In this document: positions 1 to 64,000 of the stretch, one piece after another
Layout: every line of letters begins with the position of its first letter
Position numbering within the stretch: position 1 is the stretch's first letter
Source of the DNA: an uncultured Candidatus Bathyarchaeia archaeon
Lineage (GTDB): Archaea > Thermoproteota > CALKCG01 > B24 > JAWCPE01
Direction of reading: 5' to 3'
DNA length: 64,000 nt
Assembly (NCBI GenBank): GCA_964427455.1
Contig: CAYRUY010000001.1
Span: 87,726-151,725 of the forward strand
Notes under the pieces: model-generated
Told to the model about the DNA's origin: nothing
Seen by the model: the letters and a program-made list of their open reading frames with translations, nothing else
Databases searched by the model: none
Program-made: the position numbers and the translations under genes

Positions 1-74
1 TCTCCGTCGACGGGCTTCGTCGAGACCTTCTTGATACGTTCGTTGCACGAGGGGACCTTCCGAACATCGCGAAG

Positions 75-1973
75 ATGACGGAGCAGGGCAGCACAGGCGT
101 TCTGGTTGGCGTCTACCCTACGAATGCTTATGCCTCCCAAGCCTCTATGGCGACAGGCGTCTATCCGAAAACACATGGCATACTCGGCAGTGAGTACCAC
201 GCGACGGGCACGCCGTTGGGCTCTCGTACACCGAGTGTCAACTCGACGAGCATCCTGGCGCCCGCTGAACCCTTCTGGGCAATAGCTGAGAAGGCTGGCT
301 TGAACGCGACCATAGCCAACTTCCCATTTTCCTGGCCCCCGCAGGGAAATGAAACAGTGGTCAACGTCGCCGACACTTCTTTGGCGCCTTCTGCCCTCTA
401 CACCACGCGTCAGTTGCTCGCAGGCGAGACAGGGATCAGCCTGACGGACGCGGATCGGACGCTTTGGGGCTACGAGCTGAGGGACCCCCGGGAGCTAGTG
501 CCAAGGGAGGCGCAGGTAACCGTCGAGGGAAGCAACGAGACATTCTTCGTCCTGGTCGTCGACTCGAAGCTCCAGGGCGCATATGACGCAGTGTACGTCT
601 CAAGGTCGAGGAACATCAGCGATGCCCTGGCCTTGCTGACGAAGAACGCAGCTTGGACCCCGCCTGTCCAAGTCACCGTCCGGGGCCATGAAGGAGTCTT
701 CAGGCTAAGGTTGCTAGAAGTCTCAGCAGACGGACAGAACCTGACAGCTTACACGACTGAGATAGCGGCCGCGAAGGGTTTCACTCAGCCGAACGAGATC
801 TCGTCCGCCTTGGTGAACCAAACTGTCTTCCCGCTCGCATCACCTGACTGGAAGGCTCTCTCCCAAGGCTGGTTTGGAGAAGATGTCTACATGGAGACGT
901 TGGAGATGGCAGGCGACTGGTATGCCAACTCGACGGTTTTCTGCTCGACAAAGACTCAATGGCAGGTCTTCGCTGCGTATTTCCCACTGGTCGGGGAAGT
1001 CCAGAAGGCTTTCCTAGGCTACGTCACTGAAGGCCATCCTCGCTACGAAGCGGGCAGGAAAGAGGCATACCTCGACCGTGTAGAGAGAGCCTATATTCGA
1101 CTCGATGCGGTTGTCGGCTCGCTTCTCCCACAGATCGATGAGAACACGATTCTGATACTGGCTTCTCCAAGCGGTTCAACGCCTGTAGACAGAGTCTTCT
1201 ACGTTAACCGATGGCTGCGAGACCACGGATGGCTCTCCCTGACAGCTGACGGACAGGTCGATTGGAACTCAACGAAGATGTACTACTCGGGCGACGGCCA
1301 GATGTTCGTCAACCTCAAGGGCCGGGAGGCCAACGGGATCGTAGAGAGATCAGACTACACATCACTGGTCGCAGCTGTGTCAGGCGCCCTGGTTACCGCT
1401 AGCGACCAGGGCAGGGTTCCTCTTGCCCTCGTAGCGTCCCCAGCCTCAATGAGGATCCTAGGCCTTGGAACCGAGAGGGCAGGCGACATCGCCTTGATCC
1501 CCACGTCAGGCTACACGTTCAGCGAGGCACTGGGAGGAAACGAGACTAGCCCCTTCGAGAGTACCCCAGCGTACTTGACCGGCGAGCTGAGCCTATACCC
1601 GGTCCACGACGGAGCCGAAGGCTTCCTCGCTATAGCGGGGGCATACGTGGCAAAGGGCCGTTTGAGCCAAGCTAGCGTGGTCGATGTGGCCCCGACGTTG
1701 GTCGCAGTCCTGAACATGGGACCAACGAACAGATACGACGGCACGCCTCTCTCCTCAGTGTTCACCGTCAAGGTCGGGGAGGCCACGGTCCTAGAGCAGG
1801 GCAGGATAGTCGCAGCGAATATCCAGCGAGTTGAGGAGCAACTTGCAGACCTCCAACGCACCGTCTCAGCGGTCAAGGCAGACGCGATCGTCTATCCGTT
1901 CGTTGTCGGGCTCCTAGGCGTAGTCATCGGGCTTGCAGTTGGGTCGGCGATCGGCAAGAGACGCCCCCAGTAG
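75..1973 (+). CDS. alkaline-phosphatase-superfamily type I phosphodiesterase / nucleotide pyrophosphatase-like protein, C-terminal coiled coil plus TM anchor
   Basis: N-terminal GVYPTNAYASQASMATGVYPKTHGI resembles the metal-ligand motif of the PF01663 phosphodiesterase/AlkP core. The C-terminus has a coiled coil then a hydrophobic anchor (IVYPFVVGLLGVVIGLAVG-KRR). The ORF may start upstream of the window edge. Confidence 0.55.
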   Translation: MTEQGSTGVLVGVYPTNAYASQASMATGVYPKTHGILGSEYHATGTPLGSRTPSVNSTSILAPAEPFWAIAEKAGLNATIANFPFSWPPQGNETVVNVADTSLAPSALYTTRQLLAGETGISLTDADRTLWGYELRDPRELVPREAQVTVEGSNETFFVLVVDSKLQGAYDAVYVSRSRNISDALALLTKNAAWTPPVQVTVRGHEGVFRLRLLEVSADGQNLTAYTTEIAAAKGFTQPNEISSALVNQTVFPLASPDWKALSQGWFGEDVYMETLEMAGDWYANSTVFCSTKTQWQVFAAYFPLVGEVQKAFLGYVTEGHPRYEAGRKEAYLDRVERAYIRLDAVVGSLLPQIDENTILILASPSGSTPVDRVFYVNRWLRDHGWLSLTADGQVDWNSTKMYYSGDGQMFVNLKGREANGIVERSDYTSLVAAVSGALVTASDQGRVPLALVASPASMRILGLGTERAGDIALIPTSGYTFSEALGGNETSPFESTPAYLTGELSLYPVHDGAEGFLAIAGAYVAKGRLSQASVVDVAPTLVAVLNMGPTNRYDGTPLSSVFTVKVGEATVLEQGRIVAANIQRVEEQLADLQRTVSAVKADAIVYPFVVGLLGVVIGLAVGSAIGKRRPQ

Positions 1974-2149
1974 AGCACTGAAGCCCGTATCCATCAAACC
2001 CATGTCCGAAGGTCAGTGACGTTCGGTTTCGTTCCTCGTAGCGGGCTGGTTGCCGAGCCGAATGCCCCAAGTAGACTCCTTCCGCCGTCTGAGTTAAGCT
2101 ATATATCCGACGTTCGGAAATCTCATGGAACCGCTATTTCGTCCCCTGG

Positions 2150-2776
2150 GTGGCGCTCGTGGTCAGGCTCTTTCGTCGAAAGAAGGAGGAGGGAGCAGCG
2201 CCCACGGGGGATCAACTGAAGGCTGACGAGGCCCAGGCGTCGAAGCTACAGGTAACCGTGACGCAGGCCGCAGCTGACCGCGCTCGGAGAGAGCTAAGAC
2301 TCCTAGAAGTGGAGAGGGATGTCGCTCAATACGCGTTGACCAAGATCTTCGAAGCTGAAGCAGGCGGCCAGATAACTGGAGAGGAACGCGACAGCCTAGC
2401 GGAGAGATACAAGAGCCAGATGAAGACGCTGGAGGAGCGAATCGGCAGAGAACAGATGCTCGTAGAACTGCGAGAGCTAGAGGTCGGCCAGGCCGAGCTT
2501 GTTAGGCTATTCAACGAGAAGTTCGGCGAGCTTGACAAGAGAATCCAGGGGATGAGGGTTAAGCTCGGACAGACCATCGCGGCCCAGGAGGCCAAGCCTC
2601 AAGCCGCTTTGACTCCGGAACCCGAGCCGCAACCGCCGCCAGCAAGGAAACCCAGGGCGCCGAGGCCTGCCAGAGAGGAGCCTCCGAAGACCAAGGCCGA
2701 GTTCGAGATCGAGAGACTCCAAGAAGAGGTGAGAAAAGCCTTGGAGAAGCTCGAACAGATCGAGTTAGAAGGCTGA
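2150..2776 (+). CDS. coiled-coil protein with Pro/Arg-rich linker, hypothetical
   Basis: Heptad-rich, Glu/Lys/Arg/Leu composition. It ends 4 nt before rpiA, so it is probably co-transcribed. Confidence 0.35.
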   Translation: MALVVRLFRRKKEEGAAPTGDQLKADEAQASKLQVTVTQAAADRARRELRLLEVERDVAQYALTKIFEAEAGGQITGEERDSLAERYKSQMKTLEERIGREQMLVELRELEVGQAELVRLFNEKFGELDKRIQGMRVKLGQTIAAQEAKPQAALTPEPEPQPPPARKPRAPRPAREEPPKTKAEFEIERLQEEVRKALEKLEQIELEG

Positions 2777-2780
2777 AGCC

Positions 2781-3482
2781 TTGAAGACACCGAGCTGGAC
2801 AGAAGAGGCAAAGAGGAACGCGGCTGTCGAGGCTGCAAAGCTCGTAAGTGATAATTCGGTCATAGGCCTCGGAAGTGGTTCCACCGCCGCGTTGGTGATT
2901 GAACAGATCGGGCGAAGGGCCTCGTCGGAAGGGCTAAGGGTCCTAGCGGTGCCTACCTCCTATCAGGCAGCTCTTGCAGCGGTGAAGGCAGGCATCCCGC
3001 TCACATCTTTGGACGAGCACCCCGACCTCGACTTCGCCATAGACGGCGCGGACCAGGTTGACAAGGCTTGGAACGCAATAAAGGGAGGCGGCGGCTGCCT
3101 TGCTCGAGAGAAGATCGTCGCATCCTCTGCCCGCGAGTTCATTGCCGTCATCGATGAGGGAAAGATGGTTGACATTCTCGGAGTCAACAAACCCGTCCCC
3201 GTCGAGGTTCTGCCCTTCGCCGCGACGCCTGTCTTGAAAAGACTGAGGCAGGCGGGGGCCTCGCCGGTTCTCAGAGCCTCGAGTGGGAAAGCCGGCCCAA
3301 CCGTGACGGACAATGGCAACTTCGTCATAGACGCAGACTTCGGCCCGATACGTGACGTTCAGGCTCTCGAGGTGAAGCTGAAGATGATCCCCGGCGTCGT
3401 CGAAGTCGGCCTATTCCCCGGCATGATCACTAGGTTGATCATCGGAACGCGGGAGGGCGTGCGGAGCACCGGCAAGACGTGA
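2781..3482 (+). CDS. rpiA: ribose-5-phosphate isomerase A
   Basis: Motifs GLGSGST, DGADQVD and KGGGGCLAREKIVA match the RpiA family over its full length (233 aa). Confidence 0.85.
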   Translation: MKTPSWTEEAKRNAAVEAAKLVSDNSVIGLGSGSTAALVIEQIGRRASSEGLRVLAVPTSYQAALAAVKAGIPLTSLDEHPDLDFAIDGADQVDKAWNAIKGGGGCLAREKIVASSAREFIAVIDEGKMVDILGVNKPVPVEVLPFAATPVLKRLRQAGASPVLRASSGKAGPTVTDNGNFVIDADFGPIRDVQALEVKLKMIPGVVEVGLFPGMITRLIIGTREGVRSTGKT

Positions 3483-3593
3483 CCCTCGCGAGGATTGCAC
3501 GCGTCAATGCGATGAGACTCATGCACGCCTTAGCGTCTGTGTTGCAGGCATCGCGGTATGGTTTGTTCTCCCACAAGCGACCCCGAAGCCGGG

Positions 3594-3962
3594 TCATAAA
3601 AGATATCTTCGGACCATGTCAACAGCCTTGCCAAGGCTGCCAGCGCGGTAGGCGATCAAGCGCGCCCTCAATGCAGCTCTCTTCCTTAGCCCCACGGTTC
3701 TCGGCCTCACGCTCGCAAGGTCCAGCAACAGGTAGCATTTGAGGATGTCAAGCGACCTCCGGCTCGCGGGGTCTAAGTCGTGCACGTATCGGTCATACGC
3801 GGCGAAAAGCGCCTCGGCAGCCTCCTCCTCTTCTATCTCCTCGTCAGGCCCGATCGAGCTGAGCGACTGGTAGACTAGGAGGCCCGTGTAGTCATAGCTG
3901 AGCCTTCGACGCGCCAGTCTCGCCAAGTCGCGCGCGATCTCTTGAAGCTCAGCTTTCTTCAA
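3594..3962 (-). CDS. hypothetical protein
   Basis: 122-aa ORF with an acidic EEIEEEEAAE stretch. No recognisable family. Confidence 0.3.
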   Translation of the reverse strand: MKKAELQEIARDLARLARRRLSYDYTGLLVYQSLSSIGPDEEIEEEEAAEALFAAYDRYVHDLDPASRRSLDILKCYLLLDLASVRPRTVGLRKRAALRARLIAYRAGSLGKAVDMVRRYLL

Positions 3963-4026
3963 GTCGCCGGGCCGCCCTCACAACCTTGCAGGGTGCGAAT
4001 ATAAGCTTGCAAGCATAGACGCAGGC

Positions 4027-5085
4027 CTAGCGGCGCCGAGCGAACGCGTTGAACCTTGCCAAGGCCTTGGCCTCGGTCATCGGCTTGGGGGGACTCTTGA
4101 ACCCATAAGCTGAGACCTCGATCAGAGGCCCGCCGAGGCCACGATCTAGGCCCAGCTTCACCGCTCTGATCGCGTCCAGCAGAAGGTTGACGGCGTTCGG
4201 GGCGTCTGCGCAGGTCATCTTCACGTCGATCACGACCGGGGTCCCGGCTAGGAAGCGGCCTTCGATCCAGAGGTAGCTCGTCCTCTCATTCCGCAGGAAC
4301 TCCACGTAGTCGGTCGTTCCCGCTGTCACCGGTACACTGTACGGGAGGCTTGACGTGATCGAGGCGGCCTTTATTCGACGCTTGAGAACGTTTCTGTCAC
4401 GGTCGAGAGCGTTCAGGTTCTCTGCGCCACCTCCGACATCCAACGCATAGCTCTTGTCCACGTGTACGCCTCGCCGGTCGAGCGTCTCGAAGATAGCTCG
4501 ATGAAGTATGGTGGAGCCGATCTGATCCATCAGGTCGTCCCCTGCGATCGGCAACTTGGCCTCCCTGAAGCGTTTGCCCCAAGCCCTTCTGCTAGCCACC
4601 CTGTTCGGCGTCGCGTTCACGAAGCCGCATGCAGCTTGAAGCGCGTCGCTCGCATAGAACTCTGTGGCCTTGACGGCGCCGCTCGGCGTTAGGTTGACCA
4701 CAACCTGAGCACGGCTTCGTCTCAGCTCCTCCGCCACATCGACCGCTGGCAAGGCATCGATCTCGAGGGCATCCTTGGAGAAGGCCCCGACCCCATCTAG
4801 AACAGGGCCTTTGACTACCTTGACGCCTAGGGCCTGGACCTGACATATCCGCGGCGCGTCGTTAGGTGGCGAAAGGATCGCGTCGCTCAGGTCTTTCCCA
4901 ATCTTCCTTGAGGCGATGTCGAACGCCGCCACGAACCGAATGTCAGACGGCTTGTAGCCGCCGACTTCTGGGTGGATGAGACCCGGCGATTGGCCTCCGC
5001 CTGATCTGCCGTAGAGGGCGACTGCCTGAACCAGCGCTGAGCAGCAGTTACCTACGCCAAAGAGACCGACTCTGATCTCTGCCAT
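4027..5085 (-). CDS. myo-inositol-1-phosphate synthase (archaeal-type)
   Basis: N-terminal Rossmann segment RVGLFGVGNCCSALVQAV, a conserved NxTP-like block (FVNATPN) and a length of about 350 aa fit the archaeal IPS/MIPS family. Confidence 0.7.
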   Translation of the reverse strand: MAEIRVGLFGVGNCCSALVQAVALYGRSGGGQSPGLIHPEVGGYKPSDIRFVAAFDIASRKIGKDLSDAILSPPNDAPRICQVQALGVKVVKGPVLDGVGAFSKDALEIDALPAVDVAEELRRSRAQVVVNLTPSGAVKATEFYASDALQAACGFVNATPNRVASRRAWGKRFREAKLPIAGDDLMDQIGSTILHRAIFETLDRRGVHVDKSYALDVGGGAENLNALDRDRNVLKRRIKAASITSSLPYSVPVTAGTTDYVEFLRNERTSYLWIEGRFLAGTPVVIDVKMTCADAPNAVNLLLDAIRAVKLGLDRGLGGPLIEVSAYGFKSPPKPMTEAKALARFNAFARRR

Positions 5086-5233
5086 CGCAGCACCGCTCGG
5101 TAGGCCTCCTACACCAGAGATAAGGTTTGCTCGCCCAAGGCTGGTCCGCGGGCGGGCAAGGGTTTTAGTTGGTCTTCGAGAAGACTTTGCGCCCGCTGTT
5201 CCGCTCGCGCCGCCAGCCTCTGGGGTTGACAGC

Positions 5234-5947
5234 TTGGCTGAGAAGCCGACGAGGTCTAGCGACCACGTAAGTGTCGAGTACGCTCAAGCGCATTGGTCGC
5301 TTCTAGCCGACCTGAGGGGCGTAGCTCTGGGCATGATGAAAGCGTTAAGCCTAGCGTCCATGCCTTCCATCGTTCACGGAAGCGTCGCAAGGGGGGACGT
5401 AGACGCTGGCAGCGATGTGGATGTCGTCATTCCTTTCGTCGTCTCCAGCCACAGAGTTGAGCTTGCCTTAGCCAATGCAGGTTTCAGGCCCTATTCGAAA
5501 CGAATCGTTCAAGCCACGCCCGGTCTCTCGCCTAAAGCTCAGCTATCCCTAGACTTCGAGGAGAAGCGTACGGTTACCTTCCCCCTCTTGGCGTTCAAGC
5601 CCCGGGAGCTTGAGTTCTACAGATTCGGCGGCATGCTCAGCCTCGAGGATACCGCGAACAACCTGAGGGTACCAGGCTGCACGAAGAGACTGACGATGAT
5701 CGAGCCGACGTCTAAGGGCCACGTTGAGTCGCCTGTTGAGGGAAGAGAGGCAGAGGTCGCCGCGGCTGTCGGCGTGTCGTTAGAGACCGTGCAGGAGAGG
5801 GTGAGGGTTCTGAAGCGGCGAGACGAAATAGGCCGCACGGGGGCATACCTCGACGTGACTCTTGACGAGGAGGAGACCTTTGAGGGGGCTCTGAAGCGGC
5901 TGGCTGATGCAAACCCTGTTCTCAGACGCCGCTATGTCCTAGGATAG
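5234..5947 (+). CDS. nucleotidyltransferase-domain protein
   Basis: GSVARGDVDAGSDVDVV is the minimal NTase-fold GS...D.D signature. Confidence 0.5.
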   Translation: MAEKPTRSSDHVSVEYAQAHWSLLADLRGVALGMMKALSLASMPSIVHGSVARGDVDAGSDVDVVIPFVVSSHRVELALANAGFRPYSKRIVQATPGLSPKAQLSLDFEEKRTVTFPLLAFKPRELEFYRFGGMLSLEDTANNLRVPGCTKRLTMIEPTSKGHVESPVEGREAEVAAAVGVSLETVQERVRVLKRRDEIGRTGAYLDVTLDEEETFEGALKRLADANPVLRRRYVLG

Positions 5948-6096
5948 CTGCCACCTTCCCTGAAGCCTACCCCGGCCTAGTCGCCTCCGCAACCTTCATA
6001 AGAGGTCATAGGGTTCCCTTACTGATCTCCCCGCCTGGACCGGGCAATCCTGATTCGGAGGCTGCGTGCACGGCGATCGCTCTGCCGAGACAGGTT

Positions 6097-7299
6097 GTGT
6101 TTCTCATCGCCGCGGCAGTCGTATGGGTGGCTCTCTACGCGGCTTCGAGGCGGCTGCCTTTCAAGAAGTACGGGTTGGAGATGAATCCGCTCGTTCTGAT
6201 GTTCAGGACACGGAGGTTCAATGAATGGCTAGACAGGGCTGCGAACAAGCATCCGAGGTTCTGGAGAGCCTACTCGAACGTGGCGATACCTGTGGCAGGT
6301 CTACACATGGCCTTGGCGCTCTACCTGCTGGTCTCAAACTTGGGGTACTTTCTTGAGGAGCCCCGCGGCGGAGGAGCCGTGGTGCCCTTCATACCAGGCA
6401 TCACGGTCGACCTCGAACTCGTCGTATACTGGCTGATCCCGCTTGGAATCCTGCTTGTCTGCCACGAGCTCGCCCACGGCATCATCGCCAGACGTGAAGG
6501 CATAGCCGTCAAGTCTGCGGGCGTCCTCTTTGCCTTCGTCCTGTGGGGAGCGTTTGTCGAGCCCGACGAGGAGGAGTTGAAGAAGGCACCTGCGAAGTCC
6601 AAGCTCAGGGTCCTCGCGGGAGGTGTCCAAGCCAACATAATCGTCGCTTTGCTGGCGCTCCTGTTGCTCGTCGCCGTTTTCCGAGGCGCCCAGGAGGTTA
6701 TCCCCTACACGGCAGGCATCTACTTCGGCCGAGGACTGAAGCCTATCCCACCTAGGGGAGGCGAGGGGATCGTTATCTACGGTGTCAACACAAGCGGCCC
6801 AGCCTTCGACGCTGGCCTTCGGCGCTGGGACATCGTGTATTCCGTCAATGGCACGCCGACGCATTCCGTCCTCGACCTAGACGTGTTCTTGAAAGACTTG
6901 AAGGCGGATGAAACGTTTCTGATGAAGACAAGCAGCGGCGACCTGTCGGTTCAGACAACGAGAGGACAGGAGAATGGCATCGGCGCCTCATTCTTCGTCC
7001 AACCCTATTTCCCGGTAAGGTTCTGGCCTTACGATGACGCCGAGCTCTCTTTCAGCCTCTTCGCGGTGATCGGCGGGACGCAGGCCTTGAACCTCGCTGT
7101 TGGAATCTTCAATATGCTGCCTCTGTATCCTCTTGACGGCGAGGCCTATCTGGCAACGCTGATCCGCGAACTACACAAGAGCCCTAACAAGGAGAAATAC
7201 GCGAGGATAGCTGTGAACCTGGCCGTAGCCTCGATCTTCTTCGCCAACATAGGCTTCTCGTTACTCAACTGGGGCTTCTTCCTGACTCTTCGAAGGTGA
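6097..7299 (+). CDS. site-2 protease (M50 family) with PDZ domain
   Basis: HELAHG zinc motif in a TM helix, NMLPLYPLDGEAYL (LDG motif), multi-TM, central PDZ-like segment. Confidence 0.8.
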   Translation: MFLIAAAVVWVALYAASRRLPFKKYGLEMNPLVLMFRTRRFNEWLDRAANKHPRFWRAYSNVAIPVAGLHMALALYLLVSNLGYFLEEPRGGGAVVPFIPGITVDLELVVYWLIPLGILLVCHELAHGIIARREGIAVKSAGVLFAFVLWGAFVEPDEEELKKAPAKSKLRVLAGGVQANIIVALLALLLLVAVFRGAQEVIPYTAGIYFGRGLKPIPPRGGEGIVIYGVNTSGPAFDAGLRRWDIVYSVNGTPTHSVLDLDVFLKDLKADETFLMKTSSGDLSVQTTRGQENGIGASFFVQPYFPVRFWPYDDAELSFSLFAVIGGTQALNLAVGIFNMLPLYPLDGEAYLATLIRELHKSPNKEKYARIAVNLAVASIFFANIGFSLLNWGFFLTLRR

Positions 7300-8309
7300 C
7301 TCGGTCAGACTGGAGAAGCGGTACCGTAAGGGCTGTGTACCACCGGGATGAAAAGGACTGTGTAGGAGTTCGGTCGCGCCTGAGATGCGGGAAATGCGGC
7401 TTGGAAGCGGTCTTTCGAAGGGTCTACTCAGGGGAGAGCCTGTGCAGAGGCCATTTCCTCAGCTCTGTAGAGAGGCGTGTCTACGCGACGATGAAGAGGT
7501 ACCGTATGTTGGCGCCGACCGATTCCGTGGCCTTAGCCGTCTCAGGCGGGAAGGACAGCACCTCTCTGTTACACATACTCGCTAAGATCGAGAAGAGGTT
7601 CCCAAAGGCGAGGCTCATAGCGATAACCGTCGATGAAGGGATAAAGGGTTACCGGGATGAAGCCGTCAGGATCGCAGGTGAGAACTGTGACAAGCTAGGC
7701 GTTGAGCATAGGCTCGTGTCTTTCGTTGACCTATACGGCTTTCCGCTAGACAGCATCGTCGAGAAGGCAGAAGCGGCCAGCTCGAAGCTAACCCCGTGCT
7801 CCTACTGTGGAGTGCTGAGGAGGAAGGCGTTGAACCGTGGGGCTGTTGCACTTGGGGCGACGAAGCTCGCTACGGCGCATAACTTAGACGACATCGTGCA
7901 GACGGTAATCTTGAACCTCTTTCACGGCGACCTCTGGCGGCTCTCGCGAATAGAGCCGTCCACTAGAAGCCCTGAGCAAGGCTTCGTTCCGAGGATGAAG
8001 CCGCTATACGACACTCCTGAGAATGAGATCGCGCTTTACGCGTACCTACGAGGGATCGAGTTCCAGGCAGCGCCTTGTCCCTACGCTGGTTCATCGCTGA
8101 GAACAGAGATGAGAGCGATGGTCAACCGGATGGAGGCCGAGCATCCCGGGATAAGGTTTACGATGTTGAGGGCCTTCGAGAAGGTTAGGCCCGCTCTCTC
8201 GGAGGCTCAGAGAAGCTCCCAGCTTAACCCGTGCAAGAGCTGTGACGAACCCGCTGTCGGCGAGTTCTGCAAATCCTGCCAGATGCTCAAGGATATAGGC
8301 CTCCGCTAA
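7296..8309 (+). CDS. tRNA 2-thiolation PP-loop ATPase (TtuA/NcsA/Ctu1 family)
   Basis: SGGKDS PP-loop. N-terminal CxxC...CxxH and C-terminal CxxC...CxxC zinc/Fe-S knuckles are typical of TtuA/Ncs6. Confidence 0.75.
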   Translation: MTRSDWRSGTVRAVYHRDEKDCVGVRSRLRCGKCGLEAVFRRVYSGESLCRGHFLSSVERRVYATMKRYRMLAPTDSVALAVSGGKDSTSLLHILAKIEKRFPKARLIAITVDEGIKGYRDEAVRIAGENCDKLGVEHRLVSFVDLYGFPLDSIVEKAEAASSKLTPCSYCGVLRRKALNRGAVALGATKLATAHNLDDIVQTVILNLFHGDLWRLSRIEPSTRSPEQGFVPRMKPLYDTPENEIALYAYLRGIEFQAAPCPYAGSSLRTEMRAMVNRMEAEHPGIRFTMLRAFEKVRPALSEAQRSSQLNPCKSCDEPAVGEFCKSCQMLKDIGLR

Positions 8310-8477
8310 AGGGGCATCACGACAACGCTGCTGACCCAACTGGAGGTTTTTCCGATCATGGATTTATCGGTCGTCTCGGTCGCCGTATTAGCATTCACGT
8401 CATCCTACAGCTAGGATGTATAGTCACGGTCAGCGAATAAGTCTTATAGGAAGACTCAGTGCTCTTGGCTGCTGGAT

Positions 8478-9206
8478 ATGGGACTGTCTCTAGCAGATAT
8501 CGACAAGGTGTCGGCTGTAACATTCGACTTTGGAGGCACCCTCGCACGCTATGGACGTGAAGCTATTCTCAAGAGGCTTCTTGAGGAGCAAGGGTTCAGT
8601 CCGTCGACTGAAGCCATAAGCGAGGCCTACGAGGTAGTCGACCTCTGGTGGGATGAGAACTATGCCGGTAGGGTGCCAGAGGAGCGCTGGAACCAACGAG
8701 TGATACACGAGCTTGACTTGGTGCTCCTTACAGAGTTAGGGATAAGGGAGCGTGCTGAAGGATTAGCTCGATGGATCAGTAACAAGTGGTCTGAAGCCGA
8801 GCCTGATCAGCCCTTTGAGGTATTCCCGGACACCCTTCCAGCCCTCAGTTTCCTAAAGTCGAGAGGATACTCAATGGCGGTCATCTCCAATACACCTTCA
8901 TTGGAGAGGCTCAAAAGAGTAGTAGATGGTCTATCGGTATCTCAGTTCTTTAGGTCTCTAATAGCCTCCGGCACGGTCGGCTTCTCCAAACCTGATGAAA
9001 GGATCTTTAGGCTTGCCGCGGACGCTTTAGCTAAGCCACCGCGCGAGATTCTGCATATAGGTGACAGCTACGAAGGAGACGTATTGGGAGCCACTAGGGC
9101 TGGATTCAAAGCCATCCTCCTAGATAGGGCTAACAAGTCTAGGAAGGTGAATGTGCAGTTTCCGGTGATAGACTCCCTCGCAAAACTGGAAGAGATGCTG
9201 AGATAA
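8478..9206 (+). CDS. HAD-superfamily hydrolase
   Basis: FDFGGTL (motif I), SNTPS (motif II), GDSYEGDVLGA (motif IV). Confidence 0.7.
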   Translation: MGLSLADIDKVSAVTFDFGGTLARYGREAILKRLLEEQGFSPSTEAISEAYEVVDLWWDENYAGRVPEERWNQRVIHELDLVLLTELGIRERAEGLARWISNKWSEAEPDQPFEVFPDTLPALSFLKSRGYSMAVISNTPSLERLKRVVDGLSVSQFFRSLIASGTVGFSKPDERIFRLAADALAKPPREILHIGDSYEGDVLGATRAGFKAILLDRANKSRKVNVQFPVIDSLAKLEEMLR

Positions 9207-9355
9207 ATCCGACGTGAGCGTCAAAGCGCCGCAAGCCCTCTTATACGACCGGCGCTCTGGGGGAAAATCTGATATAGTTTTGGCCCAGTGGAGCCCACGG
9301 TGGGCTTCTTCTGGATCACCGTGAGAGGTTCCTTAAGACCTTCCGTTTCGAGGAT

Positions 9356-10399
9356 GTGGACAGGGTCCCGGACTATGAGTTCGGCTATTGGACGGAGACG
9401 ATTGACAGGTGGCATACGGAAGACCTTCCCTTGGACCGGCGTGACATCCGAGACTTGGAGCTCTACTTCGATCTCGAGGGGTTTGACATCCTTGAGCAGC
9501 TGCCCGTCAGGATGGGGCTCTGGCCTACGCTGCCGGGCAGGATCATCGAGCAGACCGCTGATAGGCTGATTGTCGACGACGGAATGGGCGGAATCTACGA
9601 GCAGAGGAGCAGCCACTCAACGGTGCCGCACTACCTCAGGTATCCTCTGAGGAGCCCGGATGACTGGGAGAAGTTGAGGCCCTTCTTCGACCCTGAGACG
9701 CCGGGCAGGTTCCCGCTGAACTGGGACGAGGTCGTCGAGGCATGCAAGGAGCGCGACTACCCGTTAGGGATCAGCATCGGGAGCCTCTACGGCTGGCTTC
9801 GCAACTGGATGGGAACAGCCGCCATCTCCATTGCCCTCTACAGGAACCCGGAGTGGGTAGACGAGATGATGCAGACCTTGACCGACCTGTGGCTTAACGT
9901 CGCCGAGAAGGCGCTGCGCGACGTGAAGGTCGACTTCGCCACCTGGTGGGAGGACATGTGCTACAACCGGGGCCCGTTGATCTCCGTACGACACTTCGAG
10001 GAGTTCATGGTCCCGAAGTATAAGCAGGTCACGGACTTTCTGAAGGAGCACGGCGTCAGGGTAAACGTCCTCGACTGTGATGGGCGGATTAACGAGCTCG
10101 TCCCAGGATGGCTCAGGGGAGGGATCAACTGCATGTTCCCGCTTGAGGCCGCTCACACAGACGCCTACGCGCTGAGGGAACGCTTCGGAAAGGATGTCCT
10201 CCTCCTAGGGGCTGTCAACAAGCGCCAGTTGATGAAGGGCCCCGACGCGATCGACGCTGAGCTCAAGCGGCTGACACCGCTCCTCGAGGAAGGAGGCTAC
10301 ATACCGACCGTAGACCACAGGGTCCCACCAGAGGTTTCCCTAGAGATCTACCGGTATTATCTGAAGAGAAAGAGGGAGTGGATCGGCAGAGCATCCTAA
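9356..10399 (+). CDS. uroporphyrinogen-decarboxylase (URO-D) superfamily protein, MtaA/CmuA-like
   Basis: The in-frame sequence upstream of the called GTG (ERFLKTFRFEDVDRVPDYEF) matches the URO-D family N-terminus. The C-terminal GGYIPTVDHRVPPEVSLE also fits. There is no ATG/GTG/TTG in frame between the upstream stop (9275) and 9356, so the start is unresolved. Confidence 0.5.
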   Translation: MDRVPDYEFGYWTETIDRWHTEDLPLDRRDIRDLELYFDLEGFDILEQLPVRMGLWPTLPGRIIEQTADRLIVDDGMGGIYEQRSSHSTVPHYLRYPLRSPDDWEKLRPFFDPETPGRFPLNWDEVVEACKERDYPLGISIGSLYGWLRNWMGTAAISIALYRNPEWVDEMMQTLTDLWLNVAEKALRDVKVDFATWWEDMCYNRGPLISVRHFEEFMVPKYKQVTDFLKEHGVRVNVLDCDGRINELVPGWLRGGINCMFPLEAAHTDAYALRERFGKDVLLLGAVNKRQLMKGPDAIDAELKRLTPLLEEGGYIPTVDHRVPPEVSLEIYRYYLKRKREWIGRAS

Positions 10400-10921
10400 T
10401 CCGCCTTCTCCCTCCGGCTTGGCGCGGTCGCCAGCCCTCGGCCTCGCCGCCGCCCTAGCTTTTCCCAGCGCCGACAAGGTTTTTCTCACGCCCTACGGTG
10501 CGTTCATAGCGCCTTTCTCCATGCTTTAGGGTGGTTTCATGCCACCAAAGGAGCGCGAGATGGGCCCTGATTCAGCCGAAACCTAGCGCGGAAGGGCTCT
10601 GATTGAAGGCTCTTCTCTCAGTTGGGCATGCGTCCATTCAGCCCCCGGCCCAGAGGGTTCAAACCCTATGCTTCAGCCTCAGAGCCTTCGTCGCAGAGCT
10701 ATACCTGACCGCCAATTGTTCGATAGACCATGTCCACGAGACGCTACGGAGGGCTGCCGATCCACAGGATCTAGTCTACCTCTCGCGAGGCTCGGGCTCG
10801 GCCCGGACACTATCAGAGGGATGTCGGAAACCCATCACGCGCCGCTCAGGTCTAGGGGCCTTGAACGGACCTGTCTCCGAGCGCCTTCCGAAAAAGGATG
10901 TCAGACTGGCCGTTCCAAGAG

Positions 10922-11074
10922 CGGGCCCGGCGGGACTTTCCGCTGAAGCAGCTCAAGCCTGAGCTTTTGAACCCGCGACCCCCGGCTCTCCTCGTCCGGG
11001 CGCCTAGAGGGCCGATGCGCTCCACGTGACCCCCCGGGCTTTCGCAGGGGCTGTCCGTGCTGCGCCACGAGCCC
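10922..11074 (-). tRNA. candidate intron-containing tRNA (isotype unresolved)
   Basis: Minus-strand 5' GGGCUCGUGGCGCAGC (acceptor + D-stem) and 3' GGUC-GCGGG-UUCAAA[30-nt hairpin]U-CCCGC-CGGGCCC-G (variable, T-stem, T-loop, T-stem, acceptor, discriminator). The acceptor pairs 7/7 with one G.U. D-stem GCGC/GCGC appears once a 34-nt insert (11025-11058) is skipped. The anticodon arm UCGGC/GCCGG carries a 17-nt insert. No clean U33 could be derived by hand. Confidence 0.4.
10936..10965 (-). other. putative non-canonical tRNA intron in the T-loop (position 59/60)
   Basis: 30 nt (AGCUCAGGCUUGAGCUGCUUCAGCGGAAAG) splits an otherwise canonical GCGGG-UUCAAAU-CCCGC T-arm. It contains two internal hairpins. 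Confidence 0.4.
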
Positions 11075-11240
11075 ACTTGAGTATGTCCGTGTCTTCCTCG
11101 AGGGCTCTCGCCTTCGGGCCCGCGACACTCTGACGACGTTGGAGTACTTAAGCCTGCCCTCTGTTAGACTCGTTAGTCCATAAGCCGACCCATGCCTAGG
11201 CATCGTCTGCTCGTCAAACGAGGTAAGAATACCAGAGTAC
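11068..11240. repeat. conserved intergenic element, copy R1 (paralogous to 18995-19165)
   Basis: Blocks cttcgggcccgcgac, tacttaagcctg and catgcctaggcatcgtctgctcgt are shared with copy R2 in the same order and orientation. The minus-strand end runs into the tRNA 5' end. Confidence 0.55.
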
Positions 11241-11378
11241 GTCTCCCTCAGAACCTCATAGGGCCTATTTGAGGGAGGGAATGGACCGGGCGGGATTCCT
11301 CCCCGAACAGGTTTGAGTCGCAGGGCAATCCTGCCCTGATAGACCTATCACGTTGGACCACAGCATCTGACCGAAGGC

Positions 11379-11388
11379 CTTAAAAAAC
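11379..11388 (+). promoter_or_regulatory. putative TATA/BRE box for the BMP transporter operon
   Basis: ttaaaaaa lies about 33-40 nt upstream of the ATG at 11420. Inverted repeats occur further upstream (11244-11276, 11321-11338). Confidence 0.3.
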
Positions 11389-11419
11389 AGGGAGGATGAG
11401 ATGAGAGGCGGTTGATTCC

Positions 11420-12580
11420 ATGGCGAGGACAACATCGGCAATGGTTGCGTTCTTGCTCATAGGTGTGCTAGTGGGCGTCGCTGTAGGGTGGGTTGCCAAA
11501 CCGATTCCGCCTCCTGGCCCAGACTATATTCAGAGGACTGAGTACGACAAGGTGAGATCCGACTACGACAAGCTGAGGGCCGATTACGACCATACCTTAG
11601 CCCAGCTCGCGAAGCTGAAGAAGCCGGTGAAGATCGGTCTCGTAATGGCCACGGGCGGCCTAGGAGACAAGTCGTTCAACGACATCTCGTACGCGGGGGT
11701 CGTGCAGGCGAAGGAAGAGCTTGGCATAGAGTTCAGCTACGTGGAGCCCAAGGCCATAGCCGAGTACGAGGGCTTCCAGAGAGACTTCGCTAAGACCGGC
11801 GAGTACGCGCTGATCATCTGCATTGGCTTCGACCAAGCGGATGCTCTTACGAAAGTCGCCGGGGAGTACCCTAACCAGAGATTCGCAATCGTCGACATGG
11901 TCGTTGACAAGCCTAACGTGGCTTCCCTGCTCTTCAAAGCGAATGAGGGCTCCTTCCTTGTCGGCGTCATCAGCGCTATGACGACGAAGACGGGAAAGGT
12001 CGGCTTCGTAGGAGGCATGGACATTCCGCTCATCAGGGACTTCTTCATGGGATATGAAGCCGGCGCGAAGTGGGCGAGGAGCGATGTGACTGTGCTCTCA
12101 CCCGTCTTTGTAGGCGAATGGGCGAATCCAACGAAGGGGAAGGAGCTCGCTGTCTCACTAGTAGAGCTTGGAGCAGACGCCATCTACGTCGCGGCGGGAA
12201 AGAGCGGCCTAGGTGCGCTGGAGGCCGCCAATGAGAGGAACATCACGGCTTTCGGCGTTGACGCATGTCAAGACTACCTGAACCCGGCGATTCTAGCGAG
12301 CATGACGAAAAGGGTTGACCGCGCCGTCTTCGAGATGATCGTGGCCGCAACGTTTGATGAGGTCTATGGCATCTGGCATGCCTTCTTCAAGGGCGGATTC
12401 ATCGAGGGAGGCGTCAAAGAGGGATGGACAGGCTGCTGCAGGCTACCACAGGAGCAAGCTTTCTGGGAGGCCAAGTTCAACTTCACGCATACGGCGCTTC
12501 CAGCAAACGTCGTCACGAAGCTCAATGAGGCAAGAGCCGGAATCATTTCAGGAGAGATACAGGTACCACGACCATACTGA
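11420..12580 (+). CDS. BMP-family (PnrA/TmpC-like) ABC transporter substrate-binding protein, membrane-anchored
   Basis: GLVMATGGLGDKSFNDISYAGV and FVGGMDIPLIRDFFMGYEAG match PF02608. N-terminal TM anchor. Confidence 0.85.
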   Translation: MARTTSAMVAFLLIGVLVGVAVGWVAKPIPPPGPDYIQRTEYDKVRSDYDKLRADYDHTLAQLAKLKKPVKIGLVMATGGLGDKSFNDISYAGVVQAKEELGIEFSYVEPKAIAEYEGFQRDFAKTGEYALIICIGFDQADALTKVAGEYPNQRFAIVDMVVDKPNVASLLFKANEGSFLVGVISAMTTKTGKVGFVGGMDIPLIRDFFMGYEAGAKWARSDVTVLSPVFVGEWANPTKGKELAVSLVELGADAIYVAAGKSGLGALEAANERNITAFGVDACQDYLNPAILASMTKRVDRAVFEMIVAATFDEVYGIWHAFFKGGFIEGGVKEGWTGCCRLPQEQAFWEAKFNFTHTALPANVVTKLNEARAGIISGEIQVPRPY

Positions 12581-12589
12581 TGGGCCTAG

Positions 12590-14146
12590 GTGAGCTTTAA
12601 ATCCAATATCACCCCCCCTTTTTCCACCATGCCTCTGGCAGTGGAAATGAGGCAGATCACCAAGAGCTTCCCCGGCGTACTCGCAAACGACAGCATAGAT
12701 ATCGCCGTTGAAAAGGGAGAGATACACAGCCTACTCGGCGAGAACGGCGCCGGGAAAACGGTTCTGATGAGCATTCTCTACGGGCTCTACAGGCCCGACA
12801 GTGGCCAGATCCTCGTAAACGGGGAAGAAGCCGATGTAGACAGCCCAGCTAAAGCGATAAGGCTGGGCATAGGCATGGTTCACCAGCATTTCATGCTCAT
12901 ACCCAGCTTCACCGTCGCAGAGAACATAGTCTTAGGCAGAGAACTCACAAAGAACAAGATCCTCCTAGACAAGAAGAAGACACTAGGATACGCAGGGAAG
13001 TTCTGTGACCAGTACAAGATGAAAGTCGACTTGAGCGCGCCGGTCCACACCCTTCCCGTTGGCGTACAACAAAGGGTGGAGATTCTGAAGGCTCTGTACA
13101 GAGGAGCCAACATACTCATCCTCGACGAGCCGACATCCGTTCTCACACCCCAGGAAGTAGACGAACTCTTCAAAGCCATCAGAGCCCTCAAAGAACAGGG
13201 AAAGACGGTCATATTCATCTCGCACAAGCTGAAAGAGGTCATGGAGATCAGCGACAGAGTCACCGTCCTGAGAAGAGGAAGGGTAGTCGGCACAGTCAGG
13301 AAAGAGGAAAGCGATGCAGCCGAACTTGCCGAAATGATGGTAGGAAGACAGGTCTCCCTCACAACCGACAAGAAGAACGCTCAACTGGGGGACATTGTAC
13401 TCAGAGTGGAAGACGTAAAGGCCATGAATGACAGGAAGCTGCCTGCACTCAAAGGAGTAACCTTCGACATCCATGCACATGAGATACTCGGCGTAGCCGG
13501 AGTTGAAGGAAACGGACAGACCGAGCTTGTCGAGGTCCTAACAGGACTAAGGAAGGCCGTAGAAGGGAAGATCCTGCTGGAAGGACAGGAGATAACAGGC
13601 GAGCCTCCTAGCAAGAGGATCGAACTCGGGATCTCCCATGTTCCAGAGGACAGGCAGAGAACCGGTCTAATCCTAGACTTCTCGTTGAAGGAGAACCTGA
13701 TCCTCGGGGACCACAGGAACGAACCCTTCGCAAAGAACGGGATCGTCCTCGACCTCGAGGAGATCTCAAGCCATGCGGAGAAGTTGGTCGACGACTACTC
13801 GATAAGGACGCCAAGCACGGATGCTCTCACCAGACACCTGTCTGGGGGAACACAGCAGAGAGTCATCCTCGCAAGAGAGTTCAACAGAAGACCGAAACTC
13901 GTGGTTGCATCGCAGCCGACCAGAGGCCTAGACATCGGAGCCACGGAATACGTGCGGAATAAACTCGTGGAGATGAGAGACAGCGGCTGCGCAGTCCTTC
14001 TCATCTCAGCCGACCTCGACGAGGTAAGGGCATTAAGCGACAGAATCGCAGTCATCTACGAAGGCAGGATCACCATCATAGATAACTCAAAGACCGTAAG
14101 CGAGCGCGAACTCGGCCTCCTGATGGCTGGTGGTAAGACTGGGTGA
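12590..14146 (+). CDS. ABC transporter ATP-binding protein, duplicated ATPase domains (nucleoside/sugar type)
   Basis: Two Walker A/signature/Walker B sets (GENGAGKT...LSGGTQQR). The true start is probably at MPLAVEM (about 12629). Confidence 0.85.
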   Translation: MSFKSNITPPFSTMPLAVEMRQITKSFPGVLANDSIDIAVEKGEIHSLLGENGAGKTVLMSILYGLYRPDSGQILVNGEEADVDSPAKAIRLGIGMVHQHFMLIPSFTVAENIVLGRELTKNKILLDKKKTLGYAGKFCDQYKMKVDLSAPVHTLPVGVQQRVEILKALYRGANILILDEPTSVLTPQEVDELFKAIRALKEQGKTVIFISHKLKEVMEISDRVTVLRRGRVVGTVRKEESDAAELAEMMVGRQVSLTTDKKNAQLGDIVLRVEDVKAMNDRKLPALKGVTFDIHAHEILGVAGVEGNGQTELVEVLTGLRKAVEGKILLEGQEITGEPPSKRIELGISHVPEDRQRTGLILDFSLKENLILGDHRNEPFAKNGIVLDLEEISSHAEKLVDDYSIRTPSTDALTRHLSGGTQQRVILAREFNRRPKLVVASQPTRGLDIGATEYVRNKLVEMRDSGCAVLLISADLDEVRALSDRIAVIYEGRITIIDNSKTVSERELGLLMAGGKTG

Positions 14147-15215
14147 GAAGGCTCATGAGTTAGACCTAAGAGCAGGGAAACAGGTTCTGCAAGGTTTGCT
14201 CGTAGGGATACTGCCCGAGCTAGTAGCCATCATGGTTGCGTTCGTTGTTGGGGCTGTACTGCTTTACGTGACAGGATACCACCCAGTAAGCGCCTACGCG
14301 GCGATGGTCCAAGGCGCCTTCGGCGACATCTTCGGGATCGGCCAAACCCTCACGCAAGCAACACCGATCATCTTCACCGGTCTCTCCTTCCTACTTGCTT
14401 CCAGAGGCGGGCTCTTCAACATAGGGGCTGAAGGCCAACTCCTGGTCGGGGGTTTCTCAGCTGCACTCGTCGGGATATCCTTTCCGGGACTACCATCCGT
14501 AATCCATCTGCCCATAGCCATACTCGCTGCAGCTGCTGCAGGAGGTCTGTGGGGGTTCATCCCGGCGGCCCTCAAGGCGAAGCTCGGAGCTCACGAAGTC
14601 ATAACAACCATGATGCTAAGCTACGTGGCCTCGTATCTCACGAGCTACATGGCAAACTACCCGTACAAGGCGCCGGGATGGGTGGCGCAGACAGTTCCGG
14701 TCGCTCTCTCGGCACAGTTGCCCAGCATCCTTCCTCCAACGCAGCTATCAGCCTCACTCTTCCTCGCACTGCTTATGGCCGGTCTGACCTACTACATGTT
14801 CGACAAGACCACGCTGGGCTACGAGATTAGGGCTGTGGGCCTCAACCCGCGGGCGGCAGAAAGCGGCGGAATAAGCGTAACAAGAAACATCCTTCTAGCG
14901 TTAGTCCTAAGCGGCGCCCTAGCAGGCATCGGCGGAGCAGGGGAGGTCCTCGGCGTCCACAAACGCTACATAGATGGCTTCTCCCCAGGATACGGGTGGG
15001 ACGGAATCGCAGTAGCCCTCGTCGGCAGGCTTAACCCGGTAGGTGTCATCTTCGCCGCCGTCCTGTTCGGAGCCCTCAGAAGCGGAGGCATGGTGATGAC
15101 AAGAGTCGTCGGGGTTCCCCTGGACATAGTGATGATGCTCCAAGCCCTCGTGATCCTCTTCGTCGCAGCACCCATGCTCATTCAAGGCCTTCTCAGGAGG
15201 CGTCAGCATGGTTGA
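14130..15215 (+). CDS. ABC transporter permease (BMP-family system)
   Basis: Multi-TM, follows the ATPase with a 17-nt overlap. Confidence 0.8.
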   Translation: MVRLGEKAHELDLRAGKQVLQGLLVGILPELVAIMVAFVVGAVLLYVTGYHPVSAYAAMVQGAFGDIFGIGQTLTQATPIIFTGLSFLLASRGGLFNIGAEGQLLVGGFSAALVGISFPGLPSVIHLPIAILAAAAAGGLWGFIPAALKAKLGAHEVITTMMLSYVASYLTSYMANYPYKAPGWVAQTVPVALSAQLPSILPPTQLSASLFLALLMAGLTYYMFDKTTLGYEIRAVGLNPRAAESGGISVTRNILLALVLSGALAGIGGAGEVLGVHKRYIDGFSPGYGWDGIAVALVGRLNPVGVIFAAVLFGALRSGGMVMTRVVGVPLDIVMMLQALVILFVAAPMLIQGLLRRRQHG

Positions 15216-16431
15216 ACTCATTGACGTGATCAATATAGGACTCTTCGCAGCAGCGCTTCGAATGGCGACCCCGATAGCGCTAGCATCACTTGGAGGAATC
15301 TTCTCAGAGAGAGCAGGCATAACGAATATCGGCCTCGAAGGCATGATGCTGATGGGAGCTTTCTCCGGCGTAGCCATCAGCTTCTTCACGGGAGACCCCT
15401 GGCTCGGCGTCATAGCAGCAGTGCTTGTCGGGGCCCTGCTCGGCCTCCTCCACGCCGTACTCGTGGTCAGATTCGTCGGAAACCAGATCGTGAGTGGGGT
15501 CGGCATCAACATCCTCGCCATGGGCTTTACTGCATTCATGTCGCAGGTCTTCTGGGGCTCCAGAGGGGCCTCCGAGAGCGTCCAAGGCCTAAGGGAAGTA
15601 TCTATCCCACTCCTCAGAGACATCCCGCTGATCGGACCGGTAATCGGAACGCACACGCCCTTCGTCTACCTGATGCTGATCATAACCATCCTGTCACACG
15701 TCTTGCTCTTCAGGACACCCTTTGGGCTCAGGATAAGAGCTGTAGGCGAGCACCCTGCAGCAGCCGACTCAGCCGGCGTAAACGTCTTCAGGACCAAGTA
15801 CCTCTGCGTAGTGCTGAGCGGCATGCTCGCAGGCCTGGGCGGGGCATTCCTCTCCCTAGGCCACCTGAACCTGTTCGCTTGGGGGATGACGGGCGGCCGC
15901 GGTTTCATAGCCATGGCAGCCATGATCTTCGGCAAGTGGATGCCCTTCGGAGCCTTCTGGGCCAGCCTCCTCTTCGGCTTCTCAGACGCGCTGCAGATGA
16001 GGCTCCAGTCCCTAGGGCTCATGCCACCCCAGATCATACTGGCAATCCCCTACGTGCTCACAATAGCAGTGCTAGCTGGCGCCGTTGGTAGGGCGAATCC
16101 ACCGAGCGACTACAAACCCTACGTCAAGGAACGCCCGCGTCGTGCTAGACCTCGGCTAGTGCGGTTACCGCGGAGACTGCTGTCCTCTGTTAAGCGACTG
16201 CGGAGTACGACGCATATGGCTCCAGCTTTGGCGCCGCCTACCATTGCCAGCCTAAGGAGGCAACTCGCTTCTATCTCCTCTTCTCCAGCATCTCCTTCAC
16301 TACTCTCACACCCTCCTCCGACAACTCCCTTGCCTTCTCCGGGGAAGGCGAATCCACGTACACCCGCACTACAGGCTCAGTTCCCGAGAGCCGAATCAGC
16401 AACCACGAACCATCATCATAAACGTACTTAA
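15208..16431 (+). CDS. ABC transporter permease (BMP-family system), C-terminal tail questionable
   Basis: The permease core ends near VGRANPPSDYKPYVKE (about 16130). The ORF continues another 100 low-complexity Pro/Arg/Ser-rich codons into the convergent PGM gene. Confidence 0.7.
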   Translation: MVELIDVINIGLFAAALRMATPIALASLGGIFSERAGITNIGLEGMMLMGAFSGVAISFFTGDPWLGVIAAVLVGALLGLLHAVLVVRFVGNQIVSGVGINILAMGFTAFMSQVFWGSRGASESVQGLREVSIPLLRDIPLIGPVIGTHTPFVYLMLIITILSHVLLFRTPFGLRIRAVGEHPAAADSAGVNVFRTKYLCVVLSGMLAGLGGAFLSLGHLNLFAWGMTGGRGFIAMAAMIFGKWMPFGAFWASLLFGFSDALQMRLQSLGLMPPQIILAIPYVLTIAVLAGAVGRANPPSDYKPYVKERPRRARPRLVRLPRRLLSSVKRLRSTTHMAPALAPPTIASLRRQLASISSSPASPSLLSHPPPTTPLPSPGKANPRTPALQAQFPRAESATTNHHHKRT

Positions 16432-17626
16432 GACCATCAATCTCCACCAACCTTGTGTTCGGAGGCCTGAAACCTCCCTTCACCTTCTCCACGAGCGATG
16501 CCACCTTCTTAGGTTGGCCTCTCAGATTCCTTTTGACCTGGACATGCCTTGGAAACCCGGAGGCTATATCTGAAAGAACGCGTCGGGCCCTTGCTAGTAT
16601 GACGGCCATGAAGGCCGTCGCAATTATCCCGTCAGCCCAAGGCACTTTCGGGGGAAAGAAGTACTTGCCGGTCTCCTCGTAACCGAACCTCGCGTTATGG
16701 CGCTTTATCGCAAGCGAGATCTCCGGAGGCCCAATCCTACACTCCTCCACCCTACCCTTCCACACAGTCCTCATCAAGCCGGACGAGTTGACCGGCATCA
16801 CGCAGACGCCCGGGCCTGAATCGTACAGGTACCTTGCGAATATGGCCGCCGCGAGATCCTCAGAAAGCGGGGTACCCGTCTCGTCTACGAAGAGCACCCT
16901 ATCGCAATCAGCGTCATAGGCTGCGCCGAAATTAACCTTCCTCCACCGCACTAGCGCCCTCAGATCCTCAACGTTGTCTGCTCTGGGCTCCATAAGCCTC
17001 GGTGCGACGCCCGTTCGTTCGTCGTTTATGGCCACAGCGTCACACCCTAGGTCCATCAGCAGTCTTGAGATGACGCCAGCGCCAGTTCCGCCCGCAGGGT
17101 CCAAGGCTACGGACACGCCTTTGTCTAGAAGGCTGTCACCAACCATGATTCCTCGGACGAATCTTGTGTATGACGGCATCCAGGTTGGGTCTAATTCGGC
17201 CAGAGCGCCTCCCACATCAGTTCCAGGCGGCTCGATCTGGCCAGCTAGTTCCTCTATCTCCGCGGTCTTTTCACGTGACAGTATAGTGCCATCAGAATCT
17301 ACTGGGATGAGTCCGATGCGGTCGTAGGATAGGTGAGAGCCAGTGGCCATCAGCCCGCCTCGGAGCCCCCGCTCCGCGATCTGCTGAGAGAGTATCGGTG
17401 ATGGTATCACACCGAAGTTCTGAACCTGTACGTCTTCGGAGATCATCGCTGAGGCGCAGACGCCTGCCAGTTCCTCCGCCCCTGGCCTAGTATCATAACC
17501 AAGAGCCAACCTAGAGCCTTTACCGAAGAACCGTGCTAGGGCCTCCGAAGCCACATGGCAGAGCTGCGGCGTAACCTCTAGGTAGGTTAACCCCCTGATG
17601 CCTGCCGTGCCGAAACGCACGTTCAT
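16271..17626 (-). CDS. phosphoglucomutase/phosphomannomutase-family protein, likely phosphopentomutase
   Basis: MNVRFGTAGIRG start, GYDTRPG, active-site region ATGSHLSYD (Ser-His), four-domain length of 451 aa. It sits between the nucleoside ABC transporter and deoC, as archaeal phosphopentomutases do. Confidence 0.7.
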   Translation of the reverse strand: MNVRFGTAGIRGLTYLEVTPQLCHVASEALARFFGKGSRLALGYDTRPGAEELAGVCASAMISEDVQVQNFGVIPSPILSQQIAERGLRGGLMATGSHLSYDRIGLIPVDSDGTILSREKTAEIEELAGQIEPPGTDVGGALAELDPTWMPSYTRFVRGIMVGDSLLDKGVSVALDPAGGTGAGVISRLLMDLGCDAVAINDERTGVAPRLMEPRADNVEDLRALVRWRKVNFGAAYDADCDRVLFVDETGTPLSEDLAAAIFARYLYDSGPGVCVMPVNSSGLMRTVWKGRVEECRIGPPEISLAIKRHNARFGYEETGKYFFPPKVPWADGIIATAFMAVILARARRVLSDIASGFPRHVQVKRNLRGQPKKVASLVEKVKGGFRPPNTRLVEIDGLKYVYDDGSWLLIRLSGTEPVVRVYVDSPSPEKARELSEEGVRVVKEMLEKRR

Positions 17627-17638
17627 TCTTTCTTTATC

Positions 17639-18304
17639 CTATCCTAGGCGTGCGCCCTCAACTATCTGGATGCTCGCACTCGCGCCTATTCGGTTGGCGC
17701 CCGCCCTGATCAACTCCATGGCCGTCGCGTAATCCCTTATTCCACCAGCTGCCTTCACCCCAAGCCGTTCGCCTACCGTCTCCCGCATCAGCCTAACCGC
17801 CTGAACCGTCGCTCCCGACGGCCCGAAGCCTGTTGAGGTCTTCACAAAACCCGCGCCCGCCCTCTCCGCAACCTTGCAGGCCTCCACAATCCCGCTATCG
17901 TCAAGGTAGCATACCTCGATTATCACCTTTACAATCCTACCGTCTGCAGCCCGTACAACCCCCCTAATGTCCCTCTCAACGTAGCCTATGTCGGCATCAA
18001 GCAGCTTCCCTATGTTCATCACCATGTCTAACTCGTCCACTCCCTCTTCCACAGCAGTCTCTGTCTCCACGGCCTTCGACGCAGTACCTGTAGCCCCAAA
18101 CGGAAACCCTACCACAGAGCATGCCTTGACATCAGAACCAGAAAGCCTGGAGACACATCTTGCCACCCTTGAAGGGTTGACGCACACGGAGTAAAAGCCA
18201 TACTCCAAAGCCTCATCACAAAGCTTGTCCACTTGGCTGACTGTCGCATTCGGCTTCAGCAAGGTATGATCGATCATCTTCGCAAGGTCTTTAGGATCCA
18301 TCAA
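17639..18304 (-). CDS. deoC: deoxyribose-phosphate aldolase
   Basis: DeoC TIM-barrel over the full length. HTLLKP, SVCVNP and Schiff-base lysine context FVKTSTGF. Confidence 0.85.
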   Translation of the reverse strand: MMDPKDLAKMIDHTLLKPNATVSQVDKLCDEALEYGFYSVCVNPSRVARCVSRLSGSDVKACSVVGFPFGATGTASKAVETETAVEEGVDELDMVMNIGKLLDADIGYVERDIRGVVRAADGRIVKVIIEVCYLDDSGIVEACKVAERAGAGFVKTSTGFGPSGATVQAVRLMRETVGERLGVKAAGGIRDYATAMELIRAGANRIGASASIQIVEGARLG

Positions 18305-18518
18305 TTATCCCGCTTCTCAAGCTAAGTCGGCCTCTAGGCCATATATCAGCTTAGCGTCACAACCGAAGAGAAGCTCCCCGGCTTCTGGTAGCTTAAGGGC
18401 TTGCTAACACGCCCCCGGCATCTGGGAGCATCTGGAATGGGAGCGCCCGCTCTTCCTCGAAGTGGTCGACGGCGCCATGCTGAAGGTGGGTCAGACACGC
18501 TGGAGCTTCTAACTCTTT

Positions 18519-18968
18519 TTGCGCTGGCCTTGTCATAACCCTGGTGAGATACGGGATATGGCGTTGCAGGAAGAGGAAGCCCGGTTCAGTGGCAAATCGA
18601 TCCAGGAAAAACTGTTGGTATATACAGCCCAGTCTGTCAGGAACTTTGCCTATAGGATGCTCATATGCAAACATGTGTTGGATATGGGTTATGTCCCTTT
18701 AAATCCGTTCAATCTCTGGGGGGGGCATTACCTGTACGAGTTAGTGGATCGCGATGTTGTTAGGAATGCGAATAACAATCTCATAAGAAGGGTAGACGAA
18801 GTGTGGGTCTTCTGGGACATTTCCGACGGGGTTCTACCTGAGACAAATCTGGCAAAGGAGTCAGGTAAACCTGTTAGATACTTCAACATTGACGATCTCC
18901 CTAGATCCATTGTGGGAATCGAAGAGGACCAAGTTAGATACGAAGAGGGTGTTCATTGGCAAAGATGA
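18519..18968 (+). CDS. small protein, nucleoside 2-deoxyribosyltransferase-like fold (DUF4406/DNPH1-like?), low-GC island
   Basis: NP...VDEVWVFWDISDGVLPETNLAKESGKPVRYF follows the NDT-superfamily pattern. The region is visibly AT-richer than its flanks. Family call is tentative. Confidence 0.35.
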   Translation: MRWPCHNPGEIRDMALQEEEARFSGKSIQEKLLVYTAQSVRNFAYRMLICKHVLDMGYVPLNPFNLWGGHYLYELVDRDVVRNANNNLIRRVDEVWVFWDISDGVLPETNLAKESGKPVRYFNIDDLPRSIVGIEEDQVRYEEGVHWQR

Positions 18969-18994
18969 GCAGCCGTAAATAGTGGTGGACAACT

Positions 18995-19165
18995 GAGCCC
19001 ACCCGAGCTTGTTCGTATCTCCGCCTAGGGTTCTGTCTTCGGGCCCGCGACCATGTGAAAGTGCTCGCATACTTAAGCCTGTCCTCAACTGGCCTAGCTA
19101 GTTCATAACCTGACGCATGCCTGGGCATCGTCTGCTCGTTTGATAGTACGAACCTCTCAGGCTCC
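18995..19165. repeat. conserved intergenic element, copy R2 (paralogous to 11068-11240)
   Basis: Same conserved blocks as R1. The palindromic hairpin atgcc-tg-ggcat has a covarying loop relative to R1 (atgcc-ta-ggcat). No intact tRNA follows. Confidence 0.55.
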
Positions 19166-19259
19166 TAGGCTGCATGGTGATCCCTCACAAGGCTGTACGC
19201 GTCCAGGACCCGAGTGCTGAAGTTCCGCATCTAGAGCTTGATCTTCTGCGATTCCTACC

Positions 19260-20276
19260 TCACGATTGCTCCAGGGCCCCGTAGGCTTCTGAGAAGACCG
19301 GTATCCTCCTTCCGACCTCGGTTCCGTGTGAGTTCAGGACGGCGGGGTCACAGTACTTCCTCAGCTTCTCGAGCTCACCTTCTTCTAGGGCTCCGATCTT
19401 CCTGAGCGTCTCTATCGCTGCGATGCTCACAGCCTCGAAGTTTCCATCCTCGCACTTCACCGCCACTCCCAGTCCCTTCGAGAACAGGGCGATGGAGATG
19501 AGGCCTGCTGCGCCCGTCTTGGCTACCAGCTTTCTCCCAGAGTATCTCATCAAGTCTGTGTCGATAGCGCCGCTCGTAGGCGAGACCATCTCGGGATGAG
19601 CCCTCATCGCGTCCACGATCTTCCGTACTGCTAAGCGTCTTCTTCCATCGAGCGAGTCTTGGTCCGCGATCCTAGCGTAGATCCTGGCTATCGAGCTAAG
19701 CGGCAACCCGAAGGTGGGCACACCGCATCCGTCGACTCCAACCTTGATCCGGTCTTCTTCCATGTCTGAAAGCTCGGAGATGACCTTCAGGACACTCCTT
19801 TGAACATGATGGTCGGCTTGAAGGTAGCTTTCCACAGGCCAGCCCATCTGCTGCGAGTAGAGCAGCATCCCCGCATGTTGCCCCGAACAGCCATGCGTTA
19901 TGGCCTCTTCCCCCACAGGGCCTGTCTTGATCGCGGTCATCGGCAAGCCGATCTTGGACAGGATCCCTTTCACAGCTTCGACATGCACCCTCTCGCCTCC
20001 ATGTGAGCCTGTGATCACCGCCAACTCGGTCTCAGTCAGCTGGAACCGTTCGGTTGCCCCGCTCTCAGCAACGGGTATCGCCTGGATCGGTTTTCCAGAG
20101 GAGCGGAGATATAGGACGCGGTCCGTGTTCCCCGTAGAGCACACGAGGTTGCCGTAAGTGTCTGCGACGGCTACGGCTCCACGGTGGGTGTTCTCCACAA
20201 CCGACCCCCTCGTAACGTACACGAGTACGTCTTTGCTCAAGCGGCCGCCTCCAGGGTGTGATGCCCTTCGAGGCAC
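19260..20276 (-). CDS. L-asparaginase II family protein (Rhizobium-type, PF06089-like)
   Basis: N-terminal RGSVVENTHRGAVAV and overall length resemble the AnsA-type asparaginase II family. Tentative. Confidence 0.45.
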   Translation of the reverse strand: MPRRASHPGGGRLSKDVLVYVTRGSVVENTHRGAVAVADTYGNLVCSTGNTDRVLYLRSSGKPIQAIPVAESGATERFQLTETELAVITGSHGGERVHVEAVKGILSKIGLPMTAIKTGPVGEEAITHGCSGQHAGMLLYSQQMGWPVESYLQADHHVQRSVLKVISELSDMEEDRIKVGVDGCGVPTFGLPLSSIARIYARIADQDSLDGRRRLAVRKIVDAMRAHPEMVSPTSGAIDTDLMRYSGRKLVAKTGAAGLISIALFSKGLGVAVKCEDGNFEAVSIAAIETLRKIGALEEGELEKLRKYCDPAVLNSHGTEVGRRIPVFSEAYGALEQS

Positions 20277-20373
20277 TAGTCAGCGTCCATATAAGGCTTC
20301 GCGGGCTTGGTGGAGAAACAGGGCGCGAATGACGGGTGCGAGGTCCATATGTTAACTCTCTCTGCACAATCGG

Positions 20374-21447
20374 GTGAAGCTGCCCGGTTTGAGCCGAACA
20401 GATGAGCAGAGCCTAGGGCAGCGCTTAAATGCTCTCAGCCCGTTCCCTGTAACTGGGCTTCAGGATTTGATAGCGCCAGTGCTGAAAGACGCTCTGCTCT
20501 ACGCGAACCTCATCCTGATGTTGACGGTTGGCTTCACCTTGGCCTATCTGACGGCGAAGATACCGAACTTCTCTCACGGTACGCTTGCGGGTATAGGCGT
20601 CTACCTAGTCTTCTCCTTCACCAGGCTTTTCAAGCTGAACCCGTATCTAGCCATGCCGGTAGCCTTCCTCGTAGGCGGAGCAGTAGGCGTGTTCATCTAT
20701 CGCTTCGTCATCGGCACCCTGAGGAAACATGGGGCAACAGCCATCTCTCTCTCCATCGCAACGTTGGCTGTTGAGCTCATCGTTCTCGCAGTCCTGAACA
20801 TCTATGCAGACTATATCACGATTCTTTACGGTCATCTACCGATGATGTTTGCACGGATCTTCCTGCTTTCGGGGGTGGACTTTAAGTTCATGGACCTCCC
20901 CGGGGTCCTCATCGTATCAACGGCGATCATCGTGTTCCTAGTTGTGGGCCTACACCTGATGCTGACTAGGACAAGATTTGGCATCTCGATGAGGGCGACA
21001 GTCGAGGACCCGTCCCTTGCCTCCATTCTTGGCACGAATGTAGAGCTGGTCTCTACCATCTCGTGGCTCCTTACCGGTGGCTTGGCAGGCCTAGCGGGCG
21101 CTATGCTTCCGCTCTGGTTCCAAGGTGACCCCTACACGGGCGGCAGGATGATGACCAGTGTCTTCGCCGCCAGCGTACTAGGAGGCTTATCGAGCATCTA
21201 CGGCGCTATGCTAGGAGGCTATCTCATAGGCCTGATCGAGATCCTCGGAACTGCAGGCTTGGTCAGTGTCTTTGGCCTGTGGATCGCTTCCTACAGGATG
21301 CTGATACCGCTTGTGATCCTCTCTCTGGTCCTGCTTAAGGCCCCAGGAGGTATAGTTGGGCTCATCCAATCACTTCGGACTTGGATCTCGAGCAAAAGGG
21401 CAGCATCATCCCCCCAGCAAGGGAGGTCAGAGGCACGATTCCCCTAG
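20374..21447 (+). CDS. branched-chain amino acid ABC transporter permease (LivH-like)
   Basis: Multi-TM. VGFTLAYLTAKIPNFSHG fits the LivH N-terminal pattern. Confidence 0.7.
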   Translation: MKLPGLSRTDEQSLGQRLNALSPFPVTGLQDLIAPVLKDALLYANLILMLTVGFTLAYLTAKIPNFSHGTLAGIGVYLVFSFTRLFKLNPYLAMPVAFLVGGAVGVFIYRFVIGTLRKHGATAISLSIATLAVELIVLAVLNIYADYITILYGHLPMMFARIFLLSGVDFKFMDLPGVLIVSTAIIVFLVVGLHLMLTRTRFGISMRATVEDPSLASILGTNVELVSTISWLLTGGLAGLAGAMLPLWFQGDPYTGGRMMTSVFAASVLGGLSSIYGAMLGGYLIGLIEILGTAGLVSVFGLWIASYRMLIPLVILSLVLLKAPGGIVGLIQSLRTWISSKRAASSPQQGRSEARFP

Positions 21448-22601
21448 ATCTCTTAACGGGCTGGATCATAGACCTCTCAACCTTCTTCGCCCTTTACCTG
21501 ATAGTGGTCGTCGCCCTTAACCTGCAGTATGGATACGCGGGTATCCCCAATTTCGGGCTGGCCCTCTCGGTTGCAGGCGGGGCCTACGTAACGGGCGCTC
21601 TGACCGGGAGGATAGCCATGATGGTCTATGGTGTAGGAAAAGGATTGGATTTCATGCTTGACAACAACCAGATAACGGCCTCGCTCAACGCGATTTTAGT
21701 AAAAGACCCATGGGGTGGAGTAGCTATCTTCCTTCTCATCGTTCTGATAGCTGGTACGCTTAACGCTGGGCTAGGCTTCGTAGCATCCTATCCGGCCATC
21801 AGGCTGAAAGCCGAATACCTCATCATGGTGCTGATAGCCATGGCAGAAGGCATAAGGGTCATCGGAATAAACTACTACCCGCTCGTAGGCGGAACCTTCT
21901 GGGTTTCCGTGCCCGATCTCTTCGCCTGGATGGGCAGCATGAGGACCATCGGTTTAACGCTCATCATCTTCGCTTTCGCCATCGTCATGTTCCTTGTAGC
22001 CCAAGGCATGGCCACGTCGCCCTTCGGGAGGGTCATTAAGGCGATGCGAGACAACGAGGTTGCAGCAGAATGCGTAGGGAAGGATGTTGTGGGGCTGAAG
22101 ATCAGGATGATGGTTCTCGGCGCGGTGATAGCATCCATTGCCGGGGTGCTTAACGCCTTCCAGACCCAGGCTGTTCTCTCCTCCGCTTACACGAGGACGG
22201 ACTGGACTTTCTGGCCCTGGCTCATGCTCATGGTAGGAGGGAGAGCTAACAATATAGGCTCCGCCGTGGGCGCATCCACGGTCATCACGGCCAGAAGACT
22301 GATAGTATTCTTCAAACACGACCTCCAGCCATTCATTCCGTTCTCTGTCGTCTGGCTTGAGCAGATACTGCTCGGAACCTTCCTGATCATCGTGATGATG
22401 GTAAGGCCTCAAGGCCTGATACCGGAGAAGCCTACACGTATGAGAGGCTTCAAACCCACGAAGACTGCAGGGAGACTCGACAAGCTCCGCAAGCTCGCCA
22501 CGGGACTCCAGAGAGAACGTGGAAAGCAGGCTCCTGAAGCGCCGGCCGATACTGGCAGACCAACAGCCCCAGTGGCTTCACAGGAGAAGCTTTCTCGCTG
22601 A
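21381..22601 (+). CDS. branched-chain amino acid ABC transporter permease (LivM-like)
   Basis: LNLQYGYAGIPNFGLALSVAGGAYVTG fits LivM. The start is probably downstream of the called one. Confidence 0.7.
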   Translation: MDLEQKGSIIPPAREVRGTIPLDLLTGWIIDLSTFFALYLIVVVALNLQYGYAGIPNFGLALSVAGGAYVTGALTGRIAMMVYGVGKGLDFMLDNNQITASLNAILVKDPWGGVAIFLLIVLIAGTLNAGLGFVASYPAIRLKAEYLIMVLIAMAEGIRVIGINYYPLVGGTFWVSVPDLFAWMGSMRTIGLTLIIFAFAIVMFLVAQGMATSPFGRVIKAMRDNEVAAECVGKDVVGLKIRMMVLGAVIASIAGVLNAFQTQAVLSSAYTRTDWTFWPWLMLMVGGRANNIGSAVGASTVITARRLIVFFKHDLQPFIPFSVVWLEQILLGTFLIIVMMVRPQGLIPEKPTRMRGFKPTKTAGRLDKLRKLATGLQRERGKQAPEAPADTGRPTAPVASQEKLSR

Positions 22602-22713
22602 CTTCACAGAGACAGCCGCGCAAGGGTAGCCGGTGCCCTAGGTTTGGTTCAAGATGAAAAAGGGGGTTCGCCGCAGGGAGCCCCTTAATAGCCTAGTGGG
22701 GCTTCGCGGCTGC

Positions 22714-24027
22714 TTAGACCACTTTTATGTACCAGGTAACCTTCTCTGTGGTTGAGTCCCACATCCCTGATCTTCGCCAGACCACGGTGCCGTTCTCAAC
22801 CACCGTCGACCATAGTTCGAAGCTGCCGCCTGCCTTGTCACCGATATCGTTCAGCTTAGACCATCCAGCGGGCCCAAAGTACTGGTCAGCAACTGTCGGG
22901 ATAGCATTCTTTATCGCCTCGCCGTCGTACGTGCCTGCTTCGAGTACAGCCTTTGCTATCAGCCAGACGCCGTCGTAGATGAAGGCGGTGTAGGAGATCG
23001 GGATAAGTCCACCCGTCTGGTTCATGTAGTTCTGCGCGAAGGAGAACCACTTGCTTGACTCAGTCACACCTAGGACCATGGTGACGTACGTCATGTTCCC
23101 TGCGACATCTGGCAGCTCCTGTATGAGCCTTGTAGAGCGTCCGTAGCCGTCAGAGCCGAACCAGATGGCCTTCATCAGAATGGGGTAATCGGCGACCGCG
23201 CGGAAGATGACGACGTGCTCATCGAACATCCAAGCCGCCACGGCAACATGGCCTTCACCGTACTGCTGTGTAGCACTGGTCACCGCGTCTGCTAGAGCCC
23301 TTACCTCAGCTGAGAACTCTGTTTTCTCGCCGTCATACCTGATCCGATCAACCACCACGCCACCTCGTGCCTCAAAGTGCTTCTTGATGTACTCGTAGTT
23401 GCCGTCTCCCCACGCGTCTGCCCTCTGGACGACGACTATCGCCTTGATGCCGATCGCTGACATCACGCCGGACAATGCGATGTTCTGTGTGTCATCCGTC
23501 ACGGGCAACCTGAAGAGGTAACCCCTGTCCGGATAGGCCAGCAGAGGAGATGTAGAGCCGTCGCTGACAACCACGATCTTGTGCTCGTTGGCGTAGGGTA
23601 GGATGGCCTTGCACATGCCGCTCCAGTTAGGCCCGACGATGGCTTTGATGCCCCTTGCTGCCATGCCTTGGAACTTCTCAAGGGCGGTTGTGGGCGAAGT
23701 CTGGGCTTCCTCAGGGTACAGCTTAAACGTCACATTGAGCCCTATCTGCTTAGTGTAGCTGTTGACCTCCTCGATGGCTATCTCGGCGGGAACCATGGCA
23801 TCTCTTGTCGCTGAGCCCGCCAGGATGTAACCGATGGGTATCTCGCCGCTCAAGGCGGGCACAGGTACCTCAACGCGCTTTTCAACAGGCACTTCGACGC
23901 GTTTCTCGACCTCCTTGATCTTCTCCGGTGCCATCATGTAGCCTAGGCCATAGCCGACTGCAGATCCGACTATTAGGAGTGCTATCGCTAGCGCAATGGC
24001 TTTTGTTCCAATCTGTGACATCTGCAC
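22714..24027 (-). CDS. Liv-type periplasmic-binding-protein family substrate-binding protein, N-terminal TM anchor
   Basis: Type I PBP fold pattern (PF13458-like), anchored N-terminus. Lies within the Liv transporter locus. Confidence 0.65.
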   Translation of the reverse strand: MQMSQIGTKAIALAIALLIVGSAVGYGLGYMMAPEKIKEVEKRVEVPVEKRVEVPVPALSGEIPIGYILAGSATRDAMVPAEIAIEEVNSYTKQIGLNVTFKLYPEEAQTSPTTALEKFQGMAARGIKAIVGPNWSGMCKAILPYANEHKIVVVSDGSTSPLLAYPDRGYLFRLPVTDDTQNIALSGVMSAIGIKAIVVVQRADAWGDGNYEYIKKHFEARGGVVVDRIRYDGEKTEFSAEVRALADAVTSATQQYGEGHVAVAAWMFDEHVVIFRAVADYPILMKAIWFGSDGYGRSTRLIQELPDVAGNMTYVTMVLGVTESSKWFSFAQNYMNQTGGLIPISYTAFIYDGVWLIAKAVLEAGTYDGEAIKNAIPTVADQYFGPAGWSKLNDIGDKAGGSFELWSTVVENGTVVWRRSGMWDSTTEKVTWYIKVV

Positions 24028-24126
24028 ACCTTTAAAACAATGGCTCAGCTGTCTGAAAATAAAAGCCTTTCGCTTTCTTGTCTAAAACGTCCGTGTACAC
24101 GTGCACAATAGAAAAGTTTATGCGTT

Positions 24127-24918
24127 ATGACATTGACCTCAGAGGCGGAGAGGGTGGCGCTGGAGACAGTCCTCACTGTCAAGGAGCTCACGAAGAGCTT
24201 CGGAAGCCTGAAGGCTGTGGACAACGTGTCTTTGGAGTTGCCGAAGGGTAAGATCGCGTTGTTGATGGGGCCGAACGGGAGCGGAAAGACAACGTTGCTC
24301 AACTGCATCTCGGGCGTCTACAAGCCCGATGGTGGCCAGGTGATCTATAAGGGAACAGACATAACGGGAAAGCCTCCTCACGAGATCGCAGACATGGGCT
24401 GCGTGAGGACGTTCCAGATCCCACTGCCATTCCTGTCGTTGACAGTCTTGGAGAACCTGCTTGTCAGCCACAGGGGGAACCCAGGCGAAGGTATCGCTCG
24501 TTGCCTACTCAAAGGAACGTGGTTTGACGAAGAGAAGGACGCCGTTGAGAACGCGTCCAGGGTCCTCAAACTGCTCGTGCTCGAACACCTTGGCGATTCC
24601 CCGGCTAGCTCCCTGAGCGGCGGGCAGCTGAAGCTGTTGGAGGTTGGGAGGGCCTTGATGACAGAGGCTGAGACGATCCTCATGGACGAGCCTGCAGGCA
24701 GTGTGAACCCCATGCTTGCTCACGAGATCTTCAGCCATATCAAAGGGCTTAGGGACAGGCTGGGCCTAAGCTTCCTCATAGTTGAGCACAGACTAGATAT
24801 CGCCACGGAATACATTGATGAGATCTGCGCCATGGCTAATGGCAGGGTCCTATGCAGGGGCCTGCCACATGAGGTCTTCAGCCATCCCGAAGTGATCGAG
24901 TCCTACCTTGGTGAGTAA
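24127..24918 (+). CDS. ABC transporter ATP-binding protein (LivG-like)
   Basis: GPNGSGKTTLLNCISG, LSGGQLKLLEVGRAL, ILMDEPAG. Confidence 0.8.
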   Translation: MTLTSEAERVALETVLTVKELTKSFGSLKAVDNVSLELPKGKIALLMGPNGSGKTTLLNCISGVYKPDGGQVIYKGTDITGKPPHEIADMGCVRTFQIPLPFLSLTVLENLLVSHRGNPGEGIARCLLKGTWFDEEKDAVENASRVLKLLVLEHLGDSPASSLSGGQLKLLEVGRALMTEAETILMDEPAGSVNPMLAHEIFSHIKGLRDRLGLSFLIVEHRLDIATEYIDEICAMANGRVLCRGLPHEVFSHPEVIESYLGE

Positions 24919-25627
24919 TTTGATCGAGGTCGTCAAGCTAAACGCGGGCTATGGAAAGATCCCCGTGCTGTACGACGTCTCCTTCTCAGCTGGAGACAAG
25001 GAGATCACGGTTGTGGTGGGACCCAACGGGAGCGGCAAGTCAACGCTCCTGAAGTCCGTAATGGGCTTGACGACCACGTACTCCGGAACGGTGAAGCTAG
25101 ACGGTGAGGATATCACGAAGCTGCGCCCGGACCAAAGGGCGAAGCGAGGAGTAGCCTATCTTCCGCAGCTCGGCAGCGTATTCACCGCTCTCTCCGTGTC
25201 GGAAAACTTGACCATGGCAGGCCTGACGCTTGGCAAGAAGGAAGCAGGCGAGAGAGCAACCGCCGCTTTAGAGACCTTCCCTATCCTGAAGGGGTACACA
25301 AACAGGAAGGCTATTACGCTCAGCGGCGGCGAGAGACAGATGCTCGCCATGGCAATGGCTCTCATAATGAGGCCTAAGGTGATTCTGTTCGATGAGCCGA
25401 CTGGGAACCTCTCACCTAAGCTGGCGACTGAGATATTCAGCAAGATCGTGGAGCTTCGTGATTCCCTCGGCTTAGGGATAATCCTCGTTGAGCAGAGCGC
25501 TAAGAAGGCCCTAGAGATAGGGGATAGAGCATATCTACTTGTGACGGGAAAGACGGCGTTTGAGGGAAAGGCCGCAGACCTACTCAGCCACCCGGAGCTT
25601 GGCAAGATCTACTTGGGAGTTAGGTAG
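24908..25627 (+). CDS. ABC transporter ATP-binding protein (LivF-like)
   Basis: GPNGSGKSTLLKSVMG, LSGGERQMLAMAMAL, ILFDEPTGNLSP. Confidence 0.8.
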   Translation: MVSNLIEVVKLNAGYGKIPVLYDVSFSAGDKEITVVVGPNGSGKSTLLKSVMGLTTTYSGTVKLDGEDITKLRPDQRAKRGVAYLPQLGSVFTALSVSENLTMAGLTLGKKEAGERATAALETFPILKGYTNRKAITLSGGERQMLAMAMALIMRPKVILFDEPTGNLSPKLATEIFSKIVELRDSLGLGIILVEQSAKKALEIGDRAYLLVTGKTAFEGKAADLLSHPELGKIYLGVR

Positions 25628-25749
25628 ACCCCACTCAAGAGGTCGAGAAGCCTTCATTCGTAATCAGGACACCGGGTCCACGGTTCTCCATCACTGCCTT
25701 GCCCCGAATGCATATGTACTAGTGAGCATCCCATCTGCTGCCACAGCGG

Positions 25750-26697
25750 GTGTGCATCTTGAAGGCTTCCATCATGGCCACATGGCCCTTCGGGGAGAAA
25801 GCCGCCTCGGTCGGCATGGCAGTGCTGAAAAGGGGCGGGTCTGCCCTAGATGCTATTGAGGAATCCATCAAAGCCATAGAGGATGATCCAACCATCCTAG
25901 GGGTTGGACTCGGCGGTCTGCCAAACCTCGACGGCGTGTCTGAACTGGACGCCTCGATCATGGATGGCGGAACCCTTAGGGCGGGGGCCGTCGGCGGCCT
26001 AAGGAGCATCAGACATCCCATCTCGGTAGCCAGGAAGGTTATGGAGTTGACACCTCACATCCTCCTGATAGGGGAGGGAGCCCTCTCCTTCGCCAAGACC
26101 TGCGGCTTCAAGGAAGAGCAGGTCTGGAAACCGGATGCTCTGGAGCAATGGAAGCAGATCCGAGGGGTACTCGAGAAAGGCGACCTTACAGAGCTTGAGG
26201 AGATGGAGGAATATGCTAGGAGCATTTCCGCGCTCCTTCGCTCCAGGCCGAAGCTTGCGGGCACCGTCAGCGTCGTGGCCTTGGACAGGGAGGGAAGCAT
26301 GGTGGCGGGGAACTCCACGACGGGCCTAGCCCTGAAGCTGCCCGGGCGCGTAGGCGACTCAGCCATCGTGGGCGCCGGGATCTACGCCGACAACAGGGTA
26401 GGCGGCGCATCCACAACAGGGGTAGGTGAGATCGCGATCTCTCATCTTCTCTCGAAGAGAGTCTGTGACCTCATGAGGGAAGGCTCCAGCCCTGAGAAGG
26501 CGGCGTGGAAGGGGGTTGCTGAGACAATCTGGCCCGGAGGCTACCAGGGCTCCATATGCGTTATGGCGCTCGACAGGAATGGCAACTACGGCGCGGCCAC
26601 CTCGAGCAAGAGAGGTTTCCCATACGCCTACTTCAGCGAGGATATGGAAGAGCCACAGATGCTGGAGGCGCCTATCGTCGCAGGGAAGACGCCTTAG
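25750..26697 (+). CDS. isoaspartyl peptidase / L-asparaginase (Ntn-hydrolase, plant-type)
   Basis: GTVSVVALD...GNSTTGLALKLPGRVGDSAIVGAGIYAD contains the autoproteolytic Thr and the GRVGDS motif. Confidence 0.8.
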   Translation: MCILKASIMATWPFGEKAASVGMAVLKRGGSALDAIEESIKAIEDDPTILGVGLGGLPNLDGVSELDASIMDGGTLRAGAVGGLRSIRHPISVARKVMELTPHILLIGEGALSFAKTCGFKEEQVWKPDALEQWKQIRGVLEKGDLTELEEMEEYARSISALLRSRPKLAGTVSVVALDREGSMVAGNSTTGLALKLPGRVGDSAIVGAGIYADNRVGGASTTGVGEIAISHLLSKRVCDLMREGSSPEKAAWKGVAETIWPGGYQGSICVMALDRNGNYGAATSSKRGFPYAYFSEDMEEPQMLEAPIVAGKTP

Positions 26698-26716
26698 ACA
26701 GACGTCGTCGCATGCC

Positions 26717-28324
26717 TCATCTCACTAGCATAAGGCATCGATGCGGCGGATTGGAGTAAGCCCCTGAGGGCTTCGCACGAGGTGAAGCAGCCTTGCTGCC
26801 TCTCTTCCATGTATAGAAGCCCAGGGCAAACGCCAGGGACACCGCGACGCCGATCAGCAGGTAGAGACTCCAATCCCCGGACTGAGGAGGGGACGGTTTC
26901 ACAACGGTCTCGGCAAGCTCGTCGGAGACAGTGTAGGCTCGGTCGAGCCAAGCGTTGACGAACTCGTTCACAACGCGTTCACCGTCCTCATACTGCTCCT
27001 TCTCGATCAGGCTTAGAGCCTGGCGCTCAACGTCAGCAGCCTTGCTCCTCTCCTCTGCGAAGAGTTTGTCCCAGCGCTCGCGGACGCGTGGCTGGCGTTC
27101 AGCGTAGTCCTCGTCAACAACGTTTTGGAGGCGCTTGAGCCGCCACCAGGCAGACTCCGATTCGTAACCTGACATGTCCTTCGCTCCGACACCGGTCAGA
27201 TAGGGCTTTGGGATCGCGGAGGTAGATGCGTACACAGGGGTGAAGAGGCTGGTGCAAGGCGTGCTCATGCCGTACCAGATCAGCTGCAGTTGCCTGGGCA
27301 GCCATGATCTGAGGTAGGCCACCATCGCTGCGACTGTCTGCTTGCAGCAGATCGTTCTATACTCGCTGTTGCTGTGCGGCGGTCGCGTGTACATATCCGT
27401 GCCTTCATAATGGTCCCTTAGCACTCCCATCATGTCGCTCAGCGTGATGTTGCCCGCCTTTGCACCCAGGATCTGCCGGGCACGCACGTAGCGTGTCTGC
27501 GAACTCCCATAGGGGTATCCGCGCATTGAGTAACACTTGGCGAAGCTGAAGTCCTGCGCCGAATTGCACCAGCCTTGTTCAATGGCGTACTCGACCAGCC
27601 CGGGGCTGGCAGCATCCCAGTGAGTCGTTATCTGGAACTGGTTCGCCCTCACCTCGGAGCCGTCTGTGACCCTGATCGCGGCCCAGTGGTGGCCGGCCCC
27701 TTCGAGTATCCAGCACTCGTGTGCGTCAGCGACCCAGTAGACCTGGCCCACGTGAGAGTGGCCGTACTGCTCCAGCAGCGCGCCGGCAAGGCTCATCCCC
27801 TCATAGGCTGTCTTCGACCGTTCGAGTATGAGCCTGCAGATGTCGTTGTCATGCAGCCCGTCGATTCCTTCAAGCAGCTCCCTCGTCGGCGCATCGTTGT
27901 CTGCCACTGCGACGCCCCATTCGTTGATGCCCATGCCTACGCCCCACTTCAACTCGTGCGACTTCGATCCAACCCATGCCCAAGTCACGTTGGCCTGCGG
28001 TATCTCGATGTACTGAAGCTGGACCTGTGAGCCGGCCGGGTGCTCCTTGCGCGGCGAGTAGTACAGCCACTGAGCCTCAAACTCTTCTAGGTCGCGGTTT
28101 TTAGCGAGGATGACGGAGCCATCAGAGGTCGCGTTTCCCGCCGCCACAAGCGTTGTGCATCCCTCGTAGGCATCCTCCACACCCGCAGACTGATCTTGGC
28201 GCGACCCCCCGAAGATGAGGACTCCACTGGCATGCAGACTACCCTCTACTGGAAGCGCCGAGACCAAGATAACGGAGAAGAACACCACCAGGAGGTTCTT
28301 CACGGGTACCGTCCTTATACTCAA
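26717..28324 (-). CDS. peptidase C69 family (dipeptidase-like Ntn hydrolase), secreted, C-terminal TM anchor
   Basis: After the signal peptide, GCTTLVAAGNATSDGSVILAKNRD matches the C69 N-terminal catalytic Cys motif. C-terminal hydrophobic anchor. Confidence 0.6.
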   Translation of the reverse strand: MSIRTVPVKNLLVVFFSVILVSALPVEGSLHASGVLIFGGSRQDQSAGVEDAYEGCTTLVAAGNATSDGSVILAKNRDLEEFEAQWLYYSPRKEHPAGSQVQLQYIEIPQANVTWAWVGSKSHELKWGVGMGINEWGVAVADNDAPTRELLEGIDGLHDNDICRLILERSKTAYEGMSLAGALLEQYGHSHVGQVYWVADAHECWILEGAGHHWAAIRVTDGSEVRANQFQITTHWDAASPGLVEYAIEQGWCNSAQDFSFAKCYSMRGYPYGSSQTRYVRARQILGAKAGNITLSDMMGVLRDHYEGTDMYTRPPHSNSEYRTICCKQTVAAMVAYLRSWLPRQLQLIWYGMSTPCTSLFTPVYASTSAIPKPYLTGVGAKDMSGYESESAWWRLKRLQNVVDEDYAERQPRVRERWDKLFAEERSKAADVERQALSLIEKEQYEDGERVVNEFVNAWLDRAYTVSDELAETVVKPSPPQSGDWSLYLLIGVAVSLAFALGFYTWKRGSKAASPRAKPSGAYSNPPHRCLMLVR

Positions 28325-28401
28325 GGGACTAGCCTCGCATAGGTACTGTCCCTGCGATGCTTTAGTGCTTACTGTAGAGCCCCTGCCTTGCCTGCTGGGG
28401 C

Positions 28402-29808
28402 CTACGGTGTAGTTGCGCGTTTTCTCCTCGAGGCAACAAAGTAGACTGTGGCCGCAACGATGACCGCAGCTCCGAAGACTACGGGCAGCCTCACGTAGAG
28501 CAGGTCTTCGGGGAACTTCGAAAGCGTGGTCGTCGCCAGCTCGGCGCCGATGGCTACGGTTGGGTCATGCCTCAAGGAGTTCCCAAATTTGGGTACGCTG
28601 ACTTGGTGGGCGAAGGCGATGCGATACCTGACAGGTCTGCCTTCGACATCCGTGATGATACCGGTCGCGTAAAGGCCTTCGGGTACGACCACGGGCGTTG
28701 ACAGCAGAAAGACAGGTTGTATGGCTGTGCTTACGGCGTTATCTACGCGCGTGCCGTCTACCATGGCCTCAGGTGTGTATGATACGAAGGCTTTGGCCGC
28801 CGTCATGGCTTTCCCGGAGACAAGGACAATGGGTTCCTTTGCCGTCAGCGTCACGTTGAAAGCCTGGAATTCCTTGCCACCGAGCCTGACTGCCACGGGC
28901 TCAGAGCTGTGGTAAAGGATGGTGGAGATCATGGCGAGGCGCAGGTTCTTTGCCTCGGACCAGCTGGAGTTGGCGAAGCTCATGTCGAGTTTGAGTTCGG
29001 GGTTCTCGGGCAGAAGCTTCACGTGGTAGCCCAACATGACATCGATCCATTCAACACTTCGGTGCACGTGTTCTCCCCCTTCGGTCCCTTGGCTGTGTCT
29101 CCATAGTATGGAAGGGACCTTGGCCGAGATGTTCCAAGAGAACTCCTGAACCAGTGTCTCGTCCACTGTGATGTTCCTGCTGGCGAGCGCTGTGACAGTC
29201 CACTGCCACTGGTCCTCGTTGTACACCATATGAAACATGGGTGCAAGTGGGAAGATGCTGTAGGGTCTGTCTCTGAGGTTATCCCAATCGATCTCGTTCT
29301 CCTCTACCTCGTCGTTATGCTCCCTGTTGCCTCTTGTCCAGAGGTCGAAGAGGCCATTGTTATCCGAGTCATTGTACTGCATCAGGAAGAGCGGCGTGTA
29401 GGTAATACTTGTCTCCAGGCTTCCGTTTCCGCTGTACCTGGCCATGTGAAGTATCGGTGACGTGTCCACGAAGAGTAGGCCTGTGAACCCCCTAAGGTGC
29501 CATGTGATCAGACGCTGCCAGATGAAAAGGAACTCGACGCGGCCGCCGTCGGTTGTGTTCACGGTGATGCTGTACTTCGAATATGTGGAGCTGTCTCTGA
29601 AGGCCCGCGCTTCCTCAATGATGGCTCTGGCTACGGCTCTCCTCGGAGTGGCACGTGCAGACGATGCTAGGGGCAACACAAGCAAGAAGACCATCGAGGC
29701 GACCGCTAGGCGATTCGGCCCCCTTGTTCTCTCAGCCTTCCGTCTAGCCCGTAGCAACAAAACATGGTGTTGCTGTTGGCTGCGGGCTCGGCTTTCCAGG
29801 ATTCTCAT
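28402..29808 (-). CDS. hypothetical secreted protein with C-terminal TM anchor
   Basis: Signal peptide (MVFLLVLPLASSARA), 468 aa, C-terminal TM plus RRKR. No family recognised. Confidence 0.35.
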   Translation of the reverse strand: MRILESRARSQQQHHVLLLRARRKAERTRGPNRLAVASMVFLLVLPLASSARATPRRAVARAIIEEARAFRDSSTYSKYSITVNTTDGGRVEFLFIWQRLITWHLRGFTGLLFVDTSPILHMARYSGNGSLETSITYTPLFLMQYNDSDNNGLFDLWTRGNREHNDEVEENEIDWDNLRDRPYSIFPLAPMFHMVYNEDQWQWTVTALASRNITVDETLVQEFSWNISAKVPSILWRHSQGTEGGEHVHRSVEWIDVMLGYHVKLLPENPELKLDMSFANSSWSEAKNLRLAMISTILYHSSEPVAVRLGGKEFQAFNVTLTAKEPIVLVSGKAMTAAKAFVSYTPEAMVDGTRVDNAVSTAIQPVFLLSTPVVVPEGLYATGIITDVEGRPVRYRIAFAHQVSVPKFGNSLRHDPTVAIGAELATTTLSKFPEDLLYVRLPVVFGAAVIVAATVYFVASRRKRATTP

Positions 29809-30556
29809 CCCTTCGGCCTGATTGCCGGGCCGAATTCCTCTCTGAAGGCCTCGATCGTTGTTCCCAGAATCCCGGTTCTCTGGATGTCTCCTTCACCTAG
29901 GTCTCTCCTCATGGCCTCTTGTATAACCGGTATGGTCCTTGGATCTGATCCGACAAGAGCTGCCTCCACGGCGACTGCATCCCTGCCGACCACCAAGATC
30001 CCTGTGTCAATGCTAGCGGACACGGGGTCTATGCCTAACGACATGCGATCACTGCGGATCGGTCCTTCGTGTGTAAGTCGTTTATGTTCCCGATTGTTTC
30101 AATGATTGTGTTGCATCTTGTCCGATTTTCACTACTGCAACTTCCGGTCTCATAACCGTTCTGCGGTCAACATGCTGGGATATAACGGTTTCCGTTTGGT
30201 CTCTCTGCTACTGAAGTGCATGGAGATGACTTGGCACGTAGTGTCCTTTATGTCGTAGTCTAGCCATGGCGCAAGCCTAGCTTGCTGTGGTTTCCGGTTC
30301 AGATGGAGTGAGAGGGCGGTCCGTTTCGGATCTATGCTCTTATCTCGTCCAGTGATCCCTGGGAGTCTTCTATGCCCTCAATCCACCACGTTGTCATGGC
30401 AACCTCTCCTTTCTACGCGCCAACTGGCACTTAACCAGGGGCGTTTGAGCCCGGGACTCTACCTAGACACTTCCTAGACCCGCATGCCCCTGTCGCTGTA
30501 GGAAGACCTTGGGATGGCTCTGATCTGGAGTTGACTGGCACTAGCACCAAGTCAGA

Positions 30557-31474
30557 GTGATGGACCCCAAACTCTATAGGAATGGAAGGCCCGAGAACAC
30601 TGAACAGGCTAGCATTAGGGGAATAAGTTTGGTTCGAGGCGTCTTCCTGACCGCTCCGTACGATGTTCAGATCACGGAGTTTGACAGACCCAAGTTTCCT
30701 CAGAAGGCTGTCTTAGCCAGGACGGTGATGTGTGGGGTTTGTGGTATTGACGTTCATATGTACAAGGGCACGGTTCCCATCGTGGACCCGATTCCTCTCG
30801 GCCATGAATGGGTTGGGAGGATCGAGGAGATAGGGCAGAAAGCTGAGGCTGAAGACCTCTGGGGTCAGGAGCTCAGAGTAGGGGACCTCATCATTCCGGG
30901 CTTCTCGTCTCAAGGCTGCGGAAGATGCATCTACTGCAAGTTCTACATGAAGCCATACCTCTGCGTCTCCTCTAAGGGAGACCCCTTCGAGAAGACTAAA
31001 GCGCGCGGGATCGTCAGGCCAACTGTGTTCGATGTTGGAGGTTACTGTGACTACAGGTACGTTTTCCCCAATGGTTGGGTCTACAAGGTTCCAGGGGATC
31101 TCCCACCTGAGGTCGCGGTGTTAACAGAGCATTTCTCCACCGCCCTGCATGTCGGAGACTACGCGGGCAAAGAGGGGCTCACTGTGGTAGTGCAGGGATC
31201 TGGGCCTATCGGGCTCCTCTCAGTGATGGCAGTGAAACTGAGTGGGGCAGCGACCACCATCGTGGTAGGCGCCCCCGAAGGGAGGCTGAGGCTCTGCAAG
31301 GAATTCGGAGCAGGCTACGCCATCAGCATCCAAGAGGTGCCCGAGGCCGAGGACCGAATCAGGAGCGTGAAAAAGCTTACCCGTGCTGGTGCAGGCGCAG
31401 ACGTGGTGGTTGAGGCTGCGGGCACCCCAGAGGCTTTCACAGAGGGGCCTGCGCCACGAGTTGTCGCAAGCTGA
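30557..31474 (+). pseudogene. zinc-dependent alcohol dehydrogenase (MDR) family, 3'-truncated
   Basis: CGVCGIDVHMY and GHEWVGRIEEIG zinc ligands plus the Rossmann GSGPIGL are present. The ORF stops after the coenzyme domain begins, with about 100-140 aa missing. No continuation in any frame before the convergent nucS. Confidence 0.45.
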
Positions 31475-31596
31475 GGCTTGTCCCAACCCGCCGTATCCGG
31501 GCCCGGGTTGTCATGCGATGTCGCTTTCTTAAAGCCTTCCGTGGCGAGGGGAACTGTGTCCCCGATCCTGTCTTCCAGTCCTCCTGTCTGAGGCAT

Positions 31597-32388
31597 TCAG
31601 AAGAGAAGGTCCAGATACCCGCTCAGTTTCTTCGCGGGCCCACTTGGCTTTCGTTGAAGTACCTCAGCGCACCTCTTCGGGCTCAGCCTCTTGAACTCCA
31701 GGTGCAGGTCTCTCAGCAAAGCCTCGGCTTCCTTCGAGATGCTTGGCGCCGCGAGGATGCCTCTAGCCTCGGGGCTGCTCACCCTCATGCTCTTCATGTA
31801 CTGGGCTAACTGCTTCACGGCCGACCTGTCGCCCCTCGTTCGCTTGATCTCCACTATCGTAAGGCGGCCCTGTTGGTCCCTTCCGACGCAGTCGACGAAG
31901 CCTGAGGGTACCTGTTTCTCAGCGGCGACGGGGCGAAACCCATCCTCTACGAGGCTAGGCTCAAGCAGGATGGCTGCCTTCATGTCCTCCTCCGAAGCGT
32001 AGAGCGCGAATGCTCCACGGTCTTCAAGCCCTAGCACGGAGACCAGTCGGAGCCCCCTGAACTCTACGGCAACCCTCTCCTTGGGCCTAGGTCTCATCGC
32101 CTCAATCGTCAACACGCCTCCGGGGCTCAGGCTCGCTTTGAAACGGCAACCGGGCGGCTGCCAGTTGACGGGTTCAACACCCCTAGGTCTGTGGAGAAGC
32201 AGCGAACCGTCGCCCTTAACGATGAGAAGCCTTTCACCTAAGCCCAGCTTCGAGGAGGCCCGTCCCGTGTACTCTACAGTGCATGGGCCAACGATCAGGA
32301 CGAGGCTTCGGCTTGATAGCCCCCATGCCACTTCTTGGAGGGCTTCTTGGGCCTCGGGGCTCGTAATGACCAGACTGCGCCGCTTCAT
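31597..32388 (-). CDS. nucS: endonuclease NucS/EndoMS
   Basis: The N-terminal domain (LLIVKGDGSLLLHRP...PVNWQPPG) and the C-terminal RecB-like nuclease motifs (D...EIK...QLAQY) match NucS. Confidence 0.65.
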   Translation of the reverse strand: MKRRSLVITSPEAQEALQEVAWGLSSRSLVLIVGPCTVEYTGRASSKLGLGERLLIVKGDGSLLLHRPRGVEPVNWQPPGCRFKASLSPGGVLTIEAMRPRPKERVAVEFRGLRLVSVLGLEDRGAFALYASEEDMKAAILLEPSLVEDGFRPVAAEKQVPSGFVDCVGRDQQGRLTIVEIKRTRGDRSAVKQLAQYMKSMRVSSPEARGILAAPSISKEAEALLRDLHLEFKRLSPKRCAEVLQRKPSGPAKKLSGYLDLLF

Positions 32389-32620
32389 CTGGCATCGAAC
32401 TCGTGAAACACCGGTTACCTCTTACCATTGCACTTGAAGTAAAACCTGTTCACCGGCAACTGAGAACCTCTGGGCTTCAAACCGGGACGCTCTCCTTGAA
32501 GCCTTAGTGGTCAATAGAAAGCCCTTCTCCTTGAACGCTCAGGGTAGCTTGAAGGAATACGGTTCTTATGAAACGTAACGCACATATTGAGGCTCGACGT
32601 ATATACATGGTGGATGCTGT

Positions 32621-33172
32621 GTGGAGAAGGAAAACGCAATAGTTGCAATGATGCTTGTGCTGCTCTCCGGAATCATACTTCTGGCAATATCTCCACCAAC
32701 GGCCAGCTCTGCTCAATCGCCTAAACCTCCGCCTCCTGCCGGGCATGAAGAGTACCTCTCAAGCCTACCTCCACGCCCTAGAGAGGCTTCCGATAAGATC
32801 GATGAGCACCATGATGAGATTCCGGGTCTCGTCCTATGGGGTGTAGACAGGACCGATATGACGCTCTTGGTAGGCGTGGAGAATGTTACCTCGCAGGTAG
32901 AGGAGATAGTCAAGCAGATCGTTGGCCCTGATGTGCCTGTAGGGGTCGTGGAAGCGCGCAACCAGCTCGACACTCTTCAGCAGCCAGAACTTCAGGAGGT
33001 AGTAAGCCCTATCGAGATAGGCATTAGGGAACCCGACCCTAGTGAGCTTCAGCCGGGGAAACTCGCTGACTATGCCCATTACGCCATGCTTCCTACAATG
33101 CTTCTAGGAGGGGACACCTTGGCTTGGTGGGTGATCCTGTGCGTCGTCGTGATGTGGAGGGTGTTCGCGTAA
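32621..33172 (+). CDS. hypothetical membrane/secreted protein
   Basis: N-terminal TM/signal and C-terminal TM. First of three contiguous same-strand ORFs of unknown function. Confidence 0.3.
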   Translation: MEKENAIVAMMLVLLSGIILLAISPPTASSAQSPKPPPPAGHEEYLSSLPPRPREASDKIDEHHDEIPGLVLWGVDRTDMTLLVGVENVTSQVEEIVKQIVGPDVPVGVVEARNQLDTLQQPELQEVVSPIEIGIREPDPSELQPGKLADYAHYAMLPTMLLGGDTLAWWVILCVVVMWRVFA

Positions 33173-33597
33173 TGGTGGATGATAGATATGGGAAGAGGAT
33201 ATTTCTGAAGCACAGGCTGGCCGTTGGCGTACTCGTGGGCCTAGCGGTTGTCCTGTTTTCAGGGCTGTTCTATGCGCTCTGCCTGTTAACTCCGAGAATA
33301 TCGTATGGCCCGTGGCCGGAGGTTCATACCATTCCTTCCGTACCTTCTGCGGTTCCCGTATCTTCTGCAGTTCGCATTCCGGAAGGGGGGTTTGTGGAGC
33401 CCCCACCTGAGCCTCCGTTCGGTCCGACAGTAACCTCTGAAGAAGCCGACGCGGCCCTTGGCCTCGCAGTGGTGTTGTTCCTCGCATTCATGGGGATAGG
33501 ATTTGCGTTGTGGTGGGCTGGGGGGTACTCTAAAGAAACGATCGTCTCCCTGAAGCCGCTCTGCGAGATCCCTGACAACGAAGACCGCGGATCATGA
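33124..33597 (+). CDS. hypothetical membrane protein
   Basis: Two predicted TM helices and a Pro-rich loop. Start uncertain. Confidence 0.3.
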   Translation: MVGDPVRRRDVEGVRVMVDDRYGKRIFLKHRLAVGVLVGLAVVLFSGLFYALCLLTPRISYGPWPEVHTIPSVPSAVPVSSAVRIPEGGFVEPPPEPPFGPTVTSEEADAALGLAVVLFLAFMGIGFALWWAGGYSKETIVSLKPLCEIPDNEDRGS

Positions 33598-34241
33598 GTT
33601 CCATGATAGCTAGGAAGATTGTTGCCGTATTCCTGGTGTTGGCTCTCGCAACTCTTGCATATCTGCAGTGGGCCTATAGCCACATCAACATTAACGTAGG
33701 CAGCTTCAGGTATGGTGGCAGGGAGGAGGGAGAGACGGGCATCGTAAGAACCTCTCCCCCTCCACACGTCTCATCCCCCGGTACTTCTTCGTTCAAGAGG
33801 TACTCGCTGGCTAAGGGAGTCGAGGAAATTGCACGGGTTTGGGGTAGGGCTCCGCCGCTGCCCAAGTGGCTTCCGGACAACATGACGTATGCCGAGGCCT
33901 ACACAGAGCCAGCAGCCATAGTATGCTACAGCGACAGGCCGGTTGAAGACTTCAGGTTCGCTAACGTAACCATCGAGATACACCTTCAGGGTCCGAGCGA
34001 GGAGGAACTCAAGCAGGAAGTCGAGAACAGTCCGTATCTGAAGCTGGTAAAGGCAGGCGATGTCTGGGTTGTGATGAACGAGAAGGCGCATTCTGGCTGG
34101 ATCGAAGAGGAGGAGGCGTTCGGCCCATCGCCCCTAGCGTGGTTCAGCAAAGATGGATTCTACTACATGGTCGGCGTTCACGCTCCACTAACACCCCAGG
34201 ACTTGGTAAAGGTCATAGAGAGCATGAAGCCTCCAAGCTGA
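33594..34241 (+). CDS. hypothetical secreted protein
   Basis: N-terminal TM/signal. Overlaps the previous ORF by 4 nt (operon-like). Confidence 0.3.
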   Translation: MSSMIARKIVAVFLVLALATLAYLQWAYSHININVGSFRYGGREEGETGIVRTSPPPHVSSPGTSSFKRYSLAKGVEEIARVWGRAPPLPKWLPDNMTYAEAYTEPAAIVCYSDRPVEDFRFANVTIEIHLQGPSEEELKQEVENSPYLKLVKAGDVWVVMNEKAHSGWIEEEEAFGPSPLAWFSKDGFYYMVGVHAPLTPQDLVKVIESMKPPS

Positions 34242-34403
34242 CATCCACCCACCCTCTTTTTCTTTCCTCAACTCCCTCTACGCGATTCTCTTCCTGAGCT
34301 TGTACCTTCCGTCCTTGAGCCGCATGACGCCCCGCCCTACTGATGCCTAGCTCCGTCTGTTGCCATCCTCCGACGGGCATACACAAGATGCCTCGGCCTG
34401 TGT

Positions 34404-34832
34404 CTATTCACCGATTATCTGGAGCACAAGCTCTCGCTTCCGGCTGTGAACGTCGAGTTCGATGAACGCGATCTGTTGCCACGTGCCGAGAGCTAACCGC
34501 TTGTCGTTGAAGGGCACCGTAAGACTCGCGCCTAGCAGCGAAGCCCTGATGTGCGAGTGCCCGTTCCCGTCATGCCACGCCTCGTCGTGCGCGTACGGGA
34601 TTGCTCGAGGAACGAGCCTATCAAGCATCGCCTTAAGGTCCTTCTTGAGCCCTCCCTCAAACTCGACCGTAGCTAGGGCGCCCGTGCTCCCAGCCACAAA
34701 GACGGTCACGATTCCGTCACTGAGGCCGGAGGCTCTAACTGCCTCAGCTACGTCGCCTGTGATGTCTCTTGTGTCCAAGGAGTCGCGTTCCCCCAGCGTA
34801 GAGAACTGCAAGCGCCTAGAGACAACCTTCAC
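34404..34832 (-). CDS. yjbQ: YjbQ-family (UPF0047) secondary thiamine-phosphate synthase-like enzyme
   Basis: Full-length match to the YjbQ pattern (ITGDV...VTVFVAGSTGALATVEFE...HDEAWHDGNGHSHIRASLLG). Confidence 0.8.
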   Translation of the reverse strand: MKVVSRRLQFSTLGERDSLDTRDITGDVAEAVRASGLSDGIVTVFVAGSTGALATVEFEGGLKKDLKAMLDRLVPRAIPYAHDEAWHDGNGHSHIRASLLGASLTVPFNDKRLALGTWQQIAFIELDVHSRKRELVLQIIGE

Positions 34833-35112
34833 TCAAGACACCCCACGTATAGAAACGCGGCGTGGCTTATCCGCTTACCCCTCAGCGTCAGAAGACAGGC
34901 AGCACCTTTGACCTTCGCTACGAGTGCGCTCGCGCACGGACCTACGGTTTCACTCCTAGCCCCTTGAGCCAACCATCATTCCCAGTGAATTCTTAAATAA
35001 CGGTTGGAGCCCATATCCGTGCAGAGGGAGCCAAGTGAGGGATCGAGAAATCCTCTCCCGGTAGTTGTCCGCCTAACGCGGTTAGGCCCAACCGTGGAAA
35101 GTTAACGAACCC

Positions 35113-38100
35113 GTGCCCTCGCCGTCGAGTTGCCGCTGGCTTCCGGACGATACGACAGAGCGCTTACCTTGGAGGCTGAGAGAGACCTTGTTTACGCCAG
35201 TAGGGTCAGAGGTTGACTTCCCAAAGCTTGAACACCGCATCCTTAGGCTCTGGGCCGAGGTCGACGCCTTCAACCGGCGAAGGGCCTTGAACGAAGCGAA
35301 GCCGCGGTGGTCCTTCATAGACGGCCCGATCACGGCCAACAACCCTATGGGCGTCCACCACGCCTGGGGCCGGACCTACAAGGACCTCTTCCAGAGGTAC
35401 CGGGCTATGAGGGGCTTCCAGCTCCGGTACCAGAACGGCTTCGACTGCCAAGGCCTCTGGATCGAGGTTGAGCTCGAGAAGGAGCTGGGCTTCAAGTCGA
35501 AGAAGGAGATAGAACAATACGGCGTCGCGGAGTTTGTGAAACGGTGTAAGCAACGCGTTCTCCAATTCGCCGCCAAGCAGGTTGAGCAATCGGTTCGACT
35601 CGGCTACTGGATGGACTGGGATGACCCCAAGCTCCTCAGGGAACTCGCCGAGAAACTTGACACACCCGAGGAAACGGTCACGGTTCGAGGACCCTCCGGC
35701 GGCCGCCTCTCAGGCACCGTCGAACAGGTTGTCGGCCAGCTGGGCACGCCTGGGTTCGGCGGCTCCTACTTCACCTTCTCCGACGAGAACAACTACAGCA
35801 TCTGGGCTGCGTTGAAGAAATGCCATGAGCGGGGATGGATCCGAAAGGGGAGGGACGTGATGCCCTGGTGCCCCCGCTGCTCCACTGCGCTCTCGGAGCA
35901 CGAGATCGCGACTGAGGGCTATCGTGAATTGACCCACCTCGGGCTGACCGTCAGGTTCCCCTTAAGAGAAAGGCCTGGCGAGTCGCTGCTCGTCTGGACA
36001 ACTACGCCCTGGACTCTGACGTCCAACGTCGCCGTGGCGGTCCACCCCGACATCGCGTACGTGAGAGTCCGTGCAAACGGTGAAGCCCTAATACTGGCTA
36101 AGGCCGGGCTCCAGCGAACGATCACCGGGGAGTACCGAGTGCTCGAAGAGGTCGACGGCATGAGCCTTCAAGGCCTGACCTACGACGGGCCTTACGACGA
36201 GCTCCCAGCGGTCAAGAACGAGAAGGCTGCTGAAGCGCATCGTGTGGTGCTCTGGGACCAAGTGAGCGAGTCTGAGGGAACGGGCATCGTACACATAGCT
36301 CCTGGGTGTGGGAAGGAGGACTTTCAGCTCGGGTTGGAGAACGGCCTTCCCGTCGTCGCACCATTGGACGACTTCGGCGTCTTCACCGACGGTTTCGCGT
36401 GGTTGACGGGCAAGCACGCGTACGATGTTGCTCAGCCGATCGTGGACGACCTCCGCGGAAGAGGCCTGCTCTTCAAGGTGGAGAGCTACACGCACCGATA
36501 CCCGGTCTGCTGGCGATGCGAGAGCGAACTCGTCTTCAGGCTTGTCGATGAATGGTTCATCCACATGGGCGAGAAGCTTGACAAACCGCTTGAAGAGTTG
36601 ACCGAGCAGGAGAAGACTAGGAATCTGCGCTATCAGATCATGGAGTCCGCTAAGCAGGTACGTTGGATTCCAGGCTTTGGCCTCCAGCAGGAGCTTGACT
36701 GGCTGCGCAACATGGGAGACTGGATGATCTCGAAGAAGCGTTACTGGGGGCTGGCCCTACCCATCTGGGAATGCTCTCAATGCGGCGGATTCGACGTTAT
36801 CGGCAGCGAGGACGAGCTTCACGCACGCGCAGTTGAAGGCTGGGAGAGCTTCGAAGGACACACGCCTCACAGGCCCTGGATCGATGCTGTTCGTATCAGA
36901 TGCTCAAGATGCGGAGCTGTCGTGTCGCGGATACCGGATGTGGGAAACCCCTGGCTCGACGCAGGGATCGTCGCCTACTCAACCCTCGACTATAGACACA
37001 ACCGGGAGCTATGGGCGAAGTGGTTCCCCGCAGACCTAATCTGCGAGTCGCTCCCGGGCCAGTTCCGCAACTGGTTCTACTCGATGCTAGCTATGAGCAC
37101 GATCCTTGAGAAACGGACGCCCTTCCTAACCTGTTTCGGCCATGGCAGTGTGCTCGCCGAGGACGGCCGTGAGATGCACAAGTCCTGGGGGAACGCGATC
37201 TGGTTTGACGACGCCGTTGAGACGATGGGCGCCGACGTGATGCGTTGCCTGTACTGTTCAAGCGAGCACGAGGAGGACCTGCTTTTCGGCTACAAGAGAG
37301 CCGACGAGGTTAAGCGTAGGTTCTTGCTTCCCCTCTGGAACGTCTACAGCTTCTTCGTCACTTACGCGAACCTTGACGACTGGAAGCCAGGCTCAGAGCC
37401 GGTGGAACTGACCCTCCTCGACCGTTGGGTACTGGCCAAACTCCAAGTGCTCATCCAACACGTAACGGAGAGCCTCGAGAGCTACGATGTACGGTCCGCG
37501 ACGATCAGCGTGGAGAGATTTGTGGAAGAGCTCTCTACCTGGTACGTGCGGCGATCACGCCGGAGATTCTGGAAGAGCGAAGCCAGCATGGACAAGAACG
37601 CGGGCTACGCCACGCTCCACCGCTGCCTCACCACGCTTGCAGCGCTGCTCGCGCCATTCACGCCCTTCCTAAGCGAGGAGATCTACCGGAACCTAGTATG
37701 CAACGTGAGACCTGAGGCCCCAGAGAGCGTGCACCTGAACGATTGGCCTCTCCCGGATAAAGGGCTGGTCGACGAGAAACTCCTAGCTGACATGGATCTC
37801 GGCATCAAGGTCAGTAGCCTAGGACGTGCCGCCCGGAACAAGGCGGGCATAAGGCTTCGCCAACCCTTGGCAAGGGCTCTGATAGCCGCCCCGCCTGAGA
37901 CAACAGCCCGCCTCCAGCGACTGGCCGAGACAGTCAGGGAGGAACTCAACGTCAAGGAGCTGGGCTTCGCGGACCCGAAGGCGATCGTGACCTACGAGGT
38001 GAGGCTGCGACCTGAGGTGTTAGGCCCGAAGCATGGTGCGCTCCTGCCAGAGATCCGAGCCGCGGTCGCAGGGGTCGACCCGGACTCATTGGCCTCCATG

Positions 38101-38529
38101 TTGCAGAAGGGCGTAGAAGTAACCCTAGAGGTGGCGGGGCGAGCAGTCACATTGCTCCCTGAGGAGGTAGAGATCAAGACACATCCCAGAGCTGGATACG
38201 CCGTAGCCGAGGAAGACGGGATCATCATCGGCGTACACGCCCAAGTCTCGGAGGAGCTCAGGATAGAAGGTTTAGCCAGGGACATAGTGCGCAGGATACA
38301 GGACCAACGGAGGGAGGCCGGGTACAACATCGCAGATACTATCCGGATCTGCTACGAGGCGGGACCGAAGCTCTCAAGGGTCTTCGCATCTTGGGGGAGC
38401 TACATAGCAGCTGAGACGTTGGCGGTCAGCATCGAGAAGTCTGAACCGCCCTCTGGCAGCCATACGGCCGCCTTCGAACTCGACGGGGAAACGCTCAAGA
38501 TCGGCCTGATCCGGCAGACTCACGCTTAG
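35113..38529 (+). CDS. ileS: isoleucyl-tRNA synthetase-like class I aaRS with non-canonical catalytic signatures
   Basis: IleRS hallmarks: EVDFPKLE N-terminus, GWD-like FDCQGLWIE, editing-domain WTTTPWTLTSN, zinc knuckles. HxGH is replaced by GVHH and KMSKS by EMHKS. The likely true start is TTG at 35188, preceded by GGAGG. Confidence 0.7.
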   Translation: MPSPSSCRWLPDDTTERLPWRLRETLFTPVGSEVDFPKLEHRILRLWAEVDAFNRRRALNEAKPRWSFIDGPITANNPMGVHHAWGRTYKDLFQRYRAMRGFQLRYQNGFDCQGLWIEVELEKELGFKSKKEIEQYGVAEFVKRCKQRVLQFAAKQVEQSVRLGYWMDWDDPKLLRELAEKLDTPEETVTVRGPSGGRLSGTVEQVVGQLGTPGFGGSYFTFSDENNYSIWAALKKCHERGWIRKGRDVMPWCPRCSTALSEHEIATEGYRELTHLGLTVRFPLRERPGESLLVWTTTPWTLTSNVAVAVHPDIAYVRVRANGEALILAKAGLQRTITGEYRVLEEVDGMSLQGLTYDGPYDELPAVKNEKAAEAHRVVLWDQVSESEGTGIVHIAPGCGKEDFQLGLENGLPVVAPLDDFGVFTDGFAWLTGKHAYDVAQPIVDDLRGRGLLFKVESYTHRYPVCWRCESELVFRLVDEWFIHMGEKLDKPLEELTEQEKTRNLRYQIMESAKQVRWIPGFGLQQELDWLRNMGDWMISKKRYWGLALPIWECSQCGGFDVIGSEDELHARAVEGWESFEGHTPHRPWIDAVRIRCSRCGAVVSRIPDVGNPWLDAGIVAYSTLDYRHNRELWAKWFPADLICESLPGQFRNWFYSMLAMSTILEKRTPFLTCFGHGSVLAEDGREMHKSWGNAIWFDDAVETMGADVMRCLYCSSEHEEDLLFGYKRADEVKRRFLLPLWNVYSFFVTYANLDDWKPGSEPVELTLLDRWVLAKLQVLIQHVTESLESYDVRSATISVERFVEELSTWYVRRSRRRFWKSEASMDKNAGYATLHRCLTTLAALLAPFTPFLSEEIYRNLVCNVRPEAPESVHLNDWPLPDKGLVDEKLLADMDLGIKVSSLGRAARNKAGIRLRQPLARALIAAPPETTARLQRLAETVREELNVKELGFADPKAIVTYEVRLRPEVLGPKHGALLPEIRAAVAGVDPDSLASMLQKGVEVTLEVAGRAVTLLPEEVEIKTHPRAGYAVAEEDGIIIGVHAQVSEELRIEGLARDIVRRIQDQRREAGYNIADTIRICYEAGPKLSRVFASWGSYIAAETLAVSIEKSEPPSGSHTAAFELDGETLKIGLIRQTHA

Positions 38530-38548
38530 GCGGGTGCGGCGAGATCGG

Positions 38549-40207
38549 TCAAGGCGGCAGGAGTTCGTCCCCATCGATTGCGACATCGATGACCGCCGAA
38601 GAGCCTCCGCGAACCGCAGCCGCAGCTCTTTCCAACGCGCCACGTATCTGGCCGGGTTTCTCGACGCGCTCCCCATAGCAGCCGTACGCTTCGGCCAGCC
38701 TCACGAAGTCTGGGTTAACAAGGTCAGTCGAGATGAATCGGCCTCCGAAATCCGTCCGCTGCTGATGCTTAATCGTTCCAAGAGCTTGGTCGTCCATGAT
38801 GCAGACTGTCAAAGCGATTCCCTCCTGAGCTGCGGTCGCTAACTCATACATGGTCATGACGAAGCCCCCGTCGCCCGTTACCGCCACAACCTCACTATCT
38901 TCCTTGGCCAGTTTGCAGGCTATGGCTGCGGGAAGCGCGTAGCCCATCGGTCCGAACGCGCCTGATTGGATCCAGGTCCTAGGCCTATAGATGTCGAGGA
39001 ATGTGGCTGCCCACATCTTGTTGTTCCCCGCATCCATCGTGAAGACTGTCTCCGGGGCGTATAAACGTCTGAGCTCAAGGCATAGCCTCTGAGGCTTGAT
39101 CGGCGCCAGTTCTAGGCTAACGAGTTCGGCACAGTGAGAGGACCATTCGGCCTTTGCTCTGCTCAGCTCGCTGAGCTGATGCGATGAGCCAAGGGTTCTA
39201 GGCGGAGTCAGGGTCTGGACTTCGGCGAGTAGGTCGCTGAGGATGCCCGCAGCATCTCCAACGATCCCGAGGGCTACAGGGCAGTTTCTCCCGATCTCCT
39301 CCGGGTCCACATCGGCCTGTATCAGGTTGACGCCGGGCCTCACTGCCCTCCAATGCCTTGTGCTCAACGATGAGAACCGGCAGCCCACGCTGAGGATCAC
39401 GTCTGCGCTCTCCAGCAGCCGGTCTGTGTAACGTCTTGCGTGGACCCCCATCCTTCCCCCTGAGAGTTCATGGTCCTCAGGAACGACACCTCGCCCGTTG
39501 AACGTTGTAACGATCGGGGCCGCCAGATGCTCAGCAAGAGCCATCACCTCCTGGATGGCTCCTCCCCCTGCATAATGCGCGCCGCCGCCTGCGATGATGA
39601 CTGGGTTCACGGCTTTGACGAGCAGTGAGGCAGCGCGGGCGGCGACGCTGGCAGCCGCCCTGCTAGGGCGGGAAGGCAGGTAGCTCTCAAGCGCGGTCTG
39701 CTCGAACTCGACCTGTTGCCGCTGGACCTCGACGGGAAGGTCCACGTGAACAGGGCCAGGCCTCCCCGTCACCGCCTTCACGAGGGCCCTCCTAACCGTA
39801 GCAGCTGCGCTACTCGCCTGAACCACTTGGATGCTCTCTTTCACGACAGGTCTGAAGAGCGCAACATGGTCGAGCTGCTGGAAGCCGCCTTTATCCCTCT
39901 CAGCTAGCGGCTGTTGGCCTGTCAGGGCGAGGACAGGGCTTCGATCCGTCCAAGCCGTTGCGACGCCTGTGAGGAGATTCGTAGCGCCAGGGCCTCCCGT
40001 GCCATCGCAGACACCAACGGAACCGGTGAACTTCGCGTAGGCATCTGCCATGTACGCGGCAGCTTGCTCATGCCTCGTCAAAACATGTCTCACGCGTGAC
40101 CCGTAGAGCGCATCATAAAACGGAGCGGTCTGTGACCCAGGCAGCCCGAAGACCAGGCGAACCCCTGAAACCTCCAGCGTCCTCACAACAGCCTCGGCAG
40201 CGTTCAT
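38549..40207 (-). CDS. thiamine-pyrophosphate enzyme, acetolactate-synthase large-subunit-like
   Basis: Three-domain TPP enzyme pattern (N-terminal Pyr domain GLPGSQTAPFYDALY, C-terminal GDGGF...TPP-binding motif). Confidence 0.75.
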   Translation of the reverse strand: MNAAEAVVRTLEVSGVRLVFGLPGSQTAPFYDALYGSRVRHVLTRHEQAAAYMADAYAKFTGSVGVCDGTGGPGATNLLTGVATAWTDRSPVLALTGQQPLAERDKGGFQQLDHVALFRPVVKESIQVVQASSAAATVRRALVKAVTGRPGPVHVDLPVEVQRQQVEFEQTALESYLPSRPSRAAASVAARAASLLVKAVNPVIIAGGGAHYAGGGAIQEVMALAEHLAAPIVTTFNGRGVVPEDHELSGGRMGVHARRYTDRLLESADVILSVGCRFSSLSTRHWRAVRPGVNLIQADVDPEEIGRNCPVALGIVGDAAGILSDLLAEVQTLTPPRTLGSSHQLSELSRAKAEWSSHCAELVSLELAPIKPQRLCLELRRLYAPETVFTMDAGNNKMWAATFLDIYRPRTWIQSGAFGPMGYALPAAIACKLAKEDSEVVAVTGDGGFVMTMYELATAAQEGIALTVCIMDDQALGTIKHQQRTDFGGRFISTDLVNPDFVRLAEAYGCYGERVEKPGQIRGALERAAAAVRGGSSAVIDVAIDGDELLPP

Positions 40208-40304
40208 CCCAATCAGCCAAGACTCACCTTACCTCAGCTCAGTTAAGGTTACGCGGCTCGCCGAAGGACGAGGAGACGCGATCGCTCGTCAGCCTACACG
40301 TTCC

Positions 40305-40706
40305 CTAGACCATTGGAACTCCTTCCAATGCAACGTAGGCCTTCTTCCTCAGGTAGGCCACGGCGATGCCTGCCTCTCTCAACCGCTTTCTCAAAGCTGA
40401 ATCATTGGTGGCAACGACGAGGCGCTCATCCGTCGCAACTTCGAGGATGATATCATCTGCAGGCTTTCCCGGCTTGGCTCTATGGCTCAGAACGGTGCAA
40501 CGGTCCGCGAGCCTAAGGGCGAGCTGGGCTTTTCTTCCCTTTTCTGCGCGTCGAGCTGCAAGTCTCTCAAGCTCTTCAAGCGTTTGGGGAAGTATGAGGC
40601 ACTCGATTCTCGTGTTGAGGGCGCTCTCTAGGCCTTGGAAGATGTCCACATGGAACTGAGCGGGTACCATGAGGAAATTCGAGTCGAGTAGAACCTTCAC
40701 TGGCAT
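40305..40706 (-). CDS. PIN-domain protein
   Basis: VLLDSNFL N-terminal PIN acidic motif. Confidence 0.55.
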   Translation of the reverse strand: MPVKVLLDSNFLMVPAQFHVDIFQGLESALNTRIECLILPQTLEELERLAARRAEKGRKAQLALRLADRCTVLSHRAKPGKPADDIILEVATDERLVVATNDSALRKRLREAGIAVAYLRKKAYVALEGVPMV

Positions 40707-40711
40707 CTAGG

Positions 40712-41944
40712 CTACCTCAAGATGCCGTAGCCTATGAGCCTCCATCGTTCTCCTATTCTTCGGCTGATCGCCACCCTTTGGCCTTCCATCGCGCAGACGG
40801 CACGCTTGAGAGGGACGACCACATGGTCCTTCTTCGAACTGCTCACGAGACCTGATGTCACCGTGGTTGCAGCGTTGAGAAGCAGGGGTTCACCGAGCTT
40901 AATCGGGTCGACCTTCACCAAGTCAGTTGTGCCCACCGCTATGTCGAATAGCGTCACGTCCAGGTCCAGCTGAGACCTTACTTCAGGCAGCGAACCTGGC
41001 TTTCCGAGGAGATTTCCGACCAACTTGTCGGCCTTCGTGATACTCGGGTCGAGTCTTGTCCCAACCCCGACGAGGCCTCCAGGCATTGCCCTCTCAACGC
41101 CCCGGTTTCCATAGTGGAGGCTCACGACAGTGGTGAAGAGTGGCTCGTACACCCCCTTTTTCTCAACCCTCATGCCCGGCCGAATCTCGATCTCATCACC
41201 TATGCCCAGAGCCCCTTCGACCATCGAACCTCCAAGGACGCCGCCGACGAGGCTAGAGGGCTTCGTGCCAGGCTTGTTTACGTCGAATGAGCGGACGACC
41301 AGCATTCTTGCAGGCTTCGCTGGGTCACGGCTTGGTGTTGGGATCTCTCTCTCCAAAGCCTCGATTAGGTACCCTATGTTCGTTCCGTGTTGAGCCGAGA
41401 CTGGAATGATCGGCGCGTCCGCAGCTATCGTGCCCTTCGTGAAGCTAATGATCTGTTGATAGTTAGCCTCGGCTGCCTGACGGTTTACGATGTCGATCTT
41501 GTTCTGGACGATGACTAGGTCCTTCAAGCCCATTATCTCTACGGCGGCCAGATGCTCCCTTGTCTGCGGCTGAGGGCACGGTTCATCGGCCGCGATCACA
41601 AGGATAGCTCCGTCCATCACGGCGGCGCCGCAGAGCATCGTAGCCATCAGTATCTCATGGCCGGGAGCATCGACGAAGCTCACGGTTCTAAGGAGTTCCG
41701 CATCACCGCCGCAACTCGGGCAGGTGGCCTTTACTGAGTAACATTCAGGAGGCGGGCAAGCAGGGCATTTGTAGAAACTCGCATCTGCGTAGCCCAGCTT
41801 GATCGTGACGCCTCTTCGAAGCTCCTCGCTGTGTCTGCTCGCCCAAACACCTGTCAGGCTCTCGACGAGCGTCGTCTTCCCATGGTCTACATGACCGACA
41901 GTGCCAATGTTCGCTTCAGGAGGCTTCGGTGGCACAACCGTCAT
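40712..41944 (-). CDS. eif2g: translation initiation factor 2 subunit gamma (aIF2-gamma)
   Basis: [13 protein letters not shown], zinc ribbon [10 protein letters not shown]...CPSCGG, full-length EF-Tu-like architecture. Confidence 0.9.
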   Translation of the reverse strand: [410 protein letters not shown]

Positions 41945-42330
41945 CTCTCCCCTTTTCCTCCAACCTCCTCGGCCACCGCCGGCTCTGCCGATACAACCTT
42001 CAGGTTGATCTGCATAACGTCCTCAGTTATCGTGTTCCCTCTGACTAGCTTCCTCCTCCTCTCGCCTCTCACACGCGGGTTGAACCCGGTCTCGCCGCTC
42101 AACAACACGCTCTTCTTAGCCCCTCCCCTAACGTTCGAGCGTAGAGGAAAACCGTCCTTGTCGCTGCCCCCGGTGATAAGCAATAGCTCGCTGCCGAGCC
42201 CGATCACAGAGCCATCCAAGGTCTCTCCTAGCTTCCTCCCTAGGAAGGGGACGGCGCTCGGTCCTTCGACCTCGACGCTCTTCGACTTCCCAGTCTCAGG
42301 ATCCGAGATTATCAGCTTGTACTTAGGCAA
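41941..42330 (-). CDS. rps6e: 30S ribosomal protein S6e
   Basis: MPKYKLIISDPETGKSKSVEV N-terminus and length are diagnostic of S6e. Confidence 0.85.
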   Translation of the reverse strand: MPKYKLIISDPETGKSKSVEVEGPSAVPFLGRKLGETLDGSVIGLGSELLLITGGSDKDGFPLRSNVRGGAKKSVLLSGETGFNPRVRGERRRKLVRGNTITEDVMQINLKVVSAEPAVAEEVGGKGER

Positions 42331-42671
42331 GCTCGGCCTCCAAATGGATGGTTAGAATAGCCGTGCCAAGGTTCATTTAAACCTTCCTCGGCTAGCGCCC
42401 GTTCAAGGCGTACCACTCAGAGGCGCCGAACGTACTTGAGAGAACTCATGTCAAAGGACAGATCGAACGACGTTGACGGCCACACCTGAGAGAAGTGCAC
42501 TGTCAGCGTCGAGGATATGGCGAAGACACGAGAGGAGACCCGGCGATCGCTATGGAAGGCCGCTGTGCTTATTCGCACTAGTAGCCGGGCAGTCGGAATC
42601 GGGCGGCTTGTTTCCGTCCACACGACGCCGACGCAGTATGATCGATATGGTAGCTGGGCCGCAGATGTGCG

Positions 42672-44508
42672 CTAGAGACCCCAGAGAGGATTAGCCTTTC
42701 TGTAGATCTCGACTGTCTCTTGGAGGACTTCTCGTTCATCTGGGCTTAGGAGGGAGGCGAACCTCTCGATAAGTGCCTTTGCGTGTCTCTCCGGGACCTG
42801 GACGTAGAGCGTCTCTCCCTCGTTTACCTGCCTTCCCACGGTCGGGCCCTCAAGCGAGATGGCGACCTCCATTCCGCTAATGGCCTCTGGGATGTTCTTT
42901 CCCTGTTCTTGGATCTGGAGGATCGTGCCAACTTCCTCTCCGTCAGCGTTCATCACGGGCCACTTGGGCTTCACCTTTCCAGCCAGAACCTCAACGCCCA
43001 CGATCGCGGGTTTGCTTCGCCTGAACACGTACCCTGGGATTACCCGGACCTTGCCTGGGATAACCAGCTCCTCAAGAGCCTCTCTGAGCCGTCTCTCTTC
43101 CTCGCTCTTCATCCACTCCGTGTAGACGTCCAAGAGCTGGTATATGATGTCATGCTTGAAGATCCTCACCTCGCCTGCAGATTCCTTCTCGGCGTCAGGC
43201 AGCACCCTCACGTTGAAGGCGAGGATCGCCCCGTAGATGGGGTTAGTGCGACCGACCACCTGCGCCTCGACCACATCTCGCTTGGAGACATCGCCTATGT
43301 CCGCCATCCTCACCGGGATGCCTCGGTTGTCAAGCTCACCCTTCAGAGCCTCCAGGGAGCCTAGCGTGTCAGCCTTGAGAACGACGCCTATGCGGTCAGT
43401 TATGATCCTGAACCTGTTGATCTCCTCAACCACCTCCACCTCGTATGCCTCAGGCGGCATCCCTGGGGGTACGCCATACAGTGGCGAGCCCGCTAGGGCC
43501 TCCTCGAGCCCGGGCGCCACTATCTTCACTCCCGCCGCCGCAGTGACCGTGTCCACGGGGGTGAAGCCTCCTGAGGGAGCCCTCATCTCTTCCAGGGGTT
43601 TCGGGGCGAGGAGAGCTCTGACTCTGACCGCAAGTGGCCCGTTCTTGCCTGCTAGGACGACGGTGTCGCCCTCCTTGAGGACCCCGTCATAGATGATGGT
43701 GTTCAACGTCGTGCCCAGGCCGGGTTCCTCCTTCACCTCTAGAACCGCGCCTCTCGCTGGGCCTTCTGTGGCCTTCAACCGGTCCTTCATGTAGTGCTGT
43801 GTCAGCCCCAGTAGGACGGCTAGCAGGTCTGGGATGCCTTCCCCGGTCTTAGCGCTGACTGGGACGATCGCCACGGTTCGCGAGAAGTCTCTGACCCTGT
43901 CGAGCCTGTCCGACCTGAAGCCTACACGTGAGAGGTCGCCTATGATCCGATACAGCCTCTCGTCTAGGCTCCTCTGGACGTCCTGCTGTTGGCGCTGAAG
44001 GGAACTCAAGACCGGCTCGGCTGGGTGAGCGCTCCAACCCGGTATCAGGTCGATCTTGTTCGCCGCCACGAGAAAAGGGGTCTTCCTTGCCTTCAGCAGT
44101 TCGATAGACTCGTAGGTCTGGGCCTCGACGCCCTTGTTGGCGTCAACGACGAGTATGGCGATGTCTGCGACTGAGCCCCCTCTCATCCTTAGGTTCAGGA
44201 AGGAGCTGTGGCCCGGCGTGTCGATGATGAGGAGCCCGGGGACAGTGATCTCCCATTTGAACTGCTCCAACATGGGTGCGCATACGGCCTTCAACGCGTC
44301 CGCTGGGAAGAAGCTCGCGCCAATATGCTGGGTTAGAGACCGTGCGAGTTCTCGCTCGCAGCGAACATCTCCCCAGGCTCCTTCAGAGCGATGGCGGTCC
44401 CGCGGATCTTGTCCAGCAGCGTTGTCTTGCCGTGGTCTACCTAGCCTAGGCCGGGATGCCCGGCTTCAAATGGCCTAGAACCACGGCAATAGGCTGTCTT
44501 AAGTACAT
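42672..44508 (-). CDS. infB: translation initiation factor aIF5B (IF-2 homologue), coding sequence interrupted by two short inserts
   Basis: The largest ORF (42672-44294) encodes residues from LTQHIGAS onward. The P-loop segment [24 protein letters not shown] is in another frame at 44369-44440. The N-terminus MYLRQPIAVVLGH is at 44470-44508 behind GGAGGAGG and a TTATTAAA box. Removing 29 nt and 32 nt restores one 591-aa frame collinear with aIF5B. Confidence 0.8.
44337..44368 (-). other. candidate BHB-type pre-mRNA mini-intron 2 in infB (32 nt)
   Basis: AUGUUCGCUGCGAGCGAGAACUCGCACGGUCU (boundary +/-1) sits between KEPGE and (I/L)TQHIGA. It holds a GCGAG/CUCGC hairpin. Length is not a multiple of 3. 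Confidence 0.5.
44441..44469 (-). other. candidate BHB-type pre-mRNA mini-intron 1 in infB (29 nt)
   Basis: UUGAAGCCGGGCAUCCCGGCCUAGGCUAG sits between codons GH and VDHGKT. It holds an internal CCGGG/CCCGG hairpin, and its GGCCUAG can pair with the exon-1 end CUAGGCC. Length is not a multiple of 3. Confidence 0.5.
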
Positions 44509-44868
44509 AGGCCTCCTCCCAGGTGCCCCGAACCCAGGTGCCTCGATAATCGGCCCCGCAGTTTAATAACTTGTCTGCAGCTGTCCCACTGGCCTGAAGG
44601 CTGTGACGTTCACCGGCCGAGAGATGACCGAGGCGGCCGAGGGTTCATTCTTTGATGGGGCGGGCACTCGCCGATGAATGTTGCCTCCCCTCAAATCGGT
44701 GTCAACCCCGAGCGTATGTTCCAGCGCCCTAGTGGGAGCGCAGTCTGCATCCACGTTTGAACGAAGACGCTGTATCACCGAGTGTTACTTGCACGTAGTA
44801 CGAAGGCTTAAAGCCGATCGATGCGAGCCTAGCGGCATCCGTAGCCCGTCGGGCGTGGATCAGGTTTC

Positions 44869-46305
44869 ATGAGCATTGAGAAGCACTTTGACTGGGACTC
44901 GTATGAGGCGCCCTCCTACAAGGCACCGGTGAGGTTCGGCGGACTCTTCATCGTGACCGAGGCCCTCGTAAGGAGGTTGCCCTACCCGATGAGAGTCTTC
45001 GGATGGAGGGGTCTGGCTAGGGATCCGGCCTATTCACCGCCCGCCTTCGAGGTCTACGATGGGGCCGAGATCTGCAGACCCGACAGAGGTGTCATCCTCG
45101 AGGAGTACGAGTATCACGAACATAGAGTCGCGGAGGTCTTCCCTAGGAGGGAACTCACGGACTCGGAGATATTCAAGTCGATAAGGACCCTCTTTAAGCA
45201 CTCATGCACTGAGTTCCTAGATGACATCCACATACCCGCTCTGCTTCACATGGGAAGCTATGGGAAGTCCATCTTCAACTACAGCCTTGGCATAGCCCGA
45301 TACTTGGATTCAACCGTCAAGGTTTCGAATGACTGGCATGCCATCCCCGGAGGATGCATCACGACCAGGATCTGCAGCCCCCGCACGCCTTGGGCGGTCT
45401 TCCTACACTCGGATGAACCCGGAAGGCGAGGAGGCATCTCGCACAAAGGGAACGTACCAAGCGAGGAGTACCCTAACGGTAGGTTCGCAGGCAACAGGTT
45501 GATCCGAGACCTAGAGATGATCGGCGTCAAGACGGCTGACCTGGTTCTCACGCCTAGTAAACTGATGGTGGACGAGATCAGGTTCTTAGCCGCAGGACAC
45601 GGCCTACCTGACCAATGCCTCAGAAAGGTCTTCGCGGTCTACCACGGGGTTGACACCAAGCTCTATCATCCGATGGATGTGAAGATGCCTGAGAAGAGGC
45701 GGATACTGTACATCGGCCGCTTAAGCCCGGTGAAAGGTGTCAATCGGCTTATTGAAAGCTATGGGATTCTAAGGGAGAGATTCCCTGACCTGGAGCTGAA
45801 GCTCATAGGAGACGGGGAGCTCCGAGGCGGAGTCATGGAATTCCAGAAGACGGTGCCAGACCTGATCTTGGACACTGAATGGCATAGCGTGCCCGAGAAA
45901 GTCGAGGAGATCAACATGGCGACCCTCTGCGTCTTTCCATCGCTGTACGAGCCTTCAGGCCAGACACATTTCGAAAGCATGGCGTGTCAGAAGCCTACCG
46001 TCATAGGGAACGGAGGGTGGCGTGAACATACGGTGCAAGACCGGACTGCCGTCTGGGTTGACCCTCGCAGCCCGGCCGACGCAGCGGAGAAGATAGGCGG
46101 ACTCCTCGTCAAGGACGAGTGGGCACAAGAGATCGCTGCGAACGCGAGAGACGCTGTGGTGAAGTACTACGATTGGGACGATGTCGCTAGGAGAGCGTAC
46201 CCGCACATATTCGGGCGCCTGCTAGACAGAGAGATCGAGCGGCTGAAAGAGCTAGAAGACGAGCTATGCCCTAGCCCTAAGGAGTTCCAGCCATTCCAGC
46301 CCTAG
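44869..46305 (+). CDS. GT4-family glycosyltransferase (GT-B fold)
   Basis: The C-terminal domain has RLSPVKG, LKLIGDGELR and the EX7E-type motif EPSGQTHFESMA. The N-terminal domain is extended and atypical. Confidence 0.65.
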   Translation: MSIEKHFDWDSYEAPSYKAPVRFGGLFIVTEALVRRLPYPMRVFGWRGLARDPAYSPPAFEVYDGAEICRPDRGVILEEYEYHEHRVAEVFPRRELTDSEIFKSIRTLFKHSCTEFLDDIHIPALLHMGSYGKSIFNYSLGIARYLDSTVKVSNDWHAIPGGCITTRICSPRTPWAVFLHSDEPGRRGGISHKGNVPSEEYPNGRFAGNRLIRDLEMIGVKTADLVLTPSKLMVDEIRFLAAGHGLPDQCLRKVFAVYHGVDTKLYHPMDVKMPEKRRILYIGRLSPVKGVNRLIESYGILRERFPDLELKLIGDGELRGGVMEFQKTVPDLILDTEWHSVPEKVEEINMATLCVFPSLYEPSGQTHFESMACQKPTVIGNGGWREHTVQDRTAVWVDPRSPADAAEKIGGLLVKDEWAQEIAANARDAVVKYYDWDDVARRAYPHIFGRLLDREIERLKELEDELCPSPKEFQPFQP

Positions 46306-46319
46306 GCAAGGGACTGCCG

Positions 46320-46679
46320 TCAACCCGCCCGGTTCTCCCTAAGACGCTCAGATGGGATGAGGCAGAGGAACTGTACGGGCTTCGACCCGGGGTTGCTGAA
46401 CTGATGCTGCTCGGCCGGTAGTATGAAGATGACATCTCCCTTCTTGAAGGCCTTCTCAGCAGAGCCACCTCGGACTAGGCCCGTCCCTTTCAGCACGAAG
46501 ACCTCGTGTTCCCATGGATGGCTGTGGAGCGGCGTCGAACCCCTAGGCGAGACCTCGAACAATCGCATGTAGAAGTTCTCCGCACCTGTTTCTGACGTGA
46601 TAAGCCATCGCACCTTCACCCCGCGCGATCCCTCTCCTGCGTCCTGAAGAGGGACTTCCTCATGACTGAAGAGCTTCAC
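46320..46679 (-). CDS. cupin-domain protein
   Basis: HSHPWEHEVFVLKG...GDVIFILPAEQHQF cupin motifs 1 and 2. Confidence 0.6.
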   Translation of the reverse strand: MKLFSHEEVPLQDAGEGSRGVKVRWLITSETGAENFYMRLFEVSPRGSTPLHSHPWEHEVFVLKGTGLVRGGSAEKAFKKGDVIFILPAEQHQFSNPGSKPVQFLCLIPSERLRENRAG

Positions 46680-46795
46680 AACCTTCCCCCTCCTGAGATG
46701 AGGAGGCGACAGGGCGATTTAACCGGTTTCCCTGACCCTCATTGGCATGGCTTGTCTGGCAAAGAGTCGTGAAGCCTCTCGAAGCAAGGGAGGGG

Positions 46796-47821
46796 CTAGA
46801 ATCTGAGGCCGCATAGGAGCGCGATGAAAAGCGACGAAGCAGTCAGGTCGGCTGAGCTGCCGGGGTTGAGCTGTCCTCCGCTTCTCTGAAGCTTCTCGTC
46901 AAGCTTTGCCAGAGCCTCCTGTCCCCGCCTGCTCGTTAAGCCTCCTTCACGGAGCACGGCTCGAGCCTCCTCTGAGACGGCGAGGGCCTCGGTCAGTCCT
47001 ATCTCAACCGCCTTTTCAACGTCGTCCGTCTTCCTGAGCCCTACCTTGCGAGCTATGAATGTGTCAGGCTCCCTCGCGAGGATCGCCAGGAAAGCGTGGA
47101 CGGTCGCAATGTTGATGTCCCCGGTGTTCTGCAGAATCTCCAAGAGAGCAGGATAGCCGACCTGAAAAGACATCTTCATCCCAGTCGACCATTCCCTCGC
47201 TACCGCATCCCATTTGCTCGCAGACCCCATCGCGGCCCACAGTGTCACAGCGCCTCGACGCAGCTTCTCCGAGGCGGATTCATCACGCACATCGGGTGCG
47301 GCGAGGCCTGAGGCCGTGCCCAGCGCTGAGACCCCTGCCTCTGCTATCGCACCGTAGACATTCACCGCGTCCTCAACAGTCGTAGCCTCCATAAGCCGGG
47401 TCGCGACTGCCCTCAAAGCGACGGGTTCAAGCTTGCCCTGAGAGGCAACCACATAGCCTGCCCCAGCGGCAAGCGGCGCAAAGAGCAGGCATGTGCCAAG
47501 ATGAGTGTTCCCTCCCCTATGCCATCGTCTGATGTCCGCGACCATCGTCCTCACGCCTCGTCCTATCTCCACCTGTGAGTCAGCGAGTTGCCCTAGGCCG
47601 CACCTCACGCCTCTGGCCGCAACCTCCCTCGTGGCAGGACCCAAGGCCACTCCGCCAGCGAGGAAATGTTCGAACCGCGTATCGGGGAAATCGAAGGCTC
47701 TGTGGACGTTTCCAGGCTTGGGCGTTCCGCTTACCTCCAGACAGGCAGCAAGCTGGGCTGCCCTCATGATGTCATCGCAGGCCTGCTGCAACTGGGGTTT
47801 CACGGTAGACGTTCCCCGCAT
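46796..47821 (-). CDS. triphosphoribosyl-dephospho-CoA synthase (CitG/COG1767)-like protein
   Basis: KPGNVHRAFDF...DTRFEHFL matches the CitG KPGLVDR...DMD..TF pattern. Archaeal COG1767 members sit with pterin-pathway genes. Confidence 0.55.
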   Translation of the reverse strand: MRGTSTVKPQLQQACDDIMRAAQLAACLEVSGTPKPGNVHRAFDFPDTRFEHFLAGGVALGPATREVAARGVRCGLGQLADSQVEIGRGVRTMVADIRRWHRGGNTHLGTCLLFAPLAAGAGYVVASQGKLEPVALRAVATRLMEATTVEDAVNVYGAIAEAGVSALGTASGLAAPDVRDESASEKLRRGAVTLWAAMGSASKWDAVAREWSTGMKMSFQVGYPALLEILQNTGDINIATVHAFLAILAREPDTFIARKVGLRKTDDVEKAVEIGLTEALAVSEEARAVLREGGLTSRRGQEALAKLDEKLQRSGGQLNPGSSADLTASSLFIALLCGLRF

Positions 47822-47824
47822 GGG

Positions 47825-49387
47825 TTACTCGAATAACGGCGCATCCTGAACGTAGCTTCTCCCGGTTCTAAGGGCGACCTCGGCTTTTCCAAGCTCCAAT
47901 CCGAGGTAGGCGGCGTGTTCCAGCGTCGATACGAGCCCTCCGTCCACTAGCGCCTTGTAGACAGTCTCCGCCCCCTTTCCTTTTAGAACCACGTCGGGCA
48001 TGCTCGATTCGCCGGGTCCGAAGTGGGCGGCTACGAGCTGGCCAGTTCCTCGATCGACCAAGACCTTAAAGCAGCCCCTCGGGTCCATCCTCAAACCTGG
48101 GCTTCTGTCTACCTCGATAGCTTTGGCTGCCCGCTCTTGGCTCACGTCGTAGGGCTCTTCCTTAGCTCGCTTCTCATGGTACAAGAGTAGGCTAAGCCCC
48201 AGGTCCTTAGGAACAGACCCGCGCGTCCTAGCCAAGGTCATCATCTTCGACGCTGTGGTCAGCTCCCTTACGCATCCTCTGGTCTTGTCGCTGTTCTCTG
48301 TCGTCAGGAGGATGCTGCCCCCGACCTCCGCAGCGATGCCTGCGAGAAGCGCGTTCACTCCGGCAGAGTCGGCGTCGAGAAGCTCGGTCACGTTACCTAC
48401 GCCGAAGAGCAGTGGCACATTTGGGTTTCTCTCAGCGAAGGCTGCGTAAGCCACAAGTGAGGGCACGATGCCCGGCGAGCACAAAGGGTCAAGGATCAGG
48501 TCTGCGATCAGGCGATGCATCCCCAGGGCTCTTGCCTTCCGGATTAGTTCCTCAAGCAAGGCGACGCGTTCCATAGGCTTCTTCGGGAATCTGCCCTCAA
48601 CGTGGTTCGCTGGTATCACGACTGCTGCCGCGTTCCCGGCCACGTTGGCCACCTGAGCGAGGTTGCCTCCATCAACGCTCAGGATGAGGTCTACGCCTTC
48701 ATCCACGGCGGCCTCGATCTCGTGAACGTTCAAAGTATCGATGCTGATGGGATGGTCGGAGACTCTCCGAACTGCCTTCACGGCGCGAGCTGCGTCATCT
48801 GGCTTGCTCTCCCCGACTTGCATGCCTAGGTCTATGATATCTGCACCAGAGTCTAGGTAATACCTGGCCTTCTGCTGGATCTGCTCGTCTGAAAGCAGCG
48901 GCACGTCTATGATCTCGGCCATAACCCGAGGAGGGACGCCCCTGCCGAGAAGGAGCTTTCCGACCTGCACTCCGCCCTCGGCGAGGGGCACGTTCGCGTA
49001 CCTGGCTTCGATCGACGCAATCTCCCGCCCGGCCTGAAGCTGAAGCTCTGCTCTCAAGATATCGCAGGCTGGAACCGTCTTCGATAGGGTGACTCGGCCT
49101 AGGGCCTCTATGACCCAGGGGAGATCAGCCGCATACCGAGGCCCCTTGAACGCCGGGATCCCCAGGGTGTCGTCCACGGTTGATACGTCTCCTGCCACGA
49201 GGCCGGGCACTAGGATCACGTGGAAGCCTTGAACCCCCCGCTCCTTCAAGTCGCGAGCGATGCGTCCAGGCGTTAGAAGCGCGGCGACTGAAGCATCGAG
49301 GGCTATGACCTCGACGTCACGGAGTTCCTTCAGGTGCCTCCTGACGGTCTCCTCTGCAAGCTTCGCTGTGACGATAAGCACCTTCAC
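47825..49387 (-). CDS. dihydropteroate-synthase-like pterin-binding protein with N-terminal extra domain
   Basis: The central segment ADIIDLGMQVGE...ISIDTLNVHEIEAAVDEGVDLILSVDGGNL...LILDPLCSPGI follows the PF00809 pterin-binding barrel. Confidence 0.6.
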   Translation of the reverse strand: MKVLIVTAKLAEETVRRHLKELRDVEVIALDASVAALLTPGRIARDLKERGVQGFHVILVPGLVAGDVSTVDDTLGIPAFKGPRYAADLPWVIEALGRVTLSKTVPACDILRAELQLQAGREIASIEARYANVPLAEGGVQVGKLLLGRGVPPRVMAEIIDVPLLSDEQIQQKARYYLDSGADIIDLGMQVGESKPDDAARAVKAVRRVSDHPISIDTLNVHEIEAAVDEGVDLILSVDGGNLAQVANVAGNAAAVVIPANHVEGRFPKKPMERVALLEELIRKARALGMHRLIADLILDPLCSPGIVPSLVAYAAFAERNPNVPLLFGVGNVTELLDADSAGVNALLAGIAAEVGGSILLTTENSDKTRGCVRELTTASKMMTLARTRGSVPKDLGLSLLLYHEKRAKEEPYDVSQERAAKAIEVDRSPGLRMDPRGCFKVLVDRGTGQLVAAHFGPGESSMPDVVLKGKGAETVYKALVDGGLVSTLEHAAYLGLELGKAEVALRTGRSYVQDAPLFE

Positions 49388-50304
49388 GCGGTGGTCTCCC
49401 CCTTTCTCGTTAGGAGAAGAGGTCTAAGCGCGTCCTCAATCTCGCTTGGATGCTCCAAGACCGTGATGCCCTCCATCGCTTGCAGTAGCTCGGCGTTTCT
49501 TGCATCAATCGGCCTCACCTTCGCTTGAACCTTCTCGCCGCGCTTGATCGCGTTGAATCGGCAGGCGGTGAGGCAGAGGCCACACCCGATGCACAGCGAC
49601 GGAACGAGCACGGGCCTCCCCTCGACCTGTTTGAAGGCGGAGTAGGGACAAGCTACTGCAGCTGGGCAGGGCTGACAGGCAACGCATTGAGCCCCATCCA
49701 AGCGGTGTGGAAGAGTTGTCTCAATGATGCCCTCCTCTAGGTCTGTCGGCACGATGAAGACCGGAACCGACCCCCGCTGAGCCTCCGCCACAGCGTTAGT
49801 CACCAACGAGTCGGAGATGCCGTGGACGATCTTCGCGACCGTGTTCGCTGTCGCTGGAGAGACTAGGAGGGCATGGTACATGCCGCGGTAGAGCCTTCCC
49901 GCCTTGAAGGCACTCGCTCCTTGATCCTCATCGGTGAACACCTCTTGATAATAGCCTCCCGGCGAGATCCTACTTAGACCGTCCCAAAGCCCGTAAGCTC
50001 TGACCACCTCTACGCCGGCCTTGGTCAAGAACGTCGTCACCAGTACGCCTTGAGACCTTGAGAGGTTATCGACCGAGGAGAAGGTCTCCTTCAGATAGTG
50101 CCCTCCCCCTGTGATCCCCCACGCGACGCGGGCTACCGTACAATGTCCTCCTTCGAAGTTGCTCAGTCCTTCTCTCTGGCTAGGCGGTAGCTTCTCGCCG
50201 CGGAGGTTACCGAGAGGCTCCGCATATAAAGCTGCCCTCCTCTGCTGGATGGAGGCCACAATGTCCCAGATGGACAGTACTCTTCGTCTGCTTCTCTGGT
50301 CCAA
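49384..50304 (-). CDS. flavoprotein (HFCD/AfpA-like) fused to 2x[4Fe-4S] ferredoxin, DmrX-like
   Basis: RVAWGITGGGHYLKETF flavoprotein core. C-terminal CVACQPCP...CPYS and CIGCGLCLTAC clusters. Confidence 0.55.
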   Translation of the reverse strand: MDQRSRRRVLSIWDIVASIQQRRAALYAEPLGNLRGEKLPPSQREGLSNFEGGHCTVARVAWGITGGGHYLKETFSSVDNLSRSQGVLVTTFLTKAGVEVVRAYGLWDGLSRISPGGYYQEVFTDEDQGASAFKAGRLYRGMYHALLVSPATANTVAKIVHGISDSLVTNAVAEAQRGSVPVFIVPTDLEEGIIETTLPHRLDGAQCVACQPCPAAVACPYSAFKQVEGRPVLVPSLCIGCGLCLTACRFNAIKRGEKVQAKVRPIDARNAELLQAMEGITVLEHPSEIEDALRPLLLTRKGETTA

Positions 50305-50476
50305 GCGGGAGGAATGGCAATCGTCGCACAGACTCGCTCGTTCGGTCTCCTGGCAGCGAGTGTGCAGGGCCTGACTCGTTTCAAGGAAAGCCCAGGCGCG
50401 AAGCTGGCTGAAAGCGTGGTGGTCTGCACGGCTTTATAGGCTGAGGCTGCGATAGGCGAAGTCCACGGCGGTAGCC

Positions 50477-51328
50477 ATGTTCCAAGCCTCAGCCGGGGGA
50501 TCGGCGTCGTGCTCTAGAACGGCTGGAAAGATAGGGATCATCGGGGCTGGGAAGATGGGGGAAGCCCTCGTCTCCGGCCTCCTTCGGTCAGGCTCCACGA
50601 GCCTGGACGATATCTTGGTCACGGACATTCTACCAGAGAGGAGGCAACACGTGGCCAAGACTTACGGCGTCACCTGCCTTGACGACAACGCCGAGCTCGT
50701 CAAGCTTTGCAGAATAGTGATCATCGCGGTCCAGCCGAGAGATGTGAAGACGGTCTTAGCGTCCATTCGCTCTGTGCTCACGAATGACCATGTTCTCGTC
50801 TCGATTGCCGCCGGGGTAGCGACCAGCTTCATTCTGAAGGAGCTTGGGAAACAGCAGCCGCTCATCAGGGCTATGCCGAACAACCCATGCGTCGTAGGCG
50901 AGGGCATGATCGCCTTAGCGCCTACACCAGCCGTAAGCCGGGAGCAGCTAGAGAGCGTAGAGGCGATCTTCGCCTCGGTGGGCAGGGTGACTCTCGCTGA
51001 AGAGAGGCACTTCGACATCATCACGGGTCTTAGCGGCAGTGGCCCGGCCTATGTCTATCTCATGATTGAGGCCCTCGCCGATGGCGGGGTCAGGATGGGA
51101 CTACCCAAGAGCCTCGCGTTGGTCCTTGCAGCCCAAACGATGCTTGGGTCAGCCAAAATGGTGCTCTCCAGGGCGGAACACCCCGCCAAGCTGAGGGACG
51201 AAGTAGCAACCCCAGGCGGGACAACCGTTGAGGGAATCTACGAGTTGGAGAAGGCCGGGGTCCGGGCTGCCTTGATGAGCGCTGTAGAGAAGGCTACCAT
51301 GCGAGCTGCGAGCCTCGCCTCCACGTAG
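50477..51328 (+). CDS. proC: pyrroline-5-carboxylate reductase
   Basis: IGIIGAGKMGEAL Rossmann start, MPNNPCVVGEGMIALAP, C-terminal dimerisation domain. Confidence 0.75.
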   Translation: MFQASAGGSASCSRTAGKIGIIGAGKMGEALVSGLLRSGSTSLDDILVTDILPERRQHVAKTYGVTCLDDNAELVKLCRIVIIAVQPRDVKTVLASIRSVLTNDHVLVSIAAGVATSFILKELGKQQPLIRAMPNNPCVVGEGMIALAPTPAVSREQLESVEAIFASVGRVTLAEERHFDIITGLSGSGPAYVYLMIEALADGGVRMGLPKSLALVLAAQTMLGSAKMVLSRAEHPAKLRDEVATPGGTTVEGIYELEKAGVRAALMSAVEKATMRAASLAST

Positions 51329-51471
51329 CTCCAGCTTGACACCCAGCTTGGCCACATCACCGTTGCAGGAGAACGTATCGTAAGACGGTTGGAAAGCCTT
51401 GTATGAAACAACGAAGCTCAGAGCCGTTCCATCGGCTCGGTCATGCCTAAGCCCTAGGCAGGGCGGTCGGC

Positions 51472-53277
51472 TTAACGCAACCCCAGCTCCCTGAGCCTGC
51501 TCTCAGTGGGTACGCCTTGCAGATCCCAGCCCCTGAGCTCGTAATACCTGCCGAGGAGTTCCTTGAATCGGACCCTATCTAGGACCGCTCCCTTGAGTGG
51601 TCCCGAGGGGATGGGGTCGTCGAAGACTCTGTCGGGCAGCCAGTCAGCTCCGGGCTTCATGCCCTGCCGCAGGTTGATCAGCCTTGTCAGATTCCATATC
51701 GCTTCAGACCGGTTCAGAAGCTCATCGAGGCTTGCGTTGACCCCTGTGGCTGCTTGGTAGAACCGCGCGTAGTATGCGGGGTCTAGCCCGAACTCGACCC
51801 ATGGGAAGCGGCATACGCCTAGGCAGTCGAAGAGAGGCCTTAGGTGTTGCAGGTAGATGACCCACTTGGCCTTGTCCTCCGTGTACGTGCTCCGGTCGCT
51901 GTTCACGTCGTACGTTATGGCCCAAGCCCTATTGTGGTGCGCCCCTATGTCCGCAGTCGCGTAGGCTAAGGCCATGCTCGGCGAAGCCCTCACATCGTAG
52001 CCGCTTATCTCGAGGCCTTTGACGTGCATCGCAAACCGCTCGGAGCCCCTCCCCAGCGTTCTGCTTGCGTGAGCCACCCCCTCACCCAGAAGGATGCCGA
52101 GCCCCTTCCCATACGCGATCATCTGCAGGAGGCTCTTCAAGGCATCGAAGTTTCCGAAAGACAACTCGAGGCCGCCTGTCGCCTTCTTGTCAAGAATACC
52201 CTTATCATAGCATTCCATGGCGAAGGCGGCGATGTTCCCCGCCGAGATCGTGTCTAAGCCGAGTTGGTCGCAGAGATGATTGGCCTCTACGACCTCCTCG
52301 ATGCTGTTCAAGGCGCAGTTGCTCCCTATCATCGCAGCAGTCTCATACTCGGGTCCTTCCACTCTCAACCCTCTCACGGAGTTGACCTGGCCGCAGGCCA
52401 TGCTGCAGGCGTAGCAGCCCCTTCGGCCGACCCGGGTACGCGTTTCCATTGCCTCGCCATCTATCTGCCCGACGTTCTCGTACTGCGCCTCGAGGAAATT
52501 CCTGGTAGGGAGGCAACTCAGCCCATTCGCCCACTCGACGATACGCATTGTGCCCTGTCTCTGCCACAGGTCGTACTCAGGCCTCTCAGTCAGGTACTTG
52601 TCAGCCTCAGCCCAGAGGTTTCTCAGCCCGTCAGCGTCCGCGACGGGGATTCCAGCGCCGCCCCCGGCAACGAGCGCCTTGATCTTCTTATGCCCTAGAA
52701 CCGCGCCTATGCCGCATCGAGCTGCTTGCCGGCCGAGAGCAGAGCCTATGCAGGCCAGCTTTACCAGGTTCTCACCTGCGGGCCCGATCACTGCGGCCTG
52801 ACAGCCCCCGCCGAGGTCTCTCTTTAACGCCTGCTCCGCATCGTAGCTGAGCATTCCCCAGTAGGGGCGAGCGTCCTTGACCTCCACTCGGCCATCGTTG
52901 ACGTGCACGTAGATGGGCTTGGGTGAAATGTCTTCGAGTATGACCGCGTCAAAGCCTGCTCTCTTAAGGGCGACGGCAAACTCGCCGCCCATGTTGCTGT
53001 CTCCGTACAGCCCCGTCGCAGGCGAGAAGGCTGAAAAACTCGTCTTGCTTGAACAGGGCACCGTAAGGCCGGAAAGGGGGCCTGCAGCCACCACGACCTT
53101 GTTGTCGGCGCTGAAAGGCTCAACTCTCGTCTCCGCGGTGTCGTAGAGGACTTTGGCTCCCCATCCTCGGCCGCCAACGTATCTAGCCGCATACTCTTCG
53201 TCAACCCGCTCTTGACGAACCGTGCCGTCGCGGAGGTCGACACGCGCGACCTTGAGCAGGTATCCGCCCCTTATCAC
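51472..53277 (-). CDS. aor: tungsten-containing aldehyde:ferredoxin oxidoreductase (AOR family)
   Basis: N-terminal MIRGGYLLKVARVDLRDGTV...YVGGRGWGAKVLYD and full AOR length (601 aa). Confidence 0.85.
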   Translation of the reverse strand: MIRGGYLLKVARVDLRDGTVRQERVDEEYAARYVGGRGWGAKVLYDTAETRVEPFSADNKVVVAAGPLSGLTVPCSSKTSFSAFSPATGLYGDSNMGGEFAVALKRAGFDAVILEDISPKPIYVHVNDGRVEVKDARPYWGMLSYDAEQALKRDLGGGCQAAVIGPAGENLVKLACIGSALGRQAARCGIGAVLGHKKIKALVAGGGAGIPVADADGLRNLWAEADKYLTERPEYDLWQRQGTMRIVEWANGLSCLPTRNFLEAQYENVGQIDGEAMETRTRVGRRGCYACSMACGQVNSVRGLRVEGPEYETAAMIGSNCALNSIEEVVEANHLCDQLGLDTISAGNIAAFAMECYDKGILDKKATGGLELSFGNFDALKSLLQMIAYGKGLGILLGEGVAHASRTLGRGSERFAMHVKGLEISGYDVRASPSMALAYATADIGAHHNRAWAITYDVNSDRSTYTEDKAKWVIYLQHLRPLFDCLGVCRFPWVEFGLDPAYYARFYQAATGVNASLDELLNRSEAIWNLTRLINLRQGMKPGADWLPDRVFDDPIPSGPLKGAVLDRVRFKELLGRYYELRGWDLQGVPTESRLRELGLR

Positions 53278-53455
53278 TGGTCTCTACTCCGGGTCATCGT
53301 AGCTCATGCCCGAGAAGAGCAGGGAGATTCCTTTCGCCGCACGTTCCAAAGTGACCGGCAGTCAGTCTTCATGGCCGCATTTAGCTTTTGTCTAGTTCAC
53401 TCGCCAAGACTGCTTCAAACATTACAGATCTCCAAGGTAACGCTAGGTTCTTGTC

Positions 53456-54292
53456 TTGTGTGGCTTCATGATGACTATAAGTCGGCGTGCTGCAACAACT
53501 CGGCCGGTGGATCTAATGGCCTCCTGGACAGCGGGCATCGAGGTGGTGCTCTTTGACTTCGTCGGAACCCTGGTGAGCGTCGTTGACCAGCCCGAGCTGG
53601 AGCTGAAGTCTCTGTACCAAAGCCTTGTCTCGGACGGTTTCAACGTCCCGCTTCAGTCCTTCCGCGACGCCTACGAGGCGGTTTATCATCGCTACCGCGA
53701 GATCAGGCTTCGAGAGCAAAGGGAGATAGGAAGCCCTGTCTGGGTTGCGGAGGCTCTGGAGGCTCTAGGCTTCAAAGCCAGGCCAGATGATGAAGCGGTA
53801 ATCCGCGGCGTTGAGGCCTTCTTCAACCCCTACCTAGAGTCGATGCAACCCTATCCCTGCGTGGTTAGTACACTCTCTGAACTCGCCAGGCGCGGGCTCA
53901 AGCTCGGGTTGGTCTCTAGCTTCTCCTACGCTCGTGTGGTTACTGGAGCCCTCGCGCGATTCGGGCTTCAGGCTTACTTCGACGCCGTGGTCATTTCTCA
54001 AGACGTAGGTTGGCGCAAGCCGAACCCGCGAATCTTCAACGAAGCCTTGCGAAGGCTTGGAGTCGACTCGTCGTCCTCAGCCCTCGTCGGCGATGAACCT
54101 ACGGACGATGTGCTAGGCGCGGCGAGCGTGGGAATGAGGACGGTGCTCGTACTCATGCCTAGAGAGGACCAGTCAAGCCTTAAGGTCTCTCAGATGCCTC
54201 GGAGACCCGACCTGATCATAGGAAGCATATGTGAACTCCCAGCTCTGCTGTTGACCCGAGAACGCGGCGCAATGCACCGCGTTAACCTCTAG
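53456..54292 (+). CDS. HAD-superfamily hydrolase
   Basis: VVLFDFVGTL motif I, GDEPTDDVLGA motif IV. Confidence 0.65.
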   Translation: MCGFMMTISRRAATTRPVDLMASWTAGIEVVLFDFVGTLVSVVDQPELELKSLYQSLVSDGFNVPLQSFRDAYEAVYHRYREIRLREQREIGSPVWVAEALEALGFKARPDDEAVIRGVEAFFNPYLESMQPYPCVVSTLSELARRGLKLGLVSSFSYARVVTGALARFGLQAYFDAVVISQDVGWRKPNPRIFNEALRRLGVDSSSSALVGDEPTDDVLGAASVGMRTVLVLMPREDQSSLKVSQMPRRPDLIIGSICELPALLLTRERGAMHRVNL

Positions 54293-54434
54293 CCCCTGGG
54301 GAGGAAAGCTTGTCCGCATGCGAAGGAGGCTCCTAGGATTGGCTACGGGTCGGGTGTGCTCGACAACCTCTTGCGCCCCATCCCGGAATAACTGCCAGTC
54401 ATAGCCGGGACCGAAAATATTAATACTTGCGCGG

Positions 54435-55994
54435 TTGGATTGGGGGCTCGTCGTGGGAGGCGGGGTGGTGGCAGAGGAGCGCGGCGCGGAGTCACTTAGG
54501 CGGTATGAGGAGATCAACCAGCGTATCAAGAGGGGCGACGCTGTCGTGATGACGGCCGAGGAGTTCGTGCAAACGGTCCGGGCGACCGGGTTGGTGAAGG
54601 CTGCGAAGGAGGTTGATGTGGTTACCACCGGGACGTTCGGCGCCATGTGCAGCAGTGGAGCGTTCCTGAACCTCGGCCACGCGGATCCACCGATCAAGAT
54701 GTGGCATTGCTGGCTGAATGATGTGCCAGCTTACAGGGGGCTGGCCGCTGTTGACGCGTACATCGGCGCGACCGCGATGAGCGAGTCGAAGGGCTTCGAG
54801 TATGGCGGGGGCCACGTGATAGAAGATCTTGTCAGCGGCTGCGAGGTCGAGCTGAGAGCGGACGGGTATGGGACAGATTGCTACCCGAGAAAGTACGTGG
54901 AGACCACCTTGAGCCTTGAGGACCTTAACCAGGCCGTTCTGTTGAACCCTAGGAACGCTTATCAGCGGTATAATGCGGCGACGAACAACACTGACAGGAC
55001 GATCTACACCTACATGGGCGTGCTGCTACCTCACTGCGGCAACGTCACGTTCAGCGGCTCAGGACAGCTCAGCCCGGTTCACAAGGACTCGGGGCTTGAG
55101 ACCATAGGGTTCGGCACGAGGATCTTTCTCGGAGGGGGCCAAGGATACATCATCGGCGAGGGCACACAGCACAGCCCGAAGACGCAGTTCGGCACGCTGA
55201 TGGTGAAGGGCGACCTTAAGCAGATGGATGGCCGATACTTGAAGGGCGCAAGCTTCCACAAGTATGGAACCTCCCTCTACGTCGGTGTAGGCATCCCTGT
55301 TCCTCTGATCAACCAGAGAGTCGCCTCGACTGCCGCCCTAGGAGACGACGAGATCTATACGAACATCCTGGACTACGGCATCCCGTCGAGGGACAGGCCG
55401 AGCCTCGCCCGGGTCTCATACGCTCAGCTGAGAGCCGGGAAGGTAGATGTGAACGGGAAGAGCACGCCCTCGTCGTCGCTGTCCAGCTACAAGGTGGCCA
55501 AGGAGATCGCAGAGACCCTGAAGAAATGGATTCAGGAGGGGCTGTTCGTGTTGTCGAGGCCTATGGAACTGCTTGCGAACGATAGGGAGTTCAGGCCTAT
55601 GAGGCTACGCAGAGTTGAGCCGCGCGTCGAAGACATCATGACGCGCCCCGTGGTCACAGCCAAACCCACCGATAGGATAGAGACGGTGGCATCAACTCTC
55701 GTGCGAAGCAGCATCGACCATCTACCGATCCTAGATGACGCCGGGAGACTCGCAGGCATCGTCACGTCATGGGACCTAGCGAAGGCCCTGGCCTTACGGA
55801 AGACCTCACTAGCTGAGATCATGACTACCAAGGTGGTGACCGCTCAGCCCAAGGACTCGTTGGATGTTGTGATTCAGAAGATGACCCGGTACAATATCTC
55901 GGGGCTGCCCGTGGTTGACGACGCGCAACACGTTGTCGGAATCGTCACCAGCGATGATGTTTCAAAGAAGGTTGTTGGGAGGCGACCCGCGTGA
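54435..55994 (+). CDS. homocysteine-biosynthesis enzyme, COG1900/DUF39 with C-terminal CBS pair (MA1821-like L-aspartate-semialdehyde sulfurtransferase)
   Basis: N-terminal DUF39 core (VVTTGTFGAMCSSGAFLNLGH) plus two CBS domains at the C-terminus. Confidence 0.7.
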   Translation: MDWGLVVGGGVVAEERGAESLRRYEEINQRIKRGDAVVMTAEEFVQTVRATGLVKAAKEVDVVTTGTFGAMCSSGAFLNLGHADPPIKMWHCWLNDVPAYRGLAAVDAYIGATAMSESKGFEYGGGHVIEDLVSGCEVELRADGYGTDCYPRKYVETTLSLEDLNQAVLLNPRNAYQRYNAATNNTDRTIYTYMGVLLPHCGNVTFSGSGQLSPVHKDSGLETIGFGTRIFLGGGQGYIIGEGTQHSPKTQFGTLMVKGDLKQMDGRYLKGASFHKYGTSLYVGVGIPVPLINQRVASTAALGDDEIYTNILDYGIPSRDRPSLARVSYAQLRAGKVDVNGKSTPSSSLSSYKVAKEIAETLKKWIQEGLFVLSRPMELLANDREFRPMRLRRVEPRVEDIMTRPVVTAKPTDRIETVASTLVRSSIDHLPILDDAGRLAGIVTSWDLAKALALRKTSLAEIMTTKVVTAQPKDSLDVVIQKMTRYNISGLPVVDDAQHVVGIVTSDDVSKKVVGRRPA

Positions 55995-56380
55995 AGCTGA
56001 GATTGACGTATCCGCACGAACATGTCAACGAACCGATCCTGTCCTTGGCGGTGAAGGAGGTAGGCGTTCTCCTCAACATACTCGAGGCGACGGTGAACTC
56101 GGAGAAGGGCGAGATAATCGTCTCCGTCGAGGCCCCTGACGAACGCCTCAACAGGCTTGTCGACTTCCTGCAACGGCGAGGCGTCCATGTTGAGAGGTTG
56201 ACGCAGGTTCTGCAAGTCGACAAGGAGAGGTGCACAAGCTGCGGTGCCTGCATATCACCTTGCCCCGTGGAGGCGATACGTTTCCAGCCTGACTGGTCGG
56301 TCGAGTTCATCGAGGAGAAATGTGTCGGCTGTGGCATCTGTGCCATCGCCTGCCCGGTGAGAGCCGTGAAGCTCCTGTAG
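55991..56380 (+). CDS. NIL-domain 4Fe-4S ferredoxin (MA1822-like partner)
   Basis: NIL-like N-terminus plus CTSCGACISPCP and CVGCGICAIACP. Overlaps the upstream gene by 4 nt. Confidence 0.7.
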   Translation: MKLRLTYPHEHVNEPILSLAVKEVGVLLNILEATVNSEKGEIIVSVEAPDERLNRLVDFLQRRGVHVERLTQVLQVDKERCTSCGACISPCPVEAIRFQPDWSVEFIEEKCVGCGICAIACPVRAVKLL

Positions 56381-56467
56381 TCGCGGAGATGGGACCGCGA
56401 GCCGGGCCGAGACGACCCGACAGGCTTAAGTAAGCTGGGGGTCCATCATCGTTAGCGGGGTCCTGCT

Positions 56468-56986
56468 ATGAGTTTGACAGGGAAACGCGTCGCGATATTG
56501 GCTGGTCCTGAGTACGAGGACCTTGAGCTTCACTACCCTCATCTGAGACTGATTGAGGAAGGGGCTGAGGTTAAGGTCATAGCCGTAAGGAAGGAGGTTG
56601 TAACGGGCAGGCATGGGTTATCGGTCACCCCAGACCTTGCCGTGAAGGAGGCAGACCCGAGTAGCTTTGATATTCTCGTGATCCCGGGTGGCTGGGCCCC
56701 AGATAGGCTGAGGAGAGACCCAGACGTGCTCAGCTTTACGAAGAGGTTCTTCGAGGAAGGGAAGCTCGTTGCGGCGATCTGCCACGGTCCACAGGTTCTC
56801 ATATCCGCCGGCGTGTTAGAGGGGAGAAGGCTGACCTGCGTCTCCGCCGTGAAGGATGACGTTATCAACGCGGGAGCCGAGTACGTGGACGCACCCGTGG
56901 TCCGGGACGGGAACCTCATAACCTCGAGGTTTCCAGCCGACCTACCCTACTTCTGTAGAGAGATCGTCGAGTCTTTTCGACGATAG
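56468..56986 (+). CDS. DJ-1/PfpI-family protein
   Basis: ILVIPGGWAP and AAICHGPQVL (nucleophile Cys elbow). Confidence 0.8.
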   Translation: MSLTGKRVAILAGPEYEDLELHYPHLRLIEEGAEVKVIAVRKEVVTGRHGLSVTPDLAVKEADPSSFDILVIPGGWAPDRLRRDPDVLSFTKRFFEEGKLVAAICHGPQVLISAGVLEGRRLTCVSAVKDDVINAGAEYVDAPVVRDGNLITSRFPADLPYFCREIVESFRR

Positions 56987-57030
56987 GAGGCAAAAACTGG
57001 GAGGGCAGCGGGGTATCCGCTGCTCTAAGG

Positions 57031-57477
57031 CTATTCCCTGAGGAGTTTTGTGAACGTGTCGTGGTGCTCTTCTTCTACCTCTAGGATGTCCTCGAAAATC
57101 AGTCGCGTGGTGTCGTCGCCCTCTCCGTCAGCCAGGCGGATAATCGCCTTGTAGAGCTTGATGGCCTCCTCCTCCGCCTTGATGTCGGCCTGGACCATCT
57201 CTTTAACGGTTCCGCCGACGATGATGAGGTCAGGCTTAGTCGTGGGCGTCCCACCGAGGTAGAAGAGCCTCTCAGCGATCTGCTCCGCATGTTTCATCTC
57301 TGTGATCGCGATCTCCCTGAAGGTCTCATCCACGGTAGCTCCACCTATGCCAACGGCCTGAACGTGCTGCCACATGTATTGGATGGCGACCTGAAGCTCC
57401 CTCGCGATGGCTTGGTTGAGCGAATCCAACATCTTCTGACTCGGTTTCAGACTCGACCTATTCACCATATATTCCAC
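57031..57477 (-). CDS. bacterioferritin-like ferritin-fold protein
   Basis: ELQVAIQYMWQH...EMKHAEQIAERLFYLGG...EEEHHDTF di-iron ligand pattern. Confidence 0.55.
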   Translation of the reverse strand: MEYMVNRSSLKPSQKMLDSLNQAIARELQVAIQYMWQHVQAVGIGGATVDETFREIAITEMKHAEQIAERLFYLGGTPTTKPDLIIVGGTVKEMVQADIKAEEEAIKLYKAIIRLADGEGDDTTRLIFEDILEVEEEHHDTFTKLLRE

Positions 57478-57560
57478 CCTGCGTATCGATACTGGTCAGA
57501 ACATGCTGCCTTATAAGAGATGCGCCTCTGAGGGCCATTATCGTTCTCACTCATCCCTCT

Positions 57561-58340
57561 TTGCGAACAGCTATCTTCGGGACGAACATGCCCCGTGTAT
57601 GGGCTTTCTTCGCCTCCCTGAACATAAGCTCTTTAACGGCGCGCCGCCTCCATCTGGCCTCGATGAAGGCGATGAAGTACGCTCGTCTGCTACCTTTCGA
57701 GCTTGAAAGGGAGCTTGCGAGAAAGCCTGTAGCCTACGTTCCCTGGGGCGCGTTGGAGTGGCATGGCGAACACATGGCGTTAGGCCAAGACGCGTTGAAG
57801 GTTGAGAAGATATGCGACATGACTGCGGCTAAGACAGGCGGCGTCGTGCTCCCCCTGCTGTTCATCGGCTATCATACGATGCAGCTACACGGCATGCCTT
57901 ACACGTTAGAGTTCAGCCGAGACCTTGTCAAAGCCACGTTCCTAGAGCTTGCCAAGCAACTGGAGCTGGCAAGCTTCAAGGTGATCGTGGTGCTCTGCGG
58001 CCACTACGGCCGGTCTCACCTCGCCGCGATCGCTGAAGCGGCGGAGGAGTACTCGAAGACGGGCAGAGCCAAGGTTCTCGCCCTGCCGGAGTACGCGCTA
58101 GTTGAGGATATGGGCTATCACGGCGACCACGCGGCTAAATGGGAGACCTCGATATTCTCGAGCCTCTACCCTGAGCTCGTGAACATGGAGCGGTTGCCTC
58201 GTGACCTCAACGTGCCCTTGAAAGGCGTCGGGGGAGAGGATCCCCGTATCCACGCCTCAACCGAGCTAGGCGTCAGGATAGTCTCAGCCATCGTTGAGAG
58301 ACTGGCTCAGAGAGTTGAGGCCTTGCTCGTGCAAGAGTAG
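57561..58340 (+). CDS. creatininase-family amidohydrolase (ArfB-like)
   Basis: PWGALEWHGEHMALGQD and CGHYG motifs of the creatininase fold. Confidence 0.7.
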   Translation: MRTAIFGTNMPRVWAFFASLNISSLTARRLHLASMKAMKYARLLPFELERELARKPVAYVPWGALEWHGEHMALGQDALKVEKICDMTAAKTGGVVLPLLFIGYHTMQLHGMPYTLEFSRDLVKATFLELAKQLELASFKVIVVLCGHYGRSHLAAIAEAAEEYSKTGRAKVLALPEYALVEDMGYHGDHAAKWETSIFSSLYPELVNMERLPRDLNVPLKGVGGEDPRIHASTELGVRIVSAIVERLAQRVEALLVQE

Positions 58341-58349
58341 GGCGAAATC

Positions 58350-59207
58350 CTACCTGAGGCCTGCGGCTGTCCAGACCTTGAGCAACGCGTCCCTCGTGAC
58401 TCTCACGGCTTCCAGAGCGGGCATCCCTCGAAGCTTCTGACTGAACGGCTCGGGGGTGACTGGCCCATCGTATCCTATGGCTTGGAGGCTTTCCAGAAAG
58501 CCTTTCAGGTCTATGACGCCCGTCTCGCCGGGCAGGCATCTCAGGTTGTCGATCTGCTCGTCCACCGGGACGCCTTTCGGGGCGTCGTTGATGTGCACGT
58601 AGACCACCTGGCTGCTTCTCAGCCTTCGCAGGTCTTCCACCGTGCCACGAGACGTGTACCAATGCCAGGAGTCGAGCAGGAGACCCACATTGCCGGTGCC
58701 GATCGCTTCGCAGAGCTCAAGCATGCCGTCCAGCGTGTAGATAAACTCATACCTGTGCCTCGCCCTAGAGGTCTTCGGCCCTATGAACTCCAGCCCCAAG
58801 CTACACCCATGCTCCGTTAGCAGACGGGCTATAGGTTCAAAGCGGTCCCTGTGCCAGTTGAAGTTCTCCTTGAACGGCCTCTCGTCTGAGAACGGGAGAA
58901 CCCAGGTCGGCACTCTTCTTGAATCGATACTCAAAGCTACCTCGGCGAGACGCGGGAGCTGAGCCAGCCCCTCACGGTATGCAGCCTCTTCTCCGCGCCA
59001 ATCCAATGGCAGGATCCAGCCTCCAGGCCGAACCCCGGCCTCTTCGAAGAGCCTCTTGACCTCTTCAAGCCCCTTCTCTTCGACATGCTTCGCAACCTCT
59101 CGGATGTCGACCTCTAGGCCCTCGAAGCCGACGCTCTTCGCGAGCTTGATCCCTTCGACAAGAGAGGCTTGGACGCCGATCGCGCCCAGGCTAAGATTTG
59201 TGAACAC
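58350..59207 (-). CDS. sugar-phosphate isomerase/epimerase (xylose-isomerase-like TIM barrel)
   Basis: Pattern of conserved Glu/His/Asp positions and length typical of PF01261. Confidence 0.6.
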   Translation of the reverse strand: MFTNLSLGAIGVQASLVEGIKLAKSVGFEGLEVDIREVAKHVEEKGLEEVKRLFEEAGVRPGGWILPLDWRGEEAAYREGLAQLPRLAEVALSIDSRRVPTWVLPFSDERPFKENFNWHRDRFEPIARLLTEHGCSLGLEFIGPKTSRARHRYEFIYTLDGMLELCEAIGTGNVGLLLDSWHWYTSRGTVEDLRRLRSSQVVYVHINDAPKGVPVDEQIDNLRCLPGETGVIDLKGFLESLQAIGYDGPVTPEPFSQKLRGMPALEAVRVTRDALLKVWTAAGLR

Positions 59208-59748
59208 CGGCCACCCTCCCCCTTGATCGTATCCCGTCTACCGGGTTCTGCGCTGATTAGTCTTTCCTACGGTTCTCGCGCTCTCAGGTCTGGCGGCTAC
59301 GATGCCTCTCTAGGTCCTCTCAGCTCAGCCGATTTCTTCGTGAAGAGGGGCTCTCTTATTGGGACCTAAAGGAAATAGCATAAATCCTTCAGCCGCGCAT
59401 AGTATAGATGCCTTGGAGCGTATCTGGGTTGGCGAGCGAGCGGCGGCTTAACCGTGCTGTCGCGGAGAGCAAGGAAACGTTTGGCCGCGACTACGTTTCA
59501 GCCTCGTATGGCACGGAGATACCGCCTGATAACCTGGAGGAGCTTCTGAAGAGCGGCGAGCCCGACGCGGAGAAGGAGCGCGGCCGCATTGTACTTGTGG
59601 CGTCCGGTACCAGCTTCAGAGCTGAGATGGAGGCGGCTGTGTCAAAGCGAGCGCAAAGGGCCGTCTCACTGGTCGGCTAGCGATCTGCGTGACTGGCAGT
59701 TGCGTCGCGCCTCAAAGCTGAGCTTCCCCGTCTGGTCTTGAGCAGGGA

Positions 59749-60642
59749 CTAGAGCAGGTAAAGCGCTGCGACGCCTAGGATCATCGAGACCGGCAGGGCA
59801 GGTAAGGGCCTCTCGTATCTTCTCAGGATAGTAAACGTTACGACCGCGCCGAGGTTGACCGCTGCCGCAACGATGAAGGCCCCAACCGGGCCCTTCATCA
59901 CCAGCCCCGCCGTAGTCATCACGGAATAGAAGACTAGGTCTCCGGCGCCGAGCCCCCTCTCTCCTATACGGAACATGAGGAGACCGAAGTCCTTGGGCTC
60001 CAGGTCCGACGCGATGGCTCCTAGGGGTCCCTTGAAGACCGTGTAGACATCGTACAGCGAGAGCGCTAAAGGCAAGATGAAGAGTGTAGGAGGCGTCAGG
60101 GCGTACCCGAGGAGCGCGCCGATCTCCGCGGACATGGTGACAGTCAGGATGCCGGAGAAAACATGCGACCTGGGGACGAGGATAGCCACGGAGAGGATGA
60201 GCGCGCCTGCCAAGACGAGCGTCAGATAGTCGGGAACCTGGACTAGGGAGACAACCAGAACCGTTATCGAGACTAGGGGTATCGCGGAGACCGCGAGGAT
60301 GACCTGTCTTAGGAACCGTCTTCCATACTTGAAGAGCAGATAGATCAGGACAGTCTCCGCGAGGACGATACCGATCAACCAGAGTGAGTTTAGAACAGCC
60401 TGGAAGGCCGAGACGTTCCCAGCGGGCATGAACACCTGACCTACAGCTTCCTGAAGCTCCGGTTCGCTTGCGAAGACCACGAGAAACGGGACTGCGAGGA
60501 ACTCCGTGGCAGCAATCCCAAGGAGCATGTAGCCGAAGACCGTTGGCTCCATATCCGCCTGGGCGCCGCGACCTCCCTCCCGAGGAGCCTGTCTGCTCTC
60601 ATCCCCCCGTCTGCTCGTGGGCGTCTCAGCCGCCATTTCCAT
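59749..60642 (-). CDS. presenilin/signal-peptide-peptidase homologue (intramembrane aspartyl protease)
   Basis: Polytopic. LSLYDVYTVF (YD), GLGAGDLVFYSV (GxGD) and PLPALPVSM (PAL) occur in the canonical order. Confidence 0.7.
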   Translation of the reverse strand: MEMAAETPTSRRGDESRQAPREGGRGAQADMEPTVFGYMLLGIAATEFLAVPFLVVFASEPELQEAVGQVFMPAGNVSAFQAVLNSLWLIGIVLAETVLIYLLFKYGRRFLRQVILAVSAIPLVSITVLVVSLVQVPDYLTLVLAGALILSVAILVPRSHVFSGILTVTMSAEIGALLGYALTPPTLFILPLALSLYDVYTVFKGPLGAIASDLEPKDFGLLMFRIGERGLGAGDLVFYSVMTTAGLVMKGPVGAFIVAAAVNLGAVVTFTILRRYERPLPALPVSMILGVAALYLL

Positions 60643-60799
60643 AGAACCCTCGTTCGAGAGTGGTCCTTCCCGGAGATCCTCTAGAGCATGAGGGTAGCCT
60701 GCGAGGCTAGTATAAGGGTTTATGAGCCGAGGCCCTGAGTAGCAGCGGCTAAAGGCAAACAGTCGCGGAGCCGCTGACCCCTCTGTTCGCTAGCCTTAA

Positions 60800-61672
60800 G
60801 TGGGCTACGCGTGGAGACGAGGCCTGCGTTGGGTCCAGACGGTGTTGAGAATGCGTGTCGCTCATGGGGACTTAAGCAAGGCTCGGGACGCGAGGGGCGC
60901 TCATGGAGGGGCGGGGATCCTCCGGTACATGTCGCTTTATGACAAGGACGCGTTTGAGACCCCCTGGCTCTTCGTTCACTGGGGAGCACTCAAGCCAAGT
61001 GGGGGCATCGGTTACCATGCACACAACGGCTGCGAAGAGATGTTTGCGATCTTCAGCAACAGGGCAAGGTTTACGCATAACAAGAACACGGCTGAGCTCT
61101 GGGGCCGCGTCTGCGTCCCCTGCCGCATGGGCGAGGCGCACGGCCTATACAATCCTACGACGGAGGACGCGTACTGGATGAACTTCTGCGTCGCCGGTCC
61201 CAGCGGCAAGTACGACTGTGAGGACTTCAAGGATGACCTCGTCAACGCGCCGCTCGGCCCAGTTGACAGGCTGCCGACCGGATGGTTCAGTAGGCCGGCG
61301 CTTACGCCGATGCCTTCCGCGTACGGCGGGAAGGGAACCATATTCTTCAGGAGGGTCTGGGGCCCGGAGGACTTCAAGACGAACTGGGGCTTCATCGGCC
61401 ACGTCGTCGTCCCGCCAGGTTGCTCGATAGGGTACCACACGCATAGGGGCATGGAGGAATGCTACGTGATCATCGACGGCCGGGGAAGGGTGACTGTAGA
61501 CGGTGAGACCCGCGAGGTCGGCCAGTGGGATGCTGTCCTCAACGCCCTAGGGGGATCACATGGCATCTGCAATCATACGGACCGCGACTTGGAGATCGTC
61601 AGCATGGCTGTCGCGGAAAAGAAAGGAAAGCTTGAGGCAGAAGACCTCGGAGACGACCTAGCAGGACGCTAG
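60800..61672 (+). CDS. bicupin protein
   Basis: Two cupin motif sets (GYHAHNGCEEMF and GYHTHRGMEECYVII). The start is probably downstream of 60800. Confidence 0.5.
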   Translation: MGYAWRRGLRWVQTVLRMRVAHGDLSKARDARGAHGGAGILRYMSLYDKDAFETPWLFVHWGALKPSGGIGYHAHNGCEEMFAIFSNRARFTHNKNTAELWGRVCVPCRMGEAHGLYNPTTEDAYWMNFCVAGPSGKYDCEDFKDDLVNAPLGPVDRLPTGWFSRPALTPMPSAYGGKGTIFFRRVWGPEDFKTNWGFIGHVVVPPGCSIGYHTHRGMEECYVIIDGRGRVTVDGETREVGQWDAVLNALGGSHGICNHTDRDLEIVSMAVAEKKGKLEAEDLGDDLAGR

Positions 61673-62163
61673 TCAGCCGTGCGGTCTAGGATGCGGACCG
61701 TGCCCAGGTGACAGGTGGGCATAGTATCCGGGAGGATGCCGGCCGCCGCTTCATCGTGCGTTCACAGCGCCTCTCACCATGCTTTACCGTGCGTTTCATG
61801 TGACCAAGGGAGCCCCCGGGAGGCCCTGATTCAACGGGAACATAGCGCGGACAGGCCCTAGTTGAGAACCCTCTTTCTCAGCCTTGAAAGCGGAGGTGTG
61901 GGCAGTCTGGCCTGCGATGCGGCTACGGCGCCCGAGGTGTTGACGATTCCCGAACCGTAGGCAACATGGGCGACGCAAGGAGCAGGGCTGCGAGCAAGAG
62001 GAGGCCCGGGCCCTTACGGCTTAACCCCAGCTCAGAAACCGTTTTCGATCACCGAATACACCGCTGCTATCCATGTTTCGGTTTTTTCGTGTCTGAGGCT
62101 GTGTGCCGTCTGAAGAAAGAATGATAAGGTGTTCAGCCTATCTCGAACGCCAGGGTTGGACAC

Positions 62164-62724
62164 ATGAAGAAGGTGGATGTCGAGCGTACACTTTGGTACC
62201 GATTGATGCACCCGATGCACACGGTCCTAGCCACTTGTGTCGACAGGGCTGGTAGGCCGAAAATAATCACTTTGGCCTGGGCGATGCCTATCTCAGCTCG
62301 TCCGCCTATGCTCGCGGTCTGCGTTGCGCCAGCCCGCTATTCTCACGCCCTCATCGCTGAGGCGAGAGAGTTCACCGTTAACGTTCCCACAGCGGAGATA
62401 GCAGACAAGGTCATGTTCTGCGGCGTCAAATCGGGACGTGACGGTGACAAGTTTCAAGCATGCGGCCTCACACCTAGGCCTGCGAAGGTGGTCAAGCCGC
62501 CGGTAATCCAAGAGTGTGTCGCACACCTAGAGTGCCGCGTGACCAAGCAGATCGACACCGGTGGCTCGCACACGCTCTTCCTAGCGGAGATAGTCGCCGG
62601 CTACGCGGATGAGGACGCGTTCACGAGCGGTGAACTCGACAACGAGAACGTCAGGACGCTATACTCGTCAGACTCGCGGCTCTTCACAACAGCGCCACAG
62701 GTCTTGTCCCAGAGGATTGACTAA
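62164..62724 (+). CDS. flavin-reductase-like FMN-binding protein
   Basis: Split-barrel flavin reductase pattern (VLATCVDRAGRPKIITLAWAMPIS). Confidence 0.65.
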   Translation: MKKVDVERTLWYRLMHPMHTVLATCVDRAGRPKIITLAWAMPISARPPMLAVCVAPARYSHALIAEAREFTVNVPTAEIADKVMFCGVKSGRDGDKFQACGLTPRPAKVVKPPVIQECVAHLECRVTKQIDTGGSHTLFLAEIVAGYADEDAFTSGELDNENVRTLYSSDSRLFTTAPQVLSQRID

Positions 62725-62881
62725 GCAGCCTGAAGAGCACTGATAAGGAAGGGCGGACGAGTGAGACGAGAATCGGAAGAACCTCGGGAATCTCTCCGCC
62801 TTCGCCGTAGCCTCACCTGAAGGGCAGCGGCCAGAGCCGTGTTCTACGCTGTTTCGAACGGCTGCGCCACCTTGCCGACTC

Positions 62882-63961
62882 TCACTCTGCCAGCGCGGCC
62901 AGAGCCACCTCCATCTCCGCAACGGCGGCTCTCTCTATCTTGCGGGCTTCCGCCAGGATTTCTCGCTCCCGTCCCTGGGCGTTAGCAGACCAGTCCTTCA
63001 CGGACCTCCCACTCCAAGGGCCGAGGAACGCATCTTTCTTGATGAACGCGGAGTCGAGGATCTCTAGCTCCTGTTGATACAGCGCCGCCGTCTGCTTGAG
63101 TGCCTCGCCGCCTCCACCCTGCAGGATCGTGCGGGCATCTTGCAGGGAGGATACGGCTGCATGTCGAGCGTCAAACAGGCAGTTGAAGTTCCACCAACTA
63201 ACGAAGAACAGCAGTTCCTGCTCCTTTCCTGTGAACTTGTCAACCTGGCCGAGATCCTCTATCCAAGATGCGAGGGCGGCGTCGCCGTACCGGTACTTGC
63301 CCTTCTCAGCAGGGACATAGCCGCGCCGCCAGTTCCGGACCGCGATGCTCAGAGCCTCGGTCAAGGCCGCATGGCGGAGCAGAGGCTCGGCGTAATCGAC
63401 GACGAAGATCAGCATGGGACCGAGTCTGGAAGCCGGGAGGCTGAGGGGCGTCTCGCCCTGGAAATAGTCGCGTAGAAGCAACGTCTTGCCGCCCTCCTCG
63501 TAGCCGTACACCACATCCATGTTCAGCCTCGGTTCGTAGGCGAGAACCGGTCTACCTGCGTCGATGGAAGCGACGATGCCCGGCGCGAAGCGCTCCATCT
63601 GCGGGTTTTCCTCCCCCAGAAGGACTTCCACCCGGAGCTGCCAACCTGTGGCCTTCTGGACCGCCGCGATCTCCTCTGGGAACTCGCCGACCGGGCTGGA
63701 CGGGCACCATCGCTGGCCGATGTCGCCTTGATACCATCGAACGCGGAAGGCTAGACCGGACAGGCCCATAATATCGGAGTACCTGTACGGATGTTCTGTT
63801 GCCGCCAGCGCTGCCTCGAGCGCTCCGGCGAAGGTGCATTCCCTGCCCTTTCCCCAGCCCAGTGTCGGTACACCGTCGATCCAGACCTTTCCGTTCTCAC
63901 GCTTCACCTTCGTGAGAGACCTTAACCGCTCGGTTTCCTTCATCGTCCTCTTCGCTCCCAT
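62882..63961 (-). CDS. hypothetical protein (possible BtrH-like N-terminal peptidase fold)
   Basis: 359 aa with a conserved Cys in GRECTFAGAL. Family call is very tentative. Confidence 0.25.
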   Translation of the reverse strand: MGAKRTMKETERLRSLTKVKRENGKVWIDGVPTLGWGKGRECTFAGALEAALAATEHPYRYSDIMGLSGLAFRVRWYQGDIGQRWCPSSPVGEFPEEIAAVQKATGWQLRVEVLLGEENPQMERFAPGIVASIDAGRPVLAYEPRLNMDVVYGYEEGGKTLLLRDYFQGETPLSLPASRLGPMLIFVVDYAEPLLRHAALTEALSIAVRNWRRGYVPAEKGKYRYGDAALASWIEDLGQVDKFTGKEQELLFFVSWWNFNCLFDARHAAVSSLQDARTILQGGGGEALKQTAALYQQELEILDSAFIKKDAFLGPWSGRSVKDWSANAQGREREILAEARKIERAAVAEMEVALAALAE

Positions 63962-64000
63962 TCAGCTCGAGTTTGATGCCGTCGTGTCGGTCTGCGGCTT

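What the first reader, a model, noticed from the sequence alone, without database searches (positions are those of the whole stretch)
44337..44508. aIF5B (infB) reading frame restored only by removing two structured inserts of 29 and 32 nt: candidate archaeal pre-mRNA BHB introns
The aIF5B N-terminus is split across three frames. MYLRQPIAVVLGH lies at 44470-44508 behind a TTATTAAA box and [32 protein letters not shown] lies at 44369-44440. (I/L)TQHIGASFFPADALK...IDTPGH begins at 44336. Deleting 44441-44469 (29 nt) and 44337-44368 (32 nt) gives a continuous 591-aa protein collinear with archaeal aIF5B ([31 protein letters not shown]). Neither insert is a multiple of 3. Each carries a stable hairpin, and insert 1 can pair with the exon-1 end (CUAGGCC/GGCCUAG). 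The same window carries a tRNA with apparently non-canonical introns, so a relaxed-specificity splicing endonuclease is plausibly present. mRNA introns processed by the tRNA endonuclease are known for cbf5 in some Crenarchaeota, so an essential translation factor carrying two would be new.
Basis: partly seen in the sequence, partly recalled or inferred. Interest (0 to 1): 0.85.

Follow-up and report, generated by a model that had tools for sequence, protein, structure and literature searches.

The report
Two tRNA-type introns inside aIF5B gene
The gene for an essential archaeal translation start factor (aIF5B) is broken by two tiny inserts that fold into the exact RNA shape cut by the tRNA-splicing enzyme, and three related uncultured lineages keep both inserts, so this is very probably a second archaeal protein gene, after cbf5, whose messenger RNA must be spliced.

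Summary
The aIF5B gene (minus strand, 44508..42672) is split over three reading frames. Removing 29 nt and 32 nt gives a 591-aa protein that matches the aIF5B family end to end.

Both inserts form canonical bulge-helix-bulge (BHB) motifs: two 3-nt bulges separated by a 4-bp helix. The junctions read GH|VDHGK and GEM|TQHIGA, as in uninterrupted orthologues.

Three other lineages (85-69% protein identity) carry both introns at the same codons. Each was assembled independently from 2 to 4 samples. Intron lengths vary (25-30 and 29-32 nt), the interiors have diverged, and base pairs show compensatory changes. These four lineages form an exclusive clade among 115 aIF5B sequences. The exons are under strong purifying selection (dN/dS about 0.07-0.12).

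Pseudogene, assembly artefact, frameshifting and ribosomal bypass are all contradicted. No transcript evidence was available.

No tRNA was found in the window, and no relaxed-specificity endonuclease is needed. In the literature I could search, cbf5 is the only confirmed case inside a coding sequence. I classify this as a new member of a known kind. It would be the first with two introns, and it lies in a Bathyarchaeia-related clade.

The parts
44562..44569 (-). TATA-like box TTATTAAA, about 54 nt upstream of the start codon (putative archaeal promoter)
   Evidence: Read directly from the sequence. The identical CAAGTTATTAAAC is present in the 85%-identity relative L001. Promoter function is inferred.
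44512..44519 (-). Shine-Dalgarno-like GGAGGAGG upstream of the ATG
   Evidence: Sequence. Conserved in L001.
44470..44508 (-). Exon 1, 39 nt, encoding MYLRQPIAVVLGH. Its last 18 nt form the 5' strands of outer helix h and central helix H of BHB-1.
   Evidence: dN/dS for exons 1+2 between the window and L001 is 0.07.
44441..44469 (-). Intron 1, 29 nt (UUGAAGCCGGGCAUCCCGGCCUAGGCUAG). It splits the P-loop motif GH|VDHGKT.
   Evidence: Strict hBHBh': H is GGCC (44475..44472) paired with GGCU (44446..44443). The bulges are AU|U and AG|G. The outer helix is UCUA/UAGA, then a 1-nt bulge, then GCCGUGG/CCACGGC. The inner hairpin is GCCGGG/CCCGGC. The homologous intron in L001, L002 and L004 is 29, 25 and 30 nt.
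44366..44440 (-). Exon 2, a 75-nt micro-exon encoding [25 protein letters not shown]
   Evidence: Collinear with uninterrupted orthologues.
44334..44365 (-). Intron 2, 32 nt (UUCGCUGCGAGCGAGAACUCGCACGGUCUCUA), between GEM and TQHIGA
   Evidence: Strict hBHBh': h is CUGGG/CCCAG. H is GAGA (44371..44368) paired with UCUC (44339..44336). The bulges are UG|U and UA|A. h' is UCG/CGG plus the UGCGAG/CUCGCA hairpin. The unconstrained MFE (-22.3 kcal/mol) differs from the exact BHB only at the 5' bulge and lies 0.4 kcal/mol below the BHB-constrained fold. Homologues are 31, 29 and 32 nt, with a G-C to A-U compensatory change in H.
42672..44333 (-). Exon 3, 1662 nt including the stop codon: TQHIGASFF... 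to the C-terminus of aIF5B
   Evidence: Gene callers annotate only a 540-aa truncated ORF here (P0001).
44429..44487 (-). Full extent of BHB motif 1 (outer exon-exon helix through to its partner strand)
   Evidence: Fold at -34.2 kcal/mol for the BHB-constrained structure versus -34.6 for the MFE. z-score is -3.2 against shuffles.
44328..44376 (-). Full extent of BHB motif 2

Best explanation
The aIF5B (infB) gene of this Bathyarchaeia-related archaeon carries two archaeal-type bulge-helix-bulge introns inside its coding sequence. The proposed pathway is as follows.

1. The gene is transcribed as one pre-mRNA from a TATA/SD-equipped 5' region.
2. Each intron and its flanking exon sequence fold into a canonical helix / 3-nt bulge / 4-bp helix / 3-nt bulge / helix motif.
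3. The tRNA splicing endonuclease EndA cuts between the 2nd and 3rd residue of each bulge.
4. An RtcB-type ligase joins the exons. The 29- and 32-nt introns are probably released as small circles.
5. The mature mRNA encodes a complete 591-aa GTPase with an intact P-loop (GHVDHGKT).

Without splicing, the ribosome would make only a 20-aa peptide. The large downstream ORF lacks the P-loop.

Shown here: the motif geometry, the exact restoration of the conserved protein, conservation with covariation in four lineages, and purifying selection on all exons. Inferred: the enzymes involved, the actual splicing, and the fate of the introns. Both introns were most parsimoniously gained once in the ancestor of this clade. 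They sit at sites where the coding sequence was already self-complementary.
For: 1. Strict 3-4-3 BHB motifs at both frame breaks. For intron 2 the unconstrained MFE is within 0.4 kcal/mol of the BHB, differing only at the 5' bulge. For intron 1 the BHB is 0.4 kcal/mol above the MFE.
2. The predicted ligation products GH|VDHGK and GEM|TQHIGA are identical in length and residues to uninterrupted orthologues such as P0008, P0010 and L023. The spliced protein covers the aIF5B equivalog model end to end at 836 bits.
3. Three other lineages carry both introns at the same codons: L001 at 85%, and L002 and L004 at 69% protein identity to the window. Intron lengths are 29/29/25/30 and 32/31/29/32 nt. 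All eight are strict BHBs.
4. Each of the three other lineages was recovered identically from 2 to 4 independent samples.
5. Covariation. Intron 2 has 100% of cells paired and 4 pairs changed on both sides, including G-C to A-U in the central helix. Intron 1 has 97.5% paired and 2 such pairs. Sliding the 3' partner by 1-3 columns drops pairing to 7-50%.
6. The intron-bearing lineages fix synonymous positions that build the exon strands of the helices. Gly is always GGC, giving GGCC, whereas relatives use GGG or GGA.
7. dN/dS between the window and L001 is 0.12 for the whole CDS and 0.07 for exons 1+2. dS is saturated against L002 and L004.
8. The four intron-bearing sequences form an exclusive clade among 115 aIF5B sequences.
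9. With exons fixed and the intron shuffled, a frame-restoring strict BHB arises in only 0.1-0.4% of shuffles per intron. It is observed in 8 of 8 cases.
10. The cut rule (between bulge residues 2 and 3) and the precedent of EndA-dependent pre-mRNA splicing are documented for cbf5 (PMC2738675).
Against: There is no transcript-level evidence. The protein database holds no fragment above 74% identity that reads across the junctions.

EndA and RtcB genes were not seen on reading the window's predicted ORF translations. No family search was run on them, and the rest of the genome is not available.

Only four distinct lineages exist, so the covariation statistics are weak for intron 1 (59 of 500 shuffles reach the observed score). 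The helix alignment was also anchored on the proposed structure.

A strict BHB by itself is no more frequent in this window than in shuffled sequence.

In L002, the intron-1 BHB is 4.9 kcal/mol above the MFE. In L002 and L004, the A-U-rich central helix of intron 2 is not formed in the thermodynamic prediction.
Confidence: 0.88

Rival explanations
1. Decaying pseudogene. The two inserts are random insertions that inactivated infB, and another copy supplies the function.
For: Gene callers see only a truncated 540-aa ORF. The rest of the genome cannot be inspected for a second copy.
Against: The same two interruptions persist across lineages whose synonymous sites are saturated, while every exon stays intact and under strong purifying selection (dN/dS 0.07-0.12). 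All four lineages keep an uninterrupted 587-codon spliced ORF. The inserts keep a precise RNA structure through compensatory changes. The window holds no second aIF5B; the only other hit is eIF2-gamma.
Confidence: 0.02
2. Translational recoding. The ribosome bypasses or frameshifts over the inserts, as in T4 gene 60 hopping or programmed +1/-1 frameshifting, without any RNA splicing.
For: Each insert contains a stable hairpin. An in-frame stop lies within the insert after exon 1 (UAG, 7 codons after the junction) and after exon 2 (UAA, 10 codons after the junction). This superficially resembles bypass signals. cbf5 introns were themselves once mistaken for frameshifts (PMC2738675).
Against: The take-off and landing codons do not match. 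For intron 1 they are CAU versus UAG, and for intron 2 AUG versus CUA, read from the sequence. The gap lengths differ among lineages (25-30 and 29-32 nt). They change the frame offset, and L004 intron 1 is in frame, so no single +1 or -1 shift fits. What is conserved is the 3-4-3 BHB geometry and its exon-exon helices, which have no role in bypassing.
Confidence: 0.03
3. Assembly or sequencing artefact. The 29- and 32-nt segments are chimeric or erroneous insertions.
For: The data are metagenomic. Other split aIF5B calls that I examined did turn out to be artefacts: a homopolymer frameshift in L024 and masked N runs in L025 and L026.
Against: Homologous inserts sit at the same two codons in four diverged lineages. 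Each of the three other lineages was recovered with identical sequence from 2 to 4 independent samples and assemblies. The window's own truncated gene call is in a cluster of four closely related (at least 90% identical) sequences from three sources (JGI, ENA, NCBI). The inserts are structured and they covary.
Confidence: 0.01
4. The BHB motifs are real EndA substrates, but they act mainly as a regulatory switch. Splicing would be partial or conditional, so aIF5B output is tuned to EndA/RtcB activity. The introns would then not be neutral passengers that are always removed.
For: Both introns are retained in all four lineages over deep divergence, whereas cbf5 introns were lost repeatedly (PMC2738675). 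Intron 1 lies 39 nt into the ORF, where folding must compete with initiating ribosomes. Removal of the Haloferax HVO_1309 5'UTR BHB intron appears to affect expression (PMC7714728).
Against: Nothing in the sequence requires regulation. Retention may simply reflect the difficulty of precise deletion. Four lineages are too few to show selection for retention.
Confidence: 0.15

Closest known systems
cbf5 (archaeal dyskerin / pseudouridine synthase) pre-mRNA intron of Desulfurococcales and Sulfolobales (Watanabe 2002; Yoshinari 2006; Yokobori 2009, PMC2738675)
   Same: A short BHB-type intron inside a protein-coding sequence. It sits at a codon of a catalytic motif, and the cut sites lie between bulge residues 2 and 3. 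It is removed by the tRNA/rRNA splicing endonuclease, and annotation pipelines misread it as a frameshift or a truncated gene.
   Different: The host gene is different (aIF5B). There are two introns flanking a 75-nt micro-exon instead of one intron. The motifs are canonical strict hBHBh', whereas most cbf5 motifs are described as unconventional or relaxed. The lineage is a Bathyarchaeia-related clade. The intron is present in every member found so far. cbf5 splicing is experimentally confirmed, and this case is not.
Haloferax volcanii HVO_1309 5'UTR BHB intron (Schwarz et al. 2020, PMC7714728)
   Same: A BHB motif in an mRNA that is cleaved by the splicing endonuclease.
   Different: That intron lies in the untranslated leader and does not interrupt the reading frame. 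Here both introns break the coding sequence, so splicing is obligatory for a functional protein.
Archaeal tRNA and rRNA BHB introns
   Same: The recognition structure is identical (3-nt bulge, 4-bp helix, 3-nt bulge with flanking helices). The intron sizes are similarly small. The enzymes are presumed to be the same (EndA, RtcB).
   Different: The substrate is an mRNA. The exon strands of the helices are also constrained by codons, which is visible as fixed synonymous choices.
HAC1/XBP1 unconventional cytoplasmic splicing in eukaryotes (IRE1 endonuclease plus tRNA ligase/RtcB)
   Same: A spliceosome-independent, structure-guided excision of a small frame-changing intron from an mRNA, followed by ligation with a tRNA-type ligase.
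   Different: The endonuclease is different (IRE1), the recognition structure is different (twin stem-loops), and that system has a proven regulatory role. The resemblance here is an analogy only.

Membership tests
Archaeal bulge-helix-bulge (BHB) intron, substrate of splicing endonuclease EndA | Two 3-nt bulges on opposite strands separated by exactly 4 bp | tested here: met
   Intron 1 has H GGCC/GGCU with bulges AUU and AGG. Intron 2 has H GAGA/UCUC with bulges UGU and UAA. The same geometry holds in L001, L002 and L004.
Archaeal bulge-helix-bulge (BHB) intron, substrate of splicing endonuclease EndA | Flanking helices h (exon-exon) and h' (intron-internal) on either side of the bulges | tested here: met
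   h is 4 bp, then a 1-nt bulge, then 7 bp for intron 1, and 5 bp for intron 2. h' is 2-6 bp and continues into a hairpin.
Archaeal bulge-helix-bulge (BHB) intron, substrate of splicing endonuclease EndA | Cleavage between bulge residues 2 and 3, followed by ligation, yields the functional mature RNA | tested here: met
   In silico, the junctions GH|VDHGK and GEM|TQHIGA are identical to uninterrupted orthologues. The product is a full-length aIF5B at 836 bits. The cut rule is cited from PMC2738675.
Archaeal bulge-helix-bulge (BHB) intron, substrate of splicing endonuclease EndA | Structure conserved among relatives through compensatory changes while sequence and length drift | tested here: met
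   97.5% and 100% of cells are paired, with 2 and 4 pairs changed on both sides. Slid controls give 7-50% pairing. There are only four sequences and the alignment was anchored on the structure, so support is moderate.
Archaeal bulge-helix-bulge (BHB) intron, substrate of splicing endonuclease EndA | Actual excision by EndA and exon ligation (spliced RNA, circular intron) | not testable with these tools
   No junction-spanning protein fragment exists in the database. No RNA data are accessible.
Archaeal bulge-helix-bulge (BHB) intron, substrate of splicing endonuclease EndA | EndA and an RtcB-type ligase encoded in the same genome | not tested
   I did not see either on reading the translations of the 61 predicted ORFs, and no family search was run on them. 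From established knowledge both enzymes are near-universal in archaea, but the rest of this genome is not available.
cbf5-type pre-mRNA intron | Located in cbf5 at the catalytic Asp codon, usually with a relaxed BHB | tested here: not met
   The host gene is aIF5B and the motifs are canonical. It works like the cbf5 intron but is not a member of that orthologous intron family.
Programmed translational bypass or frameshift | Matching take-off and landing codons, or a slippery site with a fixed +1/-1 offset | tested here: not met
   The codons do not match: CAU versus UAG, and AUG versus CUA (sequence). Insert lengths are 25/29/30 and 29/31/32 nt, which give different frame offsets among lineages.
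Pseudogene | Relaxed selection, with accumulating stops or indels in the former exons | tested here: not met
   dN/dS is 0.07-0.12. A 587-codon spliced ORF is intact in all four lineages.
Group I / group II intron or intein | A ribozyme core of hundreds of nt, or an in-frame protein-splicing domain | tested here: not met
   The inserts are 29 and 32 nt. There is no Rfam match in the window even at E<=1. The inserts are out of frame.

The most novel reading that the evidence does not exclude
An essential, universally conserved translation initiation GTPase has become obligatorily dependent on two tRNA-type splicing events. One of them cuts through its P-loop codons and leaves a 75-nt micro-exon. 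The clade has kept both introns over deep divergence because splicing acts as a checkpoint. That checkpoint would couple the cell's capacity to start translation to the activity of the tRNA-splicing machinery (EndA/RtcB), as an archaeal counterpart of HAC1/XBP1-style regulated unconventional splicing. It would also be the first multi-intron protein-coding gene known in Archaea.
Probability: 0.15. Interest if true: 0.85.

Novelty: new member of a known kind. Interest (0 to 1): 0.62.

Why it matters
In the literature I could search, endonuclease-dependent splicing of a coding sequence in Archaea rests on a single gene, cbf5, in two crenarchaeal orders (PMC7714728, PMC2738675). A second, unrelated host gene would show that pre-mRNA BHB introns are not a one-off. 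Here that gene is essential, it carries two canonical introns, and it comes from a different and uncultured lineage.

This has a practical consequence. Annotation pipelines currently report this gene as an N-terminally truncated 540-561-aa protein lacking its P-loop. Similar cases are probably being missed or counted as pseudogenes in genomes assembled from metagenomes.

It also gives a clean test substrate. A strict-specificity endonuclease should cut both sites. And it provides a natural system for asking how splicing competes with coupled transcription and translation, because intron 1 starts only 39 nt after the start codon.

Tried and rejected
1. Genome-collection scan with the spliced protein. 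The peptide patterns were taken from variable regions, and only two unrelated bacterial GTPases came back.
2. Metagenome pattern scan for interruptions at the intron-2 site. It returned only the three lineages already found, from more samples, plus one unrelated gene recurring in seven contigs. No further intron-bearing lineages were found with these exact exon flanks. Lineages with different flanks, or with only intron 1, would have been missed.
3. tRNA with non-canonical introns in the window. ARAGORN, ARAGORN with introns allowed, and Rfam at gathering threshold and at E<=1 all found nothing.
4. Other split genes in the window. A scan for BHB candidates whose excision fuses ORFs gave 179 loose hits. 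The fusions of two long ORFs that I inspected join neighbouring, unrelated genes, for example ABC-transporter subunits or an M50 protease next to a PP-loop ATPase. The strongest BHB-like hit, minus 2616..2588, is antisense to an intact ORF.
5. Truncated calls P0055 and P0074 are miscalled starts of intact genes.
6. Short "partial" aIF5B N-terminal proteins on long contigs of other phyla looked like possible further split genes. L024 is a homopolymer frameshift, and L025 and L026 are masked N runs.
7. Search for spliced-transcript-derived protein fragments: none found.
8. Look-up of the NCBI contig that carries the window's protein (P0123) failed, so no assembly accession or organism name was obtained.
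9. The genome-wide BHB frequency was rejected as a significance argument, because the motif alone is not enriched. It was replaced by the positional, exon-fixed shuffle test.
Full report
**Observation.** On the minus strand the sequence reads ATG TAC ... GGC CAT (MYLRQPIAVVLGH, 44508..44470). A 29-nt insert follows, then GTA GAC CAC GGC AAG ... ([24 protein letters not shown]...), then a 32-nt insert, then ...ACC CAG CAT ATT GGC (TQHIGASFF...) running to a stop at 42672. The three coding pieces lie in three frames. A TATA-like TTATTAAA (44569..44562) and GGAGGAGG (44519..44512) precede the ATG. With the two inserts removed the ORF is 591 aa. It matches the NCBIfam aIF5B/IF-2 equivalog PRK04004 over residues 2-590 of the protein and positions 8-597 of the 598-position profile, at 836 bits against a cutoff of 468. 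Gene callers annotate only a 540-aa ORF starting at an internal TTG, which lacks the P-loop.

**Geometry.** I scanned the region for strict helix / 3-nt bulge / 4-bp helix / 3-nt bulge / helix motifs. The cut sites were placed between bulge residues 2 and 3. This rule follows from tRNA introns at position 37/38 and is stated for cbf5 in PMC2738675.

- Intron 1 comes out exactly at 44469..44441. The central helix pairs GGCC with GGCU. The bulges are AU|U and AG|G. The outer helix is UCUA/UAGA, extended after one bulged U by GCCGUGG/CCACGGC. An inner GCCGGG/CCCGGC hairpin completes it.
The outer helix is CUGGG/CCCAG, the central helix GAGA/UCUC, the bulges UG|U and UA|A, and the inner part UCG/CGG plus a 6-bp hairpin.
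- For intron 2 the unconstrained minimum-free-energy fold differs from the exact BHB only at the 5' bulge and lies within 0.4 kcal/mol of it. For intron 1 the BHB is also 0.4 kcal/mol above the minimum.
- The shifted intron-2 boundary changes the junction residue from Leu to Met. The closest uninterrupted orthologues read ...KEPGEMTQHIGASFF, so the structure-derived cut site is the one that reproduces the conserved protein.

**Chance.** A strict BHB alone is not informative. With outer helix >=4 bp, inner helix >=2 bp and length 12-60 nt, there are about 145 per strand in this window, against 161-191 in shuffles. What matters is position. With the exons held fixed and only the intron shuffled, a strict BHB whose cut sites restore a collinear protein arises in 0.1-0.4% of 200,000 shuffles per intron. 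It is observed at both sites in all four lineages.

**Relatives.** A protein search places the gene among Bathyarchaeia/Bathyarchaeota aIF5B sequences at about 57-64% identity. The nearest uninterrupted cluster includes Candidatus Bathyarchaeota archaeon B24. The closest hits were themselves truncated calls of 540 and 560-561 aa, some starting inside an insert just before TQHIGAS. Their DNA shows the same architecture:

| Lineage | Protein identity to window | Intron 1 | Intron 2 |
|---|---|---|---|
| window | - | 29 nt | 32 nt |
| L001 | 85% | 29 nt | 31 nt |
| L002 | 69% | 25 nt | 29 nt |
| L004 | 69% | 30 nt | 32 nt |

All eight introns are strict BHBs at the same codon positions. L004 intron 1 is in frame and free of stops, yet it would insert ten residues into the P-loop. 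A metagenome scan for interruptions at the intron-2 site recovered these three lineages again, and each is now seen with identical sequence in 2 to 4 independent samples. It also returned one unrelated chance match. This rules out assembly artefact.

**Structure conservation.** The intron interiors have diverged. For example, the inner helices of intron 1 are UG..GCCGGG/CCCGGC..UA, GGACC/GGUCC and UAAGG/CCUUA in different lineages, but pairing is kept.

- I aligned the helix-forming segments from the four lineages. In intron 1, 97.5% of cells pair and 2 pairs change on both sides.
- In intron 2, 100% of cells pair and 4 pairs change on both sides. One of these is a G-C to A-U switch in the central helix, whose exon strand changes synonymously (GAG to GAA).
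- Sliding the 3' partners by 1-3 columns drops pairing to 7-50%.
- With four sequences and a structure-anchored alignment this is moderate support, not decisive. The shuffle control is weak for intron 1 (59 of 500) and better for intron 2 (2 of 500).
- The intron-bearing lineages also fix synonymous choices that build the exon strands. Gly is always GGC, giving GGCC, whereas uninterrupted relatives use GGG or GGA. One uninterrupted relative (L023) already has CCTGGGGAGATG^ACCCAG and TCTA...TAGA. The sites were therefore self-complementary before intron gain.

**Selection and phylogeny.** Between the window and L001, dN/dS is 0.12 for the whole spliced CDS and 0.07 for exons 1+2 alone. Against L002 and L004, synonymous sites are saturated while all 587 aligned codons stay open. 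This excludes a pseudogene. In a neighbour-joining tree of 115 aIF5B sequences the four intron-bearing sequences form an exclusive clade. The nearest uninterrupted sequence is 63-67% identical. This fits a single gain of both introns followed by retention. The window contains no second aIF5B; the only other tblastn hit is eIF2-gamma. The gene order aIF5B, S6e, eIF2-gamma is shared with L001, and S6e also follows aIF5B in the uninterrupted L022.

**Rivals.**
- Translational bypass or frameshifting does not fit. The take-off and landing codons do not match, the insert lengths give different frame offsets in different lineages, and the conserved feature is the BHB.
- Group I/II introns and inteins are excluded by size, by frame, and by the absence of any Rfam match.
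It is also unnecessary, because both motifs are canonical.
- I found no other convincingly split gene in the window.
- Apparent split aIF5B genes in other phyla turned out to be sequencing or masking artefacts.

**What is missing.** Splicing itself is inferred. The protein database contains no junction-spanning fragment above 74% identity. EndA and RtcB were not seen on reading the window's ORF translations, and no family search was run on them. The organism's full genome and name were not retrievable.

**Comparison with the known.** The literature available to me describes one confirmed BHB intron inside a coding sequence, in cbf5 of Desulfurococcales and Sulfolobales, mostly with unconventional BHBs. 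It also describes one in a 5'UTR in Haloferax. Other protein-coding cases were only predicted, in a Sulfolobus rudivirus and in Sulfolobus genomes. Searches combining aIF5B or infB with BHB or intron terms found nothing relevant. Subscription journals are largely outside that library. The present case works like the cbf5 intron but is not homologous to it. It has a new host gene, two introns flanking a 75-nt micro-exon, canonical motifs, and a different lineage.

**Verdict.** This is a new member of a known kind. My confidence that these are genuine EndA-type pre-mRNA introns is about 0.88, and I score interest at 0.62.

Noticed in passing
L004:474-500 (the same sequence is in L011, L014 and L020): In this lineage exon 1 of aIF5B has ACG where orthologues have the ATG start (...GGGGGTGTTTAA ACG CCT ATC AGG CAG...). 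There is no ATG, GTG or TTG in frame after the upstream stop. The sequence is identical in four independent samples. It may be a near-cognate start codon.
   Followed up: no
L004:510-539: Intron 1 of this lineage is 30 nt, in frame and free of stops. Read without splicing, it would give GH-VRQGPPSLGF-VDHGKT, which recreates a P-loop-like GFVDHGKT. This is a by-product of the palindromic GGCC/GGCU helix. Intron 2 (32 nt) still breaks the frame.
   Followed up: partly
window 2588-2616 (minus strand): This is the strongest BHB-like motif in the window (11-bp outer helix, 5-bp inner helix, 29 nt). It lies antisense to an intact 208-aa ORF at 2150..2776 (+), so I take it as a chance hairpin.
   Followed up: yes
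window 7288-7310 (plus strand): A BHB-like motif with an 8-bp outer helix sits at the 4-nt overlap of an M50-protease-like ORF (6097..7299) and a PP-loop ATPase ORF (7296..8309). Excising it would fuse the two ORFs, but they are unrelated neighbouring genes, so this is not a split gene.
   Followed up: partly
window 44446-44508 (minus strand): The unspliced mRNA's first ORF would yield only a 20-aa peptide, MYLRQPIAVVLGHLKPGIPA*. BHB-1 begins 21 nt after the start codon, so its folding must compete with initiating ribosomes.
   Followed up: no
window 40712-44508 (minus strand); L001; L022: The gene order aIF5B, ribosomal protein S6e, eIF2-gamma (followed by a PIN-domain gene) is shared with the intron-bearing relative L001. 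S6e also follows aIF5B in the uninterrupted relative L022.
   Followed up: partly
L024:2858-3096; L025:3073-3171; L026:3222-3320: aIF5B genes of other phyla annotated as short 'partial' proteins on long contigs are artefacts. L024 has a homopolymer frameshift, in an assembly where the neighbouring TopoVI-A gene is also fragmented. L025 and L026 are broken by masked N runs.
   Followed up: yes
L009, L010, L012, L015, L016, L017, L021: Seven metagenome contigs share one unrelated gene that matches the intron-2 search pattern by chance (CCTGGGGAAATG...ACCCAGCATAT inside an ordinary ORF). They are false positives of the pattern scan.
   Followed up: yes
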